Of a stretch of 64,000 bases of DNA, positions 1-64,000 are shown in pieces. The notes under the pieces were generated by a model. The model was given only the letters and a program-made list of their open reading frames with translations, searched no databases and was not told the origin of the DNA. The position numbers and the translations under genes are program-made. The DNA comes from an uncultured delta proteobacterium. Its GTDB lineage: Bacteria; Desulfobacterota; RBG-13-43-22. Every line of letters starts with the position of its first letter. Positions within the stretch are counted from its first letter, which is position 1. Location of the stretch: assembly GCA_963743305.1 (NCBI GenBank), contig CAVUPH010000016.1, positions 1 through 64,000 of the forward strand, read 5' to 3'.

Positions 1-31
1 AGCGCAATAATAATAGAAAAGGAGAGAAACG

Positions 32-1153
32 ATGTCCAAATTATTTGAAACCACGGAAATCAAGGGAATGAAACTGGCCAACCGGTTCGTCCGGTCGGCC
101 ACCTTTGAGGGAATGGCCGGCGATGACGGTTCGGTAACCCCGAACCTGGTCGATCTATTGATCCGGCTGGCCCGGGGAGGGGTAGGACTGATCATTTCCA
201 GCCACGCCTACGTAAAACCGGAAGGTCAGGCCGGCCCCCGGCAATTGGGGGTTTACGCGGATGCCCTGGTCCCCGGTCTCCGGGAGCTGACCCGTGCCGT
301 TCATGAAGCGGGAGGCAAGATCGTCATGCAACTGGCCCATTCCGGCGGGTTTGCCAATCCCAAGCTGACCGGGCGAACGGCGCTGGCGCCCTCGGCGCCG
401 GAAGGATTCTATAAAACCCCACCCCGGGAAATGACCTTGGCGGATATCCAGGAAATGGTGGAGGCCTTTGGCCTGGCGGCCCAGAGGGCCAGGGCGGCGG
501 GGTTTGACGGCGTGGAGATTCATGCCGCCCATGGCTATCTCTTGAGCCAGTTCATCTCTCCGCTTTTGAACCGACGTCTCGATGAGTATGGGGGGACGGT
601 GGAAAACAGGTACAGGGCACTGGGAGAGGTGGTAAAGAAAATACGGGCCGTTGTCGGCCAGGACTTCCCGATCTTGATCAAGCTCAACTCCCAAGATTTC
701 CTGGAGGGAGGACTGACCCTGGAGGATTCCCTGCAAATCGGGGCCTGGCTCCAGGAAGACGGCCTCGACGCCATCGAGCTGAGCGGCGGCGTTTTAATCT
801 CGAAAAATTTAAGCCCTTCCCGAACGGGCATAACCACCGAAGAGAAAGAGGCTTATTTCTCGGAAGAAGCCCGGGCCTTCAAAAAGAAAGTGAGCCTCCC
901 TCTCCTGCTGGTGGGCGGGGTTCGGTCCTTTTCGGTCGCGGAAAGGATCATCGATCAGGGAGTGGCGGACTATATCTCCATGAGCCGACCGTTTATTCGA
1001 GAACCGGAATTGATTCAACGGTGGCGGGCCGGAGACCGGCGTCCGGCTTCTTGCCTGTCCGACAACCAATGTTTCCGCACCATCATGGGCGGTGAAGGGC
1101 TTTATTGCGTGGTGGAGAAGAAGGAAAAAGAGAAAGGGACAGAAAAAGTTTAA
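32..1153 (+). CDS. NADH:flavin oxidoreductase (Old Yellow Enzyme family)
   Basis: LANRFVRSAT, QLAHSG, GFDGVEIHAAHGYLLSQFISP and NRRxDEYGG motifs; C-terminal CxSDNxC; RBS AAGGAG upstream. Confidence 0.93.
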   Translation: MSKLFETTEIKGMKLANRFVRSATFEGMAGDDGSVTPNLVDLLIRLARGGVGLIISSHAYVKPEGQAGPRQLGVYADALVPGLRELTRAVHEAGGKIVMQLAHSGGFANPKLTGRTALAPSAPEGFYKTPPREMTLADIQEMVEAFGLAAQRARAAGFDGVEIHAAHGYLLSQFISPLLNRRLDEYGGTVENRYRALGEVVKKIRAVVGQDFPILIKLNSQDFLEGGLTLEDSLQIGAWLQEDGLDAIELSGGVLISKNLSPSRTGITTEEKEAYFSEEARAFKKKVSLPLLLVGGVRSFSVAERIIDQGVADYISMSRPFIREPELIQRWRAGDRRPASCLSDNQCFRTIMGGEGLYCVVEKKEKEKGTEKV

Positions 1154-1162
1154 GGAGCGGGA

Positions 1163-2149
1163 ATGAAAACATCACCGAGGGGACAGGAGAAAATGCTTTA
1201 TTCCGCGGAGGCGATCAAGAAGATCTGTCTTGAGGCCGGGGCCGACGATGTGGGTTTGGTGGATATCGATCGGGGGTCCCTGGAGAAAGAGCGGGAGGGG
1301 ATCTTACAGGTTTATTCCCTGGCGCGAAGTGTCATTTCCATCATTGTGACCAATAATCGGGAAAACCTGCAAAGCCCGGCCCGCTATGTGGCCAATGAAG
1401 AATACCATCACACGGGAGATAAAACCTCTGGGTTGTCGAGAGAGATTTTGCGCCGCTTAAACCGGATCGGCATCCGGGGGGTGGTGGTCAACAAGGGTTG
1501 GCCCATGAATCTGGATCAGTATCCGGGAAAGATCTGGGATGTGAGCCACAAGATTATGGCCGTGGAGGCCGGTCTTGGCCATATGGGATTGAACCGGCTG
1601 GTTCTTCATCCGATATTCGGCAGTGCCATCCAGTTGGATAGTATTCTGATCAATGGGGTGGTGGATCAATACGACCAGCCTCTAACGGAGAACCCCTGCA
1701 TCCACTGTAATCTCTGTGCCGTCGTCTGTCCCACCGGGGCCATCACCAAAGGACAACCCTTCGATTTTGTGTCCTGTATTACCCACACCTATAGGGATAA
1801 CATGACCGGATTCCAGGATTGGGTGGAGGCCATGGTCACCTCCCAAAACATGGCCGAATACGGTACCCATTTTAATAACCGGGAAACGGCTTTCATGTGG
1901 CAATCCCTGATGTTTCGCATGAGCTATCGCTGCAGCTATTGCATGGCCGTCTGCCCGGCCGGCGAAGAGGTCAGACCCGGTTATTGGGAAAATAAGAAGG
2001 ATCATGTCGAAAGAATACTAAAACCCCTTCGGGACCGGCAGGAACCGGTATATGTCCTGGCCGGCTCCAAAGCGGAAGCCAGGGTCAAAAGAAATCCGCA
2101 TAAAATAGTCCGGGTTGTCCCGGGCATGATGCGGACGCCGCCGAAGTAA
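1163..2149 (+). CDS. Epoxyqueuosine reductase / reductive dehalogenase-like 4Fe-4S protein (start possibly 1193)
   Basis: GADDVG, SHKxxAVEAGLG, HPxFG, CxxCxxCxxxCP and CxYCxAVCP motifs of the QueG/RdhA superfamily. Confidence 0.8.
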   Translation: MKTSPRGQEKMLYSAEAIKKICLEAGADDVGLVDIDRGSLEKEREGILQVYSLARSVISIIVTNNRENLQSPARYVANEEYHHTGDKTSGLSREILRRLNRIGIRGVVVNKGWPMNLDQYPGKIWDVSHKIMAVEAGLGHMGLNRLVLHPIFGSAIQLDSILINGVVDQYDQPLTENPCIHCNLCAVVCPTGAITKGQPFDFVSCITHTYRDNMTGFQDWVEAMVTSQNMAEYGTHFNNRETAFMWQSLMFRMSYRCSYCMAVCPAGEEVRPGYWENKKDHVERILKPLRDRQEPVYVLAGSKAEARVKRNPHKIVRVVPGMMRTPPK

Positions 2150-2262
2150 GCCGCCGGAAAAGAATGGCCGCAGGTGGGATGTTTTGGTCGTGCATTGACC
2201 AAGACAGCACAGTACGGTGATGTGGTTGGTTGGGAAGGGTAATATGAATTCAGGAGTATGAG

Positions 2263-2970
2263 ATGAAACGCCCTGAAAAACCTTGTGTGATTTCCTGCGG
2301 TATTTTGCGAAAAGAAATTGGACACCTCCTGGAAAAAGGCGATATTGATGTAGAGGTCCATTTCCTGAGTGAACGATTGCACATGGATTACAATCTTCTG
2401 GATCGTGGGCTAAACGAAGCCCTCAAAAAGTATTCAGAGCTGCGATCGCAAGGCATCATCGTCGTCTACGGCGATGTCTGTCTGGGGTTTAACGGTGAAA
2501 TGAAAACGCTGATGGACAAATACGATGCGGTCAAGGTCGATGGATTGAACTGCATCGACTGCCTGCTCGGAGGCAAAGGAAATCTTCTTGAAATGGACCC
2601 GGATCATAAATATCTGTTTTTGAATCCAGCGTTTATCCAATTTTCAGAGAATATAAGGGGAAAAACAAAAGAACGAACCCGTGAAATGTACAGCAGGCTC
2701 GATGGTATCATTCTTTTGGATGCCATGGGTGATTTGGACGATTACCGGTCGAGGATCGATGAGATCGTGGACTTTACCGGTCTCCCAATTCTCGATCGTA
2801 AAGAAATAGGCGTCGGTGGCCTGAAAAATGTTCTGATAGAAGCTCTGGAGCGGAATCGATGGAAAAACACCGTCAAAAAGGAAGGGAAATTATCGAATTC
2901 ATGCTGGCCTGTGACCCCGACGGCATCCTCCTCGACAAGGAGTGCGACATCGAGAAGACCAGGGGGCTGA
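2263..2970 (+). CDS. DUF1638 domain protein; 3' end probably aberrant
   Basis: ISCGIL, LHMD, VVYGDVC and NCIDCLLGG motifs; the last ~30 aa look like out-of-frame read-through into the next fragment. Confidence 0.75.
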   Translation: MKRPEKPCVISCGILRKEIGHLLEKGDIDVEVHFLSERLHMDYNLLDRGLNEALKKYSELRSQGIIVVYGDVCLGFNGEMKTLMDKYDAVKVDGLNCIDCLLGGKGNLLEMDPDHKYLFLNPAFIQFSENIRGKTKERTREMYSRLDGIILLDAMGDLDDYRSRIDEIVDFTGLPILDRKEIGVGGLKNVLIEALERNRWKNTVKKEGKLSNSCWPVTPTASSSTRSATSRRPGG

Positions 2971-3173
2971 TACCCGAGGCGATATCGCTTTTCGGGGAAT
3001 GCGGCCGCTTCGACCTGTTGGCCAAAGCGACGCCGGCAGAGATTACCGATAGGGTGCATCGCTGCCTCGATCTGGGCTTTACAACGGTGTGCCCCCCTGC
3101 GGATGTCTACCCGCCCGCAAAAATTGAAAATATCGAAGCTTTTGTAACGGCGCTCCAGGAATATAAAAAATAG
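2859..3173 (+). pseudogene. C-terminal fragment of a MtaA/CmuA (uroporphyrinogen decarboxylase family) methyltransferase
   Basis: IIEFMLACDPDGILLD...LFG...ATPAEI...CPPADVYPPAKIENIEAFV matches the last strands of the URO-D TIM barrel; N-terminal two thirds missing. Confidence 0.6.
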
Positions 3174-3323
3174 GGTTCATTCGACATGAATGCGTCAGAA
3201 CTCGTCAGAGACCTGCAGCATCGGCTTTCCTCAAAGAAGAGTTCCATTTGAAAACCAGAATTGTTAATAACCAAACTGATTTCCGATCTTGACGTAATTT
3301 TTTGATTACGATATCATAACTCC

Positions 3324-3644
3324 ATGATAAAGCCCGACCCTGAGCTTGAGCCCGATTGGGATGAGGACAATATTTCTCATATCGCCGCCCACGGCATCAG
3401 ACCCTATCAGGTCGAAGAACTTTATTACGGGGAAGGAATCTACCCCACCTTAGCGATGAAAAATGTCAGGTCGAAAGCTTCCGCCCATGAATACCGATTC
3501 CGTCTGTGGGGCTGTGATGCCGGCGGGACCTTCCTTGAGGCCGTTATCGCTCCATTTCCCGATTTTAGAATATGGAGATGCGTAACCGCTTTTCCCATGT
3601 CGTCCTCTACAAAAAAGATTTATCTCAATCGAGTGAAGTCATGA
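3324..3644 (+). CDS. BrnT-like type II toxin
   Basis: WDEDNISHIAAHGI...EVEE...G...R.VTA.PM pattern; ATGA overlap with downstream gene. Confidence 0.7.
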   Translation: MIKPDPELEPDWDEDNISHIAAHGIRPYQVEELYYGEGIYPTLAMKNVRSKASAHEYRFRLWGCDAGGTFLEAVIAPFPDFRIWRCVTAFPMSSSTKKIYLNRVKS

Positions 3645-3922
3645 AAAAACTAACGAGAGAAAACATCAAGGCCTTGAACAAAGAAGCCCGGCAATGGGAT
3701 AAGGAAATCGTCCTGGAAAAACCCGACGTGACGGCCAGACTGCTCGAGGGGGCCGAACCGTTTGACGCCCATCGCCTCCCCCGGCAGCCGGTGTCCCTGC
3801 GTCTGGATCCCCGGGACCTTTCCCTGGCCAGGCGGATCGCCCGCGGTAAAGGGATTCCCTTCACCCAACTGATGGCCGTGTGGCTCCATGAGAGAATTTC
3901 CCAGGAAAAACTGAACGTCTAA
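3641..3922 (+). CDS. BrnA/CopG-like antitoxin
   Basis: C-terminal RHH-like segment PVSLRLDPRDLSLARRIARGKGIPFTQLMAVWLHERI; ATG at 3641 overlaps the toxin stop. Confidence 0.72.
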   Translation: MKKLTRENIKALNKEARQWDKEIVLEKPDVTARLLEGAEPFDAHRLPRQPVSLRLDPRDLSLARRIARGKGIPFTQLMAVWLHERISQEKLNV

Positions 3923-4010
3923 CAGGTTGCTGAAAAAGGCCCATCTGCGGCGCTGCCCTCATCCCAAGGAATTTCGGGCGCCTTGCATTTGGACCTTTTC
4001 GAGCAACCTG
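3923..4010. repeat. Small MITE-like inverted-repeat element
   Basis: Terminal inverted repeats CAGGTTGCTGAAAAAGG / CCTTTTCGAGCAACCTG; a third degenerate arm follows at ~4021-4038. Confidence 0.6.
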
Positions 4011-4095
4011 TGAATTCGCAGTTTTTCCGCAACCCGCTACCAACGGGAGGAAATATTATTCAGGTCGTACTTTGGAAGGACCGAGAGGATCTGCA

Positions 4096-6375
4096 ATGCC
4101 TATGACGACTAAAGGCGAATCGAAGATGGTCAGGACCGTCTGCCCGGCGCACTGCGGGATCGATGCCTGCGGGATCCTGGCCCATGTCCGGGGAAACCGG
4201 GTCGTCAAGGTGGAGCCGGCGGATTTTCCGGATCCCCGGTACCGCCGGATCTGTCTGCGCGGGCTCTCCAGCCTGGAGATCACCTACCACCCCGATCGGC
4301 TGCAGCATCCCCTGAAACGGGTGGGCGCGCGGGGCGAGGGGAGATTTGAGCGGATCACCTGGGACGAGGCCCTGGACACGATTGCCGAACGATTCCGGGA
4401 GATCGGGGAGCGCTACGGCTGGCCGGCCATCGGCTGGGTCTTGGGCGGTCCGGGCGCCGGCACCACCAAGTTCGGGGCCTATCTCCGCCTGGCCGGCCTG
4501 ACCCGCTCCACCCGGGTCAGCGCCTGGGGTTACGGGGACGCAGGCCTGCCCTGCGGCAGCAAGGTCCTCTTCGGCGCCCAGTTTCCCTATGCGCTGCTCT
4601 TCGGCTCCCTGTTCTCGGGCCAGACCACCCCGGAGCTATTGGTGGTCTGGGGGGCCAACCCGGGCGAGTCCCAGCCCCTGAACCTGATGCGCCCGATCAT
4701 GGACGCCAAGGGCCGGGGCGCGCGACTGGTGGTTATCGACCCGCGCTTCACGGTAACCGCCTCCAAGGCGGACGCCTATCTGGGCCTGAAGCCCGGCACG
4801 GATACGGCCCTGGCCCTGGCGCTGATGCAGGTCATCTTTGAAAAGGATCTGGAAAACCGGGACTTCCTCCGAAAATACACGGTCGGGCCGTACCTGGTCC
4901 GGGACGACAACGGCGCTTTCTTGCGCGGTGCAGATATCGGATTGGAAGGCAGCAAAGACTATGTGGTCTGGGACCTGGAATCCAGGGCGCCCCGGGAAAG
5001 CCGGGCGAAAGGGGGCGAAGCGGCCTTAACCGGAAGCTATACCGTGGGCGGCTTGTCCTGCCGGCCGTCCTTTGAACTCCTGCGGGAACTGGCCGCCCAA
5101 TACCCGCCGGCCCGGGCCGCGGGCATCACCGGCCTGCCGGCGGGAGACATCGTAAGATTGGCCGAGCGGATAGGCTCGGCCGGGTCCGTCACCTTCGTCA
5201 CCCACATGGGCTTCACCCGGACCTATCACGGGGACATTTCCCTGCGGGCCCTGGGAACGCTGGCCGCCGTAACCGGGAACGTCCAGGCCACCTTCCGCGG
5301 CGGGCACTTGCCGGCCGTGCTCAACTGGGACCCCTTCCTTAAGCCCGACACCCCCAAGCCGGCCTATTCCCGCCTGGGGATTTTGCCCCTGTACGAGGCG
5401 GTCATTTCCGGGAAGCCCTACCCGGTGAAGGCCCTCTGGCTTTCTTTCATCAACTTCGTCAACCAGTGCGCCCACAGCGGCAAGATCATCCGGGAGCTGA
5501 TCCCCGAATTGGAATTCATCGTCGCCACGGAACTCTTTATGACCCCCACGGCCCGCTACGCGGACATCGTGCTCCCGGTATGCACCTACCTGGAGTTCTC
5601 GGACCTGATCCCTTTCCCCTATCCGTACGTTCAACTGCAGCAGAAGGTCATCGAGCCCCTGTACGAATCGCGCTCGGACGTGGATATTGCCTCCGGTCTG
5701 GCCCGGCGGCTGGGGTTTGGGGATTATTTTGACGGCGGGGAAGAGGGGTTTATCGACCTGATCCTGAATTCCGGCCACATTTCCCTTCAGGGGATTACCC
5801 GGGAAAAACTCCGGGAGGGGCCTCAGGCCTTGTATAACATCCCGGACACGGGCCAGGAGATGGACATCCCCTTTTCCACCCCGTCGAAGAAGATTGAAAT
5901 CTATAGCGAGTCTTTGCGCGAGTATGGGCAGGCCCTGCCCGTGTACCTGGAACCCCTGGAAACGCCCCTGGGACCTGTCGAGACCCGCTACCCGCTGGCC
6001 TTCATCCAGGGGCACAGCCGGTTCCGCACCCATTCCATGTTCGCCAATGTGCCCTCCCTGCTGGACTTGAATCCCGAACCGCTGGTGGAGATCAATCCGG
6101 AGGATGCCGGGGCAAGACGGATCAAGGACGGGGACCTGGTGACCGTATTCAATGACCGGGGACGGGTCACCCTCCGGGCCCGGGTGACGGGTGCGGTCGG
6201 GCCCCGGGTGGTCCAGATCACCGAAGGTTGGTGGATCGACCAATTTCGGGAAGGGAGCGTCAATCACCTGACCCATGACACCGTGAACCCCGTTCAGGCC
6301 GTGGTCTATGAACCCAACATGCACATGAATGACGTGGCCGTCGAAGTGGAACGGGCGCGGGAGGTAGCGCCATGA
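4096..6375 (+). CDS. Molybdopterin (bis-PGD) oxidoreductase catalytic subunit, DMSO reductase superfamily, no Tat signal
   Basis: CPAHCGIDAC...ICLRG Fe-S motif, RLQHPLKRVGARGEGRFERITWDEALD, WGANP, IDPRFT, KPGTD, HSMF and EINPEDA motifs. Confidence 0.92.
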   Translation: MPMTTKGESKMVRTVCPAHCGIDACGILAHVRGNRVVKVEPADFPDPRYRRICLRGLSSLEITYHPDRLQHPLKRVGARGEGRFERITWDEALDTIAERFREIGERYGWPAIGWVLGGPGAGTTKFGAYLRLAGLTRSTRVSAWGYGDAGLPCGSKVLFGAQFPYALLFGSLFSGQTTPELLVVWGANPGESQPLNLMRPIMDAKGRGARLVVIDPRFTVTASKADAYLGLKPGTDTALALALMQVIFEKDLENRDFLRKYTVGPYLVRDDNGAFLRGADIGLEGSKDYVVWDLESRAPRESRAKGGEAALTGSYTVGGLSCRPSFELLRELAAQYPPARAAGITGLPAGDIVRLAERIGSAGSVTFVTHMGFTRTYHGDISLRALGTLAAVTGNVQATFRGGHLPAVLNWDPFLKPDTPKPAYSRLGILPLYEAVISGKPYPVKALWLSFINFVNQCAHSGKIIRELIPELEFIVATELFMTPTARYADIVLPVCTYLEFSDLIPFPYPYVQLQQKVIEPLYESRSDVDIASGLARRLGFGDYFDGGEEGFIDLILNSGHISLQGITREKLREGPQALYNIPDTGQEMDIPFSTPSKKIEIYSESLREYGQALPVYLEPLETPLGPVETRYPLAFIQGHSRFRTHSMFANVPSLLDLNPEPLVEINPEDAGARRIKDGDLVTVFNDRGRVTLRARVTGAVGPRVVQITEGWWIDQFREGSVNHLTHDTVNPVQAVVYEPNMHMNDVAVEVERAREVAP

Positions 6376-6953
6376 GCAAGCGGCTGGGTCTGGTTGTCGA
6401 CCAGGAGCGCTGTATCGGGTGCCAGGCCTGCACCGTGGCCTGCCGGATGGAAAACGGTTTCGAGCAGGGCGCCATCCGGGTGGAGACCCTGGGGGCCGAT
6501 CACCCGGATGCGCCCGTGGGCCGCTTTCCGGACCTGACCATGGATTTCCTGCCCCGGCTCTGCAACCACTGCGAGCATCCTCCCTGTGTGGAGGCCTGTC
6601 CCCTGGAGGCCCTGGTCCGGCGGGAGGACGGTCTGGTGGTGCTCGATGTGGAAAAGTGCGACGGCTGCCAGGGCTGCATCGCCGCCTGCCCCTTCGAGGC
6701 CCTGCGGTTCAGCCCCCGCAACGGCAGGGTGGAGAAATGCAACCTTTGCGCTCACCGTATCGATCAGGGTCTGGAGCCCTTCTGTGTCATCTGCTGTGAG
6801 GGCCAGGCCTTGCATTTCGGCGATCTCCAGAACCCGGACAGCCCGGTAGCCAAGATGGTTTCCACTGGAGAGGTTTTTCGGCTTCACCCGGAATGGGGGA
6901 CCGGCCCTGGAGTGTATTATTGTCCCCCCAAGGCGAAGCGGGGATTGGATTAG
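6372..6953 (+). CDS. 4Fe-4S electron-transfer subunit (DmsB/NrfC-like)
   Basis: Four Cys clusters CIGCQACTVAC, CNHCEHPPCVEACP, CDGCQGCIAACP, KCNLC; ATGA overlap with upstream gene. Confidence 0.92.
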   Translation: MSKRLGLVVDQERCIGCQACTVACRMENGFEQGAIRVETLGADHPDAPVGRFPDLTMDFLPRLCNHCEHPPCVEACPLEALVRREDGLVVLDVEKCDGCQGCIAACPFEALRFSPRNGRVEKCNLCAHRIDQGLEPFCVICCEGQALHFGDLQNPDSPVAKMVSTGEVFRLHPEWGTGPGVYYCPPKAKRGLD

Positions 6954-6975
6954 CATTACCACCAACTGGCGCCTA

Positions 6976-7123
6976 GGATCTGTAAACAAATAACCTTGAC
7001 AAAGCGGCCCTACAACCGTTCGCCCTGAGCTTGTCGAAGGGTGAACGATACGGCCATGCTTCGACAGGCTCAGCATGAACGGAGATATTAGCGGTATTGT
7101 ACACCTTATCTCTTGACGGGTTC
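6976..7123. mobile_element. MITE family A, copy 1 (carries REP-like hairpins)
   Basis: Imperfect TIRs GGATCTGTAAACAAATAA / TTATCTCTTGACGGGTTC with CTA/TTA flanks; homologous to 8867-9028, 38977-39130 and 50832-50992. Confidence 0.8.
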
Positions 7124-7168
7124 TTACCTAATGAACATTTATCTGCCATGGTTGCAAGAAAAACCACT

Positions 7169-7639
7169 ATGAAATCCCGCTTCGTCGTCCACGAACATCA
7201 TGCCACCCATCTCCATTTCGACTTTCGGCTGGAAATGGAAGGTGTGCTGCGTTCCTGGGCCGTACCTAAAGGCCCCTCCTCGAACCCGACGGAAAAACGC
7301 CTGGCGATCATGGTGGAAGACCACCCTCTCGAGTATATCGATTTCGAGGGCATCATCCCCAGGGGGATGGCCGGCGCCGGACCGGTCCTGGTCTGGGACG
7401 CCGGGACCTTCGAACTCCTGGAAAAGAAGGAAGACCGGATCGTCTTCAACTTAAAAGGTAAAATCCTGGAGGGGGAATTTGCCCTGGTCCGGCTCAAGGG
7501 CCGGGGCCGGGGTAACGAATGGCTCCTGATCAAGAAAAAAGATGCTTTCGCCTCGGAGTCCTGGAAGCTGGAGCCCAGGCTGACCCCGGCCCGGAAAGCC
7601 GGGCTGAAGGAACGGGTCCCGCCTTGCGAAGCTTCTTAA
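7169..7639 (+). CDS. Stand-alone LigD 3'-phosphoesterase domain protein
   Basis: FVVHEHHATHLHFDFRLEMEGVLRSWAVPKGPS...RLAIMVEDHPLEY.DFEG.IP...WDAG...WLLIK signature. Confidence 0.9.
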   Translation: MKSRFVVHEHHATHLHFDFRLEMEGVLRSWAVPKGPSSNPTEKRLAIMVEDHPLEYIDFEGIIPRGMAGAGPVLVWDAGTFELLEKKEDRIVFNLKGKILEGEFALVRLKGRGRGNEWLLIKKKDAFASESWKLEPRLTPARKAGLKERVPPCEAS

Positions 7640-7646
7640 CCTCACC

Positions 7647-8858
7647 ATGAGTGCCGAGATCGTAAAACCCAAAAGAACGGCCTTTTTCATTATGGGCTGG
7701 ATCGGGATGCTGTTCTACTTTGCCCAGAGGTGGCTCTTCGGTCCCTTGATCCCCTCGCTCATGCAGGCCTTCGGCGCTGATCGGACAACCCTGGGCCTGG
7801 TGGGATCCGCCTCCCTTTGGGGTTATATGTTCATACCCATCCTCGCCGGCTTACTCTCCGACCGTTTTGGCAGAAAGCATGCCATCCTCTTCGGCATCTT
7901 CGGCTTTTCGGCCCTCACGGTAGTCTCCGGTCTGGTGAACAGCACCCATCAGCTCTTTTGGAGTCGTTTCTTCACGGGCACCATGGAGGGCTTCTATTTT
8001 GTGCCGCTGGCGGCGTTTACCCTGGAGCTTTTCCCGGAAAGGCCCGCTTTTTTTCTGGGGCTCCTGATCTCCGGTTCCGCCGTCGGCTGGTTTGTCGGAC
8101 CGGCTGCTGCGGGTTGGCTCCTTGATCTCACCGGTACCTGGCGGGCGGCATTCCTGGTCATCGGGTCGGCCAGTTTAGTCGTGGCCTTTCTGCAGTGGTG
8201 GTTTTGGCCGGGAGGGGAGTCCAAGGTGCGAACCGGCGATTTCTTCGACAGGGTCATCCTTATTCCCAGAAACCTGCTTATGCTATTTTTTCTAGCCTTG
8301 GTGCTTACTTTTCAGATGGCCTCCGAGTTCGGTTTCGCTATGTGGTTTCCCGTCTATCTCCGAACCGAGATTCTGCTGAGCGCCACCGGAGCCGGGCTGG
8401 TTGCCGGATTTTTCGGCATAGGCCAGGCTCTGGGGAGGCCCGTCATGGGTTTTGTCTCCGACCGTGTGGGTTACCGGCTCACCGGCTTGGCTGGCAGCCT
8501 CCTCATGGGCCTCTCTTTTATGCTCACTCTGTCCATGCCGAGTATCCTTCTGAAAACCTTCTTTACGTTTGTGGCGGGGTTTATCGGGGCGGCGGCAACG
8601 GGCGGCCTCTGGACCTTTACGGGTTTGGTGTTCGCTTCCTTCAAAGGCCTCGCTCTCGGCGTCATCGTGACCTTTGCCTACTGCGCGTCATCACTGGCCC
8701 CGATCGCCATCGGTTATATCGGGGATCGCTATTCCATCGCCACGGCTCTCTGGACCGTGACGGTTCCCTCCGCCTTCGCGGCCGGTGCCGCCGTTATGCC
8801 CACTTTTTTTCTCAGAAGGAGCCGACGAAGTCAATCCGCGAATAAGGCAGGTGGTTAA
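7647..8858 (+). CDS. MFS transporter
   Basis: About 12 hydrophobic segments; motif A GLLSDRFGRK and second-half GFVSDRVGYR. Confidence 0.9.
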   Translation: MSAEIVKPKRTAFFIMGWIGMLFYFAQRWLFGPLIPSLMQAFGADRTTLGLVGSASLWGYMFIPILAGLLSDRFGRKHAILFGIFGFSALTVVSGLVNSTHQLFWSRFFTGTMEGFYFVPLAAFTLELFPERPAFFLGLLISGSAVGWFVGPAAAGWLLDLTGTWRAAFLVIGSASLVVAFLQWWFWPGGESKVRTGDFFDRVILIPRNLLMLFFLALVLTFQMASEFGFAMWFPVYLRTEILLSATGAGLVAGFFGIGQALGRPVMGFVSDRVGYRLTGLAGSLLMGLSFMLTLSMPSILLKTFFTFVAGFIGAAATGGLWTFTGLVFASFKGLALGVIVTFAYCASSLAPIAIGYIGDRYSIATALWTVTVPSAFAAGAAVMPTFFLRRSRRSQSANKAGG

Positions 8859-8866
8859 GGCGCTTA

Positions 8867-9028
8867 GAACCCGTCAAGAAATAAGCTGTACAATGGCGCG
8901 GTATCTCCGTTCATGCTGAGCTTGTCGAAGCATGGCCGTATCGTTCACCCTTCGACTGCTCGACAGGCTCGCAGCTCAGGGCGAACGGTTGTAGTGTCGC
9001 TTTGTCAAGGTTATTTGTTTACAGATCC
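8867..9028. mobile_element. MITE family A, copy 2 (opposite orientation to copy 1)
   Basis: GAACCCGTCAAGAAATAAG...TTATTTGTTTACAGATCC flanked by TTA on both sides (8864-8866, 9029-9031). Confidence 0.85.
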
Positions 9029-9031
9029 TTA

Positions 9032-9131
9032 TCGAGGCCGGGCCCAGGTCAATGCCAAAACAGCCGAAGGCCGGAAGCCGTTGTGGTTGGCAGACCAGAT
9101 GGAAATTGAATGCACCGGTGATTTTGCGTGA
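9032..9131 (+). pseudogene. Single ankyrin-repeat remnant
   Basis: AQVNAKTAEGRKPLWLA resembles the ankyrin consensus ADVNAKDxxGxTPLHLA; no start or upstream repeats. Confidence 0.45.
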
Positions 9132-9147
9132 AGCCTAAGACACTCTT

Positions 9148-9350
9148 TCATGCTTCCTGCTGGGCAAACACTTTCTCGCACAACATAACTGGATAGACCG
9201 GAAAATCGCTGCGCTTCTGGATCTCGCTGCCCCCGTAGATGACACCGCCGGTAACCTGTCGAGCCGCCCCCACCGCCCTGGCAAAATGACGCAGCCCTTT
9301 GAAGTAGTCGGGGTTGATGGTGGCGCCGGCCTTTATCTCTACGGCGATAA
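9148..9350 (-). pseudogene. C-terminal remnant of an AAA+ ATPase with DUF4143 (PD-(D/E)xK-like) domain
   Basis: IAVEIKAGATINPDYFKGLRHF...GGVIYGG tail typical of AAA_14/DUF4143 proteins; ATPase part absent. Confidence 0.65.
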
Positions 9351-9393
9351 AATATGTAAAATGCAACTTAAATTTTCAATTTGCATATTTTAT
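9347..9393. promoter_or_regulatory. AT-rich inverted repeat (possible operator)
   Basis: ATAAAATATGTAAA...TTTGCATATTTTAT, 13/14 matching arms, directly 5' of the DUF4143 remnant. Confidence 0.35.
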
Positions 9394-9573
9394 GGCCGGA
9401 GTACACCCTGCAATTTTCCGGTACCCGCGATTAGAGTACTTTGGCACCAATAGAGGTGCCTGGGAGATCGGACCCAATGCCCTCGTACCCTATGTTTATT
9501 TAGAAAGCCCTAATTCTTTTGCTAAAGGCAGGGGAGTGACTTAGCTCCGTAATCGACGCGCCGTTTTATGCAA

Positions 9574-9590
9574 TTTAGAACCAACGTCCC
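9574..9590 (+). repeat. Degenerate copy of the Y1/RAYT end motif
   Basis: TTTAGAACCAACGTCCC vs TTCAGAAACTACGTCCC (reconstituted end at 18657-18661 plus 20429-20442, minus strand): 14/17 identical. Confidence 0.5.
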
Positions 9591-9884
9591 GTTCATAAAA
9601 TCAGAAGATTTACTCGTCTGCTGTAGATCACTATGCCCGTTCATCATCTCTGTCTCCTTTTCTTAAATCAATAAGAAAATCAGACAGATGATGACCAATA
9701 AACCCTTATCTGTCAAACATCAGCTTGGTACGTATAGCAGGAAGTGAACGATACCACCCCCAGCCCTAAAAATCACGCTCAAAAAAATGCACCTTTCTCC
9801 CCGTACATCGCACAATCCGTCAAGGCCTACCGCCCTCGTTGTCTACTACTAACAAACGAAGGGAAAATGGCCGGAGTTTATTGA

Positions 9885-12800
9885 TTACTGAATGAAAGTA
9901 TGCAAAATAAGAGGGATGAAGATCGTATTCAATCCCCTGTTCCCCGGAGTCACGGTGATCAAGAAGATTTGCGGCGCGCTCGTGTCCACGCCGCCATCGA
10001 CCGTGCCGCCGCTGTCGTGCAACCGTATCGTAACCGTCGCGCTACCGTTGACGTGCGCCGCAGGCGTGAAGGTGAGAGTTCCGCTCGCATCCACCGCCGG
10101 CTGAGAGGCAAACAGTCCGTTGTTGCTGTTCGTCACGATGAAGTCCAGAGCTTGTCCGGCCTCACTCGGCGGACCCGCGCTAATCGATGTCGCCCAGCCG
10201 TTAATCGTCTGTGCCCCCGCATTCTCGAGCACCGTCTGGTTGGGTCCTTTCACGAAGCTCGGCGCGACGTTCGGGACGAATGGCGGTGGGACCTTGATCT
10301 GGGTAACGGCATCGGGATCGGCCGGGCCGGTTTCCGCGTTGCCGACATTGTCCAGGGCGATGCTGTAGAAGGCGTAGGTGTGGCCGTCCTCGCCCGTGAA
10401 GGTCGCCGAGGTCTCCTTGGTGCCGTAGAGCCACCAGCGCGTGGGGCCGCCGTCCTCCGAGACCGCGATGTCGTAACCGGCAACGCCGGAACCCCCGGCA
10501 TTGTCCTGGCCGGACCAGGAAACAGTGAAGCTCCTGGTGGCGACGGTGGCCGGAAGCGGGTTCACGGCGCTCGTGGGGGCGCCGGAGTCGATGGTGTTCA
10601 GGCACTCCTTCGCGGGGTCGCTGCCTTTGCTCGGGTCATGCGGGTCTCTCTGGTTGGTGGCGATCACCGTACCCTGGTCGAACTGGATGTCGGCGACGTT
10701 GCGGACCTGGGTGCCGGTGGCGAGGCCGGGCTTCGGCCTGACGGTATAGGAGACGTGGCCCATGCCGATGCCGGTGCCGTCCTCCGGCGGCAGGAAGCCG
10801 ATCAGCACGTTCGGGGGGAGCCAGGTCAGGGGGTCGATCGAGTAGAAGTCGACCTGCACCTTACCGGTGGCTGCATTCAAGTCGGCGTAGATCCAGACCT
10901 CGAAGGCCACGCCGTTGTACGACATTGGCACGATGGTCTCGAAGTGTTGGCTCCCGGACGGGACCGGGATCAGGAAATCGCCGAAGCCGATCTCGGTGAA
11001 CTCGAAGGTGCTCCAGTCCAGGTTGGCGTCGAGCTGGTCGCTGACGCCGACGATCTGCGCCGGAGCCGTGGCGGTGGCGCTCGTTCTCAAAGTCGATGCG
11101 ATAGGGCAGGAGGCCGTCGCCGGGGATGAAGCCCTGGGGGCCGAAGCCGGCGGGACCGGTTTTGGCGTTGGGGTCGGTCGAACCGGAGGTGCCAGACGTG
11201 CCATTCGCAGCGTCTCTCAGTGCAGCTTCAATAACGGCATCTCTGATTGCGTCCCCATCGCAGCGTCTCTGATCGTATGGTCAGAAGGAGAAATGGATTT
11301 TCGTAATCCTCAGAATAACGGGATGATTCTTTAGTATTGTAGTAATCTCCGCCGAATGTTCCAAGTAGTTCACGCCCACAAAGATCATCACCTAAATTTC
11401 CAAGGAGTTCATAGCAACTCATCCATTGCCGAAGCCCCGGCTTTCTGAACTTCCCAATCCACTATGAGCAACTGCTCGATAGGTAAATGCAGCAGATTCA
11501 GCAAGAGCATCAGATGTGTCATTTGGCCCGCTATACCTTGTATAGTAATGTTTAGGGTGCTTGCTTGGGCGCAGCCCTCTGGATCAATCAGGGTTGTGAT
11601 TGGATTGTTCCTCACATAACGATACAGGTTTAAATCGGCCCCCCTAAGTTGATCGGATCTGGTGAAGCAAAATGCCCTATCTGGGGTTGTAGCTCCTGGC
11701 CCTCATGTGAGTCCATTTCTTGGCTGTCCCGCATAACACCAAATCGACCGACAAACTCAAAGGGATTTGGTACTGTTTCGGTTTTCCCAATGTCCAAGCC
11801 AAATGGGGAATATGCGTACCGTTGGCAATGTTACCAAGAGCTGTCACAAGTTGTTGTACATTCCCGATTGGCATCGTAAACGTGTAGATACGAGTTACTT
11901 CCGGGGTAACTTCGCGACAGCAAACCGTAGTCGTGGTCATAATGGGCGAGCAGGGCACCTGCACCATCGTACTCACCCACAACATTGCCCAAACCAGTAG
12001 GGTCAATGACGTATTGGGTCGTCTGACCGCTCGCAGGCTGCAGCCACTCGATTGCCCTGCGGATCATAAACGTACTGCCATGTCCCGTCGAATCCGACAT
12101 ACCGACAAGCCGGTTCTCCGCGTTATATGTGTACGCTTCGTCGTCTCCGTTCCCCACCCCCGCTTGCCACCTCGGACACCAGATTCCCATCCGCATCGAA
12201 CGTGTACGCCGTCGTCCGCCCGTCGCTCGTCATCGTCCGCGTGTACTGGTTCATGTTGTTCGTCGTGTACTCGGTCGTGACGCCGTTCTCGATCGTGCGG
12301 ATGCGGTTGCCGAGGGCGTCGTAGACGTAGGTCAGGTCCTGGTTCGGGATGTCGCCGGTCCGGGAGGCGAAGACGGCGCGGGTCAACTGGCCGAGGTCGT
12401 CGTACCCGTAGTTCCACTTGCCGTCGAGGGTGTCCATCGAGGTCCGCCGGCCGCGGCTGTCGTAGGTGTAGTCGAAGCGGGAGATGACCGTGCCGTTGGC
12501 AAGCGTGTTCACGAGATGCAGCACCTGTCCGGCGGGGTCGTATTCGTAGGTGGTGTACATGCCGTTGCCGACTTCCTTGCGGGCGAGGCGGCCGGCGGCA
12601 TCGTAGGTGTAGAGAACGACGCGCTTGCCGGCTTCGTCGGTCATGCTCGCCAGCCGACCGGCGGAGTCGTAGACGTAGTTCGAGCCGGTGGCCGAGCTGG
12701 TCGAGGCTGGAGGCCCGCTTGCCGGCCTCGTTGTAGGTGAACTGGAGCCAGGGGCCGAAGGGATAGTCGATCCGGGTCAGACCGGTCGTTGGCGTCGTAG

Positions 12801-15800
12801 GTGAAGACCTGCCGGCCGGTTTCGTTGGAGGCGGCGACGAGGTTGCCGCGCGCATCGTACTCGTAGGCGGCATCCGTACCGCCGGGGTAGTTCTTCGCGA
12901 GAAGCTCGCCGTTCGGGCCGAAGTCGTAGCCGATGCTCTGACCGCGGCGGTTGGTCCAGGCGGTCGGCAGGCCCTTGGCATCGTAGGCCCACCGCTCCAC
13001 GCTGCCGTCGGCATAGGTGATGGCCTGGAGGTTGCCCTGGGGCGTGTAGCTGTAGCGGGTGCCGTTGCCCTTGGCGTCCGTGACCGCGCTGAGGCGGTTC
13101 CATGGCCCGGCGAAGGCGAATCGGGTGGTGCCGCCGAGCGGGTCGGTGCTGGCGGTGAGGTTGCCCCTTGCGAGTCGTAGCCATAGCGGTAGGACCGGCC
13201 GGCCGGGTCGGTGACCTGGGTCAGGTTGTACTTGTCGTCGAACGTCAGGTGCACGGCATGGCCGAGGGCGTTCTCGCTCTTGACCATCAGGCCGCGGTGA
13301 TCGAAGATAGAAGCGGCTGGCGTTGCCGAGCGCGTCGCGCGACGGTCACGCCGCCGGCATTGTCGTACTCGAACGTCACGGTGGCCTCGTTCTCGCCGGT
13401 CCACGTCGAGGCCAGCCGACCCTGCGCGTCGTAGGTGAACGAGCGCTCGCGAGCAGCAGGCCCCGGAGATGTTGGCCAGCGCGTGCCCGCTGCCATACGT
13501 GTACGTCGTCGTGCGGCCGTCGGCCTGCTGCACCTGCGAGAGGTGCTCGCCATCGTAGGTGTAGACCGTCTGCCGCCCGACCGGATCGGTGACGCTTTGG
13601 ATGCGACCCGCCGCCGTTGTAGGCGATCTGGAGGCGACCGTCCGGAGGAGTGGGTCAGGCTGGTAAGGTTGGCGCCGTTGTAGCCGGCGGTGATGCGGTT
13701 GCCGTTAAGGTCCTGCATGTAGTCCAGCATGCCGTCCGCCCGGATAGACGCTGAGGAGGCCGTTGGCTTCCTGAAGGCTGAAGACGGCCGCCGCCGATGA
13801 GAAAGCAGTTTTCCGTGAGTCTCCGCGCTGAGCGAAGTAGTTGCCGTTCGGCTGTCGGGCTGGAACGTGCGGTGCGAGCCTCCCGGGCCGGTGATGGTGA
13901 CCGTGCCATCGGCCGCCGTCGCAAGCGAGTACTGCCAGTTGTGTGACCAGCCGCGACCGAACGGCCCCATGTCGAAGCGCCGGGAGAGGGACTGCGCGAG
14001 GGAACGGCTGAACGTCAAGGCAAGGCCGGGAGCTTCGACGGCGGCATCCACGGCCCCGGCCAGCGAGCGCATCGGGTTGAGGCCATCGGCCTGCATGAAC
14101 TCGAAGCCGAGGAGGTCGCCCAGGTCCAGGACCCGCTCGCCCAGCCGGCCGAGGTAGGCGGCATTGTCGTCCAGCATACGGACGTATCCGCCCCAGGTGT
14201 TGCCCACTTGTGCTGTGAAGTTCGTCCATAGCGCGTCCCATGCCTGGGCATTGATGCTGGGCGGTTTCATGCTGTCCTTGAAATCGGCCCAGTTGACCGG
14301 GGTGGTGTCGTCCGCTTTGACGACGCCCAGTTGCCACTCGATGGGGGGATAGGAGAAATTCCAGGGTTGCTGCCAACCGGCGTAGTACACTGGCACCCGG
14401 ATGCTTTCGCCGGGCTGCAGCACACCTGGTGTAGCCCCGCTGGCCAGCAACTGGACCGAATGGCTGAAACCGTCGGGCTGTGCCGAAGTCCAGAAGCCCT
14501 CGTAAGTCACGATTAGGATCGAGCGTCAGCCAGGCGCCTTCCAGTGCCATTCTGCACCCCCCTGAGTACCAGCAGACGGCGCCGGCATAGTGACATTGCC
14601 GGTATTTTGATACTCGACATAGTGCGTGGCTAGGGCGTGATAGCCAACCGAACTTGGAACGACCAGGCTTGTCGCCAATACCGGCGCCACTCCGCCTCGC
14701 TGATTACCGAAAGGCTTGCGGCAGTTCGACTGGTCGCCGCCCGGGCGTCGCACGCGCAACGTGAAGGTGCCGGCGGGAACGGAATGGCCACGAAGACGGC
14801 GGTAATCTGGGTGAAAAAATCGGTATTAACTGAATAGGCGGGATAGGTGGCGCCCGAGGCGACCAACTCCACCATGGTTGAAGCATCAAAACCCGCCCCG
14901 GTGATGGTTAATACGGCATCCGCGGAATTGGTTTGACGATCGGGCGTCACACCGCTGAGCAGAAGGCCCGAGGCCGTGGCTTGCAGACTATAGATGCTGG
15001 AAGAAGCGGCGTAAGAATTGTAGAGAAGAATGTACCAGGTGCCGGCAGTGGCCAGGGGGACGAGGATCTCCTGGTCGGCGGAAGCAGCCATCTCGAACCG
15101 GTAGTCGTAGTCCGAACGTGTCGGCGGCAATCCGAACTTTAGATAGATTTCGTTGCCATGGCCATTGTCAGCGTCGTCCAGCACCACCCGTAGCGGCATG
15201 CTCGCAGGAACCGTCAAGCGGAAGAGCTGCGCCTGGCCGGTGCCGGCTATTTCGCCGTTGTAGGTGACGCCAAGCGCAAGATCGGTGAGGGTTGTTTCCA
15301 ACATGCGGAAGGTATAGTTGCCTCCTTCCAACCCGCCGGTGCCATAAGCCTTGAGAATGTACGTGCCCGAAACCGGCAAGGTGAAGAGATCGGAATCGCC
15401 TGATATGCCACTGAAGACGATCGCTCCGCCCGGTCCAATGAGATCAAACGCGATGCCCGAACCGGAAGCATTGAGGAGGTCAAAGCGCACCTGCCGGCCG
15501 GCGAGCGCCGAGAAGGTCCAGCGATCGACGCTGTAGGGTGTCTCGAGGGTGCCCATGAACTGTCCGTTTAGCGTCAGTCCCGCGAAATCCGTTGTCACAT
15601 CCCAGAGCGTCACCGTGTAGTTACCTGTGCTGCCGGATTGGGCGGACGGCGTGTGGATGAGAATCCGGTAGGTGCCGTCGGTGGGCAGCGAGATATCCGC
15701 CAGAGTCATGACCATGCCGCCGATTGTGCTGCTGGTCGACGCGAGAATATTGTCGCTTGCGTCCAGGAGAGAGACTTCGACATAGCCCACATACGGGGAT

Positions 15801-18319
15801 GGAGGCGGATTGGCCCCGCCCCCGCCTGGATTGACGGCTACCGTGACCGACCGCCCCCCTGTGCCAAAGAAGGTCCACTCATCAAGCTCGCCTGCCGCGC
15901 CGATACTGCCAGGCGTGGGCGTGGCATATTCAATGGATCCGCTGTCAGGGATCTGAACTACCGTGCCGCCGATGACTTCACCGCCTACCTGCATTAGGCG
16001 CGTATAGAGATGCAGTCCGTTCAAGTCGAGCGTGGTTCCCAAGGGCAGGTTGAGTGAATTGACGTAGAGGGCTTCGGGGTCCGTCCCTGTCGCGTTGTCG
16101 GAGAAATCCACCAGTTTTACATAAGTATTGTTTGCCAGTGCGAGCGAGTTGTACGCGAAGTTATTGGCCATTCCGGTGGAATCGGGTCCGAGATCTCGTC
16201 CCATCACCTCCAGTTGTTGCGGTGTGGTGATGGTTCCAGCACCGTCGAACTGAATGAGCGACCGCGGCGCAAACTGATCGGCGTTCCGGGTGTTGCCCAG
16301 CAGACTGTTCTTAATGGCGATTACACCGGAAGATTGTCCAGCGATCATGCCGAGCCCGTTAACGCTGAGTTCGTCAGAAAGGCCGAGTATTCCGCTGTTT
16401 GCCGTGCCAATGGTTCCCTGGTTGTCTATAGCGCCGCTCAAGGTCAGCGACCTCCCCGAGACATCCGCCTCGATCCGGCCATAATTCACCACCGGGACCC
16501 GAATCTCCCCCTCCCCGTGAATCCACTGACCGGCGCCCACGCTCAGCGACACTCCCGTGGCACCAGAAATCATGGCCGTTGACATACCGCCGGGCAGGGT
16601 GCTCATGAGTATCTGGCCACTGCCCGACAGTGCAAGACTCTGGTCCAGGTAGAGCTCGGCAGGAAAGTAGGTACAGGTAAATATGCCGCACCGATAATTG
16701 CTTCGTAGTTCAAGTGTTCCGTTATTGACGAAACTCTCGCTACCCAATGTCAACCGCGCATCGGTGAACTCGGAAAAGACTACCAGCGTATACCCCGCCG
16801 GCAGGTGATCCGCATAGTCACCAAGCAAACGCGCGCTCGTGCTGTTGATCTGAAACTCGCCCGCCCCTAAGTCCTCCCACGGCACTCCGGTGAGCGTCAC
16901 GTCCCCGGAGAAGCGTATCAGGCTCGCCGCATTGTCCGTCACCCGCAGCATGGCACCGTTGATGGTGCTGTTGGCGATCTCCACCACCCCGCCGTCAGCG
17001 GTGATCACCCCACCCGTGGGCGAGATTGTGCCGCCATCGTTGATGGTACTGTTGACGATCTCCACTCTCCCTCCGTGGGCAACGATCGAGCGCCCTCGGT
17101 TGTCGACGATCGCATTTTCGAGATGCAGCACTCCGCCAGCCGATACGGACCAATCCCTGGGGCCGACAACACCGCTGAGCACAACCGATCCCGACAGCTC
17201 AAATGACCCGCCATCGGTAAGCCCACCAGGGAACGACATCCCTCCGCCGTTCAACACCCGGAGAATCCCGTGGTTCTCGAACCCTGCGACAAACGTCAGC
17301 GACCTCCCCGAGACATCCGCCTCGATCCGGCCATAATTCACCACCGGGACCCGAATCTCCCCCTCCCCGTGAATCCACTGACCGGCGCCCACGCTCAGCG
17401 ACACTCCCGTGGCACCAGAAATCATGGTCTCTGACATACCGCCGGGCAGGGTGCTCATGAGTATCTGGCCACTGCCCGACAGTGCAAGACTCTGGTCCAG
17501 GTAGAGCTCGGCAGGAAAGTGGGTACAGGTAAATATGCCGCACCGATAATTGCTTCGTAGTTCAAGTGTTCCGTTATTCACGAAACTCTCGCTACCCAAT
17601 GTCAACCGCGCATCGGTGAACTCGGAAAAGACTACCAGCGTATACCCCGCCGGCAGGTGATCCGCATAGTCACCAAGCAAACGCGCGCTCGTGCTGTTGA
17701 TCTGAAACTCGCCCGCCCCTAAGTCCTCCCACGGCACTCCGGTGAGCGTCACGTCCCCGGAGAAGCGTATCAGGCTCGCCGCATCGTCCGTCACCCGCAG
17801 CACGCCGCCGTTGATCGTGCTGTCGACGAGAGCGACTATACCTGTGGAAGCCGTGATCACACCTGACGTGTTTGTAACGGTTGCGCCGCTTATTTGCAAT
17901 GTTCCGCCAGCAGCGGCAATACTTCCTGCGTTCGACACATCGCCCGCAAGAATCAGCGCGCTCCCACCAGCCACATCGATGCTTCCTTTGTTGTCGGTCT
18001 GACCTACCACGCTGATAGAGCCGTTCGACACGACGATTGCCTCTGCACTGCTGAGGACGCTCAAGGTGACGCTTTGATCGATGGTAATGGTTGGATTATT
18101 GCCGGGCAGATCGATGATAACCGTATATTCCGTTTCGCTCGTATTGTTTGGAACGATACCGATGTCCCAGTGGGCCGGGTCCGACCAATTGCCCGAGCCA
18201 CCGATCCATCGGGCTATGACCGTAGCTTCCTGCGCCAGTGCCTCACTTCCGGCAAGGATGAACGTTAGACCCAGCACAAGAGAACCGATCAAACTATTGA
18301 TAAGAATTTGCTTTTTCAT
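9885..18319 (-). CDS. Giant secreted RHS/YD-repeat protein (about 2800 aa) read across many frameshifts: signal peptide, passenger-like beta repeats, PPC-like domains, RHS shell and core, variable segment, DPN..TGP...FEN...TAPAQ domain, FN3-like and cadherin/Ig-like domains
   Basis: ORF pieces 14630-18349, 13287-14510, 12641-13000, 12123-12644, 11409-11615 and 9885-11204 are collinear; FGRGWSH, YxYD repeats, NNPIT.IDPEG core end; MKKQ signal peptide with RBS GGGGAG. May be a pseudogene or sequencing error. Confidence 0.8.
16443..17802. repeat. Near-identical ~510-bp intragenic direct repeat (16443-16950 and 17295-17802, offset 852 nt)
   Basis: Both copies encode LRVTD.AASLIRFSGDVTL...RCGIFTCT...IEADVSGRSLT with only a few substitutions. 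Confidence 0.92.
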
Positions 18320-18359
18320 AATGTATAACTCTCCCCAGAAACTGGACATGTCATGTCTT

Positions 18360-18654
18360 TTAATAAAATCTTCGACGGGATGATTCCTGCGGACCCAGTT
18401 TGTTTTGAATCACATCCCATACAATAGGTAAATTGATACCGAAATACTCATGAATGAGAATGTTGCGTAATCTTTTAATCTTACGCCAATCGATATCCGG
18501 CTCATCCTTTTGCATTTGTTCAGGCAGTTTCCCTGCAACCTCACCGATAATCTCAAGGTTCCGGATGATGGCGTCCTGGGTTTTTCGGTCCTTTTTGAAA
18601 GCTTCTTCGTCTTGGTCTGCCAAATATGTTCGGATTTGGTGGATGGCTTCTAAA
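18360..18654 (-). pseudogene. HepT-like (DUF86) HEPN RNase toxin, 5' truncated
   Basis: LEAIHQIRTY...DAIIRNLEIIGE...IDWRKI..LRNILIHEYFGIN..IVWD with RNxxxH motif; the 5' end is cut at the GGGGGAC element end. Confidence 0.8.
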
Positions 18655-18814
18655 GGGGGACATCCTATATTCTTCCTGTCAAGAGGAAATATTTCATTTT
18701 GAGAAAGATAACGATTTTGATTGGATAGGAATTGGGCCATTTTTTGAACGCACCTTCCCAATACGCCTTACGACCAGACGTGATTCGAGTGGTTTCCCCA
18801 GTGCCCACTAACCG

Positions 18815-18990
18815 CGAACTTTAAACCTCAGCCCTTCGACAGCTCAGGTAAACTAATCAGTATCCGGCATCCCACTCGAGGCGGGCACCCAGCATCCCTT
18901 ATCCAGGTTTTAAAGTTTAGTGAGCGGCCCTGATTGTCCCCCTCGAGGTCCGAAATCGGCCTCTACGTAGTTCCTCGGGCTCGCTAAAGG
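18815..18990 (-). ncRNA. Predicted bridge RNA / seekRNA of the IS110 element
   Basis: Two stem-internal-loop-stem domains. Loop 1 carries AACTACGT (18965-18972) and AGGGGGAC (18936-18943), matching the left and right flanks. Loop 2 carries ATAAGGGATG (18893-18902), resembling the donor junction ATATAGGATG. Confidence 0.72.
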
Positions 18991-19008
18991 GAATGACAAG
19001 TTTTCTAG

Positions 19009-20289
19009 TTACGCCGGATTCAGATATCGAGGGTTGTAGGGCTCCTTTTTCTTCATGATCGTCCAGGCGATGATCAAAAGCTTGGCCGACAGCTTGACCC
19101 GCCGTTTGGTTTTGATACCGGGTTCTTTTTCTCGCCCTTGCAATTGATCGGTGTACTGTTCGATCCAGGGGCGATGGCGGGTAGAGGCGATGAAGGCCGC
19201 CTGGTATAAGGCATAGCGCAGATCGGCTTTTCCTTTTTTGGAAATGACCGGGATCACCGTATCCGAGGGTTTCCCGCTCCGCTCGGCGCCCAGATCCAAG
19301 CCGGCCATCTTGAGCACCTGCTTCCGGTTTTGAAAACGGAAGGGATTGCCTAGGGCACCGATCACCTTGGCCGAAACGTCCGGGCCAAAGCCGGGGATGG
19401 TCAGGAGATACCCATATTCCGGAAACTGCCGGCAGGTCTCCCGGATCTGTTCGTCGGTCGTCTTAATGGTCTCCCGGAGTTGCCGCAACCCGTCCACCAT
19501 CACCTCGGCCTCGAAGTGGGCCCCTGCCCCCATCTCGCAACCGATGGAGTCGATGGCCAGTTGCTGGATGGTTCGCAAGCGCTGATGCTGGGCCAGGGTC
19601 TTACGCCCGGAGGCCACCCGCTGGACGAAGTGACCGAACTCCAAACCGGCCAGTTCGGAAGTATCCAAGCACCAGCGGACAATCGATTCCACCTCTGGCC
19701 GCCCACTAAAACGATCCAATTCGGGGAAATACTGCGCTAAGAGGTGGTTCCGAATACGCACCCGATAGCTGTGTTCCTGCTTCTTCAGCTTCTTCTTCAG
19801 CGACAACAGGGTGCGCAGATCCCGGAGCCCCATCTCCGGGTATTCATAGTACAGGCATTTCCCCTGGGAGATCAGGTCGGCGATATTGGCCGCGTCTTTG
19901 CTATCGTGTTTGTCCCAGCGCCCGTCCAAAAGCTCCCGGTTGCGTTTGACCGCTACCCCGGAAACCAGGACCACCATCCGGCCGCATTTAATCAAATGCT
20001 CTCCCAAGGGCTTGTGATAGTTGGCCGTGGGTTCCAAACCAAAGACCGCCTTGGGCAAACCCTGGGCCACCTGGATGGCCCTGACCTGGGTCAGCAGCTT
20101 CTCAAAGCCCTCGATGCAATTGTCAAAAATCAGTCGTCTTACCAGGGTCTTCCCGGTAGCCGTACCAAAGAAGGCATGGTGCTTTTCCTTGGCTACGTCG
20201 ATCCCGACGATCAAATGGTCCTTCGAACCCCGGATCTCTTTCTTGAATTGACGAAACTCTTTGAGCCTGGTATCCTCTACTTCGTTCAT
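19009..20289 (-). CDS. IS110 family recombinase/transposase
   Basis: RuvC-like DEDD domain (GIDVAK, GLEPTANYH, KHDSKDA) plus Transposase_20 domain (TIPGFG, AGL...ERSGK, ISKKG...LR.ALYQAA); intact ORF. Confidence 0.95.
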   Translation of the reverse strand: MNEVEDTRLKEFRQFKKEIRGSKDHLIVGIDVAKEKHHAFFGTATGKTLVRRLIFDNCIEGFEKLLTQVRAIQVAQGLPKAVFGLEPTANYHKPLGEHLIKCGRMVVLVSGVAVKRNRELLDGRWDKHDSKDAANIADLISQGKCLYYEYPEMGLRDLRTLLSLKKKLKKQEHSYRVRIRNHLLAQYFPELDRFSGRPEVESIVRWCLDTSELAGLEFGHFVQRVASGRKTLAQHQRLRTIQQLAIDSIGCEMGAGAHFEAEVMVDGLRQLRETIKTTDEQIRETCRQFPEYGYLLTIPGFGPDVSAKVIGALGNPFRFQNRKQVLKMAGLDLGAERSGKPSDTVIPVISKKGKADLRYALYQAAFIASTRHRPWIEQYTDQLQGREKEPGIKTKRRVKLSAKLLIIAWTIMKKKEPYNPRYLNPA

Positions 20290-20294
20290 TGAAC

Positions 20295-20351
20295 ACCTCC
20301 TGTTTGAGAGTTGAAGTTTGGTCGTGCTTACTTTTTCTCTTAACAGGAGGT
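20295..20351 (-). promoter_or_regulatory. Hairpin sequestering the transposase RBS
   Basis: ACCTCCTGTT (20295-20304) / AACAGGAGGT (20342-20351) inverted repeat containing the AGGAGGT Shine-Dalgarno. Confidence 0.65.
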
Positions 20352-20430
20352 TTTTTATTTGGGAAGATTATATGAATTTTTTTTCTGGCGCAGGCTCGGG
20401 AGCCTATTCCAAATTCTGGGAATATATAAC

Positions 20431-21130
20431 GTAGTTTCTGAATAAACTTGACAGGGGCCGTTTAGAACGCCAGTAAAGGGAACATGCCCAGACAACTGCG
20501 GCTGGATGCCCCCGGGACCCTGCATCACGTCATGGGCCGGGGGATCGAGACCAGCAAGATATTTAGAACCAGGAAAGACCGGGAGGACTTCATCGACCGG
20601 CTGGCGGAATTGTGCCGGTCCGGCAGTTGGGCCGTGTATGCCTGGGCGTTGATGCCCAACCATTTTCACCGCTGGTGCGCACCGGAAAAGAGCCACTGGC
20701 CCGGAGCATGCGGCGCCCGATGACCGGCTACGCCATCAACTTCAACCTGCGGGGCGGAAAGGCCTGCGGATGGCCGCCGATGAGCGCGTTCTGGGCGATA
20801 GGGACTTTCTAGAGGAGATCTGGTCCGAGTCCGCGGAACGGGAAAAGGAAACTCCTAGAAGAAAAGGTCCGGGGATGGATTTGGAGGCCCTGGCCCGGGA
20901 GATCGCCGCGGACCAGGGGATCACCGAAACGGATCTCTGCTCCGGGAGTCGGAAGCGGGAGGTTTCTGAAGCCCGAAGAGGGTTTTGTCGGGCCTCTGTG
21001 GGCTTGCTGGGGTATCCTGTGGCGGCCGTGGCCCGGTTCCTCGGGGTGACCACCGCGGGGGTGGTGCGGGCCGCTCGGACCGGATAATTGCCAGACCGGT
21101 TGCTCGGGGAGAATTATTCAGAAATACCCT
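20431..21130 (+). mobile_element. Decayed REP-associated tyrosine (Y1/HUH) transposase unit with inverted ends
   Basis: Inverted repeat TTTCTGAATAA (20435-20445) / TTATTCAGAAA (21114-21124) brackets the gene; the left end continues as GGGGGAC beyond the IS110. Confidence 0.6.
20484..21087 (+). pseudogene. RAYT-like Y1 transposase with C-terminal HTH; frameshifted and internally deleted
   Basis: MPRQLRLDAPGTLHHVMGRGI...YAWALMPNHFH (HUH), then MTGYAINFN in another frame, then DERVLGD.DF...SGSR..EVSEAR...VARFLGVT tail; central part missing. Confidence 0.8.
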
Positions 21131-21178
21131 CGGCTTTCTGGTATGATCAAGGTTATTCAGGCTATGAGGTGGTGACTT

Positions 21179-21415
21179 ATGTCCGTTGTTTTACAGATGG
21201 ATATGCCGGAAACCGCTTTTTCCTCCACAAGGAAAAGTCCCTCAGAATTTGCGGCCGAGATGCGCCTGGCAGCCGCCGTCAAGTGGTATGAAATGGGGAT
21301 AATATCCCATCGCGAAAGTCTTGAAAAGCTGATAACCGCGAGATGCCATCGAATCATGGCTTTGCCCGGAAGCCCTAACGTGGGAACAGTGGCTGGCCGG
21401 ACAAGAGATGTATGA
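21179..21415 (+). pseudogene. UPF0175 family antitoxin-like protein, 3' truncated
   Basis: MPETAFSSTRKSPSEFAAEMRLAAAVKWYEMGIIS matches the family N-terminus; the expected AAE.AG HTH continuation is absent. Confidence 0.65.
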
Positions 21416-21440
21416 TCAATTATCCAGGAATGGTGAGTCT

Positions 21441-21764
21441 ATGAAACTGGCAGAGAATGAAGAACGGGCATTGAAACGATTGCGAGTGGAATTGTTCGCG
21501 AGATATCCGATCATTGATTTTCGCCTCTATGGATCGAAAGCAAGGGGAGAGGGAAGGCAGGACTCTGATCTGGATGTCATGATAGAACTTCCCGATTATG
21601 ACCGGGGGATGGTAGCAGAGATTGACGACATCGTCTATCGGATCAATCTGGAGCATGATGTTTTCATTTCCGCTCTGGTTTTCGGAAAGGATGAACTGGA
21701 AGAGGGACCGATGTCCGAATCCCCAATTTATAAAGTCATCCAGCGAGAAGGGGTTCCGCTATGA
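21441..21764 (+). CDS. Minimal nucleotidyltransferase (MNT) antitoxin
   Basis: LYGSKARGEGRQDSDLDV motif; ends I.REGVPL; ATGA overlap with HEPN gene. Confidence 0.88.
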   Translation: MKLAENEERALKRLRVELFARYPIIDFRLYGSKARGEGRQDSDLDVMIELPDYDRGMVAEIDDIVYRINLEHDVFISALVFGKDELEEGPMSESPIYKVIQREGVPL

Positions 21765-22192
21765 GCATAGATGAGAAGAAGAAATTGCTCGCCCGGCACA
21801 GATTGCAGCAGGCGGCGGAGAGCCTTCAAGAAGCTCAATATCTCTTCGCTGGCGAGAAAAGCCTCCGCTCTGTGGTTAATCGCGTTTATTATGGAATGTT
21901 CTACGCTGTCCTGGCCCTTCTAATCTATGAGCCCTATGCATCGTCAAAACATAGCGGCGTGTTGGCCTACTTCAACAAACATTTCGTGAAAGGCGGCCTC
22001 TTTTCTGATTCCATGGGGCGTTCTCTAAACAAGGCATTCGAGCTCAGGCAGCGAGGCGATTATCGGGAATATTTCGAACTGACAAAAGATCAGGTGGAGC
22101 CGCTCCTCGATGAGGCTGCACAGTTTGTCGCTGCCGTCCGAAAATATCTGGATGAGAAAGTCGGCTCGCAGGAAAACCAGCATAAGGATTGA
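21761..22192 (+). CDS. HEPN domain protein (UPF0332-like)
   Basis: VNRVYYGMFYAVLALL, SKHSGV..YF...FVK.G and AFELRQRGDY motifs. Confidence 0.88.
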   Translation: MSIDEKKKLLARHRLQQAAESLQEAQYLFAGEKSLRSVVNRVYYGMFYAVLALLIYEPYASSKHSGVLAYFNKHFVKGGLFSDSMGRSLNKAFELRQRGDYREYFELTKDQVEPLLDEAAQFVAAVRKYLDEKVGSQENQHKD

Positions 22193-22199
22193 TACTTTG

Positions 22200-22475
22200 A
22201 TGAAAGATCAATCATTTAAAGACTGGTTGCAACAGCAGATCCAAGTTGTCCTCGCCACAGCAAGAGCGCCGATCCCGTTTATTCTCTGGTGCGACCCGCA
22301 GCGGGAATGGAAAGAAATTCTCCGATTTCAGGGTCCTATCATCCGGTATGACCTGGTCGCCTTCGACGAGGTGGCCGGTCCCAATTTCAAAAAGGAAAAC
22401 GACAAGCTTTTGCGGCAAAGAGACGACGAGGCCGCCGGGTTTTGGGTCGGTACCGCGCGGAATGACCATATATAA
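22200..22475 (+). pseudogene. Chimeric remnant: PglZ-like N-terminus joined to a BrxL-like internal fragment
   Basis: FILWCDPQREWKEIL resembles the PglZ N-terminal W.DP..EW motif; G.I.RYDLVAFDEVAG..FK resembles the BrxL Walker-B region. Confidence 0.5.
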
Positions 22476-22501
22476 GGATTTTGAGGCCAAAGGGGATTGT
22501 C

Positions 22502-22822
22502 ATGCTAACCCATGAAGATCAGGGAGTGTTAACGGAATTGACTGCTCGGATCAGGGAGCGATTTCCCGGCGCGCGCGTCTGGGCTTATGGATCAAGAGCC
22601 CGTGGGACGGCGGCCTGGGATTCCGATTTCGATGTCTGCATCGTACTCCCACAGGTTGATCAGGAGATAGACCGCTGGATACGGGATATGGCCTGGGAGG
22701 TCGGGTTCGAAAACGACCGCGTCATAACCACTGTGGTCATGGATCAGGAGGAGTTTGAACACGGCCCCATGTCCGAAAGTACCCTGGTTGGTAATATCCT
22801 GCAGGAGGGGGTGGCGGCCTGA
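22502..22822 (+). CDS. Orphan minimal nucleotidyltransferase (MNT)
   Basis: VWAYGSRARGTAAWDSDFDVCIV; ends NILQEGVAA; no HEPN partner follows. Confidence 0.85.
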   Translation: MLTHEDQGVLTELTARIRERFPGARVWAYGSRARGTAAWDSDFDVCIVLPQVDQEIDRWIRDMAWEVGFENDRVITTVVMDQEEFEHGPMSESTLVGNILQEGVAA

Positions 22823-22830
22823 TGTCGGTT

Positions 22831-25152
22831 TCAGGATTCAGCGGGTTTTTTCGGGAAATAGACGGAGAACTCCGTTTCTCCGGAATGAAGGCAGTCTTCG
22901 GCGTTTTGGCAGAAGGGGCAGCGGCTGATCCGGCCGGGACACAGATCGCTGTCCCGGGGGATGAAGCGACAGCGCCGTGAAGTCTGGGTGATTTGAAACC
23001 CGTATCTTTCCGAGAGGATTTTGATGCGGAGCAGGTCCGCCCCTTTTCCTCCGGCGTTAAAGGCATAAGGGCGTTTGGAGGAGTAGTCCATCACCTCTTG
23101 GGTGGGGAAAAATCCTTCAAAAAGCCGTTTCTGGTTTTCTTCGGTAATCCCTTGTCCGTAGTCGTGAATCCGTAGGAGCGCACCGTCTCCCTGGCGCCGG
23201 ATAAGAATTTCAATCGTTCCTTCATCGGGCGTATTCTCGACGGCATTGCGCAGTAAACCGTCAAAAACCTTTTGGAAAATCTCCGGCGGAAAGAGGATGG
23301 AGGTATCGGGCTCCAGCGTGGTGCTGATTTTCACCTGGCGGTGGGAGAACTCCGGTTCCAATTGCCGGAGCCGTTCCCTGACCCGGCGATCAAGAACAAT
23401 TTCCTCGGCGACGGCCTCCCGAGGGCCGTAGAGGCGGTCAATGTGTTTTTTGATTCGTGCGTACAGACTTTCCTCCCCACTGTATTCCACGGCCACCGAA
23501 GCCAGTTCCTCAGCGCATTGATCCAGCAGGAGGGAAAGGAGACCGGCCGTCTTCAAAGGGCGTTCACTCATAATGTCTTCAACCTGATACTGGATCTCCA
23601 GGATACGGTCCAGGTTTCGTTTAATTCGCTCCACGGCCGGCTTCCAGGCTTCTTCCCGCAGAGAGGTATTTTTTTGTGAGAGGAAACGAAGGGAACTGGA
23701 GAGGATGGCCACCGGGGTGGTCAGTTCGTGGGATAAATGATTGATGGCTTTATCTTTGGCCCGATTGAGGCTCGTGACTTCCCGGTAGGCCTTTTGGAGT
23801 TCCAGTGTTACCCGGGCATTTTCGATGGAGAGGGCCACGGTCCCGGCGATCAGACTTAATAGTTCCAGGTCTTCCTGGATAAAAGCCCCCTCCTTCTTGT
23901 TGATGGCGCAAAGGGCTCCGATGATGTGGTCTACCGATTTCAAAGGAACCAGGGCCAGCGTCTTGGTTTGATACCCCAATTTCTTGTCCCGCTCCGCGTG
24001 GAGTTCGAGGTCCTCGGAGGGGTCTGTTACGATTAGCGGCTCTCCGGTCTGGATGACCTTGCCGGCCATTAACCCGTTTATCGGGAAGCGGCGCTCCTTC
24101 ACTTTCTTATCCCTCAGGGCTTCATCAAAGGCGGCGCCGGGGAAATACAATTCCTGCCTTTCTTCATCCAGCAGCGTAGTGACCGCCCCCTCGCTCTGGA
24201 GCAGGGTTTTCACTTCCTCGTTGACGTAATCCAGGAGGTCTTCCAGGTCCGGATAAAGAGGCAGCGCTCGGCTGATCCGCAGCAACGCCTCGTTGGTCCG
24301 GGCCATCCGTTTTTCCCGGGTGACATCCCGTAGGGTGACGATCTGGCCGGCCGGCTCGTCCGGGGATAATGAAAAAACCGCCGCCCGGATCACCACGTCC
24401 AAAAGGCGGCCGTCCTTGGTTAAACGCTGGGCCTCGTAACGCATAATCACCCGATCGTACAAAAGCCGCTTGATGTTTTCGTCGGTTTCCTTTTTCAGAT
24501 CGGGTGGCACGTAGGGGATTTTTTTCCCTTCCAGTTCCTCGAGAGTCCAGCCGAAAATCTCAGTAAAGGCCGGATTGAGATAGGATACCAAGCCCTCCAA
24601 AGTAAAAACAACTATCGGATAAGGTTCGAAGTCCAGGAGGGCCCTCAACCGTCTTTCGGACTTTTGCAGGGCTCTCTCGGACTTTTTTCTGTCGGTTATA
24701 TCCTGGAGGGTCTCGATGGCGCCGTTGACCCTTCCCCGGGCGTCATGCAGCGGGGCAGCGGTAAAAAACAGCCACTTTCCGCCCGTGGATAAATTCGGGA
24801 AAAAGTCTTCTACCTCAAAGGCGCCTTCGATCAGGGATGATTTCTTGTATTTATCGGCATAATGCTGGGCAATCTCCACCTCGGTGGCTTCCTGGACGAT
24901 ATAATCGGCCAGAGTCGGACGGTGGGTCGGGTAGAAAGCCTGCCACTGGTTCTGGGTCCCGATGAGAGATTCCGCCGAAAGGCCGGTCAGGTTTTCAAAG
25001 GCTTTGTTGCAATGCGTAATACAATGCCGATCGTCAATCACAAAGGCGGCGATGGACAGCCCTTGAATAATCTGGGAAAGTCGGGCTTTACTCGATACCC
25101 TGGGGGTTGATGGGAGGCCTGCGAACAACGATGTATTTTTCTTCCTGGGCAT
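22831..25152 (-). CDS. PAS-PAS-GAF sensor histidine kinase
   Basis: Two PAS/PAC domains, GAF, H-box HLSHELTTP, N-box LLRNAVEN, DYGQGI, GGKGADL; start taken at MPRKK. Confidence 0.88.
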   Translation of the reverse strand: MPRKKNTSLFAGLPSTPRVSSKARLSQIIQGLSIAAFVIDDRHCITHCNKAFENLTGLSAESLIGTQNQWQAFYPTHRPTLADYIVQEATEVEIAQHYADKYKKSSLIEGAFEVEDFFPNLSTGGKWLFFTAAPLHDARGRVNGAIETLQDITDRKKSERALQKSERRLRALLDFEPYPIVVFTLEGLVSYLNPAFTEIFGWTLEELEGKKIPYVPPDLKKETDENIKRLLYDRVIMRYEAQRLTKDGRLLDVVIRAAVFSLSPDEPAGQIVTLRDVTREKRMARTNEALLRISRALPLYPDLEDLLDYVNEEVKTLLQSEGAVTTLLDEERQELYFPGAAFDEALRDKKVKERRFPINGLMAGKVIQTGEPLIVTDPSEDLELHAERDKKLGYQTKTLALVPLKSVDHIIGALCAINKKEGAFIQEDLELLSLIAGTVALSIENARVTLELQKAYREVTSLNRAKDKAINHLSHELTTPVAILSSSLRFLSQKNTSLREEAWKPAVERIKRNLDRILEIQYQVEDIMSERPLKTAGLLSLLLDQCAEELASVAVEYSGEESLYARIKKHIDRLYGPREAVAEEIVLDRRVRERLRQLEPEFSHRQVKISTTLEPDTSILFPPEIFQKVFDGLLRNAVENTPDEGTIEILIRRQGDGALLRIHDYGQGITEENQKRLFEGFFPTQEVMDYSSKRPYAFNAGGKGADLLRIKILSERYGFQITQTSRRCRFIPRDSDLCPGRISRCPFCQNAEDCLHSGETEFSVYFPKKPAES

Positions 25153-25750
25153 TGAAATAGGTCGCCCTGACAATTCTATGAATGGGTTCGATCCGCGGGA
25201 TTGGCATATCCCCGGGAACAATTGGCTCAAGGAGGAATACAAAACCGGATCAATGGTATTACGAAGATAACCCATTGTCAATGCTTAATAAAAAAATAGA
25301 GGGCCTCTATTCATTGAATAGCAGGGCAGGGTTTCCGAGGACAAAGAAATACAGCAGGTAACGGATAGTCGTTATTATAGAAATACCGTATTTAAGTAGC
25401 AGAAAATAAAGTGGATTGCTTATTTACTTTTAACAGGTCCAGACCTATAAGAATTAAAAGGGATAATAGAAATTTTTGATAGGTAAGGGGCGCTTTTCCC
25501 TCGATCCAAAGGGAAAAAAATTCCCTGCGGAGGATTTTTTGGTTAACTTATTGAATTTTAAATTATAAATTGTGTCAAGCCCATGACAGGCCCTGTAGGA
25601 TAATTAATACAAAATTAACAGCCGGCAGAAAATAAGAAAGGACATTATATTTAAAAGATAAATTATATCAATTAGATATAAAAAATTGTTTTTGTTTGCA
25701 TAATATTTGCATGAATATCCAGGAAATACCTTAATCAGGGAGGATGGGGC

Positions 25751-25906
25751 ATGTTCTTATTCTTTTTGGGTACTATTTTAGGATGCTCGTTAGGTATCGT
25801 TTTCGTAGCCCTGCTTATGAAATCCAAGGAAACGGACGAATCGGCCTGTCAGGCCCTTCGGGAGGCGCCTATTATGGCCGAGGAAAACTTGGTCATCACC
25901 CGCTAG
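25751..25906 (+). CDS. Small 51-aa single-TM protein (not in the ORF track)
   Basis: Own translation MFLFFLGTILGCSLGIVFVALLMKSKETDESACQALREAPIMAEENLVITR; GGGAGG RBS 7 nt upstream. Confidence 0.6.
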   Translation: MFLFFLGTILGCSLGIVFVALLMKSKETDESACQALREAPIMAEENLVITR

Positions 25907-25999
25907 TTTCCCCCACTTTGGGAATTATTTGCAATTCTCTGGTAATCCCCGGGATGATAGATTGGAATAAGATCAAATCATCAAAGGAGGGATTAGAGT

Positions 26000-26434
26000 A
26001 TGAAAAAATGGGTCGCTGGATGGGTGGGAATCCTTTTTTTTCTGGGGATGGGTATAAGGGAGATGGGGGTACAGGCCGGCAACCATTTTCCTGCGGGCGA
26101 AATCCTGGCTAAAAAGGATAAGGAAAAAGAAGAAAAAGGACTAAAAAATAAAGAGGAAAAGTTAGAGGCCAAAGAAAGAGAACTGAATTCCAGAGAAGAA
26201 GCGCTGAATAAGAAAGAAGAAACGCTGAAAAAGTGGGAAGATAAACTCAAAAAGCAAGCCAGGAGATTCCGCCGAGGGGTTCAGCAGGGAGCGGGCGCCG
26301 GGCTTCAGCAGACTCCGGGAGCTCCTGTGGGCTTTTCCCCGAGAACAACCATCCCTAAGTCCCTGCCCCAGCCGAATATAGCGGTCCCTAAAAACCCTCC
26401 ACCCCCGGCCGCAACAACTCCACCCCGGCAGTAA
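26000..26434 (+). CDS. Hypothetical exported protein with charged coiled coil and Pro-rich tail
   Basis: Signal-peptide-like N-terminus, heptad K/E repeats, AAGGAGG RBS, terminator downstream. Confidence 0.65.
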   Translation: MKKWVAGWVGILFFLGMGIREMGVQAGNHFPAGEILAKKDKEKEEKGLKNKEEKLEAKERELNSREEALNKKEETLKKWEDKLKKQARRFRRGVQQGAGAGLQQTPGAPVGFSPRTTIPKSLPQPNIAVPKNPPPPAATTPPRQ

Positions 26435-26451
26435 ACCTAACCGTCCCTTTA

Positions 26452-26483
26452 AAAAGAAACCCGCTTAACGGCGGGTTTCTTTT
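26452..26483. terminator. Bidirectional intrinsic terminator
   Basis: AAAAGAAACCCGC-TTAACG-GCGGGTTTCTTTT between convergent genes. Confidence 0.85.
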
Positions 26484-26488
26484 GGCCT

Positions 26489-27175
26489 TTAGGAAAGTAA
26501 GGGCAGCAAGTCCCCGGGTTTTTCTATAAGCCACCGCGCTCCCTGATCCCTGAGTTCATCGGCCTGGCGGAAACCCCAGAGGACTCCCACCGCTGCCATC
26601 CCGGCAGCGCCGGCCGTTTTCATGTCAATTCCGGTATCCCCCAAGTAGATAAAATATTCCGGCGCGATTTGTAGGGCTTGGGCGATTTCAAGCGCCCCGG
26701 CCGGGTCGGGTTTTTTCGGAACCGAGGGCCGGGCCCCGAAGACCGGCCTAAACCGCCAGCGGGGCAAAAGCTTGGCCACCATGATTTGGGTGAAATGGTC
26801 CAATTTATTGGAAAGGATAGCCATCTTGAGTCCCAGACCGGTCAAGTGATCCAATAATTCCGGGATCCCGGGGTAGGGGTGGGTCTTGTTTTCCCAGCGG
26901 CGACTGTATTCCTCCCGCAACGCTCCCAGGCAGTGATCCAGTAATTCCGGCCGGAGTTGATCCTCCGGCAGGGCCCTTCGGATCAGGGCTTCCACTCCCT
27001 CACCCACGAAGTATTTATAAGCGCTGAGAGGATGGTTGGGAAAACCAAGGTCGGTCAGAACCTTATTCATGGAATCCGCCAGATCTTCGATGGTATCCAA
27101 CAGGGTCCCGTCGAGGTCAAAAATAATGCCCGCGTATCTCGATTTGATTTTCATTTTCGAATCCTGATTATTCAT
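26489..27175 (-). CDS. HAD-family hydrolase (phosphoglycolate phosphatase-like)
   Basis: FDLDGTLLDT, LSNK, KKPDP and YLGDTGID motifs. Confidence 0.92.
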   Translation of the reverse strand: MNNQDSKMKIKSRYAGIIFDLDGTLLDTIEDLADSMNKVLTDLGFPNHPLSAYKYFVGEGVEALIRRALPEDQLRPELLDHCLGALREEYSRRWENKTHPYPGIPELLDHLTGLGLKMAILSNKLDHFTQIMVAKLLPRWRFRPVFGARPSVPKKPDPAGALEIAQALQIAPEYFIYLGDTGIDMKTAGAAGMAAVGVLWGFRQADELRDQGARWLIEKPGDLLPLLS

Positions 27176-27235
27176 TGACTACTCTCCGTTATTTCCATAT
27201 AGTTTTGATAATCACCTAGAGGAGGTAACGACCCC

Positions 27236-27778
27236 ATGGCGGAACTAGTGGACATTCTTAAAGGCCGTAGATCCATTCGAAATTACCATGACCAGGAGAT
27301 CCCGGAAGAGGTCTTGGCGCATATATTGGAGGCCGTGCAATGGTCGCCTTCCTGGGCCAATACCCAGTGTTGGGAGGTAATTGTCGTCAAAAACAAGGAA
27401 ACCCAGCAGAAGCTCCAGGAGACCTTGTCCCAGGGCAATCCGGCCACGCGGGCCATGATGGAGGCGCCGGCGATTCTGGTGCTCTGCGGTAAACAGGGCG
27501 TTTCCGGCTCCTACAAGGGGCAGGTGACCACCAAATTCGGTGACTGGTTCATGTTTGACTTGGGCCTGGCTACCCAGAGCCTCTGTCTGGCAGCCTGGAA
27601 TCTGGGTTTGGGTACGGTGGTGGTCGGACTCTTTGATCATAATCGAGCGGCCGCTGTCCTGGGGGTACCCGCAGGCTATGAACTTGTAGCCATGGTGCCC
27701 TTAGGCTATCCGGCCAAACAACCGGCAGCGCCCAAACGAAGAGAGATCAGCGCGTTCACCCACCAGGAAAAATTTTAA
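27236..27778 (+). CDS. Nitroreductase family protein
   Basis: RRSIRNY, SPSWANTQCW, GLGTVVVG and PLGYP motifs. Confidence 0.92.
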   Translation: MAELVDILKGRRSIRNYHDQEIPEEVLAHILEAVQWSPSWANTQCWEVIVVKNKETQQKLQETLSQGNPATRAMMEAPAILVLCGKQGVSGSYKGQVTTKFGDWFMFDLGLATQSLCLAAWNLGLGTVVVGLFDHNRAAAVLGVPAGYELVAMVPLGYPAKQPAAPKRREISAFTHQEKF

Positions 27779-27831
27779 TTTCGGATTTAAAGGTTCTCGA
27801 ATGACCCGAAGGGGCTTTTTGCTGGGTTATC

Positions 27832-28569
27832 CTATCTTTTAAACAAGTGTTTGATTGCCCCCCAGCCCATTTTGCGGCGTAACATACCAAGCTGATCCTG
27901 TAAGGGGAGTTGTTTGGGGCAGACATCTTCGCAGCCCAATAAGCCCATACAACCGAAAATGCCTTCATCGGTCCCAACCACTTCAAAGTACTCCCGCTCC
28001 CGACGCTGGTCCCGGGGGTCGAGCATGAACCGGGCGATACGATTCAGGGCCACGGCCCCGATAAAATCCGGACGCATGTTGGCCGTGCCGCAGGCGGCCA
28101 CGCAACAACCGCATTCCACACAGCGCTCCAATTCGTAGATTTCGTCGGCCAGGCGGTTATCCATCCGCTCTTCCGGCGCCGTGGGGTCCAAGACCTTGTC
28201 GGTATGAATCCAGGACTGGACCTGTTCGTTCATTCCCCGAAACCAGGTCCCCGTATCCACGGATAAATCTCCGACCAGTTTGAAAACCGGCAAAGGGAGC
28301 AGGGTGATATCCTCGGGCAGGTCCTTGGTCTTGGTATGACAGGCCAGGTCGGGCCGGCCGTTGATCAGCATGGCACAGGAGCCGCAGATACCGGCCCGGC
28401 AGCAGAAATCAAATTGCAGGCTGGAATCCTGCTCCTCCCGGATGCGGTTCAGGGCCAGAAACAAGGTCAGGCTGTCCGTTTCCTCCACCTGGAAATCCTC
28501 CATCCGGGGGTGGGAATCGGGATCCTGCGGGTTGTAGCGAAAGATGTGAAAAGTCAACGTGCGGGCCAT
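27832..28569 (-). CDS. frdB: Fumarate reductase iron-sulfur subunit
   Basis: FCCRAGICGSC 2Fe-2S motif, CVECGCCVAAC and CMGLLGCEDVCP. Confidence 0.93.
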   Translation of the reverse strand: MARTLTFHIFRYNPQDPDSHPRMEDFQVEETDSLTLFLALNRIREEQDSSLQFDFCCRAGICGSCAMLINGRPDLACHTKTKDLPEDITLLPLPVFKLVGDLSVDTGTWFRGMNEQVQSWIHTDKVLDPTAPEERMDNRLADEIYELERCVECGCCVAACGTANMRPDFIGAVALNRIARFMLDPRDQRREREYFEVVGTDEGIFGCMGLLGCEDVCPKQLPLQDQLGMLRRKMGWGAIKHLFKR

Positions 28570-28597
28570 AGGGTAGCGCTCCTCAATTTTCGGTTAC

Positions 28598-28705
28598 TAA
28601 GCGACAGGGCGCGGAGCGCGAAGCGCTTAGCGTAAAAAAGAATCCGGTGGACTTTGGTTGAAAATAGTTTTCCCGCGCTCGGCGCTAAGCGCTTTGCGCC
28701 TGCCG
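28598..28705. repeat. Heptamer-periodic inverted repeat between frdA and frdB
   Basis: GGCGCGG AGCGCGA AGCGCTT AGCG ... CGCGCT CGGCGCT AAGCGCT TTGCGCC; the arms are complementary. Confidence 0.6.
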
Positions 28706-28709
28706 TCTG

Positions 28710-30587
28710 TTATTCATTCATCAGCGGCGGCTCTTCTTCCGGTTGGGCCAGGCCGCAAACCGTGGGGTCTTCCGAACAGATAATTTTGCAGGCACCGTAG
28801 CCTCGCTCACCCGGGGGGATTTCCCAGACCTTGGAGTTCGGCTCGTATTTTAAGGTGGGCAGGGGGGCGCCTTTTTCCCAGGTGGCCAAGGTTCGCTTGA
28901 GCCAATCCTTATCGTTGCGTTCCGGATAATCCTCCCGGGCGTGGCAGCCCCGGCTCTCGGTGCGCACCAGGGCCCCGTAAGCCACGCATAACGCCAGACG
29001 GACCATTCCCGGGAAGCGGATAGCCAGGGCCAACTCGGGATTGGCCCCGAGGCCGTTGGATTTTAGCCCGACTCGTCGGGCCCGTTCGTAGATCGCCTGC
29101 AACCCTGCCACCGCCTGGCGCAAGTCCCTTTCATTGCGGAAGATGGCCACACGGTCCATCAGGGTGTCCTGCATTTCATTGCGCAAGGCGTACACGTTTT
29201 CCCGGCCGTCGCTTCCGCGGATAAGGCGCTGAATCCGCTCTTCATCTTTTTGAACGGCATCCTGAACCAGGGCCGTTTTAAAATTCACCTGATAGCCTTC
29301 CAAAAAATCGGCTACTTTTTGACCGATGATCCGACCGGCCACGATGGTTTCCGCCAAGGAATTTCCTCCCAGCCGATTAAAACCATGCATATCCCAGCAG
29401 GCAGCTTCCCCGGCGGAAAAAAGGCCTTTCAACCCATAAGCCGCCCCATCTTTATTGGTCCGCACCCCGCCCATGCTGTAGTGCTGGGCGGGTCGGACCG
29501 GTATCATCTGGGTAATGGGATCGATTCCCAAAAACTTATTGCAGATTTCTTCGACTTCCCGGAGCTTGGTCTTGATATGCTGGGACCCCAGGTGGCGGAT
29601 ATCCAGCCAGAGATGGTCGCCGTAAGGGCCCTTGACGCCCTTTCCTTCACGGATATGGTGAGTCATCCAGCGGGAGACCACATCCCGTGAGGCCAGTTCC
29701 TGCTTGCCGGGCTCGTAAATGTTCATGAATCGTTCTTCGTTCACATCCTTCAAGGTTCCGCCGTCCCCCCGGCAGCCTTCGGTTACCAGAATATTGGTGG
29801 GTACGATTCCGGTGGGATGGAACTGCACGGCTTCCATGTTTCCCAGAGGGACGATTCCCGTATCCAGGGCGAGAATGGCCCCACTGCCGTCGTTGATCAC
29901 GGCATTGGTCGTTTCCCGATAAAGCCGGCCGTAACCTCCGGTAGCGATCAGCGTGGCTTTGGCTAGATAGGCGCGCAGTTGGCCGGTTTTCAAGCAGCGG
30001 GCGATGACCCCCTGGCAGGTGACCCCGTCGTGGATCAACGAGATGGCTTCCACCCGATCGTGGACGGTCACGCCCAACTGGACGACCACATTGTCCATGG
30101 TGAACAGCAGGGTATGTCCGGTACCGTCGGAGGTGTAGCAGGTCCGCCACTTGGCGGTACCCCCGAAATCTCGGGCGGTGATCAGGCCCTCTCTCTCCCG
30201 GGGCTCGATTTTTTCGTATTGCTTGCCGGCCTTGTAATAGGTGCTCTTTCCCGGGACCACCCGGTTCCAGGGGATGCCCCAATGGGCCATTTCGCGGACG
30301 GCGAGCGGGGCGGTTTCGGCAAACAGGCGGGCCACCTCCTGATCGCAGCCCCAATCCGAACCCTTGACCGTGTCGGAAAAGTGAACATCCGGGCAATCCC
30401 CGTCTCCCATGCAGCAGTTGCCTAAAGAAGCCTGCATTCCGCCCTGGGCCGCGGCGGAATGGGAACGCCGCGGGGGAACCACGCTGAGGCAGACGGTTTT
30501 AAAACCGCGGGAAGCGGCCTCCACGGCTACCCGTTCGCCGGCCAGGCCGGCTCCTATGGACAGCAGATCGGTATAAAAGGTTTCCAT
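28710..30587 (-). CDS. frdA: Fumarate reductase flavoprotein subunit
   Basis: GAGLAG, RSHSAAAQGG (covalent FAD His), QFHPTG, TEGCRGDGG, HYSMGG and HGFNRLGGNSL. Confidence 0.95.
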   Translation of the reverse strand: METFYTDLLSIGAGLAGERVAVEAASRGFKTVCLSVVPPRRSHSAAAQGGMQASLGNCCMGDGDCPDVHFSDTVKGSDWGCDQEVARLFAETAPLAVREMAHWGIPWNRVVPGKSTYYKAGKQYEKIEPREREGLITARDFGGTAKWRTCYTSDGTGHTLLFTMDNVVVQLGVTVHDRVEAISLIHDGVTCQGVIARCLKTGQLRAYLAKATLIATGGYGRLYRETTNAVINDGSGAILALDTGIVPLGNMEAVQFHPTGIVPTNILVTEGCRGDGGTLKDVNEERFMNIYEPGKQELASRDVVSRWMTHHIREGKGVKGPYGDHLWLDIRHLGSQHIKTKLREVEEICNKFLGIDPITQMIPVRPAQHYSMGGVRTNKDGAAYGLKGLFSAGEAACWDMHGFNRLGGNSLAETIVAGRIIGQKVADFLEGYQVNFKTALVQDAVQKDEERIQRLIRGSDGRENVYALRNEMQDTLMDRVAIFRNERDLRQAVAGLQAIYERARRVGLKSNGLGANPELALAIRFPGMVRLALCVAYGALVRTESRGCHAREDYPERNDKDWLKRTLATWEKGAPLPTLKYEPNSKVWEIPPGERGYGACKIICSEDPTVCGLAQPEEEPPLMNE

Positions 30588-30601
30588 CGCTAGGGCCTCA
30601 A

Positions 30602-31252
30602 TTAGAATTGAATGACATAAAAAGTATACAGGGTGATCGCTCCGATCAGGATAAAGACCAGGGTCAAGAGATTTTCAACGCGTTTAAAAAAGTGGCGTCG
30701 TGCCCGCGTGATGACGCCCCATTTAACGCCGATCCGGTAGAAACCGATGCCCACGTGGAGTTCGACCAGTGGCAGCAGAACCAGGTAAAAGGCCAGCCAG
30801 TAGCCGCCCTGGATCCGGGCCGCGCTTTTGGCCGCGGTGATCGGCAGATTGGTCAAAACGGTCCACATATGGATGCCGCCCATGATCAGGATAATCATGG
30901 CGGTCACCGCCTGAACCACCCACAGCCAGGTATCCAGGTGGTGTAACCGTTTGCTGTGAATCCAGATTGCCCGTTGTTCCTGGCTGCGAAAGGGGACCTT
31001 GCGGGCCGCCAGGATAAAGTGGCCTAAAAAGAGCAGTCCGATCAAGGGACCACCGGTCTGGGCCAGGTAGGTGTGCTCCAAAAAACCGGCAATGGTATTC
31101 ATCACTCCGGGCCCCAGGTTGATACTGGCCACCAGGATCATGTGGGACCACATAAATAAAATCAAACCTGCCCCGGTGAGCATCTGGATGAAATCCAGGT
31201 AGGCTGCCGTCCGGAAATTTCCTTGGAATTGCACCTGCGTTTGTACCGCCAT
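30602..31252 (-). CDS. frdC: Fumarate reductase cytochrome b subunit (Wolinella/Desulfovibrio type)
   Basis: Five TM segments with four His (WSHM, GHF, GIHM, ELHVGIG.YR..VKWG); first gene of the frdCAB operon. Confidence 0.9.
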   Translation of the reverse strand: MAVQTQVQFQGNFRTAAYLDFIQMLTGAGLILFMWSHMILVASINLGPGVMNTIAGFLEHTYLAQTGGPLIGLLFLGHFILAARKVPFRSQEQRAIWIHSKRLHHLDTWLWVVQAVTAMIILIMGGIHMWTVLTNLPITAAKSAARIQGGYWLAFYLVLLPLVELHVGIGFYRIGVKWGVITRARRHFFKRVENLLTLVFILIGAITLYTFYVIQF

Positions 31253-31332
31253 CAGGCCTCCCTTACTATTTCTCCCTGGGATAGTTTTTCTTTACCCGGT
31301 TTAGATTTTGTTTCCAGCTCGTATTTCGAGTT

Positions 31333-31773
31333 TTAGACCTTATAGGGGTTGATCACCATAACCGGCACCGGGGCATTTTTGACCACATTTTCGGCCACGC
31401 TCCCGAAAAAAGTCCGATCCAGGCCTTTTCGTCCATGGGTCCCCATAACGATCAAATCAATTTTTTCGGTTTCGGCATAGTGGATTATCTCCGTAGCGGC
31501 ATCTCCGCTGAGCACTCGGGTGGTGCAGGCGTTAAAATTTTCATCGGCGACCCGGGATATCATTTTTTGCGCGTTTTCCAGAACTTCGTTTTCCAATTGG
31601 TCGAGGGAGGGATGGGGCACATGAAAGCTGGTCAAGTATTTGAAATCACGGACAACATAAAGTAGGTGCACCTGCCCTTGAAAGGCCTGGGCCATGGCAA
31701 CCACATAGGGAATTATTTTTTTGGTAGACTCAGAGAAATCCAGGGGGAATAAGATATTTTTAAAGGTTTTCAT
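31333..31773 (-). CDS. Universal stress protein
   Basis: ILFPLDFS and IDLIVMGTHGRKGL...GSVAENVV..APVPV. Confidence 0.93.
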   Translation of the reverse strand: MKTFKNILFPLDFSESTKKIIPYVVAMAQAFQGQVHLLYVVRDFKYLTSFHVPHPSLDQLENEVLENAQKMISRVADENFNACTTRVLSGDAATEIIHYAETEKIDLIVMGTHGRKGLDRTFFGSVAENVVKNAPVPVMVINPYKV

Positions 31774-31941
31774 ATTTTCCTCCGGTTAGTCAAAAAGTCC
31801 GGTTATTTTATATCAGTGAGGCCCAAAGTTGTCAAGGGAAAGGAAGGCATCTCTTTCGTTGACATCCTCTTGAATTTCTTGCTAATCTTATTGATGAAGC
31901 AAATCTATCGGAATGGGGTGGCAGCCCTTCTTTAAAATGGC

Positions 31942-32589
31942 GTGAAAGCGGACGACCGAGTCCGATGGGGCAGAAGGTCCGGTATCGGATCGGGATCCTT
32001 TGAAGGTGAACTGGTGGAACTGAAATTTTTGCAGTTGCTTTATCTCTTTCAGCAATACGGCTACCTGATTATTTTTGTCGGCACCTTTTTTGAGGGGGAG
32101 ACCACTTTGGTCCTGGGGGGATTGTTGGCCAACCAGGACTATTTAAATTTCTGGCTGGTGGTTGGGACGGCCGTTTCGGCTTCCTATATCGGCCACGTCG
32201 TTTTTTATTTCTTCGGCAAGACCTCTTCCGTCTGGATTCTGGGAAGGTTTCCCGCCTTAAGAATCAAGATCGAACAGGCCGAATATTTTATTCGGCGCTA
32301 TGAAACCCTGAGTCTGTTTATCACCCAGTATGTGTTCGGTATCCGTCTGGCCAGCGCCCTCAGTTTTGGAATTTTGGATATGAAGATTTCCAAATTCCTT
32401 TCCCTCCAGCTCATCAGTTGCCTGGTCTGGGCGATACTCTTCGCCGCCTTGGGGTATTGGGTGGGCTCATCCTTGGATAGCCTGATCAGAAATATTGAGA
32501 GGGCTCTGCTGGTTATTCTCTTCCTGGGAATCGCTTTCGCCTTTGCCGGCCGCAAGGTTTTCGAATATTGGTTTCGTCGGCGCCATTAG
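31942..32589 (+). CDS. DedA family membrane protein (true start probably ~32010)
   Basis: YGYLIIFVGTFFEGET, FGIRLA and S.LVWA..F..LGY motifs. Confidence 0.85.
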   Translation: MKADDRVRWGRRSGIGSGSFEGELVELKFLQLLYLFQQYGYLIIFVGTFFEGETTLVLGGLLANQDYLNFWLVVGTAVSASYIGHVVFYFFGKTSSVWILGRFPALRIKIEQAEYFIRRYETLSLFITQYVFGIRLASALSFGILDMKISKFLSLQLISCLVWAILFAALGYWVGSSLDSLIRNIERALLVILFLGIAFAFAGRKVFEYWFRRRH

Positions 32590-32646
32590 AGTGTGATATA
32601 ATAATAAATTAAGTTTGATTTTCTCCAAAAGGAAAGGCTAGCCGAT

Positions 32647-34506
32647 ATGGCGATAGAAAAAAAGACCCATTTTTCCATCTGGTATTTCGTCGGGGCCATG
32701 CTCATCTTAATGGCTTTCCAGTCTTATTTTCTGAGTGACCAGGTGGGCCAGTTGCCTTACAACGAGTTCAAAAAACTGCTTAAAGCGAATCAGTTGAGCG
32801 ATATCGTCATTAATGATGAGATCATCTCCGGAAAGGTAAAAACCGGAGGGCTGGAAGGGATCGTTTCACCCGAGACCGCCAAGATGTTGGGGAAGGAAAA
32901 AGGCGAGCGGGCCTTCATTACCGCCAGGGTTCAGGACCCCGATCTAATAAAAGATCTGGAAAAGGAGGGGGTAAAATTCACCGGGCGGATTGAGAACAAA
33001 ATCGTAAAATTTTTTACCAACTGGATTCTGCCCATGCTCTTTTTCATCCTGGTCTGGGGCTTCCTGATGAAGCGGATGGGGGGAGCCAGCGGCGGCTTGA
33101 TGTCTATCGGGAAGAGCAAAGCCAAGATCTATATGGAAAAAGACATCCATATCCGCTTTGAAGACGTCGCCGGGATCGATGAAGCCAAGGAAGAACTGCA
33201 AGAAGTCATCGAATTTTTGAAAAACCCCCAGAAATTTCAGCGATTGGGCGGAAAGATTCCTAAGGGGGTCCTTTTAGTGGGGGCGCCGGGAACCGGCAAG
33301 ACCCTGTTGGCCAAGGCGGTGGCCGGCGAGGCCAACGTCCCTTTTTTCAGCCTGAGCGGTTCCGATTTTGTCGAGATGTTTGTGGGGGTGGGAGCGGCCC
33401 GGGTCAGGGACCTATTTACTCAAGCCCAGAACAAGGCCCCCTGCATCATCTTTATCGATGAACTGGATGCGCTGGGCAAGGCCCGGGGGATCAACCCCAT
33501 GGGCGGCCATGATGAACGGGAGCAAACCCTGAATCAATTGTTAGTGGAAATGGACGGTTTCACGACCGATAAGGGCGTGATCATCATGGCCGCCACCAAC
33601 CGGCCGGAAATCCTCGATCCCGCCCTGTTGCGGCCCGGACGTTTCGACCGTCATGTGATGATCGACAAGCCGGACGTCAACGGCCGGGAGGCCATCCTCA
33701 AGGTGCACAGCAAGGGGGTGACCCTGGGGCCGAATGTGGACCTGCAAAAGATTGCCGCCCGAACTCCGGGTTTTGTGGGAGCCGATCTGGCCAATATCGT
33801 CAATGAGGCCGCCTTGCTGGCCGCCCGTAAGGACAAGAGCCAGGTGGAGATGGGGGACTTCGACGAGGCCATCGACCGGGTAGTGGCCGGCCTGGAAAAG
33901 AAAAATCGCCGGATGAACGAAAAAGAAAAAGAGATTGTGGCCTATCATGAATCCGGGCATGCCATCGTAGCCGAAGTCCTGCCCAACGCCGATCCGGTCC
34001 ATAAGGTTTCCATCATTCCCCGGGGGGTGGCGGCCCTGGGCTACACCCAACAACTGCCGATCGAAGACCGTTACCTGATGACCAAGAAAGAATTGCTGGA
34101 CAAGATAAGCGTTTTGTTCGGAGGTCGTTTAGCCGAAGAAATCATCTTTCAGGAGGTCTCCACCGGGGCGCAGAATGACCTGATCCGGGCCACCGACATC
34201 GCGGAACGCATGGTTCGGGAATTCGGGATGAGCGATCTCGGGCTGGTGACCTTCGAAAAAGAACGGCGCCCCCTTTTCCTGGAAACCGGGCTGGGGTATG
34301 ATACCGGCCGGCAGGTGAGCGAAGAAACCGCCCGCGGTATTGACGGAGAGGTGAAAAAGATTATTGAGTTTTCCAGAAGCCAGACCCGGAAGATCCTGGA
34401 AGATCATCAGGCCCAGTTGAGGATCCTGGCCCAACGTTTATTAGAAAAAGAAGTGGTGGAAGGCGAAGAACTTCGTGAAATCCTCAAGGGTGAGGCAGTT
34501 GAATAA
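32647..34506 (+). CDS. ftsH: ATP-dependent zinc metalloprotease FtsH
   Basis: Two TM segments, [39 protein letters not shown]. Confidence 0.96.
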
Positions 34507-34564
34507 TTATCCGCTTCCAGAGGGGTCGGCTTTGGTCTGATTCTGGACTGCGCTGAAGGACGGC

Positions 34565-35626
34565 ATGATGATTTTTAGCCAGGAAAATCGCCTGTATTCC
34601 CTTTGGACCCGGTATAAATTTGTGCCGCTTCCTTGGAAGATCCTGCCGATTGTAGTTCTGCTGGCGGCGATTATGTCTTTGGATCATCACTGGATCCCCT
34701 CCGGTTCCATTCCCCTGGAGGTTATACACCGGCTCTATTATCTGCCGATCGTCCTCAGCGGCCTGCTTTTTGGGCTGTGGGGAGGCTTTTTCTCCGCCAC
34801 TCTCGTCAGCCTGTTATTTGTCCTTCATTGGCTGGGCGTACCTGATCTTTCCGCAAATCACTCCGGGTCCTGGGAGGAGATCGTCCTGTTTTACGCTTTT
34901 GGCCTGCTCATCGGGTTGCTGGTGGACCGGGAACGGATTGAGAGTCAGCGCCGTCAGGATCAGGAACATTTAGCCGTCCTGGGAGAAGCCGCCGCCACCG
35001 TGGCCCACGAATTAAAAAACCCGGTCATCACTATTGGAGCCAACATCCTGCGGATGCAGAAAAGGGCCGAGCCCGGCGACCCGACCTACGACCGTCTTGG
35101 CCTTATCTACCAGGAATGCCAGCGTGTTGAAATGCTGCTCAAGGATATGGTAAATTTTGCCCGGCCCATCGATTTAAGTTTTGGCCCTACGGATGTGAAT
35201 GACCTGGTTCGGAAGGTAATAGAAATGGTGATCCCCCAAGCCGAAAAAAAACGGGTTGAACTCAGCACCAACCTGGATGGGAACCTGCCGCTGGTCCTGA
35301 CGGATCAGACCCGGATGACCCAGGTATTCTATAATTTGATCATGAATGCCGTCCAGGCCTCTTCGCCGGAAGACCGTATCCTGATTCGAACGGAAAAGAA
35401 AAAGAACCAGATTAGTATTGAATTCGCGGACACCGGTTGCGGTATTCCCCCGGAATTGCAATCAAAGATTTTTGACCCCTTTTTTTCCACAAAAAAGGAC
35501 GGATCGGGCATGGGACTGGCTATTTCCAAAAGAATCGTGGACCTGCACCAGGGGAAGCTGTTTTGTCAAACCAATTCGCCCCAGGGGGCCATCTTTACTA
35601 TTTTCCTGCCTATCAAGAAAATTTAA
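34565..35626 (+). CDS. Membrane-bound sensor histidine kinase
   Basis: N-terminal TMs (HRLYYLPI), AHELKNP, NLIMNA, DTGCGI, FFSTKKDGSGMGL. Confidence 0.9.
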   Translation: MMIFSQENRLYSLWTRYKFVPLPWKILPIVVLLAAIMSLDHHWIPSGSIPLEVIHRLYYLPIVLSGLLFGLWGGFFSATLVSLLFVLHWLGVPDLSANHSGSWEEIVLFYAFGLLIGLLVDRERIESQRRQDQEHLAVLGEAAATVAHELKNPVITIGANILRMQKRAEPGDPTYDRLGLIYQECQRVEMLLKDMVNFARPIDLSFGPTDVNDLVRKVIEMVIPQAEKKRVELSTNLDGNLPLVLTDQTRMTQVFYNLIMNAVQASSPEDRILIRTEKKKNQISIEFADTGCGIPPELQSKIFDPFFSTKKDGSGMGLAISKRIVDLHQGKLFCQTNSPQGAIFTIFLPIKKI

Positions 35627-35722
35627 TTTGCCGGCCTACTTAACTTTTATAGACCCCCTTGGTCTATAGGACCAGGATGGACCGGAATGACTTCGGACTC
35701 TGGTTATAGAAAAGGAAGATTG

Positions 35723-36934
35723 ATGAAACGGATTGCGGTAACCATAGGATTAGTGGTGGTCTTGGGCGGGGCTTCATTGGCAGGCTATCGTTTTTATAAA
35801 AACGAAAACCAGAACCTTCAATACAAAACCGAAAAAGTGCAGAAAGGCTCTCTTTCCTCTCAAGTGATTGCCACCGGGACCGTCAATCCCGTAACTCTGG
35901 TTCAGGTGGGCAGCCAAGTCTCCGGGGCCATTATCAAACTCTTCGCCGACTTTAACTCCGTAGTCCGACAAGGACAGGTGATCGCCCAGATTGACCCCGC
36001 CCTGTTTCAGGCCAAGGTCGATCAGACGGAAGCCGACTTGAAGAACGCTCGGGCCTCATTGGAGAAAGAAAAGACTTCCCTGCTGGACAATCTCCGGACC
36101 CTTAATCGCTACAAAACCCTTTTTCAGTCCAATCTCGTTGCCCAAACGGATCTGGATCAGGCCCAGACCAAGTACGACCTATCGACCGCATCCGTCAAGA
36201 CGGCCCAGGCTCAAATTGAAACCGCCCAGGCCAATCTTTCTTCGGCCCGGACTAATTTGAACTACACGACCATCCGCTCCCCGGTCAACGGTACGGTGGT
36301 GGCCCGAAATGTGGATGTGGGTCAGACCGTGGCCGCCAGCCTCCAGGCCCCCACGCTCTTCACGATTGCCCAGGACTTAAAGGAGATGCAGGTCGATACC
36401 AATGTGGATGAAGCGGATATCGGCCGGGTGAAAGTAGGTCAGACCGCCACGTTTACAGTGGATTCCTACCCGGGGGAACCTTTTACCGCCCAAGTCTCTC
36501 AGGTCCGAAATGCCCCGACCACGGTCCAGAATGTGGTCACCTATGATGTGGTCCTCCGGGTAAAGAATTCGGAATTAAAGCTAAAGCCGGGGATGACGGC
36601 GAATGTTTCCCTGATCATCGAAGAGAAGGAAGACGTCCTTAAAATTCCCAATTCCGCCCTGCGCTTCAAACCGCCCCGGAAAGAGGGGGGAGCCCCTCTC
36701 GACGCCAAAAAACAGAAAAAAGGATCCGTGGTCTGGGTCCTGAGCGCGGAGAACAAACCGGTCCCTGTTTCGATAAAACCGGGAATAACGGATGGGCAGT
36801 TTACCGAGGTGGTCGGAGGTAAATTAAAAGAGGGGGATGCGGTGATCACCGAGCTCCTTCAAAATAATAAAAATGCCGAGGCCAAAGGATCGCAAAGGCC
36901 GCCCTCGGGTCCCGGGAGAGGAATGCGTTTTTAA
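35723..36934 (+). CDS. MacA-like periplasmic adaptor subunit
   Basis: ATGTVNPV..VQVGSQVSG, IRSPVNG, GQTVAASLQAPTLF, LKPGMTA. Confidence 0.92.
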   Translation: MKRIAVTIGLVVVLGGASLAGYRFYKNENQNLQYKTEKVQKGSLSSQVIATGTVNPVTLVQVGSQVSGAIIKLFADFNSVVRQGQVIAQIDPALFQAKVDQTEADLKNARASLEKEKTSLLDNLRTLNRYKTLFQSNLVAQTDLDQAQTKYDLSTASVKTAQAQIETAQANLSSARTNLNYTTIRSPVNGTVVARNVDVGQTVAASLQAPTLFTIAQDLKEMQVDTNVDEADIGRVKVGQTATFTVDSYPGEPFTAQVSQVRNAPTTVQNVVTYDVVLRVKNSELKLKPGMTANVSLIIEEKEDVLKIPNSALRFKPPRKEGGAPLDAKKQKKGSVVWVLSAENKPVPVSIKPGITDGQFTEVVGGKLKEGDAVITELLQNNKNAEAKGSQRPPSGPGRGMRF

Positions 36935-36937
36935 GCT

Positions 36938-37705
36938 ATGCCGGAGAGTAAGAACGAAGTCAAAAGGCCGTTGATCGAAGTCCAGGACCTGGTCAAGATA
37001 TACAGCCTGGGGGATAATGAGATTAAGGCCTTGAACGGCGTCTCTCTTTCCATGGCCACCGGGGATTTTGTATCCATCATGGGTTCCTCCGGTTCGGGGA
37101 AATCCACGTTCATGAACGTGCTGGGTTGCCTCGATGTTCCGACCGCGGGATCTTATTTTCTGGATGGTATTGAAGTGGGTTCTCTTAAAAGGGATGAACT
37201 GGCCCATCTGCGCAATCAGAAAATCGGGTTCGTCTTCCAGGGCTTCAATCTCCTGTCTCGAACCTCGGCCATAGAAAACGTGGAACTGCCTCTCATCTAC
37301 GGCACTTTTCCTGCTCGGGAACGCCGCCAGAGAGCCCAGGAGGCCCTGGCGGCCGTGGGTTTGTCCGGGCGGGAGAACCACCACTCCAATCAGCTCTCCG
37401 GAGGCCAGCAGCAGCGCGTGGCCATTGCCCGGGCCTTGGTCAATAAGCCTTCCATTATCCTGGCCGACGAACCCACCGGAAACCTGGACACCAGAACCAG
37501 CCAGGAAATAATGCAACTCCTGACTCAATTGAATGAGGAACAGAACATGACGATCATTCTGGTGACCCACGAACCGGATATTTCCAACTTTACCCGGCGG
37601 ATCATCCATTTCAAGGACGGGATCGTGGTCAGCGATCGTCCTTTTCAACCCCTCCCCGGGGGCCGGACCGACTCTCCTCCCCCAGTCGAGAACCTAAACC
37701 CATGA
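36938..37705 (+). CDS. MacB/LolD-type ABC ATP-binding protein
   Basis: [38 protein letters not shown]. Confidence 0.93.
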
Positions 37706-38927
37706 GACCTATTTCCAGCTTGAAGGTGGCCCTGAGGGCCTTACGCATCAATAAGATGCGTTCCTTTTTGACCATGCTCGGGATCATCATCGGGGTAGGG
37801 GCGGTGATCGTCATGGTGGCCATCGGCGCCGGGGCCAGTGAAATGATCGCCCAGCAGATTGCCAGTATGGGGTCCAATCTCTTAATAGTCCTTCCGGGAG
37901 CCACTACCTCCGGCGGGGCTCGGATGGGGGGGGAAGCGTCTCCACGTTGACTTCCGACGATGCCAAGGCCATTAAAGATGAATGCTCGGCCATCAAAAAC
38001 GTGGCCCCCGTCTGGGGCGGGGTTACCCAGGTGGTCTATGGAAATCAGAATTGGAATACCAGCGTTACCGGCACCACCCCCCCCTTCTTCGACATCCGGG
38101 AATGGCCGATAGCCACGGGCCGCATTTTTAACGAACAGGAGATCAGCGGGGCGGTCAAAGTGGCGGTTATCGGGCAGACGATCGTGGAAAATCTTTTTGG
38201 CGCTGAAAGTCCCTTGGGCCAGATTATCCGGATCAAAAAGGTGCCGTTTACGATCATCGGGGTCCTGTCCAGGAAAGGGCAATCCCCGCAGGGTCAAGAC
38301 CAGGACGACGCCGTCTATATCCCCCTGTCCACCTCCCAGAAAAAGGTCTTTGGAAGCAGTCTGCCCAAGACCGTTCGGATCATCCTGGTCCAGGCCGTGG
38401 ATCTGAGTCAAATGGCCGAGGCGGAAAAACAGGTCAATGAATTGTTGAACCAGCGGCACCGGACCCAACCCAATCAACTGCCGGATTTTACGGTCCGGAA
38501 TTTAACTGAAATCATGGCCACGGCCGAACAGTCGGCCAAGGTCATGTCCCTGCTCCTGGGCTCTATTGCCCTGGTCTCCCTTTTCGTGGGCGGCATCGGG
38601 ATTATGAACATCATGCTGGTTTCGGTAACGGAACGGACCCGGGAAATCGGGATCCGGATGGCGGTCGGCGCGCGGGGACGGGATATCCTTTTTCAATTTC
38701 TGACCGAGTCGATCCTCCTGAGCATGGTGGGGGGATTGATCGGAATTATTATCGGCGTTATCGGAGCCAAGGTGATGTCCTCCTTCACCGGATGGAATGT
38801 CCTTATTTCCTATTGGGCGTTATTGATTTCCTTTTCTTTCGCGGCGGCCGTGGGCATATTTTTCGGATTTTATCCGGCCCGCAAGGCATCGCGTCTGAAC
38901 CCGATCGACGCGTTGCGGTATGAGTAA
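37702..38927 (+). CDS. MacB-type ABC permease, frameshifted at a G8 run (37926-37933)
   Basis: NKMRSFLTMLGIIIGV in one frame; GGIGIMNIMLVSVTERTREIGIRMAVGA and PIDALRYE in the next. Confidence 0.88.
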
Positions 38928-38973
38928 AGGCGCAGGGCGCAGAGCGGCAAGCGCAGAGCGTGAAGCGTTGAGC
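38928..38973. repeat. Heptamer-periodic tandem repeat
   Basis: GGCGCAG GGCGCAG AGCGGCA AGCGCAG AGCGTGA AGCGTTG directly after the permease stop; abuts MITE A copy 3. Confidence 0.65.
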
Positions 38974-38976
38974 TTA

Positions 38977-39130
38977 GGATCTGTAAACAAATAACTTTGA
39001 CAAAGCGGCCCTGCAACCGTTCGCCCTGAGCTGCGAGCCTGTCGAGCAGTCGAAGGGTGAACGATACAGCCATGCTTCGACGGGCTCAGCATGAACGGAG
39101 ATATTAGCGGTATTGTACAGTTTATTTTTG
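38977..39130. mobile_element. MITE family A, copy 3 (right end degenerate)
   Basis: TTA|GGATCTGTAAACAAATAA...; collinear with copy 1. Confidence 0.8.
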
Positions 39131-39187
39131 CTTCTGATTAGGGGTTTTCTTTTTCAGCCAAAGACTTCAATAATTTTTGGCCAGTTT

Positions 39188-39480
39188 TTAAACCAGGGCC
39201 ATCAGGAATCGGGAGGCGGGGATGACCCGAACCCCCGTACGGCGGTCCTCATAGTCTTCTTTCTCCTCCAGCGTCACCAGGAAGCACTGCTGTACTTTCA
39301 ATTTCTGCTTGTAATAATTCAGGGAAGTAAAATTCCTGTCGTTCTAGATTTTGCATTCCACCAGCAGCCAGGGCCGATCTTCCCATAGAATCAGGAAATC
39401 CACTTCCCGCTTCTCGAGATCCCGCAGGTAATAAAGCTCCACCCGGAAGCCCTGAATATCTTCACAGGTATGGCACCATT
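39188..39480 (-). pseudogene. C-terminal remnant of a second AAA+/DUF4143 ATP-binding protein
   Basis: Own translation WCHTCEDIQGFRVELYYLRDLEKREVDFLILWEDRPWLLVECK*...VIPASRFLMALV*, with an internal stop. Confidence 0.7.
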
Positions 39481-39690
39481 TCCGGTGGTTTATAAACACC
39501 ATTTTTTCAGCCGAAAGGTGGTCAGATCGGCTGGCATCAAAGCGCTGGCACGTTGCCGGATGATCTGCGAACTGGCGGGATGGGATCGCGCGACCTTAGT
39601 TTCCTGCAGGCATAAGGATGGAGTCAATTGGGGCAGTGCGGTTGCGCCATTGGCGATGAACTAGTTACATGGTTATCTCAGGAAAGGTGA

Positions 39691-39858
39691 TTATTGATTC
39701 CTTTCCCTCGCATACTCCGATATATACGCCATGCCCACTAAAAAGACCGCTATCAGGACCGTGAAGAGCGAGAGACGATGAAAAAAGAACCGGCTCATGA
39801 GGACCGCCAGGCCGGCGCCGACCACCGCCCGAATGAGAAATTTCATCAAACCGGACAT
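39691..39858 (-). CDS. Small 55-aa two-TM protein (not in the ORF track)
   Basis: Own translation MSGLMKFLIRAVVGAGLAVLMSRFFFHRLSLFTVLIAVFLVGMAYISEYARERNQ; GAAGGA upstream. Confidence 0.65.
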   Translation of the reverse strand: MSGLMKFLIRAVVGAGLAVLMSRFFFHRLSLFTVLIAVFLVGMAYISEYARERNQ

Positions 39859-39908
39859 GATCCATTCCTTCCCATTAATACGAAAATAGAGGTTGATGGT
39901 TATTCCCG

Positions 39909-39975
39909 CCCCCTCAAAATCCCCCCTTTGGAAAAGGGGGGGTGTGGGGGATTTTCATGCTTCGGGGTGCCCGCC
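39909..39975. repeat. G/C-run REP-like hairpin plus ATTTTCATGCTTCG motif
   Basis: ATCCCCCCTTTGGAAAAGGGGGG; related hairpins at ~43801-43830 and ~60633-60667; the CGAAGCATGAAAAT motif recurs at ~59244-59257. Confidence 0.5.
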
Positions 39976-39989
39976 CCGGGTCTGGAGGG

Positions 39990-41198
39990 TTAAGACCTGA
40001 GTAGTATTTTCCGGAGCCAGTCCAGGGCCATGACCGTGACCCGATCGGCCAAAATGTCCGGGGGCCCGCCGATGGGGTGTTCATAGTATTCCGATCGGTG
40101 TCCCCGTGCGAAACTCAAATGCAATACCTGTCGGTCGGCGGTTTCCGCAACGAAAATTCCTAACCCGCAATCTGTTGCCAGCGCTTTCCTGATCGACCGG
40201 GCTAAAGGCAGCCCCGGGTTTTTTTGTGGTCCTCTTATTTTCAGGGGCCAGTCGGCCCAATGCTGGATGACCCAGCCACCCTTGATCCCGGGGCTCGGGG
40301 TGGCTTGTAGACGCTGAAAAATTCGTCCGTCGGTAAAGGCATCGGCTACCGCTAAGGTGAGACTCTGCTGTTCCAGTTCCCGGACCACGGTACCTTCCAG
40401 CGTTTCCTCGTCTTCCCCAAAAATGACTGGTCCCAACCGTTCCCGAATTTGATCGGCTACCGTCTGAATAAGTTTTTGCGTGGCTTCCCGGTTTTTGCCC
40501 CTGGCAGTCAGCCGGATTCGGATTTCTCCCGGAGAGGCTAAGAGGCCGATGATCGGGTTGGTGCTCTCCCGGATCAGGTCCCCGATCTGTTCATCCACCC
40601 GGCTTTCACCCAGGCCGCAGACCTTCAAGACCTTATATTCGATCAATCCCCGGGCCGTCCCCATTTTCTTTTGGAGAAAGGGGGCGATGGACTCCGACCA
40701 CATCCGTTTTAACTCGCGGGGCACCCCCGGGACGGTGATGATTAGATGCTCTTTTTCGGTTTCCAGGATAAACCCGGGGGCCGTACCGATCGGGTTGAGC
40801 AGGGTTTGGGCGCGGGCCGGGATATAGGCCTGCTTGCGGTTATTGGGGGCCATGACAAATCCCGCCAGATCGAAATATCCCTGGATAATCCGCAGCAACC
40901 GGGGATGGAAAACCAGTTTTCGACCGGTGATCCGGGCGATTACTTCCCGGGTCAGGTCGTCTTCGGTTGGGCCGATGCCTCCGGTAGTCATAACGATCCG
41001 GGAGCGTTTCAGTGCCCGGGACAGCACTTCGGCCATGCGCCGAGGTTCATCCCCCACCTGACTGGAATAGCGGACTTCAATCCCCAGTTCCTGAAACCGG
41101 GCGGCCAGATAGGAGGTGTTGGTATCGATGATCTGCCCCAGTAAAAGCTCAGAGCCGATGGCCACAATCTCGGCGGTCCAGTTTTTCGGCATGCGCAT
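39990..41198 (-). CDS. cinA: CinA-like competence/damage-inducible protein
   Basis: AEIVAIGSELLLGQIIDTN, VGDE, TGGIGPTEDDLT, NPIGTAPG, PGVPRE; C-terminal PncC domain degenerate (ADAFTDG instead of AESCTGG). Confidence 0.85.
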   Translation of the reverse strand: MRMPKNWTAEIVAIGSELLLGQIIDTNTSYLAARFQELGIEVRYSSQVGDEPRRMAEVLSRALKRSRIVMTTGGIGPTEDDLTREVIARITGRKLVFHPRLLRIIQGYFDLAGFVMAPNNRKQAYIPARAQTLLNPIGTAPGFILETEKEHLIITVPGVPRELKRMWSESIAPFLQKKMGTARGLIEYKVLKVCGLGESRVDEQIGDLIRESTNPIIGLLASPGEIRIRLTARGKNREATQKLIQTVADQIRERLGPVIFGEDEETLEGTVVRELEQQSLTLAVADAFTDGRIFQRLQATPSPGIKGGWVIQHWADWPLKIRGPQKNPGLPLARSIRKALATDCGLGIFVAETADRQVLHLSFARGHRSEYYEHPIGGPPDILADRVTVMALDWLRKILLRS

Positions 41199-41279
41199 CC
41201 TCCATTTTTTGGATCAGCTTGCTGGAAGATCGAAGAAAAGTCAACCCCCCCGGTCCGGGATATCATTACTAGATGATTT

Positions 41280-41595
41280 GGTTATTCGCCCTTTGGGGTG
41301 GGTGGCCACAACCAAATGGTAGACTAACCTGGAATTGGGCCTCCGTGGCCGTCGGGTCTTGGCGAAAGGGTTTTCCATATTGTTTTTTAGATGTTAACCC
41401 GGCCCCCGTGTTATTAAATCTTCCCGGAGGCAGGGCCAGCCTGAGAGGCTTCAAAAGTCTTTGAGTTTGGGCCTACTTCAAATAAAATTAGTATGTTCGG
41501 CCCGGATTCGAAGTCCGAAGAACCTTTGGAAAACCCTTACGCCAAGACCCGACGGCCAGATCCAATAGGGGGGGTAGCCACCCCAAAGGGCGAAG
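41280..41595. repeat. Nested-palindrome element, copy 1
   Basis: Inner IR GGCCGTCGGGTCTTGGCGWAAGGGTTTTCCA (41347-41377 / ~41526-41557); outer IR TTCGCCCTTTGGGGTGG (41285-41301 / ~41577-41594). Confidence 0.75.
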
Positions 41596-41711
41596 CGCCA
41601 ATTATTTTTCTAAATTTTATACCAGACTTTCCGAAGAAACCCTTAGGGTGTATTATCTTCAAGGGATCTCTATCCCTGATTACATCGGTGTCCTAAAAGG
41701 AGGTTTTTTCA

Positions 41712-42497
41712 GTGAAAAAATGGATCAGGCAACTCGTACTGACTTTAGGAATCGGCTGCTTAGGATTGGGCCTGACAGCGGTAGCCGTATCGGCCCAGGG
41801 GGTGCCTTTGAGGGTTGGCATTACCCCGGATTATCCGCCGCTTATTTTTCGCCAGGGGGAGACGGTCACGGGCATCGAAGCGGACCTGGCCCGGAAACTC
41901 GGACAGGAGCTTAATAGGCCGGTAAGTCTGGTCACGCTGAAATGGGAGGAGCAGATCGACGCGCTCTTGGGGAAAAAGATCGATCTGATAATGTCCGGGA
42001 TGAGCATCACCCCCGTCCGGGAGATCCGGATCCGGTTTAGCGACCCCTACCTGAAAAGCGGCCTGCTGGCGGTCTTTAGGGCGGAGGATTCCAAGAAATA
42101 TGAAACCAAGGAGGGGCTGCTTAAAGGGATTGCGGTGGTTGCGGCCGCTCGCGATACCACCGGAGATGTTTTCTTAAAAAGGAACTTCCCCCGGACCACA
42201 CGGAAGGTCGTTCTCCCTAAGCCCGGGGACGCCGTCTATGAGTTAAAAAGGAGGTCCATTGATATTTTTATCCATGACGCCCCTTATATCCTCTGGATGG
42301 TTTCGCAAAACGAAGCCGATTTGACCGCCCTCTGGGAACCATTGAATCAGGAGTCCTTGGCCTGGGGGATCCGGAAAGATGATGAGACCCTCCTTACTCA
42401 AGTGAACGAGGCGCTCAAAAAATGGCGGGGGGACGGGACCCTGGAAGCGGTCCTCCTCAAATGGCTTCCGGGGAACTACTTGAATATCTTTAAATAG
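41712..42497 (+). CDS. Amino-acid ABC transporter substrate-binding protein (family 3), orphan
   Basis: Signal peptide, LRVGITPDYPP, GIEADLA, IDLIMSGMSIT..R...I.FSDPY. Confidence 0.88.
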   Translation: MKKWIRQLVLTLGIGCLGLGLTAVAVSAQGVPLRVGITPDYPPLIFRQGETVTGIEADLARKLGQELNRPVSLVTLKWEEQIDALLGKKIDLIMSGMSITPVREIRIRFSDPYLKSGLLAVFRAEDSKKYETKEGLLKGIAVVAAARDTTGDVFLKRNFPRTTRKVVLPKPGDAVYELKRRSIDIFIHDAPYILWMVSQNEADLTALWEPLNQESLAWGIRKDDETLLTQVNEALKKWRGDGTLEAVLLKWLPGNYLNIFK

Positions 42498-42522
42498 TCT
42501 TATCAACCCGATCGGTTTCGCC

Positions 42523-43785
42523 TTACTGACTGGTAATTTGATGAATACTGCCCCCCGGGTAATCGGCTACATACAGATTGCCCGCCTGATCCTCGCCAAA
42601 GGTAGAAATGCCGAAGGGGGCGGTTAGCAGTAGATTGGCGAACCAGGTACCGTTTAAGCGCTGCAGTCCACGAATAGTACCGGAACAAATATCACCATAA
42701 AAATAAATACCCTGCATAGCGGCATTGCCCGGGCCGCGATAGACATACCCGCCGGTGATGGAACAATCCGGGGAGTGGGGGTACTCCGTCACCGGGGAAG
42801 AATACCGTAGGGGCGCAACGCACCCCACGGGCGGGTCAAAGCAATGCAATCCTTCCAGGATGTTCCAGCCGTAATTTTCCCCTCCCGGGCTGTTTGTCGG
42901 CTGAAAGTCAACCTCCTCCCAGAGGTTCTGACCCACGTCGCCAATGTAGAGGTCGCCCGTCTGCCGGTCGAAAGAAAAACGCCAGGGATTCCGAAGTCCC
43001 AGGGCCCAGATTTCGCCTCGATATCCGGGTGTTCCCACATAGGGGTTGGTGGCGGGGATGCCGTAGTTTAGCGCCGGTCCCGATTTGAATATCAAAGGGA
43101 AATAGGTTCTAAATAAAGCTAATACCGGGGTGTTGACCGGTTCCACATCGATTCGAAGCAGTTTTCCCAATAGCGCGCCGGGGTTCTGACCGTTCTTGAA
43201 GGGATCGCCCCCGCTGCCGCCGTCCCCGGTACCGATATAGAGGTAGCCGTCCGGCCCAAACTGCAGTTGTCCCCCATTGTGGTTGGAAAAGGTGGGGTGC
43301 TCGATGGTCAGGATGATCTCCTCACTGTTCGGATCGGCTACATCCGGGTTGGACGTCGGCCGGAAGCGGGCGATGACCAGCGTTCCGGTCGGATTGGTAT
43401 AATAAACGTAAAAGCGGTTTCTGGTGGATCCGTAGCCCGGGGGAAAGGCCACGCTCAACAAACCCTGTTCCCCCCCGGGATTGCCCAAACGAGCGGCGAT
43501 GTCCAGGAAGGGAGTCGGCAGCAGGGCGCCGTTTTTTATGATTCGGATTCGGCCTGGTTGTTCGGTGACGAAGACCCGGGAACTGTTGTCGCCGGCGTGG
43601 GTGATGGAAGTGGGCTGGCTCAAACCGCCGACGATCGGGCTGAGATTAATGGTCGGCCAGGATTGGGCTTGGGCCGATTTCAGTCCTAATGATCCAAACA
43701 GCACCCAAAGGCCGGCTATGGCTAGGAATAAGCCCGGGAAAGAAAGCACAATTAACCGTTTTTGTTTTTTTATAAACATGCCCAA
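42523..43785 (-). CDS. PQQ-dependent soluble aldose sugar dehydrogenase (GSDH family)
   Basis: GEQGLLSVAF, NHNGGQLQFGPDGYLYIGTGDGG, GLRNPWRFSFD, SITGGYVYRG, ISTFGED. Confidence 0.9.
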   Translation of the reverse strand: MGMFIKKQKRLIVLSFPGLFLAIAGLWVLFGSLGLKSAQAQSWPTINLSPIVGGLSQPTSITHAGDNSSRVFVTEQPGRIRIIKNGALLPTPFLDIAARLGNPGGEQGLLSVAFPPGYGSTRNRFYVYYTNPTGTLVIARFRPTSNPDVADPNSEEIILTIEHPTFSNHNGGQLQFGPDGYLYIGTGDGGSGGDPFKNGQNPGALLGKLLRIDVEPVNTPVLALFRTYFPLIFKSGPALNYGIPATNPYVGTPGYRGEIWALGLRNPWRFSFDRQTGDLYIGDVGQNLWEEVDFQPTNSPGGENYGWNILEGLHCFDPPVGCVAPLRYSSPVTEYPHSPDCSITGGYVYRGPGNAAMQGIYFYGDICSGTIRGLQRLNGTWFANLLLTAPFGISTFGEDQAGNLYVADYPGGSIHQITSQ

Positions 43786-43968
43786 AACTCCTTTCTTTTT
43801 CCTCTCACCTGGCGGGAGAGGTTGGGGAAAAGGGGGAAAGATTTGTTTTGCATGCCTTATAGAAATACTTTAACCTAATATAGCAGTTTTGTCACCTGGG
43901 ACCAACACGAATTAATCCGGATTTTCCCAGGCCGAGTAGTATGAAATCAAAAACAAAGAGGAGAAATT

Positions 43969-44754
43969 ATGAAAAAAGATAGACTGGTATTTCGACGGTT
44001 CAAGGGGTTTCTCTGGCTCGCCCTGGTCTTGACGACCGGTTTGCTTTTCAATTTCAACCCCGCCCTGGGGCAGGGAACGAAACCCCTCGTTGGGCTGAAC
44101 GCCACCACGCTAACAACCGATTTTGTTTATTTGCCGGTGATTTTCAAAGATGTAGGTGCCTGCCCGCAGACCGTTTGTAACGGGGATTTTGAGAAGGGTC
44201 CGGATGGTTCCTGGGCCATTGCTTCGAGCAATACCTTAGCGGACTTCGTAATTGTGAACTTATTCGATTTTGGAATTTCCAATCACAGCGGTAATTTTTC
44301 CGCCTGGTTGGGTGGAGATCCCGCGGAGATCACCACGATCACCCAACAAATCACTGTCCCCGGGGATGCCACTCAGCTCGTTTATTGGTATTGGATCGAC
44401 TCCAACGACATTTGCGGAAAGAGCACGGCAACGGTTTACCTGGACACCACCCCCTTAAAGTCCTACGATTTGTGCCAGGTGACAACGGACTGGACGATGG
44501 AAACGATAGCTATTCCCGCTAATTTTCAGGGAAAAACGTTGAATCTGATTTTTAAGGCGGAAACCGCCCCTGATCCTAACCCTGATCCCATCAACGGGAG
44601 TAAAGTCAGCAGCTTTTTCTTGGACGATGTGTCCATTCTGGGAGTCCAGTCGCCGATTTCCTTGAAAAGCACTGGACAGACCCCAAAAACCGGAACGCCT
44701 TTTTCTCCCGTGTTAAGAAAGTCTCCCAGGTCTTCGGCGGAGAAAGGCCAATAA
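43969..44754 (+). CDS. Hypothetical secreted beta-sandwich protein
   Basis: Signal peptide; NGDFE.G...W, HSG..SAWLGG, QQITVP and FFLDDVSI pattern of jelly-roll modules. Confidence 0.7.
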   Translation: MKKDRLVFRRFKGFLWLALVLTTGLLFNFNPALGQGTKPLVGLNATTLTTDFVYLPVIFKDVGACPQTVCNGDFEKGPDGSWAIASSNTLADFVIVNLFDFGISNHSGNFSAWLGGDPAEITTITQQITVPGDATQLVYWYWIDSNDICGKSTATVYLDTTPLKSYDLCQVTTDWTMETIAIPANFQGKTLNLIFKAETAPDPNPDPINGSKVSSFFLDDVSILGVQSPISLKSTGQTPKTGTPFSPVLRKSPRSSAEKGQ

Positions 44755-44764
44755 GGCCTCCAGG

Positions 44765-45040
44765 ATCGAAGGGGCTCGGCGAAAGGGCTTTCCAAAGGTA
44801 CTCCGGACTTCGAACCCGGGCCTAAGTTACCAATTTTATTTGAAGCAGGCCCAAACTCAAAGGCTTTTGATGCTTCTTCGGCCGGCCCTGCCTCCGTGAA
44901 GATTTAGAAACATGGGGGCCGGGTTAGAACCTATAAAGCAAGGTGGAAAACCCTTTCGCCGAGACCCATCGGCCTCGAAGGCCTGATTTCAGTCCAATCT
45001 ACCAGATAGTGTGGCCACACACCCAAAAGGGCGAACAACC
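44765..45040. repeat. Nested-palindrome element, copy 2 (inverted relative to copy 1)
   Basis: Aligns by eye along its length with the reverse complement of 41280-41557 (e.g. AATTTTATTTGAAGYAGGCCCAAACTCAAAG, GGCCCTGCCTCCG, GGGGGCCGGGTTA). Confidence 0.75.
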
Positions 45041-45061
45041 ATTAAAAACCCGCTAGGCGGA

Positions 45062-48000
45062 TTAATCAAGGCGCTCGGCTCTTCGCAAACCGGAAGCCGG
45101 CTGTTTGAGATTGAAGGTGTATTGCTTAATCGTTTGCTCGCTCGAGTACCAGGGCACGCCGCCCACTTTGACCTGTATTCGCGCCTTCGCCGACCGCAGT
45201 GCGAGGCGCGGTTCGATCTTCCCGTTGAAGCTGGCGTTCCAGGTTTTCTTCCCGAAATCTATGGAAACGTGGGGGCCAGGCTTCTTCAGGACGGTGGGTT
45301 GGTAGCCGACCTTTCGAAGGACGGTTGATTGGTAGGGATAGACCAGTCTCCCCCCATTGGCCAGGGCCTGGGCGTAATCCGGGTGCGATAAGAGCGGCAC
45401 ATTGATTTGGTGGCCGTTCACCGAGAAGGAAATGTCGCCGAAGTTGGTCAGGCCGTCTGGGAGATCCCCTTGCAGCGTGATAGACCCCAGACCCGTGGAT
45501 TGATCAAAGGAGCCGTTGTATCTGCTCAGCGAGAGCCCGTCCGAAGCCGTCGCGAGAACGCGGTGGTCCCATTGGGTTTCGACCTGGTGGTCAACCTCAG
45601 AAGAGAACGTATATTTGCCGTTCACTTTTAACTTCAAATGAATTCGTCCGCCTGAGTCCCCCACCGCCTGGGAAAGATCAGCCTTGGCGAGGTTGAAATC
45701 CCAGGTGGGCCTATCGAAATCGAGTTTCAGGACCACGATGTCACTCTGTATGGAGCTACTGGTCCTGAACGTCCAGACATTCCCCTGGCGCGTCCAGGTG
45801 CCATTGGCCTCCGGTGACGACCAGGTGTAACCGTTCAGCTTGACGGAGACCCCCGAGGTCGGGTCGAATTGCTGGGCTGTCATGGGGATACGTTTGACCG
45901 TCCATTCATCTTCCTGCCAGACCATCTTGCCACCCACGAGGGAATAGCTGCTGCCGCCGGCGTTCCGGCTGCTCCCGCGGAGCCTGCCGCGCCCGCTCCT
46001 ACGATGGTCCCCGAGGCCTGATCCGCTTGGACGCTGGCGCCGAACTGCTGGCCGCCGACCGTGGCGCCCGAGGTGATCGTCCAGTGTATGGCCCAGGGCA
46101 ACTGCGAGTTGTAGCCCGTAGGCACCCAGGGGGCCTGGTTGTCCGTAGCCTGGAGCAGATAGGGCTGGATGGTCATGGTTTTGATGCAGCTCGGGTCGTT
46201 GTAGCAAGTAGGTATCACCAGCGCTGCGTTGACGTCGGTCCCCAAAGTAGCCGTGTTCGTCACGGAATTGGAAAAGTGTCCATCGTAACCCGCCTTGAGG
46301 TCAGCCTTGAAACCATTCAGCTCCGTGCCGATATCGAGACTCGTCTGGTTGGAAACGTCGACATCTGATGTCTGACCGGTGGTCGTCACCGTTTGGATAT
46401 CTTGCGAAAATGAGACGTTCCCGTTGGAGCCGGTCCCAAAACTAATCGTATTGATCCCCTTTTCGCCAGCGGTGGTATCTCCCAGCAAGGTTATGAAATG
46501 GTTGATGGTGGAATTGGTGGAATTGGATTCCCAGTCCGTAGTCCACCCGTTGAGGAAGTCCGTTGATTGCGTGAGCGGTACGACCCCGCTCATCAGCCCC
46601 GGGATGTCATCGTTCGGGCCGCCCGGGTTCGCCAGCTCGAAGGCCACCTGACGGTAAGAGAGCGCGGTCGGTTGGTCTGGGTGGTGTGGACGTCCTGGTT
46701 GAGGGGGGTGCCGATGTTGGTGGCCGTGACGTAGTCGTAGGCATAGAGCGCGTAATCCTGCACGACGATCGTCGGTACGTGAAAGATCGCCCAGCCCATC
46801 ATGCCGAGTTTGTCATAATCGTCGGGGTTCGTGGATGCGCTTTCGGTGCCGAGTGTCAACCCGTAGCTCACGGTGGAAGTCGTACTGGTCTCGTGGGCAC
46901 TCTCCCAGGCATGCTTGTAGTTGGAGTCTACCTGATCCTGGATGCCGAATTTATGCTCCATCCCGGCCTGGAGCGTGAGACCGGCGGAAACCAAGACAGC
47001 GTTTGACGTTTCCTGGCTGTTGGACACTTCGACGCCTAGCTCTTGCCGTAAGTAACATTGGAGAGATGCTCGATATCGGTATCTACTGCCCCGTTTCGAT
47101 TGAAGGGAGGGCTGCCCATGACCACGCCGACCAGTGTCCAGTACTTCCGAAGCGTCGCCTGTTCAACGGAATTACCGGTGCCGGTGTTGGTGCCCGTGCC
47201 GCCCGAACTTTGGCAACTGAGGGGGATGTCGGTATTTTGGGGAACCATGGCGTCGGAGGTGAAGGGCAGGTTCTGGGTGAGTTTCAGGGAGGGATAGGAG
47301 GTGTTGATGACCAGATGCTGCCTCTGGATGTTGTTGTTGGCGGTACACTCGGTGATGAACCAGGGGAAGGCGCTGATGCCGGTATAGCCATATCCACCGT
47401 TGGGGACGAAAACTTCGGGATCGACTTTCCACTGCCCGCCGGTCGTAGTGTAACTGTATTCGAGGCGCCTGACGGCGGATGAGGTCTCGTTCGTCGTCGA
47501 ATAGGTGGCCTGCGCGCCGAGAAAAAGCTGGAGGGTGGGGGTCTTGGCCGCCGGCCGAGAAACCCGGCGGATTATTGCCGGGTTGCAGGGTAAAGGCAGG
47601 GGAGGCCGTCCCGGCGAACAGGCCCAGGGAATGGTTAAAGTAGGTGCTTCCACTGGGTTCGCCGATTCCGATATTTTGGCCGTTGAGAACGGAGCCCGCT
47701 CCAAACTGACCATTCCAGGTCGCGGCGTAGAGGGAGTTATATTCAGAATAATAAGTCGTATAATTCCCATAAATAATCATAATCAGTGGATCGGCATCGG
47801 CGGGGTAAAAAGTGATGGCGTCCAACGGCTCCATGTTAGTGCCGCCGACCGAGAGCGCCGGGTAGGAACTCCAGTTGACGCCATCGCCGCTGGTGTAAGT
47901 CCCGTTATCCGCGAAGACATAGAGCAGGTTGTTGAAGACGACTATCGCTGCACTGGCCATGTCAATGACTTCACTGTAGCCAACTTGCGAGTAGGAATCC

Positions 48001-48462
48001 GTATGCTGCACGGGCCCCAAGTCTTTGGGGACGAGGTAGGCCCCGTTGGCATCCTTGGCAAAGTCGCCGGTGGTCAGGTCCCAGGCGGCCACGTATAGGT
48101 GGGTAGTGGAAGGCATTCCGGTGGACTTGTTGGTCGTGCATCCCGGGTTGCCGGTAAAGGCGAAAAAGATCTTCTGGTCGAAAACGGCCCCGTTCATGCC
48201 GACGCCACCCCAATCCGGGGTGCAGGAGCCCACGCTTTGGGTCACCGCCGTTCCCAGCGTCAAGAGAAAATTGGAGTCCACCGTCCCTGCCTGGTGGGAG
48301 AGGGTTTGGTGCTTGGCATCTGCTCCGACGCTCAGGTAGTGAACCTGGCTGTTGACATAGATCCCCCGTTTCATACCGCCCTCCGCCCTCGGGATGGCCA
48401 GGGGCGGCGAAGGCGATAACGAGGGTAAAGGCCATGATGACGTGAAGCCGGGACTTTTTCAT
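45062..48462 (-). CDS. Large secreted protein (about 1130 aa) read across ~5 frameshifts
   Basis: AAGGAG RBS and MKKSRLHVIMAFTLVIAFAA signal; collinear ORF pieces 47172-48374, 47036-47770, 46593-47027, 45880-46647 and 45062-46207 share Ser/Thr/Gly/Asn-rich beta composition. Confidence 0.7.
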
Positions 48463-48941
48463 AATTCTCCTTTTACCGCTACTCCATCTTGAAGCGAAAT
48501 GACTTGAATTTACACGCTATTTTTCCTTGCCGGGGTAATAACTGAATGCTGCCTGGGCTGTGCCGCTATTATCCTCTACCAGTAATTGGTCTGGTTTCTT
48601 TTATTGTATCGGTTGATCTTACTTTTCTTAAACCCATGGGGAGCAGCATACCCCTAACGGATATCGAAATCCGTAAGACTGAATTTTTGGAGAGGATAAC
48701 AAGAGGATTGCTTTTCGGGCAGAAGCGGATTGGATTCCCGCTGATCTAAAAAAGAGTATGAGGTGGGAAAGAACTATAAAGGTTATAGTTAACCAGAATC
48801 GTTCAAGCAGGCTAATTCCCGCAATTTTCTCAACGTTGGGGATTGAAGGGGTGTTAGCGGCCTCTTCTTCGGAGAGCTAAGACTAGTGTCCTCTTCTTGA
48901 GTTGGAATTAGCAGGCCCCTCTTATAGTCAGGAAATACTTA

Positions 48942-49436
48942 TCAGGCCCCCAATGCCCCCCTTATTTCCTTCAGATGATCGATGTGGAACCCGACATGAT
49001 AATCCACCAGGGCGGAAATCCATTCGGCCAGGGTGGGGTATTCGCCGAGGGGCGTTTCTTTCAATAGGGGAACATGGGCCTTGCGGTTGAGTTGATCAGC
49101 AGACAATCCGGCGGCGAAATCCGCAATCCGGCTATATTCCTTTTCAAACTCCGCCAGGAGTGCGGCAAAGGTCATTTGGGCCCGCCTGTCCGTGAAATAA
49201 GGGTTCTCCGCTTCGATGTCAAATCGGGGAGTGTCCTGGTCCAGGAAGCCCTGCAGCATGGGCAGATAACCGATTCCGTCGGGGCCGCTGATATGCGAGA
49301 CAATCTGCTTAGCGGACCAGCGACCTTCGGGTGCCCGGGAGGCGGTCTCCTCATCCAAGTCTTTTGCCATAGCCAAAAAACCACCCAATTTTTGCCTAAC
49401 CAATCCCGCCAATTCCTCTGCTTTGCTCTCGGCCAT
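48942..49436 (-). CDS. DinB family protein
   Basis: APEGRWSAKQIVSHI and H...HI.HL metal-binding pattern. Confidence 0.8.
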   Translation of the reverse strand: MAESKAEELAGLVRQKLGGFLAMAKDLDEETASRAPEGRWSAKQIVSHISGPDGIGYLPMLQGFLDQDTPRFDIEAENPYFTDRRAQMTFAALLAEFEKEYSRIADFAAGLSADQLNRKAHVPLLKETPLGEYPTLAEWISALVDYHVGFHIDHLKEIRGALGA

Positions 49437-49557
49437 TTCTTTCTCCTTTCAATAAGATATCGAACTGATACCCAGAAGATAGGCATAATACTCCGTAAGT
49501 CAAATTCAGGGGTTATCCGGTTTTGATTTTTGCTGAAGGGAGGTGGAACAGGGGAGG

Positions 49558-49752
49558 TTAAACTTCCAGGTCCAAACTTTGCCCGATCCCCATGGATTTT
49601 AGCAATTCGGCGGCGACGGATTTTTGAAAGGCGAGGGCGTCGGCCAGGACTCGCATGGTGACCGCGTCTTGAAGTTGGTTTGGTGACTCGGCACCGGCCT
49701 GGGAGGCGATAGCAGAGGTCAGACCTGGGCAGATTGCGGAAATTTCACTCAT
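49558..49752 (-). CDS. Small YjfB-like (putative motility) protein
   Basis: AVTMRVLADALAFQKSVAAELLKSMGIGQSLDLEV resembles the family C-terminus G.GxxxD. Confidence 0.55.
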   Translation of the reverse strand: MSEISAICPGLTSAIASQAGAESPNQLQDAVTMRVLADALAFQKSVAAELLKSMGIGQSLDLEV

Positions 49753-49788
49753 TCTTTATTTCAATCCTGTTTATCCAAGTTCAGTCAT

Positions 49789-49931
49789 GACAACCTCGCA
49801 AAAAGTCCAAAAACCTATCATTGCGAGCGAAGTGAAGCAATCCCCACCATGGTAACTAGCTGATTCTTGGGGATTGCTTCGTCGCTTCACTCCTCGCAAT
49901 GACAGCGCTGGGGACTTTTTGCGAAACCATC
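49789..49931. mobile_element. MITE family B containing a REP-like hairpin
   Basis: TIR TCGCAAAAAGTCC / GGACTTTTTGCGA; direct repeat TCAGTCAT at 49781-49788 and 49930-49937; internal TCATTGCGAG...CTCGCAATGAC. Confidence 0.75.
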
Positions 49932-50119
49932 AGTCATTGTTATCGGAAGATCTCCTTTTTTTCTTTAATCATCGGGTCAGCCATTGATGAAGGGGTTCCC
50001 GGAACAGCTCAGACTCCTGGACCATTTCCTGGACGATTTTTGCGAACAGAGAAAGAGGGCTTCTCCCCCGTTTAAGGCGCAACCCGGGGATAATTAAGAA
50101 TCTCCGGCTAGGCAAAAAA

Positions 50120-50139
50120 TTGATTGACAAGTCAATCAA
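50120..50139. promoter_or_regulatory. Palindromic operator overlapping the -35 of the TetR gene
   Basis: TTGATTGAC-AA-GTCAATCAA with perfect 9-bp arms, containing TTGACA, 20 nt upstream of the ATG. Confidence 0.7.
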
Positions 50140-50158
50140 AATTAGATAAGGTCAAAGC

Positions 50159-50773
50159 ATGAAAAAAGATAACGGTCATCTTCGCATGGAAAAACAAGCG
50201 GTTATCTTTGACGCGGCCCTGAAGGTCTTTCGGCAGAAGGGGTTCCATAAGGCACGGATTGCCGATATCGCCTCGGAAGCCGGGATCTCCTACGGGTTGG
50301 TTTATCATTACTACCATAACAAAGAGGGCCTGTTTAACACCATCCTCAATCAGTGGTGGGAAGACCTTTATCAGTTGTTGATCGAGACCCAGAAAGGGGG
50401 GGAGGACCTCCAGCGGCAGCTTCGAAAAATCATCCTCTATTTTCTTGATACGTATCAAAATAAGCCGGATTTGATTCATATTTTATCAATGAGATCTCCC
50501 GGTCCTCCAGCAACCTTAAAACCCGCCTGGAATACTTTAAGAAGTTTATGTCCATTACCGAAGGGATCATGGCCGAGGGCCAAAAGGCCGGGAGTCTCCG
50601 GCAGGATATTGAAGCCCATTATCTGACCTATATTTTCCTGGGGGCCATGGAGACCTTCATCTCGGTGATGGTTTACGGCGAACAGAAAATAAAAAACGAT
50701 CAAGCAAAAAGAGCGGATCACTCATAGCCTGATGGAAGTTTTTTTAAACGGGGCCAAGCAGACCCAAAACTAG
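50159..50773 (+). CDS. TetR/AcrR family regulator (frameshifted after ~50480)
   Basis: IFDAALKVFRQKGFHKARIADIASEAGISYGLVYHYY.NKEGL HTH; C-terminal parts LTYIFLGAMETF and EVFLNGAK lie in other frames. Confidence 0.85.
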
Positions 50774-50831
50774 CCAATTTGTAGTATCTTGTTTAGAGGG
50801 TTGAGCAAAATGCTCAGAATTAAACATGTAA

Positions 50832-50992
50832 GAACCAGTCAAGAAATAAGCTATGCAATACCGCTGATATCTCCGTTTATGCTGAGCCTGTCGAAGCATG
50901 GCCGTATCTCACCCTTCGACTGCTCGACAGGCTCGCAGCTCAGGGCGAACGGTTGTAGGACCGCTTTGTCAAGTTTATTTGTTTACAGATCC
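50832..50992. mobile_element. MITE family A, copy 4
   Basis: GAACCAGTCAAGAAATAAG...GTTTACAGATCC flanked by TAA on both sides. Confidence 0.85.
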
Positions 50993-51017
50993 TAAGACCC
51001 TAAGCATCGGAGCCGTC

Positions 51018-52163
51018 ATGGATTTTTCCTTCACTGCAGAGCAGCTTCTTTTCAAGGAACAGGTGCTGAAATTCGCTCGGAAAGAGATTGTTCCCCGCTG
51101 TCAGGAACACGACTTGAAAGGGGAATTCGATTACCAGTCTTTTCGCAAGTTAGGCGAGTTCGGCATCTTGGGACTGCATTTCCCGGAGGAACTGGGCGGC
51201 AGCGGCGCTGATGTGGTCACCTCGGCCTTAGCCGCCGAGGCGCTGGGCGAGGCCGGGGTGGATGGAGGGCTCACCCTTTCCTACGGCGCCCATACCTATT
51301 TGTGCGCCGACACCATCTTCACCCACGGCACGGAGGAACAACGCCGGAAATATGTCCCCAAGCTGGCCGGCGGGGAATGGATCGGCTGCATGGGCCTGAC
51401 CGAACCGGGGGCCGGTTCGGATGTCTCGGCCTTATCCACCAGGGCCTTGCGGGATGGGGACCGATATATCCTGAACGGTTCGAAGATGTTTATCACCAAC
51501 GGACCTATCGCCGATGTGGCCGTGATTTATGCCCGGACCTCCTCCGCGGGGGAACGGCACGAGGGGATCTCGGCCTTCATTGTGGAAAAGGGGACCCCGG
51601 GCTTCTCCGCCGGAAAAAAACTGAATAAAATGGGGGTCCGAAGTTCTTACACCTCCGCGTTGCATTTCGAAGATTGCGCTGTTCCAACAGAAAATCTTTT
51701 GGGCCAGGAAGGAATGGGATTCCTGATGGCCATGCAGACCGTGGAGTGGGACCGAAGCACCCTGATGGCCCCCTTTATTGGGGGCTTAAGCTTCATCCTG
51801 GAAAAGTCTTGCCGCTATAGTCGGGAACGGGTCCAGTTCGGTCGGCCCATTGCCGAGTTCCAGGCGGTCAAACATAAAATCGCCGACATCCGGATCTTCC
51901 TGGAGGCGGCTCGCGCCTTGGTGTACCGTATCGCCTGGTGCAAGGACCAGGGCCGACCCTTGAACCATCTGGAGGCGGCGGTGGCCAAGCTCTTCGTGGG
52001 CGACTGGAGTCTGGTCCCGACCAATAACGCCGTCATCATCCACGGAGGCTACGGCTACTGCCACGAATATGATGTGGAGCGGACTTTCCGGGACAGCCGC
52101 CTGGCGCCGATCGGCGGCGGGACCTCCGAAGTCCAGAAGATGATCATCTCCCGTTTAATGTAA
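51018..52163 (+). CDS. Acyl-CoA dehydrogenase (isovaleryl-CoA dehydrogenase-like)
   Basis: GCMGLTEPGAGSDV, LNGSKMFITNG, ERVQFGRPI, HGGYGY, IGGGTSE; start taken at MDFSFT. Confidence 0.92.
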   Translation: MDFSFTAEQLLFKEQVLKFARKEIVPRCQEHDLKGEFDYQSFRKLGEFGILGLHFPEELGGSGADVVTSALAAEALGEAGVDGGLTLSYGAHTYLCADTIFTHGTEEQRRKYVPKLAGGEWIGCMGLTEPGAGSDVSALSTRALRDGDRYILNGSKMFITNGPIADVAVIYARTSSAGERHEGISAFIVEKGTPGFSAGKKLNKMGVRSSYTSALHFEDCAVPTENLLGQEGMGFLMAMQTVEWDRSTLMAPFIGGLSFILEKSCRYSRERVQFGRPIAEFQAVKHKIADIRIFLEAARALVYRIAWCKDQGRPLNHLEAAVAKLFVGDWSLVPTNNAVIIHGGYGYCHEYDVERTFRDSRLAPIGGGTSEVQKMIISRLM

Positions 52164-52177
52164 CCAGGGGAAGACCG

Positions 52178-53329
52178 ATGAATTTTGATTTGGATGAGCG
52201 TCAAAATCAAATCCGGAAGGCGTTGCGGAGTCTCTTGACCGAGGAAGCCGAGTTGACCGGTGACTTCGACAGCCAAAACCTGACGGGCCTTTCCCGGGCC
52301 TACCGGCATCTTCTGAAAAAGCTGGCCGGCAGCGGCTATTTGGAAATCGGACTGACCCCCGAGCCGGCCGGACGATCGCCTTATGCCGACCTGAGTACCG
52401 CGGTGCTGGCCGGTGAACCCTTCGCCGAGGTCTTCCCCGATATCTATCTGGGCATTGAGATCAGCAGTCGGGTCGTGGGCGGATTGTTAGCTCGTTACGG
52501 CAGCGAGGTCCTCAAAGACCGCTATCTGGCGCCGCTGCTCAAGGGGGAGCTCCTGGGGACTGTAGCCCTGAGCGAATCGTTGAGCAACTTCCCGTCGGCA
52601 AAGTTAACGACTCAGGCCGTAATGCGGGGGGAGGACTTCCTGCTCAACGGGACCAGGAAAGGGGTCATTAACGGTTCTCTGGCCGACCTCATCATCGTTC
52701 CGGCCTGGCTGGGTGAGCAAACCGCCCTGTTGATTGTTCCGTCCTCCCAAGAGGGGCTGGCCCCCTCGGAACCCTGCGCGGCTTTGGGGTATAAGGGCAT
52801 TGCCTTTTCCGACCTGGCGTTCCGGAATTGCAGTGTGGCCAAGGAAGAATGTATCGGTCTATTTGAGAGCCAGACCATCCGGTCCGAACTTCAGGTCAAA
52901 ATCAATCTGGCCATTACCGTTTCCTCCCTGGGGGTCATGCACCGGGCTTTGTACCGGGCCAAGGAATATGGCGCGGCCGCTGAGGAGGGGGAAAAGCCGC
53001 CTCTGGCCCATCAGGAATTTCGGTACCGGCTGGCGGAGATGTTCGCCCTTTACCAGACCGCGCAGCTTCTGGCCTATCGCGCGGCCTGGATGCTGGAGCA
53101 GGGGATAGTCGAGGCGAATACGGTAGTGGATTCCGCCAAGGTGTTTATCACCGAAGCGGCGGAGGAGGTGACCCGCGGGGCTATGCAGATCGCGGCCCTG
53201 GACGGTTACCTGGGTAGCAATACCCTGGAAGCGGGTTTTCGGGATGCCCGCTTCGGTCCGGTGGCCGGAGAATCCTCGGAAGTGCTGCGGATGCGGATCG
53301 CGAATGATTGTTTGAGGAAATATGCGTGA
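52178..53329 (+). CDS. Divergent acyl-CoA dehydrogenase subunit
   Basis: ACAD fold motifs present but degenerate (ALSES, LNGTRKGVING, AALDGY, VAGESSE). Confidence 0.8.
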   Translation: MNFDLDERQNQIRKALRSLLTEEAELTGDFDSQNLTGLSRAYRHLLKKLAGSGYLEIGLTPEPAGRSPYADLSTAVLAGEPFAEVFPDIYLGIEISSRVVGGLLARYGSEVLKDRYLAPLLKGELLGTVALSESLSNFPSAKLTTQAVMRGEDFLLNGTRKGVINGSLADLIIVPAWLGEQTALLIVPSSQEGLAPSEPCAALGYKGIAFSDLAFRNCSVAKEECIGLFESQTIRSELQVKINLAITVSSLGVMHRALYRAKEYGAAAEEGEKPPLAHQEFRYRLAEMFALYQTAQLLAYRAAWMLEQGIVEANTVVDSAKVFITEAAEEVTRGAMQIAALDGYLGSNTLEAGFRDARFGPVAGESSEVLRMRIANDCLRKYA

Positions 53330-53376
53330 AGAATTCGGCAAAGTGCAAAGGCCAGAGTAAAAGTGGGCAAGGGCTC

Positions 53377-53474
53377 GTCATTGCGAGCGAAGCGAAGCAA
53401 TCTCCCGGTCGAGCTTGGGGAGCGTTGTAAGCCAAATCGGGGGATTGCTTCGTCGCTTCCCTTCTCGCAATGAC
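53377..53474. repeat. REP-like hairpin family B
   Basis: GTCATTGCGAGCGAAGCGAAGCAATCT...GATTGCTTCGTCGC...CTCGCAATGAC; copies at ~49817-49903 and 59093-59189. Confidence 0.85.
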
Positions 53475-53591
53475 AGTATGATTGCAGCAGGGGGTAGGTC
53501 AAGCGAAGCGGATCCACCAGCTACGCGTGTCAGGACCGAATAGCTTTATCGGTCTTATGGAAAAACCTACCTAACAGGATCGGTCAAGAAT

Positions 53592-55208
53592 ATGGAAGTC
53601 ATCGAAACCAGAATCGATAAGAATTCTGCCGAATTCCGGGGAAACGAGGAGCACAACCGGAACTTGGTGGCCAGACTCCAGGAAGCCTTGCACCAGGCTC
53701 GGGAAGAGCGCTCGGAAAAGGCCCTGGTCCGAATGCGCGAGCAGGGAAAGCTTTCGGTCCGGGAACGGCTGGATCTATTATTGGACAAGAATACCCCTTT
53801 TCTGGAGATCGCCCCCCTGGCCGCTTTTGATATGTATGATAAGAAAGTACACGCGGCCGGGATCATCGCCGGGATCGGAGTGGTGGAAGGACGGGAAGTG
53901 CTGGTCCATGCCAATGATTCCCTGATCAAAGGCGGGACCATTTATCCCCTGGGGGTTAAGAAGGGCCTGCGGATCCAGACCATCTGCATGGAAAACCGTT
54001 TGCCGGTGGTCAACCTGGTGGACTCCGGCGGGGCCTACCTGCCTCTGCAATCGGAAATTTTTCCCGATGCCGACGACGGCGGCCGGATTTTTTACAACCA
54101 GGCGATCATCTCCAAGATGGGCATCCCCCAGATCTGCGGGGTCATGGGCCTGTGCACAGCCGGAGCGGCTTACATTCCGGCTATGAGCGATGAGGTGGTC
54201 CAGGTCAAAGGAACCGGAGCCATTTTTTTGGGCGGCCCGCCGTTGGTGCTGGCCGCCACCGGGGAGGAAGTAACGGCCGACGAACTGGGCGGTGCCAATG
54301 TGCATTGCCGCCAGTCCGGGGTCTCCGACTATTTTGCCGAGGACGACGCCCACTGCATCGATTTGATTCGACAGATCGTCAAGAACCTGCCTCCGGCACA
54401 AAAAGCCGAGGTCGGGCAGCGGGCGGCGCGGCCCCCGGTCTATGAGCCGAAAGAGTTGTACGGGATCATTCCCCAGCGGATCAGCACCCCTTATGACGTC
54501 AGAGAGGTCATCGCCCGGATGGTGGACGGAAGCGAATTCCTGGAATTCAAGGCCTTATACGGGCCGACCCTGGTCTGCGGCTGGGCCTACATCCATGGCT
54601 ACCCCGTAGGCATCCTCGGCAATAACGGTATTCTTTTTTCCGACAGCGCCCTCAAGGCCACCCAGTTCATCCAGCTTTGCGATAAAAGGGGAATTCCCTT
54701 GCTGTTTTTGCAGAACATCGCCGGGTATATCATCGGAAAAGAATACGAACGGATCGGCATCACCAAGGACGGGCATAAGATGGTCAACGCCGTAGCCACG
54801 GCCACGGTGCCCAAGTTTACCGTAATCCTCGGGGCTTCCTTCGGGGCCGGCAATTACGGCATGTGCGGCCGGGCCTATTCGCCGCGTTTTTTATGGATGT
54901 GGCCGAACGCCCAGATCGGGGTTATGGGCGGAGAACAGGCCGCCGATGTACTGATCACCGTTAAAAACGACCAGTTGGCCCGGGAAGGGCAACCGCCTCT
55001 GCCGAAGGAAATGGTGGAGCAGATCCGCGGGCCGATCATCGCCTCGGCCTTTCGGGAAGGCAACGCCTACTACTCCACGTCCAACCTTTGGGACGACGGA
55101 ATCCTGGATCCGGCCAAGACCCGGGACGTGCTGGGGCTGGCCATCTCGGCCGCCCTGAATGCGCCGATTCGCAGTGGGGCCTATGGATACGGCACGTTCA
55201 GGATGTAA
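53592..55208 (+). CDS. Methylcrotonyl/geranyl-CoA carboxylase carboxyltransferase (beta) subunit
   Basis: LVDSGGAYLP.Q...F, CTAGAAY.PAMSD, FLGGPPLV, GSFGAGNYGMCGRAYSPRF. Confidence 0.92.
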   Translation: MEVIETRIDKNSAEFRGNEEHNRNLVARLQEALHQAREERSEKALVRMREQGKLSVRERLDLLLDKNTPFLEIAPLAAFDMYDKKVHAAGIIAGIGVVEGREVLVHANDSLIKGGTIYPLGVKKGLRIQTICMENRLPVVNLVDSGGAYLPLQSEIFPDADDGGRIFYNQAIISKMGIPQICGVMGLCTAGAAYIPAMSDEVVQVKGTGAIFLGGPPLVLAATGEEVTADELGGANVHCRQSGVSDYFAEDDAHCIDLIRQIVKNLPPAQKAEVGQRAARPPVYEPKELYGIIPQRISTPYDVREVIARMVDGSEFLEFKALYGPTLVCGWAYIHGYPVGILGNNGILFSDSALKATQFIQLCDKRGIPLLFLQNIAGYIIGKEYERIGITKDGHKMVNAVATATVPKFTVILGASFGAGNYGMCGRAYSPRFLWMWPNAQIGVMGGEQAADVLITVKNDQLAREGQPPLPKEMVEQIRGPIIASAFREGNAYYSTSNLWDDGILDPAKTRDVLGLAISAALNAPIRSGAYGYGTFRM

Positions 55209-55247
55209 CGCTGAAAGGCGTAATATTCCACTGCCCAGGAAAAGGTC

Positions 55248-55334
55248 GTCATCCCGGACAAGCGAAGCGGGATCCGGAATCCAGGGCCGTTGGGGCTTCA
55301 AATGCCCTAGATCCCGGATCAAGTCCGGGATGAC
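55248..55334. repeat. REP-like hairpin family C
   Basis: GTCATCCCGGAC...GATCCGGAATCCAG...GATCCCGGATCAAGTCCGGGATGAC; related copy at ~62596-62704. Confidence 0.8.
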
Positions 55335-55370
55335 GGTAAAGACAAATGCCTAAAAAAGGTTTTCGAGGTT

Positions 55371-56858
55371 ATGTTTAAAAAAGTTCTTATCGCCAATCGC
55401 GGGGAAATCGCCGTCCGGATCATCCGCACCTGCCGGGAAATGGGCATCCAAACCGTAGCGGTTTATTCCGAGGCGGATAAAACGGCCCTCCACGTCCTGG
55501 AGGCCGAAGAGGCCGTCGGTCTGGGCTCGGCCGAGCCGATCCAGAGCTACCTGAACATCGATCGCCTGCTGGAGGCCGCCCGGCAAACGGGGGCCGAGGC
55601 GATTCATCCCGGATACGGCTTTCTGGCGGAAAACCCGGAATTTGCCGAACGCTGTCAGCAAGCGAACATCGTTTTTATCGGCCCTCCGGCCAGGGCCATC
55701 CGTGACTTGGGCAGCAAGACGACGGCCCGAACTATTATGCTTCAGACCGGGGTGCCGGTTATACCCGGCCTGAACCAGACTTCCGTGGACCTGCGGGTCT
55801 TTTCCCGGGAGGCCGAGCGTTTGAAGTATCCGGTCATTATCAAGGCCGCCGCCGGAGGGGGAGGCAAGGGGATGCGGACCGTCTACGATCCGGGCGATTT
55901 GGCGGAGGCCTTTCAATCTTGCCAAAGCGAAGCGGAAAAGGCTTTCGGAGACGGGTCCCTTTATCTGGAGAAACATTTGGAAGGGCCGCGGCACGTGGAG
56001 TTTCAGGTCCTGGCCGACTCCTTCGGGAACGTAGTGCATCTTTTTGAGCGGGAATGTTCCATCCAGCGGCGTCACCAGAAGATCATCGAAGAAACCCCCT
56101 CGCCGGCGTTGACGCCGGATCTCCGACGGCAAATGGGGCAGGCGGCGGTGGCTGCCGCCCGGGCCTCGGGATACGTCAATGCGGGCACCGTAGAATTCTT
56201 ACTGGACCGGGAGGGGCGTTTCTACTTTCTGGAAGTGAACACCCGGTTGCAGGTGGAGCACCCCATTACCGAGGTCACGACCGGCCTCGATCTGGTCCGC
56301 TGCCAATTGGAAATCGCCGCCGGGCAGGCCCTGTCTTTCCGGCAGGAAGAGATCCAGCCCAGGGGCCATGCCATCGAATGCCGGATCTATGCCGAAGACC
56401 CGGAGGCCCAATTTTTCCCTTCTCCCGGGAAGATCCTCTATCTTCGGGAACCATCCGGACCCGGAATCCGGATGGACAGCGGGATCCGGGCCGGGTTCGA
56501 CGTGCCGATGGAATACGACCCCATATTAGCTAAACTGATCGTCTATGCCGAAAACCGGGAGGCGGCCCGGAAGCGGATGATCCGGGCGCTGGAAAATACC
56601 GTTATCTTGGGAATCCAGACCACGATTCCCTTTCTCCTGGAGGTATTTAAAACCACGGAATTCAAGGAAGGGCGGACCCGGACCGATTTCATCGACCGTC
56701 ATTTTGAGGGCTGGAAGCCGGATCGGGGGAAAGCCGACCTGGCCAGGATAGCCTTTGCGGTCCATGACCGGTCCCCGAGGGAAATCCCGGCCGGAGAAAA
56801 ACCCTCGGCGCCGGACAGAAGGGGTCCCTGGCAAACTCTGGGGGGATGGAGACTCTAG
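55371..56858 (+). CDS. Biotin carboxylase subunit
   Basis: LIANRGEIAVR, IHPGYGFLAEN, GGGGKGMR, RECSIQRRHQK, EVNTRLQVEHP. Confidence 0.95.
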   Translation: MFKKVLIANRGEIAVRIIRTCREMGIQTVAVYSEADKTALHVLEAEEAVGLGSAEPIQSYLNIDRLLEAARQTGAEAIHPGYGFLAENPEFAERCQQANIVFIGPPARAIRDLGSKTTARTIMLQTGVPVIPGLNQTSVDLRVFSREAERLKYPVIIKAAAGGGGKGMRTVYDPGDLAEAFQSCQSEAEKAFGDGSLYLEKHLEGPRHVEFQVLADSFGNVVHLFERECSIQRRHQKIIEETPSPALTPDLRRQMGQAAVAAARASGYVNAGTVEFLLDREGRFYFLEVNTRLQVEHPITEVTTGLDLVRCQLEIAAGQALSFRQEEIQPRGHAIECRIYAEDPEAQFFPSPGKILYLREPSGPGIRMDSGIRAGFDVPMEYDPILAKLIVYAENREAARKRMIRALENTVILGIQTTIPFLLEVFKTTEFKEGRTRTDFIDRHFEGWKPDRGKADLARIAFAVHDRSPREIPAGEKPSAPDRRGPWQTLGGWRL

Positions 56859-56859
56859 A

Positions 56860-57372
56860 ATGTCCGGGCGCTGCGAATTAAAAATCGGAAATGAGACCAA
56901 AACGCTGGAGTGGCTGCCGGGAGAAGATCCGGACCGGGCTCGGATCCTTATTGGCGAAGCGGAATATATGGTTTTCTTTCAGGCCGTCGATGACCACCAG
57001 GTCCTGATGCAGGTGGACGGGCGGCCGATTCGGGCCTTCGTCGCCGGGGACGCGAACAGGAAATATGTGTTTATCGATGGCGAGGTCTTTGGGGTCGAGG
57101 AATTGGATCAGGCCCGGAAACGAAAAAAACGGGCGGGCCTGGATGAAAGTCCGGGAGAGGTGACCCCCCCCATGCCCGCCGTGGTGATCCGCATTCTGGT
57201 TCAAGAGGGGGAGGAGGTCGTCAAAGGACAGGGCTTGGTGGTGGTCTCGGCCATGAAGATGGAAACGACCCTGAAGGCCCCTTTCGACGGCCTGGTGAAA
57301 AAGATAAATACCGCCTTGCAGGCCAAGGTCATGCCGGGAGACCGATTGATCGAGATCGAGGAAAGGAAGTAG
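56860..57372 (+). CDS. Biotin carboxyl carrier subunit
   Basis: PPMPAVV and SAMKME biotinylation motif; start taken at MSGRC. Confidence 0.88.
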   Translation: MSGRCELKIGNETKTLEWLPGEDPDRARILIGEAEYMVFFQAVDDHQVLMQVDGRPIRAFVAGDANRKYVFIDGEVFGVEELDQARKRKKRAGLDESPGEVTPPMPAVVIRILVQEGEEVVKGQGLVVVSAMKMETTLKAPFDGLVKKINTALQAKVMPGDRLIEIEERK

Positions 57373-57415
57373 CGACGGGCGCGTTTTAAGCCCGTCAGCG
57401 AGGTTATCAATAGTC

Positions 57416-58192
57416 ATGAGCGACGATCTCCTCTACGAAGTCAAAGATCAGACGGCCTTCCTGACCATTAACCGGGAAGACCGCCGCAACGCCATCAGCC
57501 AGGAAATGATCTCGACGTTTCATTCCTGCCTGGACCAGGCCGACCGGGATGAGACGGTTCGGGCCGTCTGTTTGACGGCTAAAGGGGACCGGGCCTTCTG
57601 TTCGGGGGCCGACTTGGGCCTCACCCTGGCCGGGGAAGGGGAAGACCGGTTGGCCGGGGCCAGGCATTATGCGGCTTTGATGAAAAAAATGTCCCGCTTC
57701 GGGAAGCCTACCGTGGCCCGGGTGAACGGTGCCTGTCTGGCCGGCGGATTGGGGCTGATGCTTTCCTGCGATATCGCCATCGCCCGCCAGGACGTCTCCT
57801 TCTGGACCCCGGAGGTCAACGTGGGGATATTCCCCATGATGGTGGGCGCTCTGCTGATCCGACAGGTGGGCTGGAAAAAGATGATGGATATGGTCTTGAC
57901 CGGGAGGAAGGTTCCGGCTGCGGAAGCGGAGCGGATCGGCCTGATTTCCCGGGCGGTGGCGCCGGAGCGCCTGGAGGAAGAGGTACAGGAGGTATTAAGG
58001 GGTCTGACGGCCAAGAGCCCGATAGGGTTGCGGATCGGGAAAGAGGCCTTTCGGGAAATGGCCGATAAGCCCTTCGACGACGCGGTGGACTATCTCTGCG
58101 AAGCACTGGGCCGGGCCGTTTCCACGGAAGATGCGCTGGAAGGCATGATGGCCTTTATCGAAAAACGGGAACCGAATTTCAGGGGCCGCTGA
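57416..58192 (+). CDS. Enoyl-CoA hydratase (crotonase family)
   Basis: INREDRRNA, FCSGADL, NGACLAGG, PEVNVG, AERIGLI. Confidence 0.92.
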   Translation: MSDDLLYEVKDQTAFLTINREDRRNAISQEMISTFHSCLDQADRDETVRAVCLTAKGDRAFCSGADLGLTLAGEGEDRLAGARHYAALMKKMSRFGKPTVARVNGACLAGGLGLMLSCDIAIARQDVSFWTPEVNVGIFPMMVGALLIRQVGWKKMMDMVLTGRKVPAAEAERIGLISRAVAPERLEEEVQEVLRGLTAKSPIGLRIGKEAFREMADKPFDDAVDYLCEALGRAVSTEDALEGMMAFIEKREPNFRGR

Positions 58193-59005
58193 ATGAATTT
58201 TGAATTAGGCCGAGATTATGATAGTCTCCGGATTGGTGACCGGGCTTCCTTTTCCAAAACGATTACCGAGTCCGATGTCTATCTGTTTGCCGGGATCAGC
58301 GGGGATTTTAATCCGCTGCATGTGAATGAGGAATTTGCCAAATTGACCCCTTTCCGGACCCGGATCGCCCACGGCGCCCTGCCTCAAAGTCTGATAGCCC
58401 CGGTGCTGGGGACCCAACTCCCCGGTTTGGGGACGGTCGCCGTAGAAATCACCACCCGGTTCAAGCGGCCGACATTTTTTGGCGACACCATTACCGCCAC
58501 GGCGGAAGTGGTGGAGAAAATCGAGGCCAGAAAGCGGGTCCGACTGGTCCTGACCTGGACCAACCAAAAAGGAGAAGTGATTTCCGAGGGGGAGGCAGTG
58601 GTTATTCCACCTCCGCGGATGGAAGATTTGATGAGTAAACCTAATGAGTCAAAAACCAAGAAAGAGGAGGAAACAAAAATGGGTTTTACCAATGTGAAGG
58701 AAGTGTTTGCCAAAATGTCGGAGGCCTTTAACGCCAATGCCGCCCAGGGATTGAACGCGGTTTTTCAGTTCGATATCACCGGCGATGACGGTGGAAAGTG
58801 GAACGTGGCGGTCAAGGACGGGGCCTGCGCGGTCAACGAAGGGGCCAGCGATGCCCCCACCGTCACCCTGACCATGGCGGCGGATACCTGGCTGGCAATG
58901 GTCAATAAGGAGTTGAACGGCATGCAGGCCTTTATGAGCGGCAAGCTGAAGGCTACCGGGGACATCATGCTGGCCCAGCGGTTTGCCACCATTTTCCCGG
59001 TTTAA
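58193..59005 (+). CDS. MaoC dehydratase in frame with an SCP2 lipid-binding domain (second start at 58679)
   Basis: FAGISGDFNPLH...RIAHG hydratase motif; SCP2 motif AFMSGKLKATGDIMLA; GAGGAGG RBS before the internal ATG at 58679. Confidence 0.85.
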   Translation: MNFELGRDYDSLRIGDRASFSKTITESDVYLFAGISGDFNPLHVNEEFAKLTPFRTRIAHGALPQSLIAPVLGTQLPGLGTVAVEITTRFKRPTFFGDTITATAEVVEKIEARKRVRLVLTWTNQKGEVISEGEAVVIPPPRMEDLMSKPNESKTKKEEETKMGFTNVKEVFAKMSEAFNANAAQGLNAVFQFDITGDDGGKWNVAVKDGACAVNEGASDAPTVTLTMAADTWLAMVNKELNGMQAFMSGKLKATGDIMLAQRFATIFPV

Positions 59006-59092
59006 GCAGTCGCCAAAGCAGGAACGGGTTCCCGATTAAACCCCCCAGCCCGGGACGGGTGCCCGCGAAGTGCTAAAATGACAGTTACCCTT

Positions 59093-59189
59093 GTCATTGC
59101 GAGAAGCGAAGCGACGAAGCAATCCCTCGGTTAGCGGGTAACATCTCCCAAGCTCGACTGAGAGATTGCTTCGCTTCGCTCGCAATGAC
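59093..59189. repeat. REP-like hairpin family B (inverted relative to the 53377 copy)
   Basis: Reverse complement aligns with 53377-53474 including the loop GTCGAGCTTGGG. Confidence 0.85.
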
Positions 59190-59254
59190 GGTAGAGTTCG
59201 GTTTTATTTTCGTATTAAACCTCCATGCCCCGCGGGGCACCCGCGAAGCATGAA

Positions 59255-59349
59255 AATGTCGAATAACGAATAACGAATTTCGAATGTTGAAGTAACTAAA
59301 AAAAGTCACATCGAAATTCGATATTCAGCGTTCGAAATTCGTTATTCGT
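59255..59349. repeat. Heptamer-periodic inverted repeat
   Basis: AATGTCG AATAACG AATAACG AATTTCG AATGTTG ... CGAAATT CGATATT CAGCGTT CGAAATT CGTTATT CG. Confidence 0.75.
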
Positions 59350-59385
59350 ATTTTTTATTTAGATACTAAGGAAAGCCGCCTTCCC

Positions 59386-60525
59386 ATGTCCTATCAGGAA
59401 TATTTCGGGGAAACCCACCGCTTAGTGCGGCAAACGGTCCGAAAGTTCGTTGAGAGGGAGATTAACCCTTACGTCAACGAATGGGAAGAACAGGGGGAGT
59501 TTCCCCGGGAGTTGTACCGCCGGGCCGGAGAGGCCGGAATCTTAGGGATCGGCTATCCGGAAGCGTTCGGCGGGAGCGCAGGCGACTTATTTTTAAAGGT
59601 GGCGGCCATCGAGGAAATCGCCCGCTGCGGGTCCGGGGGGGTAGCGGCCGGTCTGGGGTCATTGGATATCGGGCTTCCGCCGATACTCCGTTCCGGCCGG
59701 GAGAATCTGAAAAAACGTTTGATTCCGCCGATCCTGGCCGGAGAGAAAATTTGCGGCCTGGCCATCACCGAACCGAATGCCGGATCGGACGTGGGGGCCA
59801 TCCGAACCCGGGCCGTTCAGGAAGGGAAGATGTACCGGGTGAACGGCCGGAAGACCTTTATCACCAGCGGGGCTCGGGCCGATGTCTTGACCTGCGCGGT
59901 CCGGACCGGCGGTTCCGGACCCCATGGGGTCAGCCTCCTGGTGGTCGAAACCGACACCCCGGGGTTCGAGGTTACTCGGGTCTTGAAAAAGATGGGCTGG
60001 TGGGCCTCGGATACGGCCGAGCTGGTTTTTGAGGATTGCCTGGTACCGGTGGAAAACTTGCTGGGGGAGGAAGGCGAGGGCTTTTACGGGATCATGGCCA
60101 ACTTTCAGATGGAACGCCTGCAATTGGCCCTCCTGGCCAACATGACCGCCCAACTGGCCCTGGAGGAATCGTTAAAGTATGTGAAACAGCGGGAGGCCTT
60201 CGGCCGGCCCCTGGAAGGCTTTCAGGTGACCCGCCACAAGCTGGTGGATATGGCCACCTTGATCGAGGCCAGCCGTGAATTCACCTACCGCGTGGCGGCT
60301 AAAATCGAGGCCGGGTTGAACCCGGTCAAGGAAATTTCCATGGCTAAAAATTTTTCCTGTCAGGTCAGCGACCGGGTCACCTATGACGCGGTTCAGATTC
60401 ACGGGGGCTATGGCTATATGCGGGAATACCTGGTGGAGCGATTGTACCGGGATAACCGGATCCTGTCCATCGGAGGCGGGACCCAGGAGATCATGAAGGA
60501 AATTATCGGCAAGCTGATGTTTTGA
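59386..60525 (+). CDS. Acyl-CoA dehydrogenase (AtuD/citronellyl-CoA dehydrogenase-like)
   Basis: LAITEPNAGSDV, GRKTFITSG.RAD, KKMGWWASDTAEL, NFQ.ERL, IGGGTQEIM. Confidence 0.9.
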   Translation: MSYQEYFGETHRLVRQTVRKFVEREINPYVNEWEEQGEFPRELYRRAGEAGILGIGYPEAFGGSAGDLFLKVAAIEEIARCGSGGVAAGLGSLDIGLPPILRSGRENLKKRLIPPILAGEKICGLAITEPNAGSDVGAIRTRAVQEGKMYRVNGRKTFITSGARADVLTCAVRTGGSGPHGVSLLVVETDTPGFEVTRVLKKMGWWASDTAELVFEDCLVPVENLLGEEGEGFYGIMANFQMERLQLALLANMTAQLALEESLKYVKQREAFGRPLEGFQVTRHKLVDMATLIEASREFTYRVAAKIEAGLNPVKEISMAKNFSCQVSDRVTYDAVQIHGGYGYMREYLVERLYRDNRILSIGGGTQEIMKEIIGKLMF

Positions 60526-60744
60526 AACAGAGAGCAATCGGTCGGGGTTTGGCCCTGAGCAGGAGGCTGAGCCTTCCGGTCGTTGATTATATCAGGTAAC
60601 GGGTGGAAGGGTGATGCAACAGGATTCACCCACCCCCCCGGCCCCCTCCCGTCAAGGGAGGGGGAGGAAAGCAGTTTTTGGTCAACTAAAAGGCTTATAG
60701 GAATCGAAAATTTTTAGATCCAAAAAAAAGAAGGAGATTAAACC

Positions 60745-62565
60745 ATGGGAGTAAATTATTTCAATCGGAATGAACGGGACACGAAGTTTGTATTGTTTGA
60801 ACAGCTCAATATGGCGGACCTGCTGAAATATGATCGCTACAAGGATTTCAGCCTGGAAGATTTCGAGATGATCATCCAGGAGGGGCTCAAGGTGGCCAAG
60901 GAAGTGTTGGGCCCGACCATGCAGGATGGCGATCGGGAGGGTTGCCAGTATGACGCCGGGCAGGTGAAGATACCGGCCTCCTTTCATCAGTGCTGGAAGG
61001 TAATGGCCGAAAACGGCTGGATTTCCATGTCCGGAAACCCGGAATTTGGTGGTCAGGGGCTGCCGGCCTGTTTGAGCGGTCTGGTCAGCGAGTTTTTTGT
61101 CGGTGGCAACATGGCCTTCATGACCTATCCGGGGCTAACTACCGCCAACGCCGAGGTTATCGAACATTACGGGACTGACCTGGATCGCGCCATGTTCGTG
61201 GAAAAGCTGAACACCGGGGTCTGGGCCGGGACCATGTGTCTGACCGAGCCGGATGCCGGCTCGGACGTGGGGTATGCCCGGTCCAAGGCGGTACCCGATC
61301 CGGATTCCGGAGACCCACGGATCTATAAGATTGAGGGCAACAAGCGGTTCATCACCTGCGGGGACCAGAACCTGACCGAAAACATCATCCATCTGGTACT
61401 GGCCCGGATTGAAGGGGCCCCTTTAGGGACCAAGGGGATCAGCCTTTTTATCGTGCCCAAAGTCTGGGTTAATCCCGACGGTTCGCTGGGAGAACCCAAC
61501 GATGTGTTTTGTACCGGCATCGAACACAAGATGGGGATTCACGGTTCCTCCACCGCTTCCCTGAGTTTCGGGGAAAGCGGGAAGTGCCGCGGGATACTGC
61601 TGGGGAAACCCCACAGCGGGATGGCTGAGATGTTTCAGATGATGAACGAGGCCCGCATGGGTTGCGGAGTCCAATCGCTGGGCCTGGCGGCCTCGGCCTA
61701 TGATTCAGCCCTGCAGTACGCCAAGGAAAGGTTTCAGGGCCCGCCCTTCACCGACCGCAAAGCGGACCGGGTCCGGATCATCGAACACGAGGACGTCCGC
61801 CGCATGCTCATGAACCTGAAGGCCGGCACCGAAGCCATGCGGGCCATGATCGGGAAGCTTTTTTTCCAGATTGACGTGGCCTTGTCCGACCCCGACGAAG
61901 GCAAACGGAAGGCGGCCGGAAACCAGGTGGAACTGCTCACCCCGTTAGTCAAGGCCTATTGTTCCGACTTCGGCTATGACCTGACCCGGGACGCCATGCA
62001 GGTATTAGGAGGAGTCGGCTACTGCGCGGAGTTTCCGGTGGAACAGTACGCCCGGGACCTCAAGATCGTCTCCATTTGGGAGGGGACCAACTATATCCAA
62101 TCCCTGGATCTGATCGGGCGTAAGCTTCCCCTGGAAGGGGGAGCGGTGTTCCAGTCCTGGATTCAAAATATTTTCGACCTGACCAAGGAACACAAAGAAG
62201 ATCCCGATTTCAGCGCCGACTTCAAACTCCTGTTCAAGGCGGCCCAAGCCACCGGCGATTACACCATGCGCTTCATGCAATATTTCCAGGGTGGAAAACC
62301 CAAGCTAATCGCCTTGGCGGCCACCCGCTTTTTGGCCTGCTTTTCCGAGGTGCTCATGGGGCATATGCTCTTGGAGCAGGGGATGATCGCCCGGGAAAAG
62401 CTGAAGGGCGTGGAGGCCGATTCGGCCGACGGTTACTTCTATCGAGGAAAAATGGAAACGGCTAAATATTTCTGCCGGAATATCCTGACCAACGTCTTCT
62501 CCCGCTATACCAGCTTCCAGCAGGAGGATACCTCGGCGGTGGACATCCCGGAGGAAGGGTTTTAA
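60745..62565 (+). CDS. Long-form acyl-CoA dehydrogenase (FadE5/DmdC-like)
   Basis: GTMCLTEPDAGSDVG, ENIIHLVLAR, EHKMGIHGS, MFQMMNEAR, IWEGTNYIQSLDL. Confidence 0.92.
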   Translation: MGVNYFNRNERDTKFVLFEQLNMADLLKYDRYKDFSLEDFEMIIQEGLKVAKEVLGPTMQDGDREGCQYDAGQVKIPASFHQCWKVMAENGWISMSGNPEFGGQGLPACLSGLVSEFFVGGNMAFMTYPGLTTANAEVIEHYGTDLDRAMFVEKLNTGVWAGTMCLTEPDAGSDVGYARSKAVPDPDSGDPRIYKIEGNKRFITCGDQNLTENIIHLVLARIEGAPLGTKGISLFIVPKVWVNPDGSLGEPNDVFCTGIEHKMGIHGSSTASLSFGESGKCRGILLGKPHSGMAEMFQMMNEARMGCGVQSLGLAASAYDSALQYAKERFQGPPFTDRKADRVRIIEHEDVRRMLMNLKAGTEAMRAMIGKLFFQIDVALSDPDEGKRKAAGNQVELLTPLVKAYCSDFGYDLTRDAMQVLGGVGYCAEFPVEQYARDLKIVSIWEGTNYIQSLDLIGRKLPLEGGAVFQSWIQNIFDLTKEHKEDPDFSADFKLLFKAAQATGDYTMRFMQYFQGGKPKLIALAATRFLACFSEVLMGHMLLEQGMIAREKLKGVEADSADGYFYRGKMETAKYFCRNILTNVFSRYTSFQQEDTSAVDIPEEGF

Positions 62566-62595
62566 CTTTTTTGGAATTCGGTTATTCTCCGTATA

Positions 62596-62704
62596 CCGGA
62601 CTTGATCCGGCATCCAGGACGTTGGGGTCTTTAACCGCCCTGGATTCCGGCCATTCGACTGGCTCATGGCCCTGAGTTTATCGAAGGGCTTTCGCCGGAA
62701 TGAC
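62596..62704. repeat. REP-like hairpin family C with an inserted CCCTGAG...TCGAAGGG module
   Basis: CCGGACTTGATCCGGCATCCAG...CTGGATTCCGGC[CATTCGAC...CCCTGAGTTTATCGAAGGG]CTTTCGCCGGAATGAC. Confidence 0.7.
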
Positions 62705-62777
62705 GGCCTGACCGGGTCAGCACCTTCGGGTGATTGACTATATTTTTACTCAGTACTATTAATTAGAGGAGGAATCA

Positions 62778-64000
62778 ATGGGTTTTCAAATAAAAAAAGC
62801 CATGGTCATCGGTTCCGGTGTCATGGGCGGGGGAATCGCCGGCCATCTGGCCAACGCGGGGATCCCCGTTTACCTGGTGGATATCGTCCCCTTCAAGCTG
62901 ACTCCCGCGGAGGAGGCCAAGGGGCTGACTTTGAAGAGCCCGGTCGTTCGCAACCGGATCGTCAATCAGGGAATAGATTTTCTGAAGAAATCCAAACCAC
63001 CGGGGTTGTTCAGCCCCACCCGGATGGAGCTGATCACCGTCGGCAATATGGAAGATAATTTCGACTGGATCAAAGAGGCGGACTGGATCATCGAGGTGGT
63101 GGTCGAAAACCTCAAGATCAAACACGAGGTGATGGCCAAAATCGAAGCGGCCCGCAAACCCGGGCAGCATCGTCTCCACCAATACCTCCGGTCTGCCCAT
63201 CTATCAGATTGCCGAAGGACGGTCAGACGAGTTCAAGGCCCATTTTCTGGGGACCCACTTCTTCAACCCGGCCCGGTATCTGAAGCTGCTGGAGATCATT
63301 CCCACGCCGGAAACCGACCCGAAGCTATCGGCCTTCATGATGCAATTCGGGGAACGCCGGTTGGGCAAGACCATGGTCTTGTGCAAGGATACCCCGAATT
63401 TCATCGCCAACCGGGTGGCCGGCATTACCGGGACTTCGGCCATCAACTACGTGTTGCAGAACGATCTGACGGTGGAAGAGGTGGACGCCGTCACCGGTCC
63501 GCTGATCGGGCACCCCAAGACCGCCACCTTCCGACTTCAGGACCTGGTCGGACTGGACATCGCCAGCCACGTGGCCAACAACCTCTATCCCGCCATCCCG
63601 GATGATCCTTTCCGGGAAGTCATCCAGGGGCCGGTGAAGGAACTGACCGGGAAAATGGTGGAAAAAGGCTGGTTGGGCAACAAGGCCAAACAAGGATTTT
63701 ACAAAAAAATCAAAACCCCGGAGGGGAAAAAGGACTATCTCATACTAGACCTCAAGACCCTGGAATACCGACCTCAACAGAAACCGAATATTCCCTGGGT
63801 GAAACAGGCCAAAGGCATCGAATCCCTGCCGGAGCGGATAAAATTCATCAGCCGGCAGGATGACCGAGTGGCCAAGATGATCGCCTTCAACACCGCCCAG
63901 GCTTTATCCTATTGTGCCTGGCTGATCCCGGAAATAGCGGATGTCCTCTACGCGGTAGATGATGCCGTCCGGGCCGGTTTCTTCCATGAACTGGGGCCCT
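62778..64000 (+). CDS. 3-hydroxyacyl-CoA dehydrogenase/enoyl-CoA hydratase (FadN-like), frameshifted near 63165, runs off the window
   Basis: VIGSGVMGGGIA.H.ANAG and WIIEVVVE; after the shift SIVSTNTSGLP, GTHFFNP.RYLKLLE, KDTPNFIANR. Confidence 0.88.

What the first reader, a model, noticed from the sequence alone, without database searches (positions are those of the whole stretch)
20429..21130. The IS110 target is the terminal motif of a Y1/RAYT transposase unit (an element programmed against another element)
Seen: removing the IS110 restores GGGGGACGTAGTTTCTGAATAA about 40-60 nt upstream of the HUH transposase start. An inverted, decayed counterpart TTATTCAGAAATACCCT lies just after its stop (21114-21130), and a third related motif TTTAGAACCAACGTCCC sits at 9574-9590. 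Outside the left end the HepT gene is cut at the motif, as expected for a true element terminus. Established: IS621 targets enterobacterial REPs. Inference: this IS110 lineage uses its RNA guide to home into the ends of RAYT-type units, either as a safe harbour or as a hyperparasite that disables the end. The host transposase here is indeed decayed. I do not know this pairing to be described.
Basis: partly seen in the sequence, partly recalled or inferred. Interest (0 to 1): 0.75.

Follow-up and report, generated by a model that had tools for sequence, protein, structure and literature searches.

The report
RNA-guided IS110 element targeting TIRtron ends
An RNA-guided insertion sequence of the IS110 family has landed five bases inside the terminal repeat of another, unrelated small transposon, and its relatives in several phyla carry guides matched to the local version of that same repeat.

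Summary
A 1769-bp IS110-family element (window 18662-20430, transposase on the minus strand) splits the sequence GGGGGAC|GTAGTTTCTGAATAA. This lies 53 nt upstream of a decayed Y1/HUH transposase gene. The Y1 unit is not a REP/RAYT unit. It is a 'TIRtron': a TIRYT gene (Y1 domain plus a C-terminal HTH) between about 20-bp terminal inverted repeats that begin GGGAC. Intact units in relatives carry the motif inverted at both ends, about 1.07-1.08 kb apart.

The IS encodes a roughly 200-nt structured RNA downstream of its transposase. 22 of 43 predicted pairs show compensatory changes. One internal loop carries AACTACGT (same sense as the left target plus core) and GGGGGAC (complement of core plus right target). 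Across 22 junctions the left guide co-varies with the left flank; 0 of 10,000 shuffles reach the observed match. The right guide GGGAC and the right flank CCC are nearly constant.

11 of 39 distinct insertions lie within 110 nt of a TIRYT gene, 9 at the 5' end and 2 at the 3' end. Most of the rest sit in solo repeats of the same type. Chlorobi and gammaproteobacterial MAGs show the same pairing.

The kind is known (IS4321/IS5075 into Tn21 ends; IS621 and ISPa11 into REPs). This pairing was not found in print. Antagonism is untested.

The parts
18360..18661 (-). HepT (HEPN ribonuclease toxin) remnant. It is truncated at its 5' end where it meets the TIRtron tip. The listed ORF 18360-18761 borrows 33 codons and a TTG start from the IS.
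   Evidence: Pfam HepT-like E 2e-28, ORF residues 37-122 matching profile positions 2-110. The restored frame has no start codon.
18655..18661 (+). Outer tip of the TIRtron 5' terminal inverted repeat (GGGGGAC). Read from the IS, this is the core (AC = GT on the other strand) plus the right target CCCCC.
   Evidence: The same GGGAC tip starts the repeats of TIRYT units in relatives.
18662..20430 (-). IS110-family insertion sequence, 1769 bp counted with one copy of the core dinucleotide.
   Evidence: Boundaries come from comparison with copies on C29, C24, C23 and C6 and with relatives.
18677..18682 (-). TTGACA near the right end of the IS. In a circular right-end/left-end junction it would stand 17 nt from TATATA of the left end, giving a junction promoter. 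This is inferred.
   Evidence: Spacing computed. Not tested.
18794..18993 (-). Structured non-coding RNA (bridge RNA / seekRNA type) in the 347-nt region downstream of the transposase. It has two stem-enclosed internal loops.
   Evidence: RNAalifold and pair counts: 93.6% of cells paired against 31-47% when slid; 22 of 43 pairs have compensatory changes. No Rfam family matched.
18965..18972 (-). Left target guide AACTACGT. It has the same sense as the left target plus core.
   Evidence: coordinates; covariation with flanks.
18936..18942 (-). Right target guide GGGGGAC, the complement of core plus right target GTCCCCC.
   Evidence: GGGAC is present in 21 of 22 rows; the exception is a mis-parsed, internally deleted copy.
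18832..18865 (-). 3' side of the putative donor-binding loop. This copy has 20-23 extra bases where all other aligned copies read GATAACG (the candidate right donor guide).
   Evidence: Alignments A1 and A2. The effect on function is unknown.
19009..20289 (-). Transposase gene, 426 aa, open.
   Evidence: PF01548 80.1 bits and PF02371 63 bits. NF033542 'IS110 family RNA-guided transposase' 164.2 bits against a cut-off of 140. Distant match to IS621 and ISCro4 chains.
20290..20430 (-). Left end of the IS, 141 nt upstream of the transposase start. It begins GTTATATA in the transposase orientation.
20431..20453 (+). Inner part of the TIRtron 5' repeat (GTAGTTTCTGAATAAAC) followed by a -35-like TTGACA at 20448-20453.
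   Evidence: TTGACA is at the same offset in 7 of the 11 Y1-adjacent junctions.
20484..21087 (+). Decayed TIRYT gene. It matches residues 1-62, then 61-90 in another frame, then 212-315 of the intact paralog on C30. The stretch that holds the catalytic tyrosine is deleted.
   Evidence: tblastn. Pfam Y1_Tnp 17 bits (below cut-off) and Bac_DnaA_C 19.7 bits (below cut-off) on the fragments.
21114..21130 (+). Degenerate 3' terminal repeat of the TIRtron. It lacks the ACGT-CCC target, so it is not a site for the IS.
9573..9590 (-). Solo repeat of the 'B' type (GGGACGTTGGTTCTAAAT). It is an unoccupied potential target with no Y1 gene.

Best explanation
An IS110-family element has inserted into the 5' terminal inverted repeat of a dead TIRtron. 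The element has a DEDD transposase and its long non-coding region lies downstream of the gene, as in the IS1111 group. A TIRtron is a roughly 1.09-kb unit: a TIRYT gene (Y1/HUH domain plus C-terminal HTH) between about 20-bp inverted repeats that begin GGGAC. The insertion lies between the fifth and sixth base of the repeat.

The non-coding region encodes a roughly 200-nt RNA with two internal loops. In the first loop, one strand repeats the 6-9 bases to the left of the insertion point plus the GT core, so it would pair with the bottom strand. The other strand is complementary to GT plus CCC, so it would pair with the top strand. The right guide and the repeat tip are constant. The left guide differs between close copies and matches the local repeat variant.

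The lineage therefore homes to TIRtron ends (both ends) and to solo copies of the same repeat, in Thermodesulfobacteriota, Chlorobi and a gammaproteobacterial MAG.

Shown here: element boundaries, shared target, RNA structure, guide/target covariation, and association with TIRYT genes.
Inferred: RNA-guided recombination through a circular intermediate, by homology with IS621 and the IS1111 family.
Left open: the most economical biological reading is a multi-copy, dispensable safe harbour. Whether the insertion also cripples the TIRtron is not known.
For: Boundaries and shared target:
- 5 of 5 left and 5 of 5 right junctions in this genome read GGAC|IS|GTWG.
- 20 left and 16 right junctions in relatives read NAC|GT...GT|CCC.
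- Wider relatives keep the ends GTTATATA...TATAGGAT.

Guides:
- AACTACGT and GGGGGAC flank a hairpin 40-70 nt after the stop codon.
- Guide/flank identity sums to 142, against 108.6 +/- 6.0 in shuffles; 0 of 10,000 shuffles reach it. Three artefact rows were kept in the test.
- Matched classes include AACTAC, ACCAAC, TGAACAAC, AGAAACAAC, ATGGACAAC, GGAAGAAC and AAGGGC.
- The right flank is CCC in 17 of 18 junctions.

RNA structure:
- 93.6% of cells paired against 31-47% when slid. 22 pairs have compensatory changes against 6-12 when slid. Covariation score 0.434 against at most 0.128.

TIRtron identity:
- Inverted motif pairs lie 1053-1064 nt apart around open 320-337 aa Y1 genes.
- Y1_Tnp scores 42.6 bits on the intact paralog.
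- The class is described in PMC3733652 and in bioRxiv 10.1101/279083.

Association:
- 11 of 39 distinct junctions are within 110 nt of a Y1 gene.
- One intact unit in G002 has an IS at both ends.
- 10 of 13 Y1 loci of this genome carry the motif at about -59.

Independent phyla:
- In four distant genomes (G041, G043, G044, G045), most of the 13 full-length TIRYT genes printed have GGGAC-tipped sequence at one or both ends.
- The guide of the resident IS fits a local repeat in three of them: G041 8 of 8, G045 8 of 9, G043 6 of 8. In G044 only ACAAC is shared.
- L113 has an IS in the 3' repeat of an intact TIRYT.
Against: - 28 of 39 junctions have no recognisable Y1 gene within 1.5 kb, so 'TIRtron end' there rests on sequence likeness of the flank alone. 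Some flanks are not obviously of that type (L100, L103, L035, L105, L084).
- Some guide/flank pairs fit poorly: C24 has one mismatch, L104 4 of 10, L084 3 of 10.
- The donor-loop guides are invariant, so covariation cannot support them.
- The window copy carries a 20-23-nt insertion at the candidate right donor guide and may not be autonomous.
- No direct evidence of RNA expression, circles or excision was obtained. The laid runs were contigs only.
- Related copies are not independent, which inflates the shuffle test.
- In this genome 6 random-looking sites fit the 11-nt core and none is occupied. Base pairing alone may therefore not define the target.
Confidence: 0.85

Rival explanations
1. 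Hyperparasite reading. The IS is selected to disable TIRtrons. By cutting off the outer five bases of the repeat it immobilises that end, and the two element families are in an arms race in which repeats diversify and left guides follow.
For: - The insertion point is inside the repeat, 5 bp from its tip, at both kinds of end.
- Left-guide variants differ between copies that are 88-96% identical, and they track repeat subfamilies.
- The window's TIRYT is dead.
Against: - Three occupied units have open full-length TIRYT genes: C24 333 aa, G002:C15 333 aa with an IS at both ends, L113 323 aa.
- Unoccupied units are decayed about as often. My rough tally is 3 intact of 9 scorable occupied units against 6 of 13 unoccupied.
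- The Y1 promoter-like boxes are left untouched.
- Nobody has shown what the TIRYT needs at its ends.
Confidence: 0.15
2. Coincidence of a short target. The IS recognises only about 11 bases (AACNAC-GT-CCC), which happen to occur in this repeat. There is no special relation to Y1 units.
For: - The specified part of the target is short, and 6 of 14 unoccupied matches to the loose core in this genome look random.
- Most insertions are not beside a Y1 gene.
Against: - None of the random-looking sites is occupied, while the 5 junctions of this genome whose left flank is preserved sit in repeat-type sequence. The sixth, decayed copy on C6 keeps only its GGGGAC flank.
- A Y1 gene end within 110 nt of 11 of 39 junctions is far above what 13 Y1 loci in 4.9 Mb would give by chance.
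- The pairing recurs in other phyla with different left targets, each matching a local TIRtron repeat.
Confidence: 0.05
3. Reverse causation. The Y1 unit, or its repeat, inserts next to pre-existing IS110 copies.
For: Both are mobile, and adjacency alone does not give a direction.
Against: - Intact uninterrupted repeats exist at many TIRYT ends.
- The IS splits the repeat, leaving GGGAC on one side and the rest on the other.
- The IS RNA carries sequences matching both halves.
Confidence: 0.02

Closest known systems
[quoted passage not shown] I saw this only as the title of Partridge and Hall 2003 in the reference list of PMC11187229.
   Same: A DEDD-transposase IS inserts at one fixed position and orientation inside the terminal inverted repeat of an unrelated transposon. 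The long non-coding region lies downstream of the transposase.
   Different: The target here is the repeat of a Y1/HUH TIRtron, not of a Tn3-family transposon. The hosts are environmental Thermodesulfobacteriota and Chlorobi. The subterminal inverted repeats of this IS are short (about 7-9 bp, imperfect), against the 11-13 bp stated for the IS1111 family. I did not compare the proteins.
IS621, ISPpu9, ISPpu10 and ISPa11: IS110/IS1111 elements that insert into REP sequences. Sources seen: passages, a reference title, abstracts.
   Same: RNA-guided insertion into a short repeated sequence that is the cognate DNA of a Y1 transposase family (RAYT there, TIRYT here). The target is multi-copy and intergenic, and orientation is fixed.
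   Different: REPs are abundant hairpins. These repeats are not palindromic and are few: 1-10 matches per genome in the 19 of 21 family genomes that have any, and none in two. About a third flank the transposase gene itself. IS621 has its RNA upstream of the gene. Protein similarity to IS621 is remote (E 2.8e-13).
TIRtrons / TIRYTs. Sources seen: passages of Di Nocera et al. 2013, PMC3733652, and of Quentin et al. 2018, subclass 2.1, bioRxiv 10.1101/279083.
   Same: A Y1 transposase with HUH and tyrosine motifs and a C-terminal HTH resembling Bac_DnaA_C, flanked by terminal inverted repeats instead of REPs, with small families of solo repeats. The repeat tip begins GGGG.
   Different: The published repeat consensus is GGGGWSAS. 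These repeats read GGGGACGT, which fits 6 of 8 positions. No IS110 association is mentioned in either paper: IS110 occurs 0 times in PMC3733652, and once in the other paper, only as a comparison family.
IS1111-attC group (ISKpn4, ISPst6), which target attC sites of integron cassettes. Seen as passages.
   Same: The same IS family homes into the recombination site of another mobile genetic system.
   Different: The target there is a folded attC site of an integron, not a transposon end.

Membership tests
IS110 family (DEDD, RNA-guided) | N-terminal DEDD/RuvC-like domain PF01548 | tested here: met
   80.1 bits against a cut-off of 29
IS110 family (DEDD, RNA-guided) | C-terminal Transposase_20 domain PF02371 | tested here: met
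   63 bits against a cut-off of 21.3
IS110 family (DEDD, RNA-guided) | NCBIfam equivalog NF033542 | tested here: met
   164.2 bits against a cut-off of 140
IS110 family (DEDD, RNA-guided) | The same core dinucleotide at both junctions, with no terminal inverted repeats and no longer target duplication | tested here: met
   GT at both junctions in all copies
IS110 family (DEDD, RNA-guided) | Non-coding RNA with a target-binding loop whose two strands match the two target flanks | tested here: met
   Structure with covariation; guide/flank covariation
IS110 family (DEDD, RNA-guided) | A donor-binding loop that matches the element's own ends | tested here: inconclusive
   GGATG and ATAAC in the second loop fit the right-end and left-end tips, but they are invariant. 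The window copy has an insertion there.
IS110 family (DEDD, RNA-guided) | Circular intermediate with a junction promoter; RNA bound by the transposase | not testable with these tools
   Only the TTGACA-17 nt-TATATA geometry of a would-be junction could be shown.
IS1111 group | The long non-coding region lies downstream of the transposase | tested here: met
   347 nt downstream against 141 nt upstream. The criterion is from PMC11187229.
IS1111 group | Subterminal inverted repeats of 11-13 bp | tested here: not met
   Only about 7-9 bp (TATATTC..) in the window copy, read directly. They are weaker in the other copies.
IS1111 group | Transposase related over its full length to that of IS1111 | not tested
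   No IS1111 sequence was at hand.
TIRtron / TIRYT | Y1_Tnp domain with HUH motif and catalytic tyrosine | tested here: met
   The intact paralog on C30 scores 42.6 bits against a cut-off of 23, and HFH and RYIHLN are visible in its sequence. The window copy itself scores only 17 bits and lacks the tyrosine stretch.
TIRtron / TIRYT | The gene is flanked by terminal inverted repeats, not REP hairpins | tested here: met
   Inverted pairs in the C24 unit and in L046, L050, L061, L065 and L073. The same is seen in distant genomes.
TIRtron / TIRYT | Repeat motif GGGGWSAS (majority type) | tested here: inconclusive
   GGGGACGT fits 6 of 8 positions.
TIRtron / TIRYT | C-terminal HTH of Bac_DnaA_C type (subclass 2.1) | tested here: inconclusive
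   The window fragment scores 19.7 bits, below the cut-off of 31.5. The intact paralog shows no hit at E 0.01 or better.
RAYT (REP-associated tyrosine transposase) | NCBIfam equivalog NF047646 | tested here: not met
   58.6 bits against a cut-off of 80
RAYT (REP-associated tyrosine transposase) | Flanking palindromic REPs present in high copy number | tested here: not met
   The motif is not palindromic by eye and gives 0-10 matches per family genome, none in two of the 21. No fold was computed.

The most novel reading that the evidence does not exclude
This IS lineage is an old specialist on TIRtron ends, found across at least three phyla. Its right guide is locked onto the invariant GGGAC tip of the repeats. 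Its left guide is re-written again and again to follow the diversifying inner repeat. Because the insertion severs the tip from the rest of the repeat, the IS acts as a natural RNA-guided anti-transposon: a hyperparasite co-evolving with a HUH transposon.
Probability: 0.2. Interest if true: 0.75.

Novelty: new member of a known kind. Interest (0 to 1): 0.5.

Why it matters
- It adds a new target class, the ends of Y1/HUH TIRtrons, to the short list of things IS110/IS1111 elements home into (REPs, attC sites, Tn21 ends).
- It does so with a ready-made natural series. At least eight left-guide/left-target classes sit on one conserved RNA scaffold, with a fixed 5-base right guide. This is useful for working out how bridge and seek RNAs are re-programmed and how little right-side pairing is enough.
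- It gives a handle on TIRtrons, which are barely studied. The IS marks their true tips, and their solo repeats can be catalogued through it.
- If the insertion also disables the TIRtron, this would be a clear case of one transposon family policing another.

Tried and rejected
- Rfam scan of 18400-21300 at E up to 5 gave only a chance snoRNA hit, so no curated family covers this RNA.
- I considered filing the Y1 unit as a REP/RAYT unit and rejected it. The NCBIfam score is below the cut-off, and the flanks are inverted repeats, not hairpins.
- I looked by eye for a conserved hairpin in the 5' ends and found none shared by the subfamilies. No fold was computed.
- The short core AACWACGTCCC as an enrichment test is uninformative on its own: 5 unoccupied sites, 2 at Y1 ends, 1 solo repeat, 2 random-looking.
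- Public runs. No run held more than 27% of the sampled words, and all four runs laid were contigs. They show relatives of the IS with other flanks at about 18656 and 20443. One contig of X1 runs from the IS left end into sequence that resembles a TIRtron 3' end. Nothing can be said about expression, circles or excision. Depth in the two RNA libraries mirrors the DNA run and is not evidence of transcription.
- L082 looked like a tandem or circle junction because its flank ends TATAGGAT|GT. The flank is not IS sequence, so this is an insertion into a site that resembles the element's own right end.
- The 3' repeat of L069 is followed by GTTATAT..., but there is no IS there. This is unexplained.
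- The occupied-versus-unoccupied tally of intact TIRYT genes is small and partly cut by contig ends, so it does not discriminate.
- Supplementary files of the papers were not opened. Figure 9 and Additional file 5 of PMC3733652 (lists of repeats and TIRYTs) could show whether this exact repeat type is already listed.
- Literature searches behind 'not found in print': IS110+RAYT (16 papers hold both terms, 14 were listed, judged by title and abstract), seekRNA+IS1111, 'Y1 transposase'+DnaA, TIRYT (3 papers hold the term, 2 listed, both read by passages), IS110/TIRtron from 2024 (TIRtron has 0 occurrences in each of the 5 papers listed out of 772).
Full report
**1. What is at the coordinates**

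The window is contig C16 of a 4.9-Mb, 43-contig assembly. Between 18662 and 20430 lies a 1769-bp element. Its only long ORF (19009-20289, minus strand, 426 aa) carries both IS110-family domains: PF01548 at 80.1 bits and PF02371 at 63 bits. It also passes the NCBIfam equivalog 'IS110 family RNA-guided transposase', 164.2 bits against a cut-off of 140. It is only remotely similar to the solved IS621 and ISCro4 proteins (E about 1e-13).

The boundaries come from comparison with the other copies in the same genome:
- full-length copies on C29 (91% identical) and C24 (87-88%);
- a copy cut by the end of contig C29;
- two internally deleted copies on C23 and C6.

Read in the transposase orientation the structure is flank-...AAACTAC | GT TATATATTCCC ... 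ATAGGAT | GT CCCCC-flank. The dinucleotide GT stands at both junctions.

**2.

- The junction is 53 nt upstream of the ATG at 20484. That ATG starts a gene beginning MPRQLRLDAPG.
- The gene matches an intact 337-aa paralog on C30 over residues 1-62, then 61-90 in another frame, then 212-315. It has lost the stretch with the catalytic tyrosine.
- The inverted counterpart at 21114-21130 is real but degenerate. The same degenerate block follows the paralogs on C30, C6 and C34.
- The third motif, at 9573-9590, is a solo copy in intergenic DNA.
- The HepT ORF to the left meets the motif three codons before its Pfam match starts, at profile position 2. In the IS-free sequence the frame has a stop 11 codons upstream and no start codon. 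HepT is therefore a truncated remnant, and no partner antitoxin gene lies on that strand beyond the unit.

**3. What the Y1 unit is**

The intact paralog passes Pfam Y1_Tnp (42.6 bits) but not the RAYT equivalog (58.6 against 80). The C24 unit has a clean inverted repeat. Its 5' end reads GGGGGAC|GTTGTTTCTAAATTGCA, and its 3' end is the reverse complement of GGGACGTTCGTTCTAAATTGCA.

In relatives, six units have the 18-mer motif at one end and an inverted copy 1053-1064 nt further on, around open genes of about 320-335 aa. The sequence outside GGGAC differs from copy to copy, so the unit starts at or within a base or two of GGGAC.

This architecture has a name in print. Di Nocera et al. 2013 called such genes TIRYTs and the units TIRtrons. 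They reported small families of solo or paired repeats and a common motif GGGGWSAS (passages). Quentin et al. 2018 placed most of them in a subclass 2.1 with a C-terminal HTH that resembles Bac_DnaA_C (passages). The window fragment shows that domain only weakly (19.7 bits). GGGGACGT fits 6 of the 8 consensus positions.

The unit is therefore a TIRtron, not a REP/RAYT unit.

**4. The motif is a real, low-copy repeat family**

With up to one mismatch, the 18-mer GGGACGTWGKTTCTRRAT occurs 90 times in 19 of 21 genomes of the taxonomic family. The reversed control pattern occurs once.
- Of the 30 loci returned, 10 have a Y1 gene or fragment beside the motif and 20 are solo.
- In the window's genome, 10 of 13 Y1 loci carry the motif (intact, degenerate or IS-split) at about -59. 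The three without it belong to a different Y1 subfamily.
- A -35-like TTGACA follows the motif at a fixed distance.

**5. The IS carries a structured RNA with matching guides**

The region after the stop codon is 347 nt long, against 141 nt before the start. This is the layout that Siddiquee et al. 2024 give for the IS1111 group (passages). The subterminal repeats here are short (about 7-9 bp), however, so I do not file the element under IS1111.

Forty to seventy bases after the stop, AACTACGT and GGGGGAC flank a small hairpin. The first is identical to the left target plus core. The second is complementary to the core plus right target.

An alignment of 18 copies, including ones from Smithella-, Desulfobulbia- and Chlorobi-labelled records, folds into two stem-enclosed internal loops. 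22 of 43 pairs show compensatory changes. Against controls, 93.6% of cells pair compared with 31-47% when the partners are slid, and the covariation score is 0.434 against at most 0.128. In control (a), 0 of 500 shuffles reached the observed share of paired cells, the number of cells changed on both sides, or the covariation score; 1 of 500 reached the number of pairs with a change on both sides and 10 of 500 the number of further pair types. Rfam has no family for it.

The second loop contains GGATG and ATAAC, which fit the right-end and left-end tips. These are invariant, so they are only a plausible donor loop. The window copy has 20-23 extra bases exactly there, so it may depend on RNA from another copy.

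A would-be right-end/left-end junction places TTGACA 17 nt from TATATA. This is the classical junction-promoter geometry. It is inferred here, not shown.

**6. Guide and target co-vary**

For 22 junctions with both a left flank and a parsed guide, identity over ten positions sums to 142. Shuffled pairings give 108.6 +/- 6.0, and 0 of 10,000 shuffles reach the observed value. Three rows that are parsing artefacts or odd sites (L045, L091, L082) were left in, which works against the result.

Matched classes include:

| Class | Matching bases | Where |
|---|---|---|
| AACTAC | 6 | window |
| ACCAAC | 6 | G002 |
| TGAACAAC | 8 | G012 |
| AGAAACAAC | 9 | G018 |
| ATGGACAAC | 9 | G019 |
| GGAAGAAC | 8 | a Chlorobiales MAG |
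| AAGGGC | 6 | Smithella record |

Misfits exist: C24 (guide AACTAC in an AACAAC site), L104 and L084. The right flank is CCC in 17 of 18 junctions, and the right guide ends in GGGAC in 21 of 22 rows. Copies that are 88-96% identical carry different left guides, so re-programming is recent. Related copies are not independent, so the shuffle count is not a probability.

**7. Where the copies sit**

Of 39 distinct left junctions with at least 224 nt of flank, 11 have a Y1 gene within 110 nt on the left-target side. Nine are at the 5' end, 47-106 nt from the start and divergent. Two are at the 3' end.
- In G002, one intact 333-aa TIRtron has an IS in each repeat, both with their left ends facing the unit.
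- Most other flanks are recognisably of repeat type: the 'A/B' type GTWGKTTCT..., a 'C' type GTYGTTCACYNRRTTCAG, a GTGCA type and a GTTGTCCA type. Each type has at least one member beside a Y1 gene.
- A few flanks are not obviously related.

In this genome the 5 junctions whose left flank is preserved lie in repeat-type sequence; the decayed copy on C6 keeps only its GGGGAC flank. None of the six random-looking matches to the loose 11-nt core is occupied. Numbers are small, but this suggests either purging of harmful insertions or a further layer of recognition. Such a layer (a target DNA hairpin) is reported for ISPpu10 in a 2026 preprint (abstract only).

**8. Independent test in distant genomes**

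I searched five genomes that hold more distant copies of the IS (50-59% protein identity) for TIRYT genes. Four of the five have several. For the 13 full-length genes printed, the tip GGGAC is seen upstream and/or ACGTCCC or GCGTCCC downstream in most; in several one end shows nothing within the stretch printed, and L128 shows none upstream.

The resident IS guide fits a local repeat:

| Genome | IS guide | Local repeat (in target orientation) |
|---|---|---|
| G041 | GGAACAAC | GGAACAAC-GT-CCCC (from a repeat reading GGGGACGTTGTTCC) |
| G043 | ..GCGAAC, actual flank TTGCGAGC | TTGCGAGC-GT-CCC |
| G045 | TCAACAAC | GTCAACAAC-GT-CCC |

In G044 only ACAAC is shared between the IS guide and a local repeat. 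In G045 another copy of the IS sits in the 3' repeat of an intact 323-aa TIRYT (L113). The pairing is therefore not a peculiarity of one family.

**9. Mechanism, and what is not shown**

Most likely (0.85): RNA-guided DEDD recombination. The left guide pairs with the bottom strand of the inner repeat, and the right guide pairs with the top strand of the tip. Exchange occurs at the GT core.

The constant right guide matches the only part of the repeat that is constant across subfamilies. The variable left guide matches the variable part. Beyond the tip lies arbitrary host DNA, which explains why right-side pairing is limited to the core plus three bases.

Whether the site is merely a dispensable, multi-copy, horizontally travelling safe harbour or whether the IS harms the TIRtron is open. 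The tip is separated from the rest of the repeat by 1.8 kb. However, three occupied units keep open genes, and unoccupied units decay about as often. I obtained no evidence of transcription, circles or excision.

**10. Comparison with what is known**

IS110/IS1111 elements that home into repeats or into other mobile elements are established:
- IS4321/IS5075 into Tn21-family terminal repeats;
- ISKpn4 and ISPst6 into attC sites;
- ISPa11, IS621, ISPpu9 and ISPpu10 into REPs.

Natural re-direction of a seekRNA is also described, for ISEc11 against ISXne4. What I did not find in print is this pairing with TIRtrons. The two papers that use the word TIRYT do not link it to IS110. I could not open supplementary files.

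Verdict: a real feature, correctly read by the first stage. It is a new member of a known kind, of moderate interest.

Noticed in passing
window 18832-18865 (minus strand): The window's IS copy has 20-23 extra bases in the 3' strand of the second (putative donor) loop of its RNA, where all 17 other aligned copies read GATAACG. The transposase ORF is intact, so this copy may need RNA supplied in trans.
   Followed up: partly
window 18360-18761 (minus strand): The truncated HepT remnant gains 33 codons and a TTG start from the right end of the IS, giving a chimeric 133-aa ORF. No partner MntA gene is present on that strand.
   Followed up: partly
window 21131-21190; also G000:C6 about 109000-109135: The 3' ends of four 'A-type' TIRtrons carry an outward-facing extended -10-like box (TGGTATGAT, TGGTATAAT or TGTTATAAT). 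In two of them (window and C6), homology continues into the ribosome-binding site and start of a UPF0175-type antitoxin gene. On C6 this is followed by a PIN-like ORF.
   Followed up: no
G000:C6:106769-110200: The arrangement is rearranged. The Y1 gene is preceded by ...AATAAC|GTAGTTTC, which looks like a few bases of an IS left end fused to the inner repeat. The decayed IS body, with its GGGGAC flank, lies about 1.5 kb downstream of the gene. This suggests recombination between IS copies at the two ends.
   Followed up: no
L082:2330-2360: One IS copy in a Smithella-labelled MAG sits at a site whose left flank ends TATAGGAT|GT. That is identical to the element's own right-end tip, although the flank is not IS sequence. 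It may be an insertion directed by the donor guide rather than the target guide.
   Followed up: partly
L069 (G002:C15), 3' end of the TIRYT unit: The 3' repeat reads ...AACCAAC|GTTATATTATTGGGAT.... These are the first bases of an IS left end, but no IS follows. It could be a deletion footprint or chance.
   Followed up: partly
G000:C9:1-12000: This is a cluster of TIRtron debris: three Y1 fragments, one 'C-type' solo repeat with a roughly 330-bp non-coding sequence that is also found beside the C29 IS copy, and one further solo repeat.
   Followed up: partly
L052 (G017:C73), about 1500-1670: Two inverted copies of the repeat lie about 150 nt apart with no gene between them, like a miniature (MITE- or REPIN-like) derivative of a TIRtron.
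   Followed up: no
window 14630-18349 (minus strand): A 1239-aa secreted-looking protein contains a long internal duplication: two near-identical blocks of about 190 aa are visible in the translation.
   Followed up: no
window 21179-22822: A run of toxin-antitoxin-type genes lies right after the TIRtron: a UPF0175 fragment, a nucleotidyltransferase plus HEPN pair (21408-22192), and a second nucleotidyltransferase-like ORF (22481-22822).
   Followed up: no
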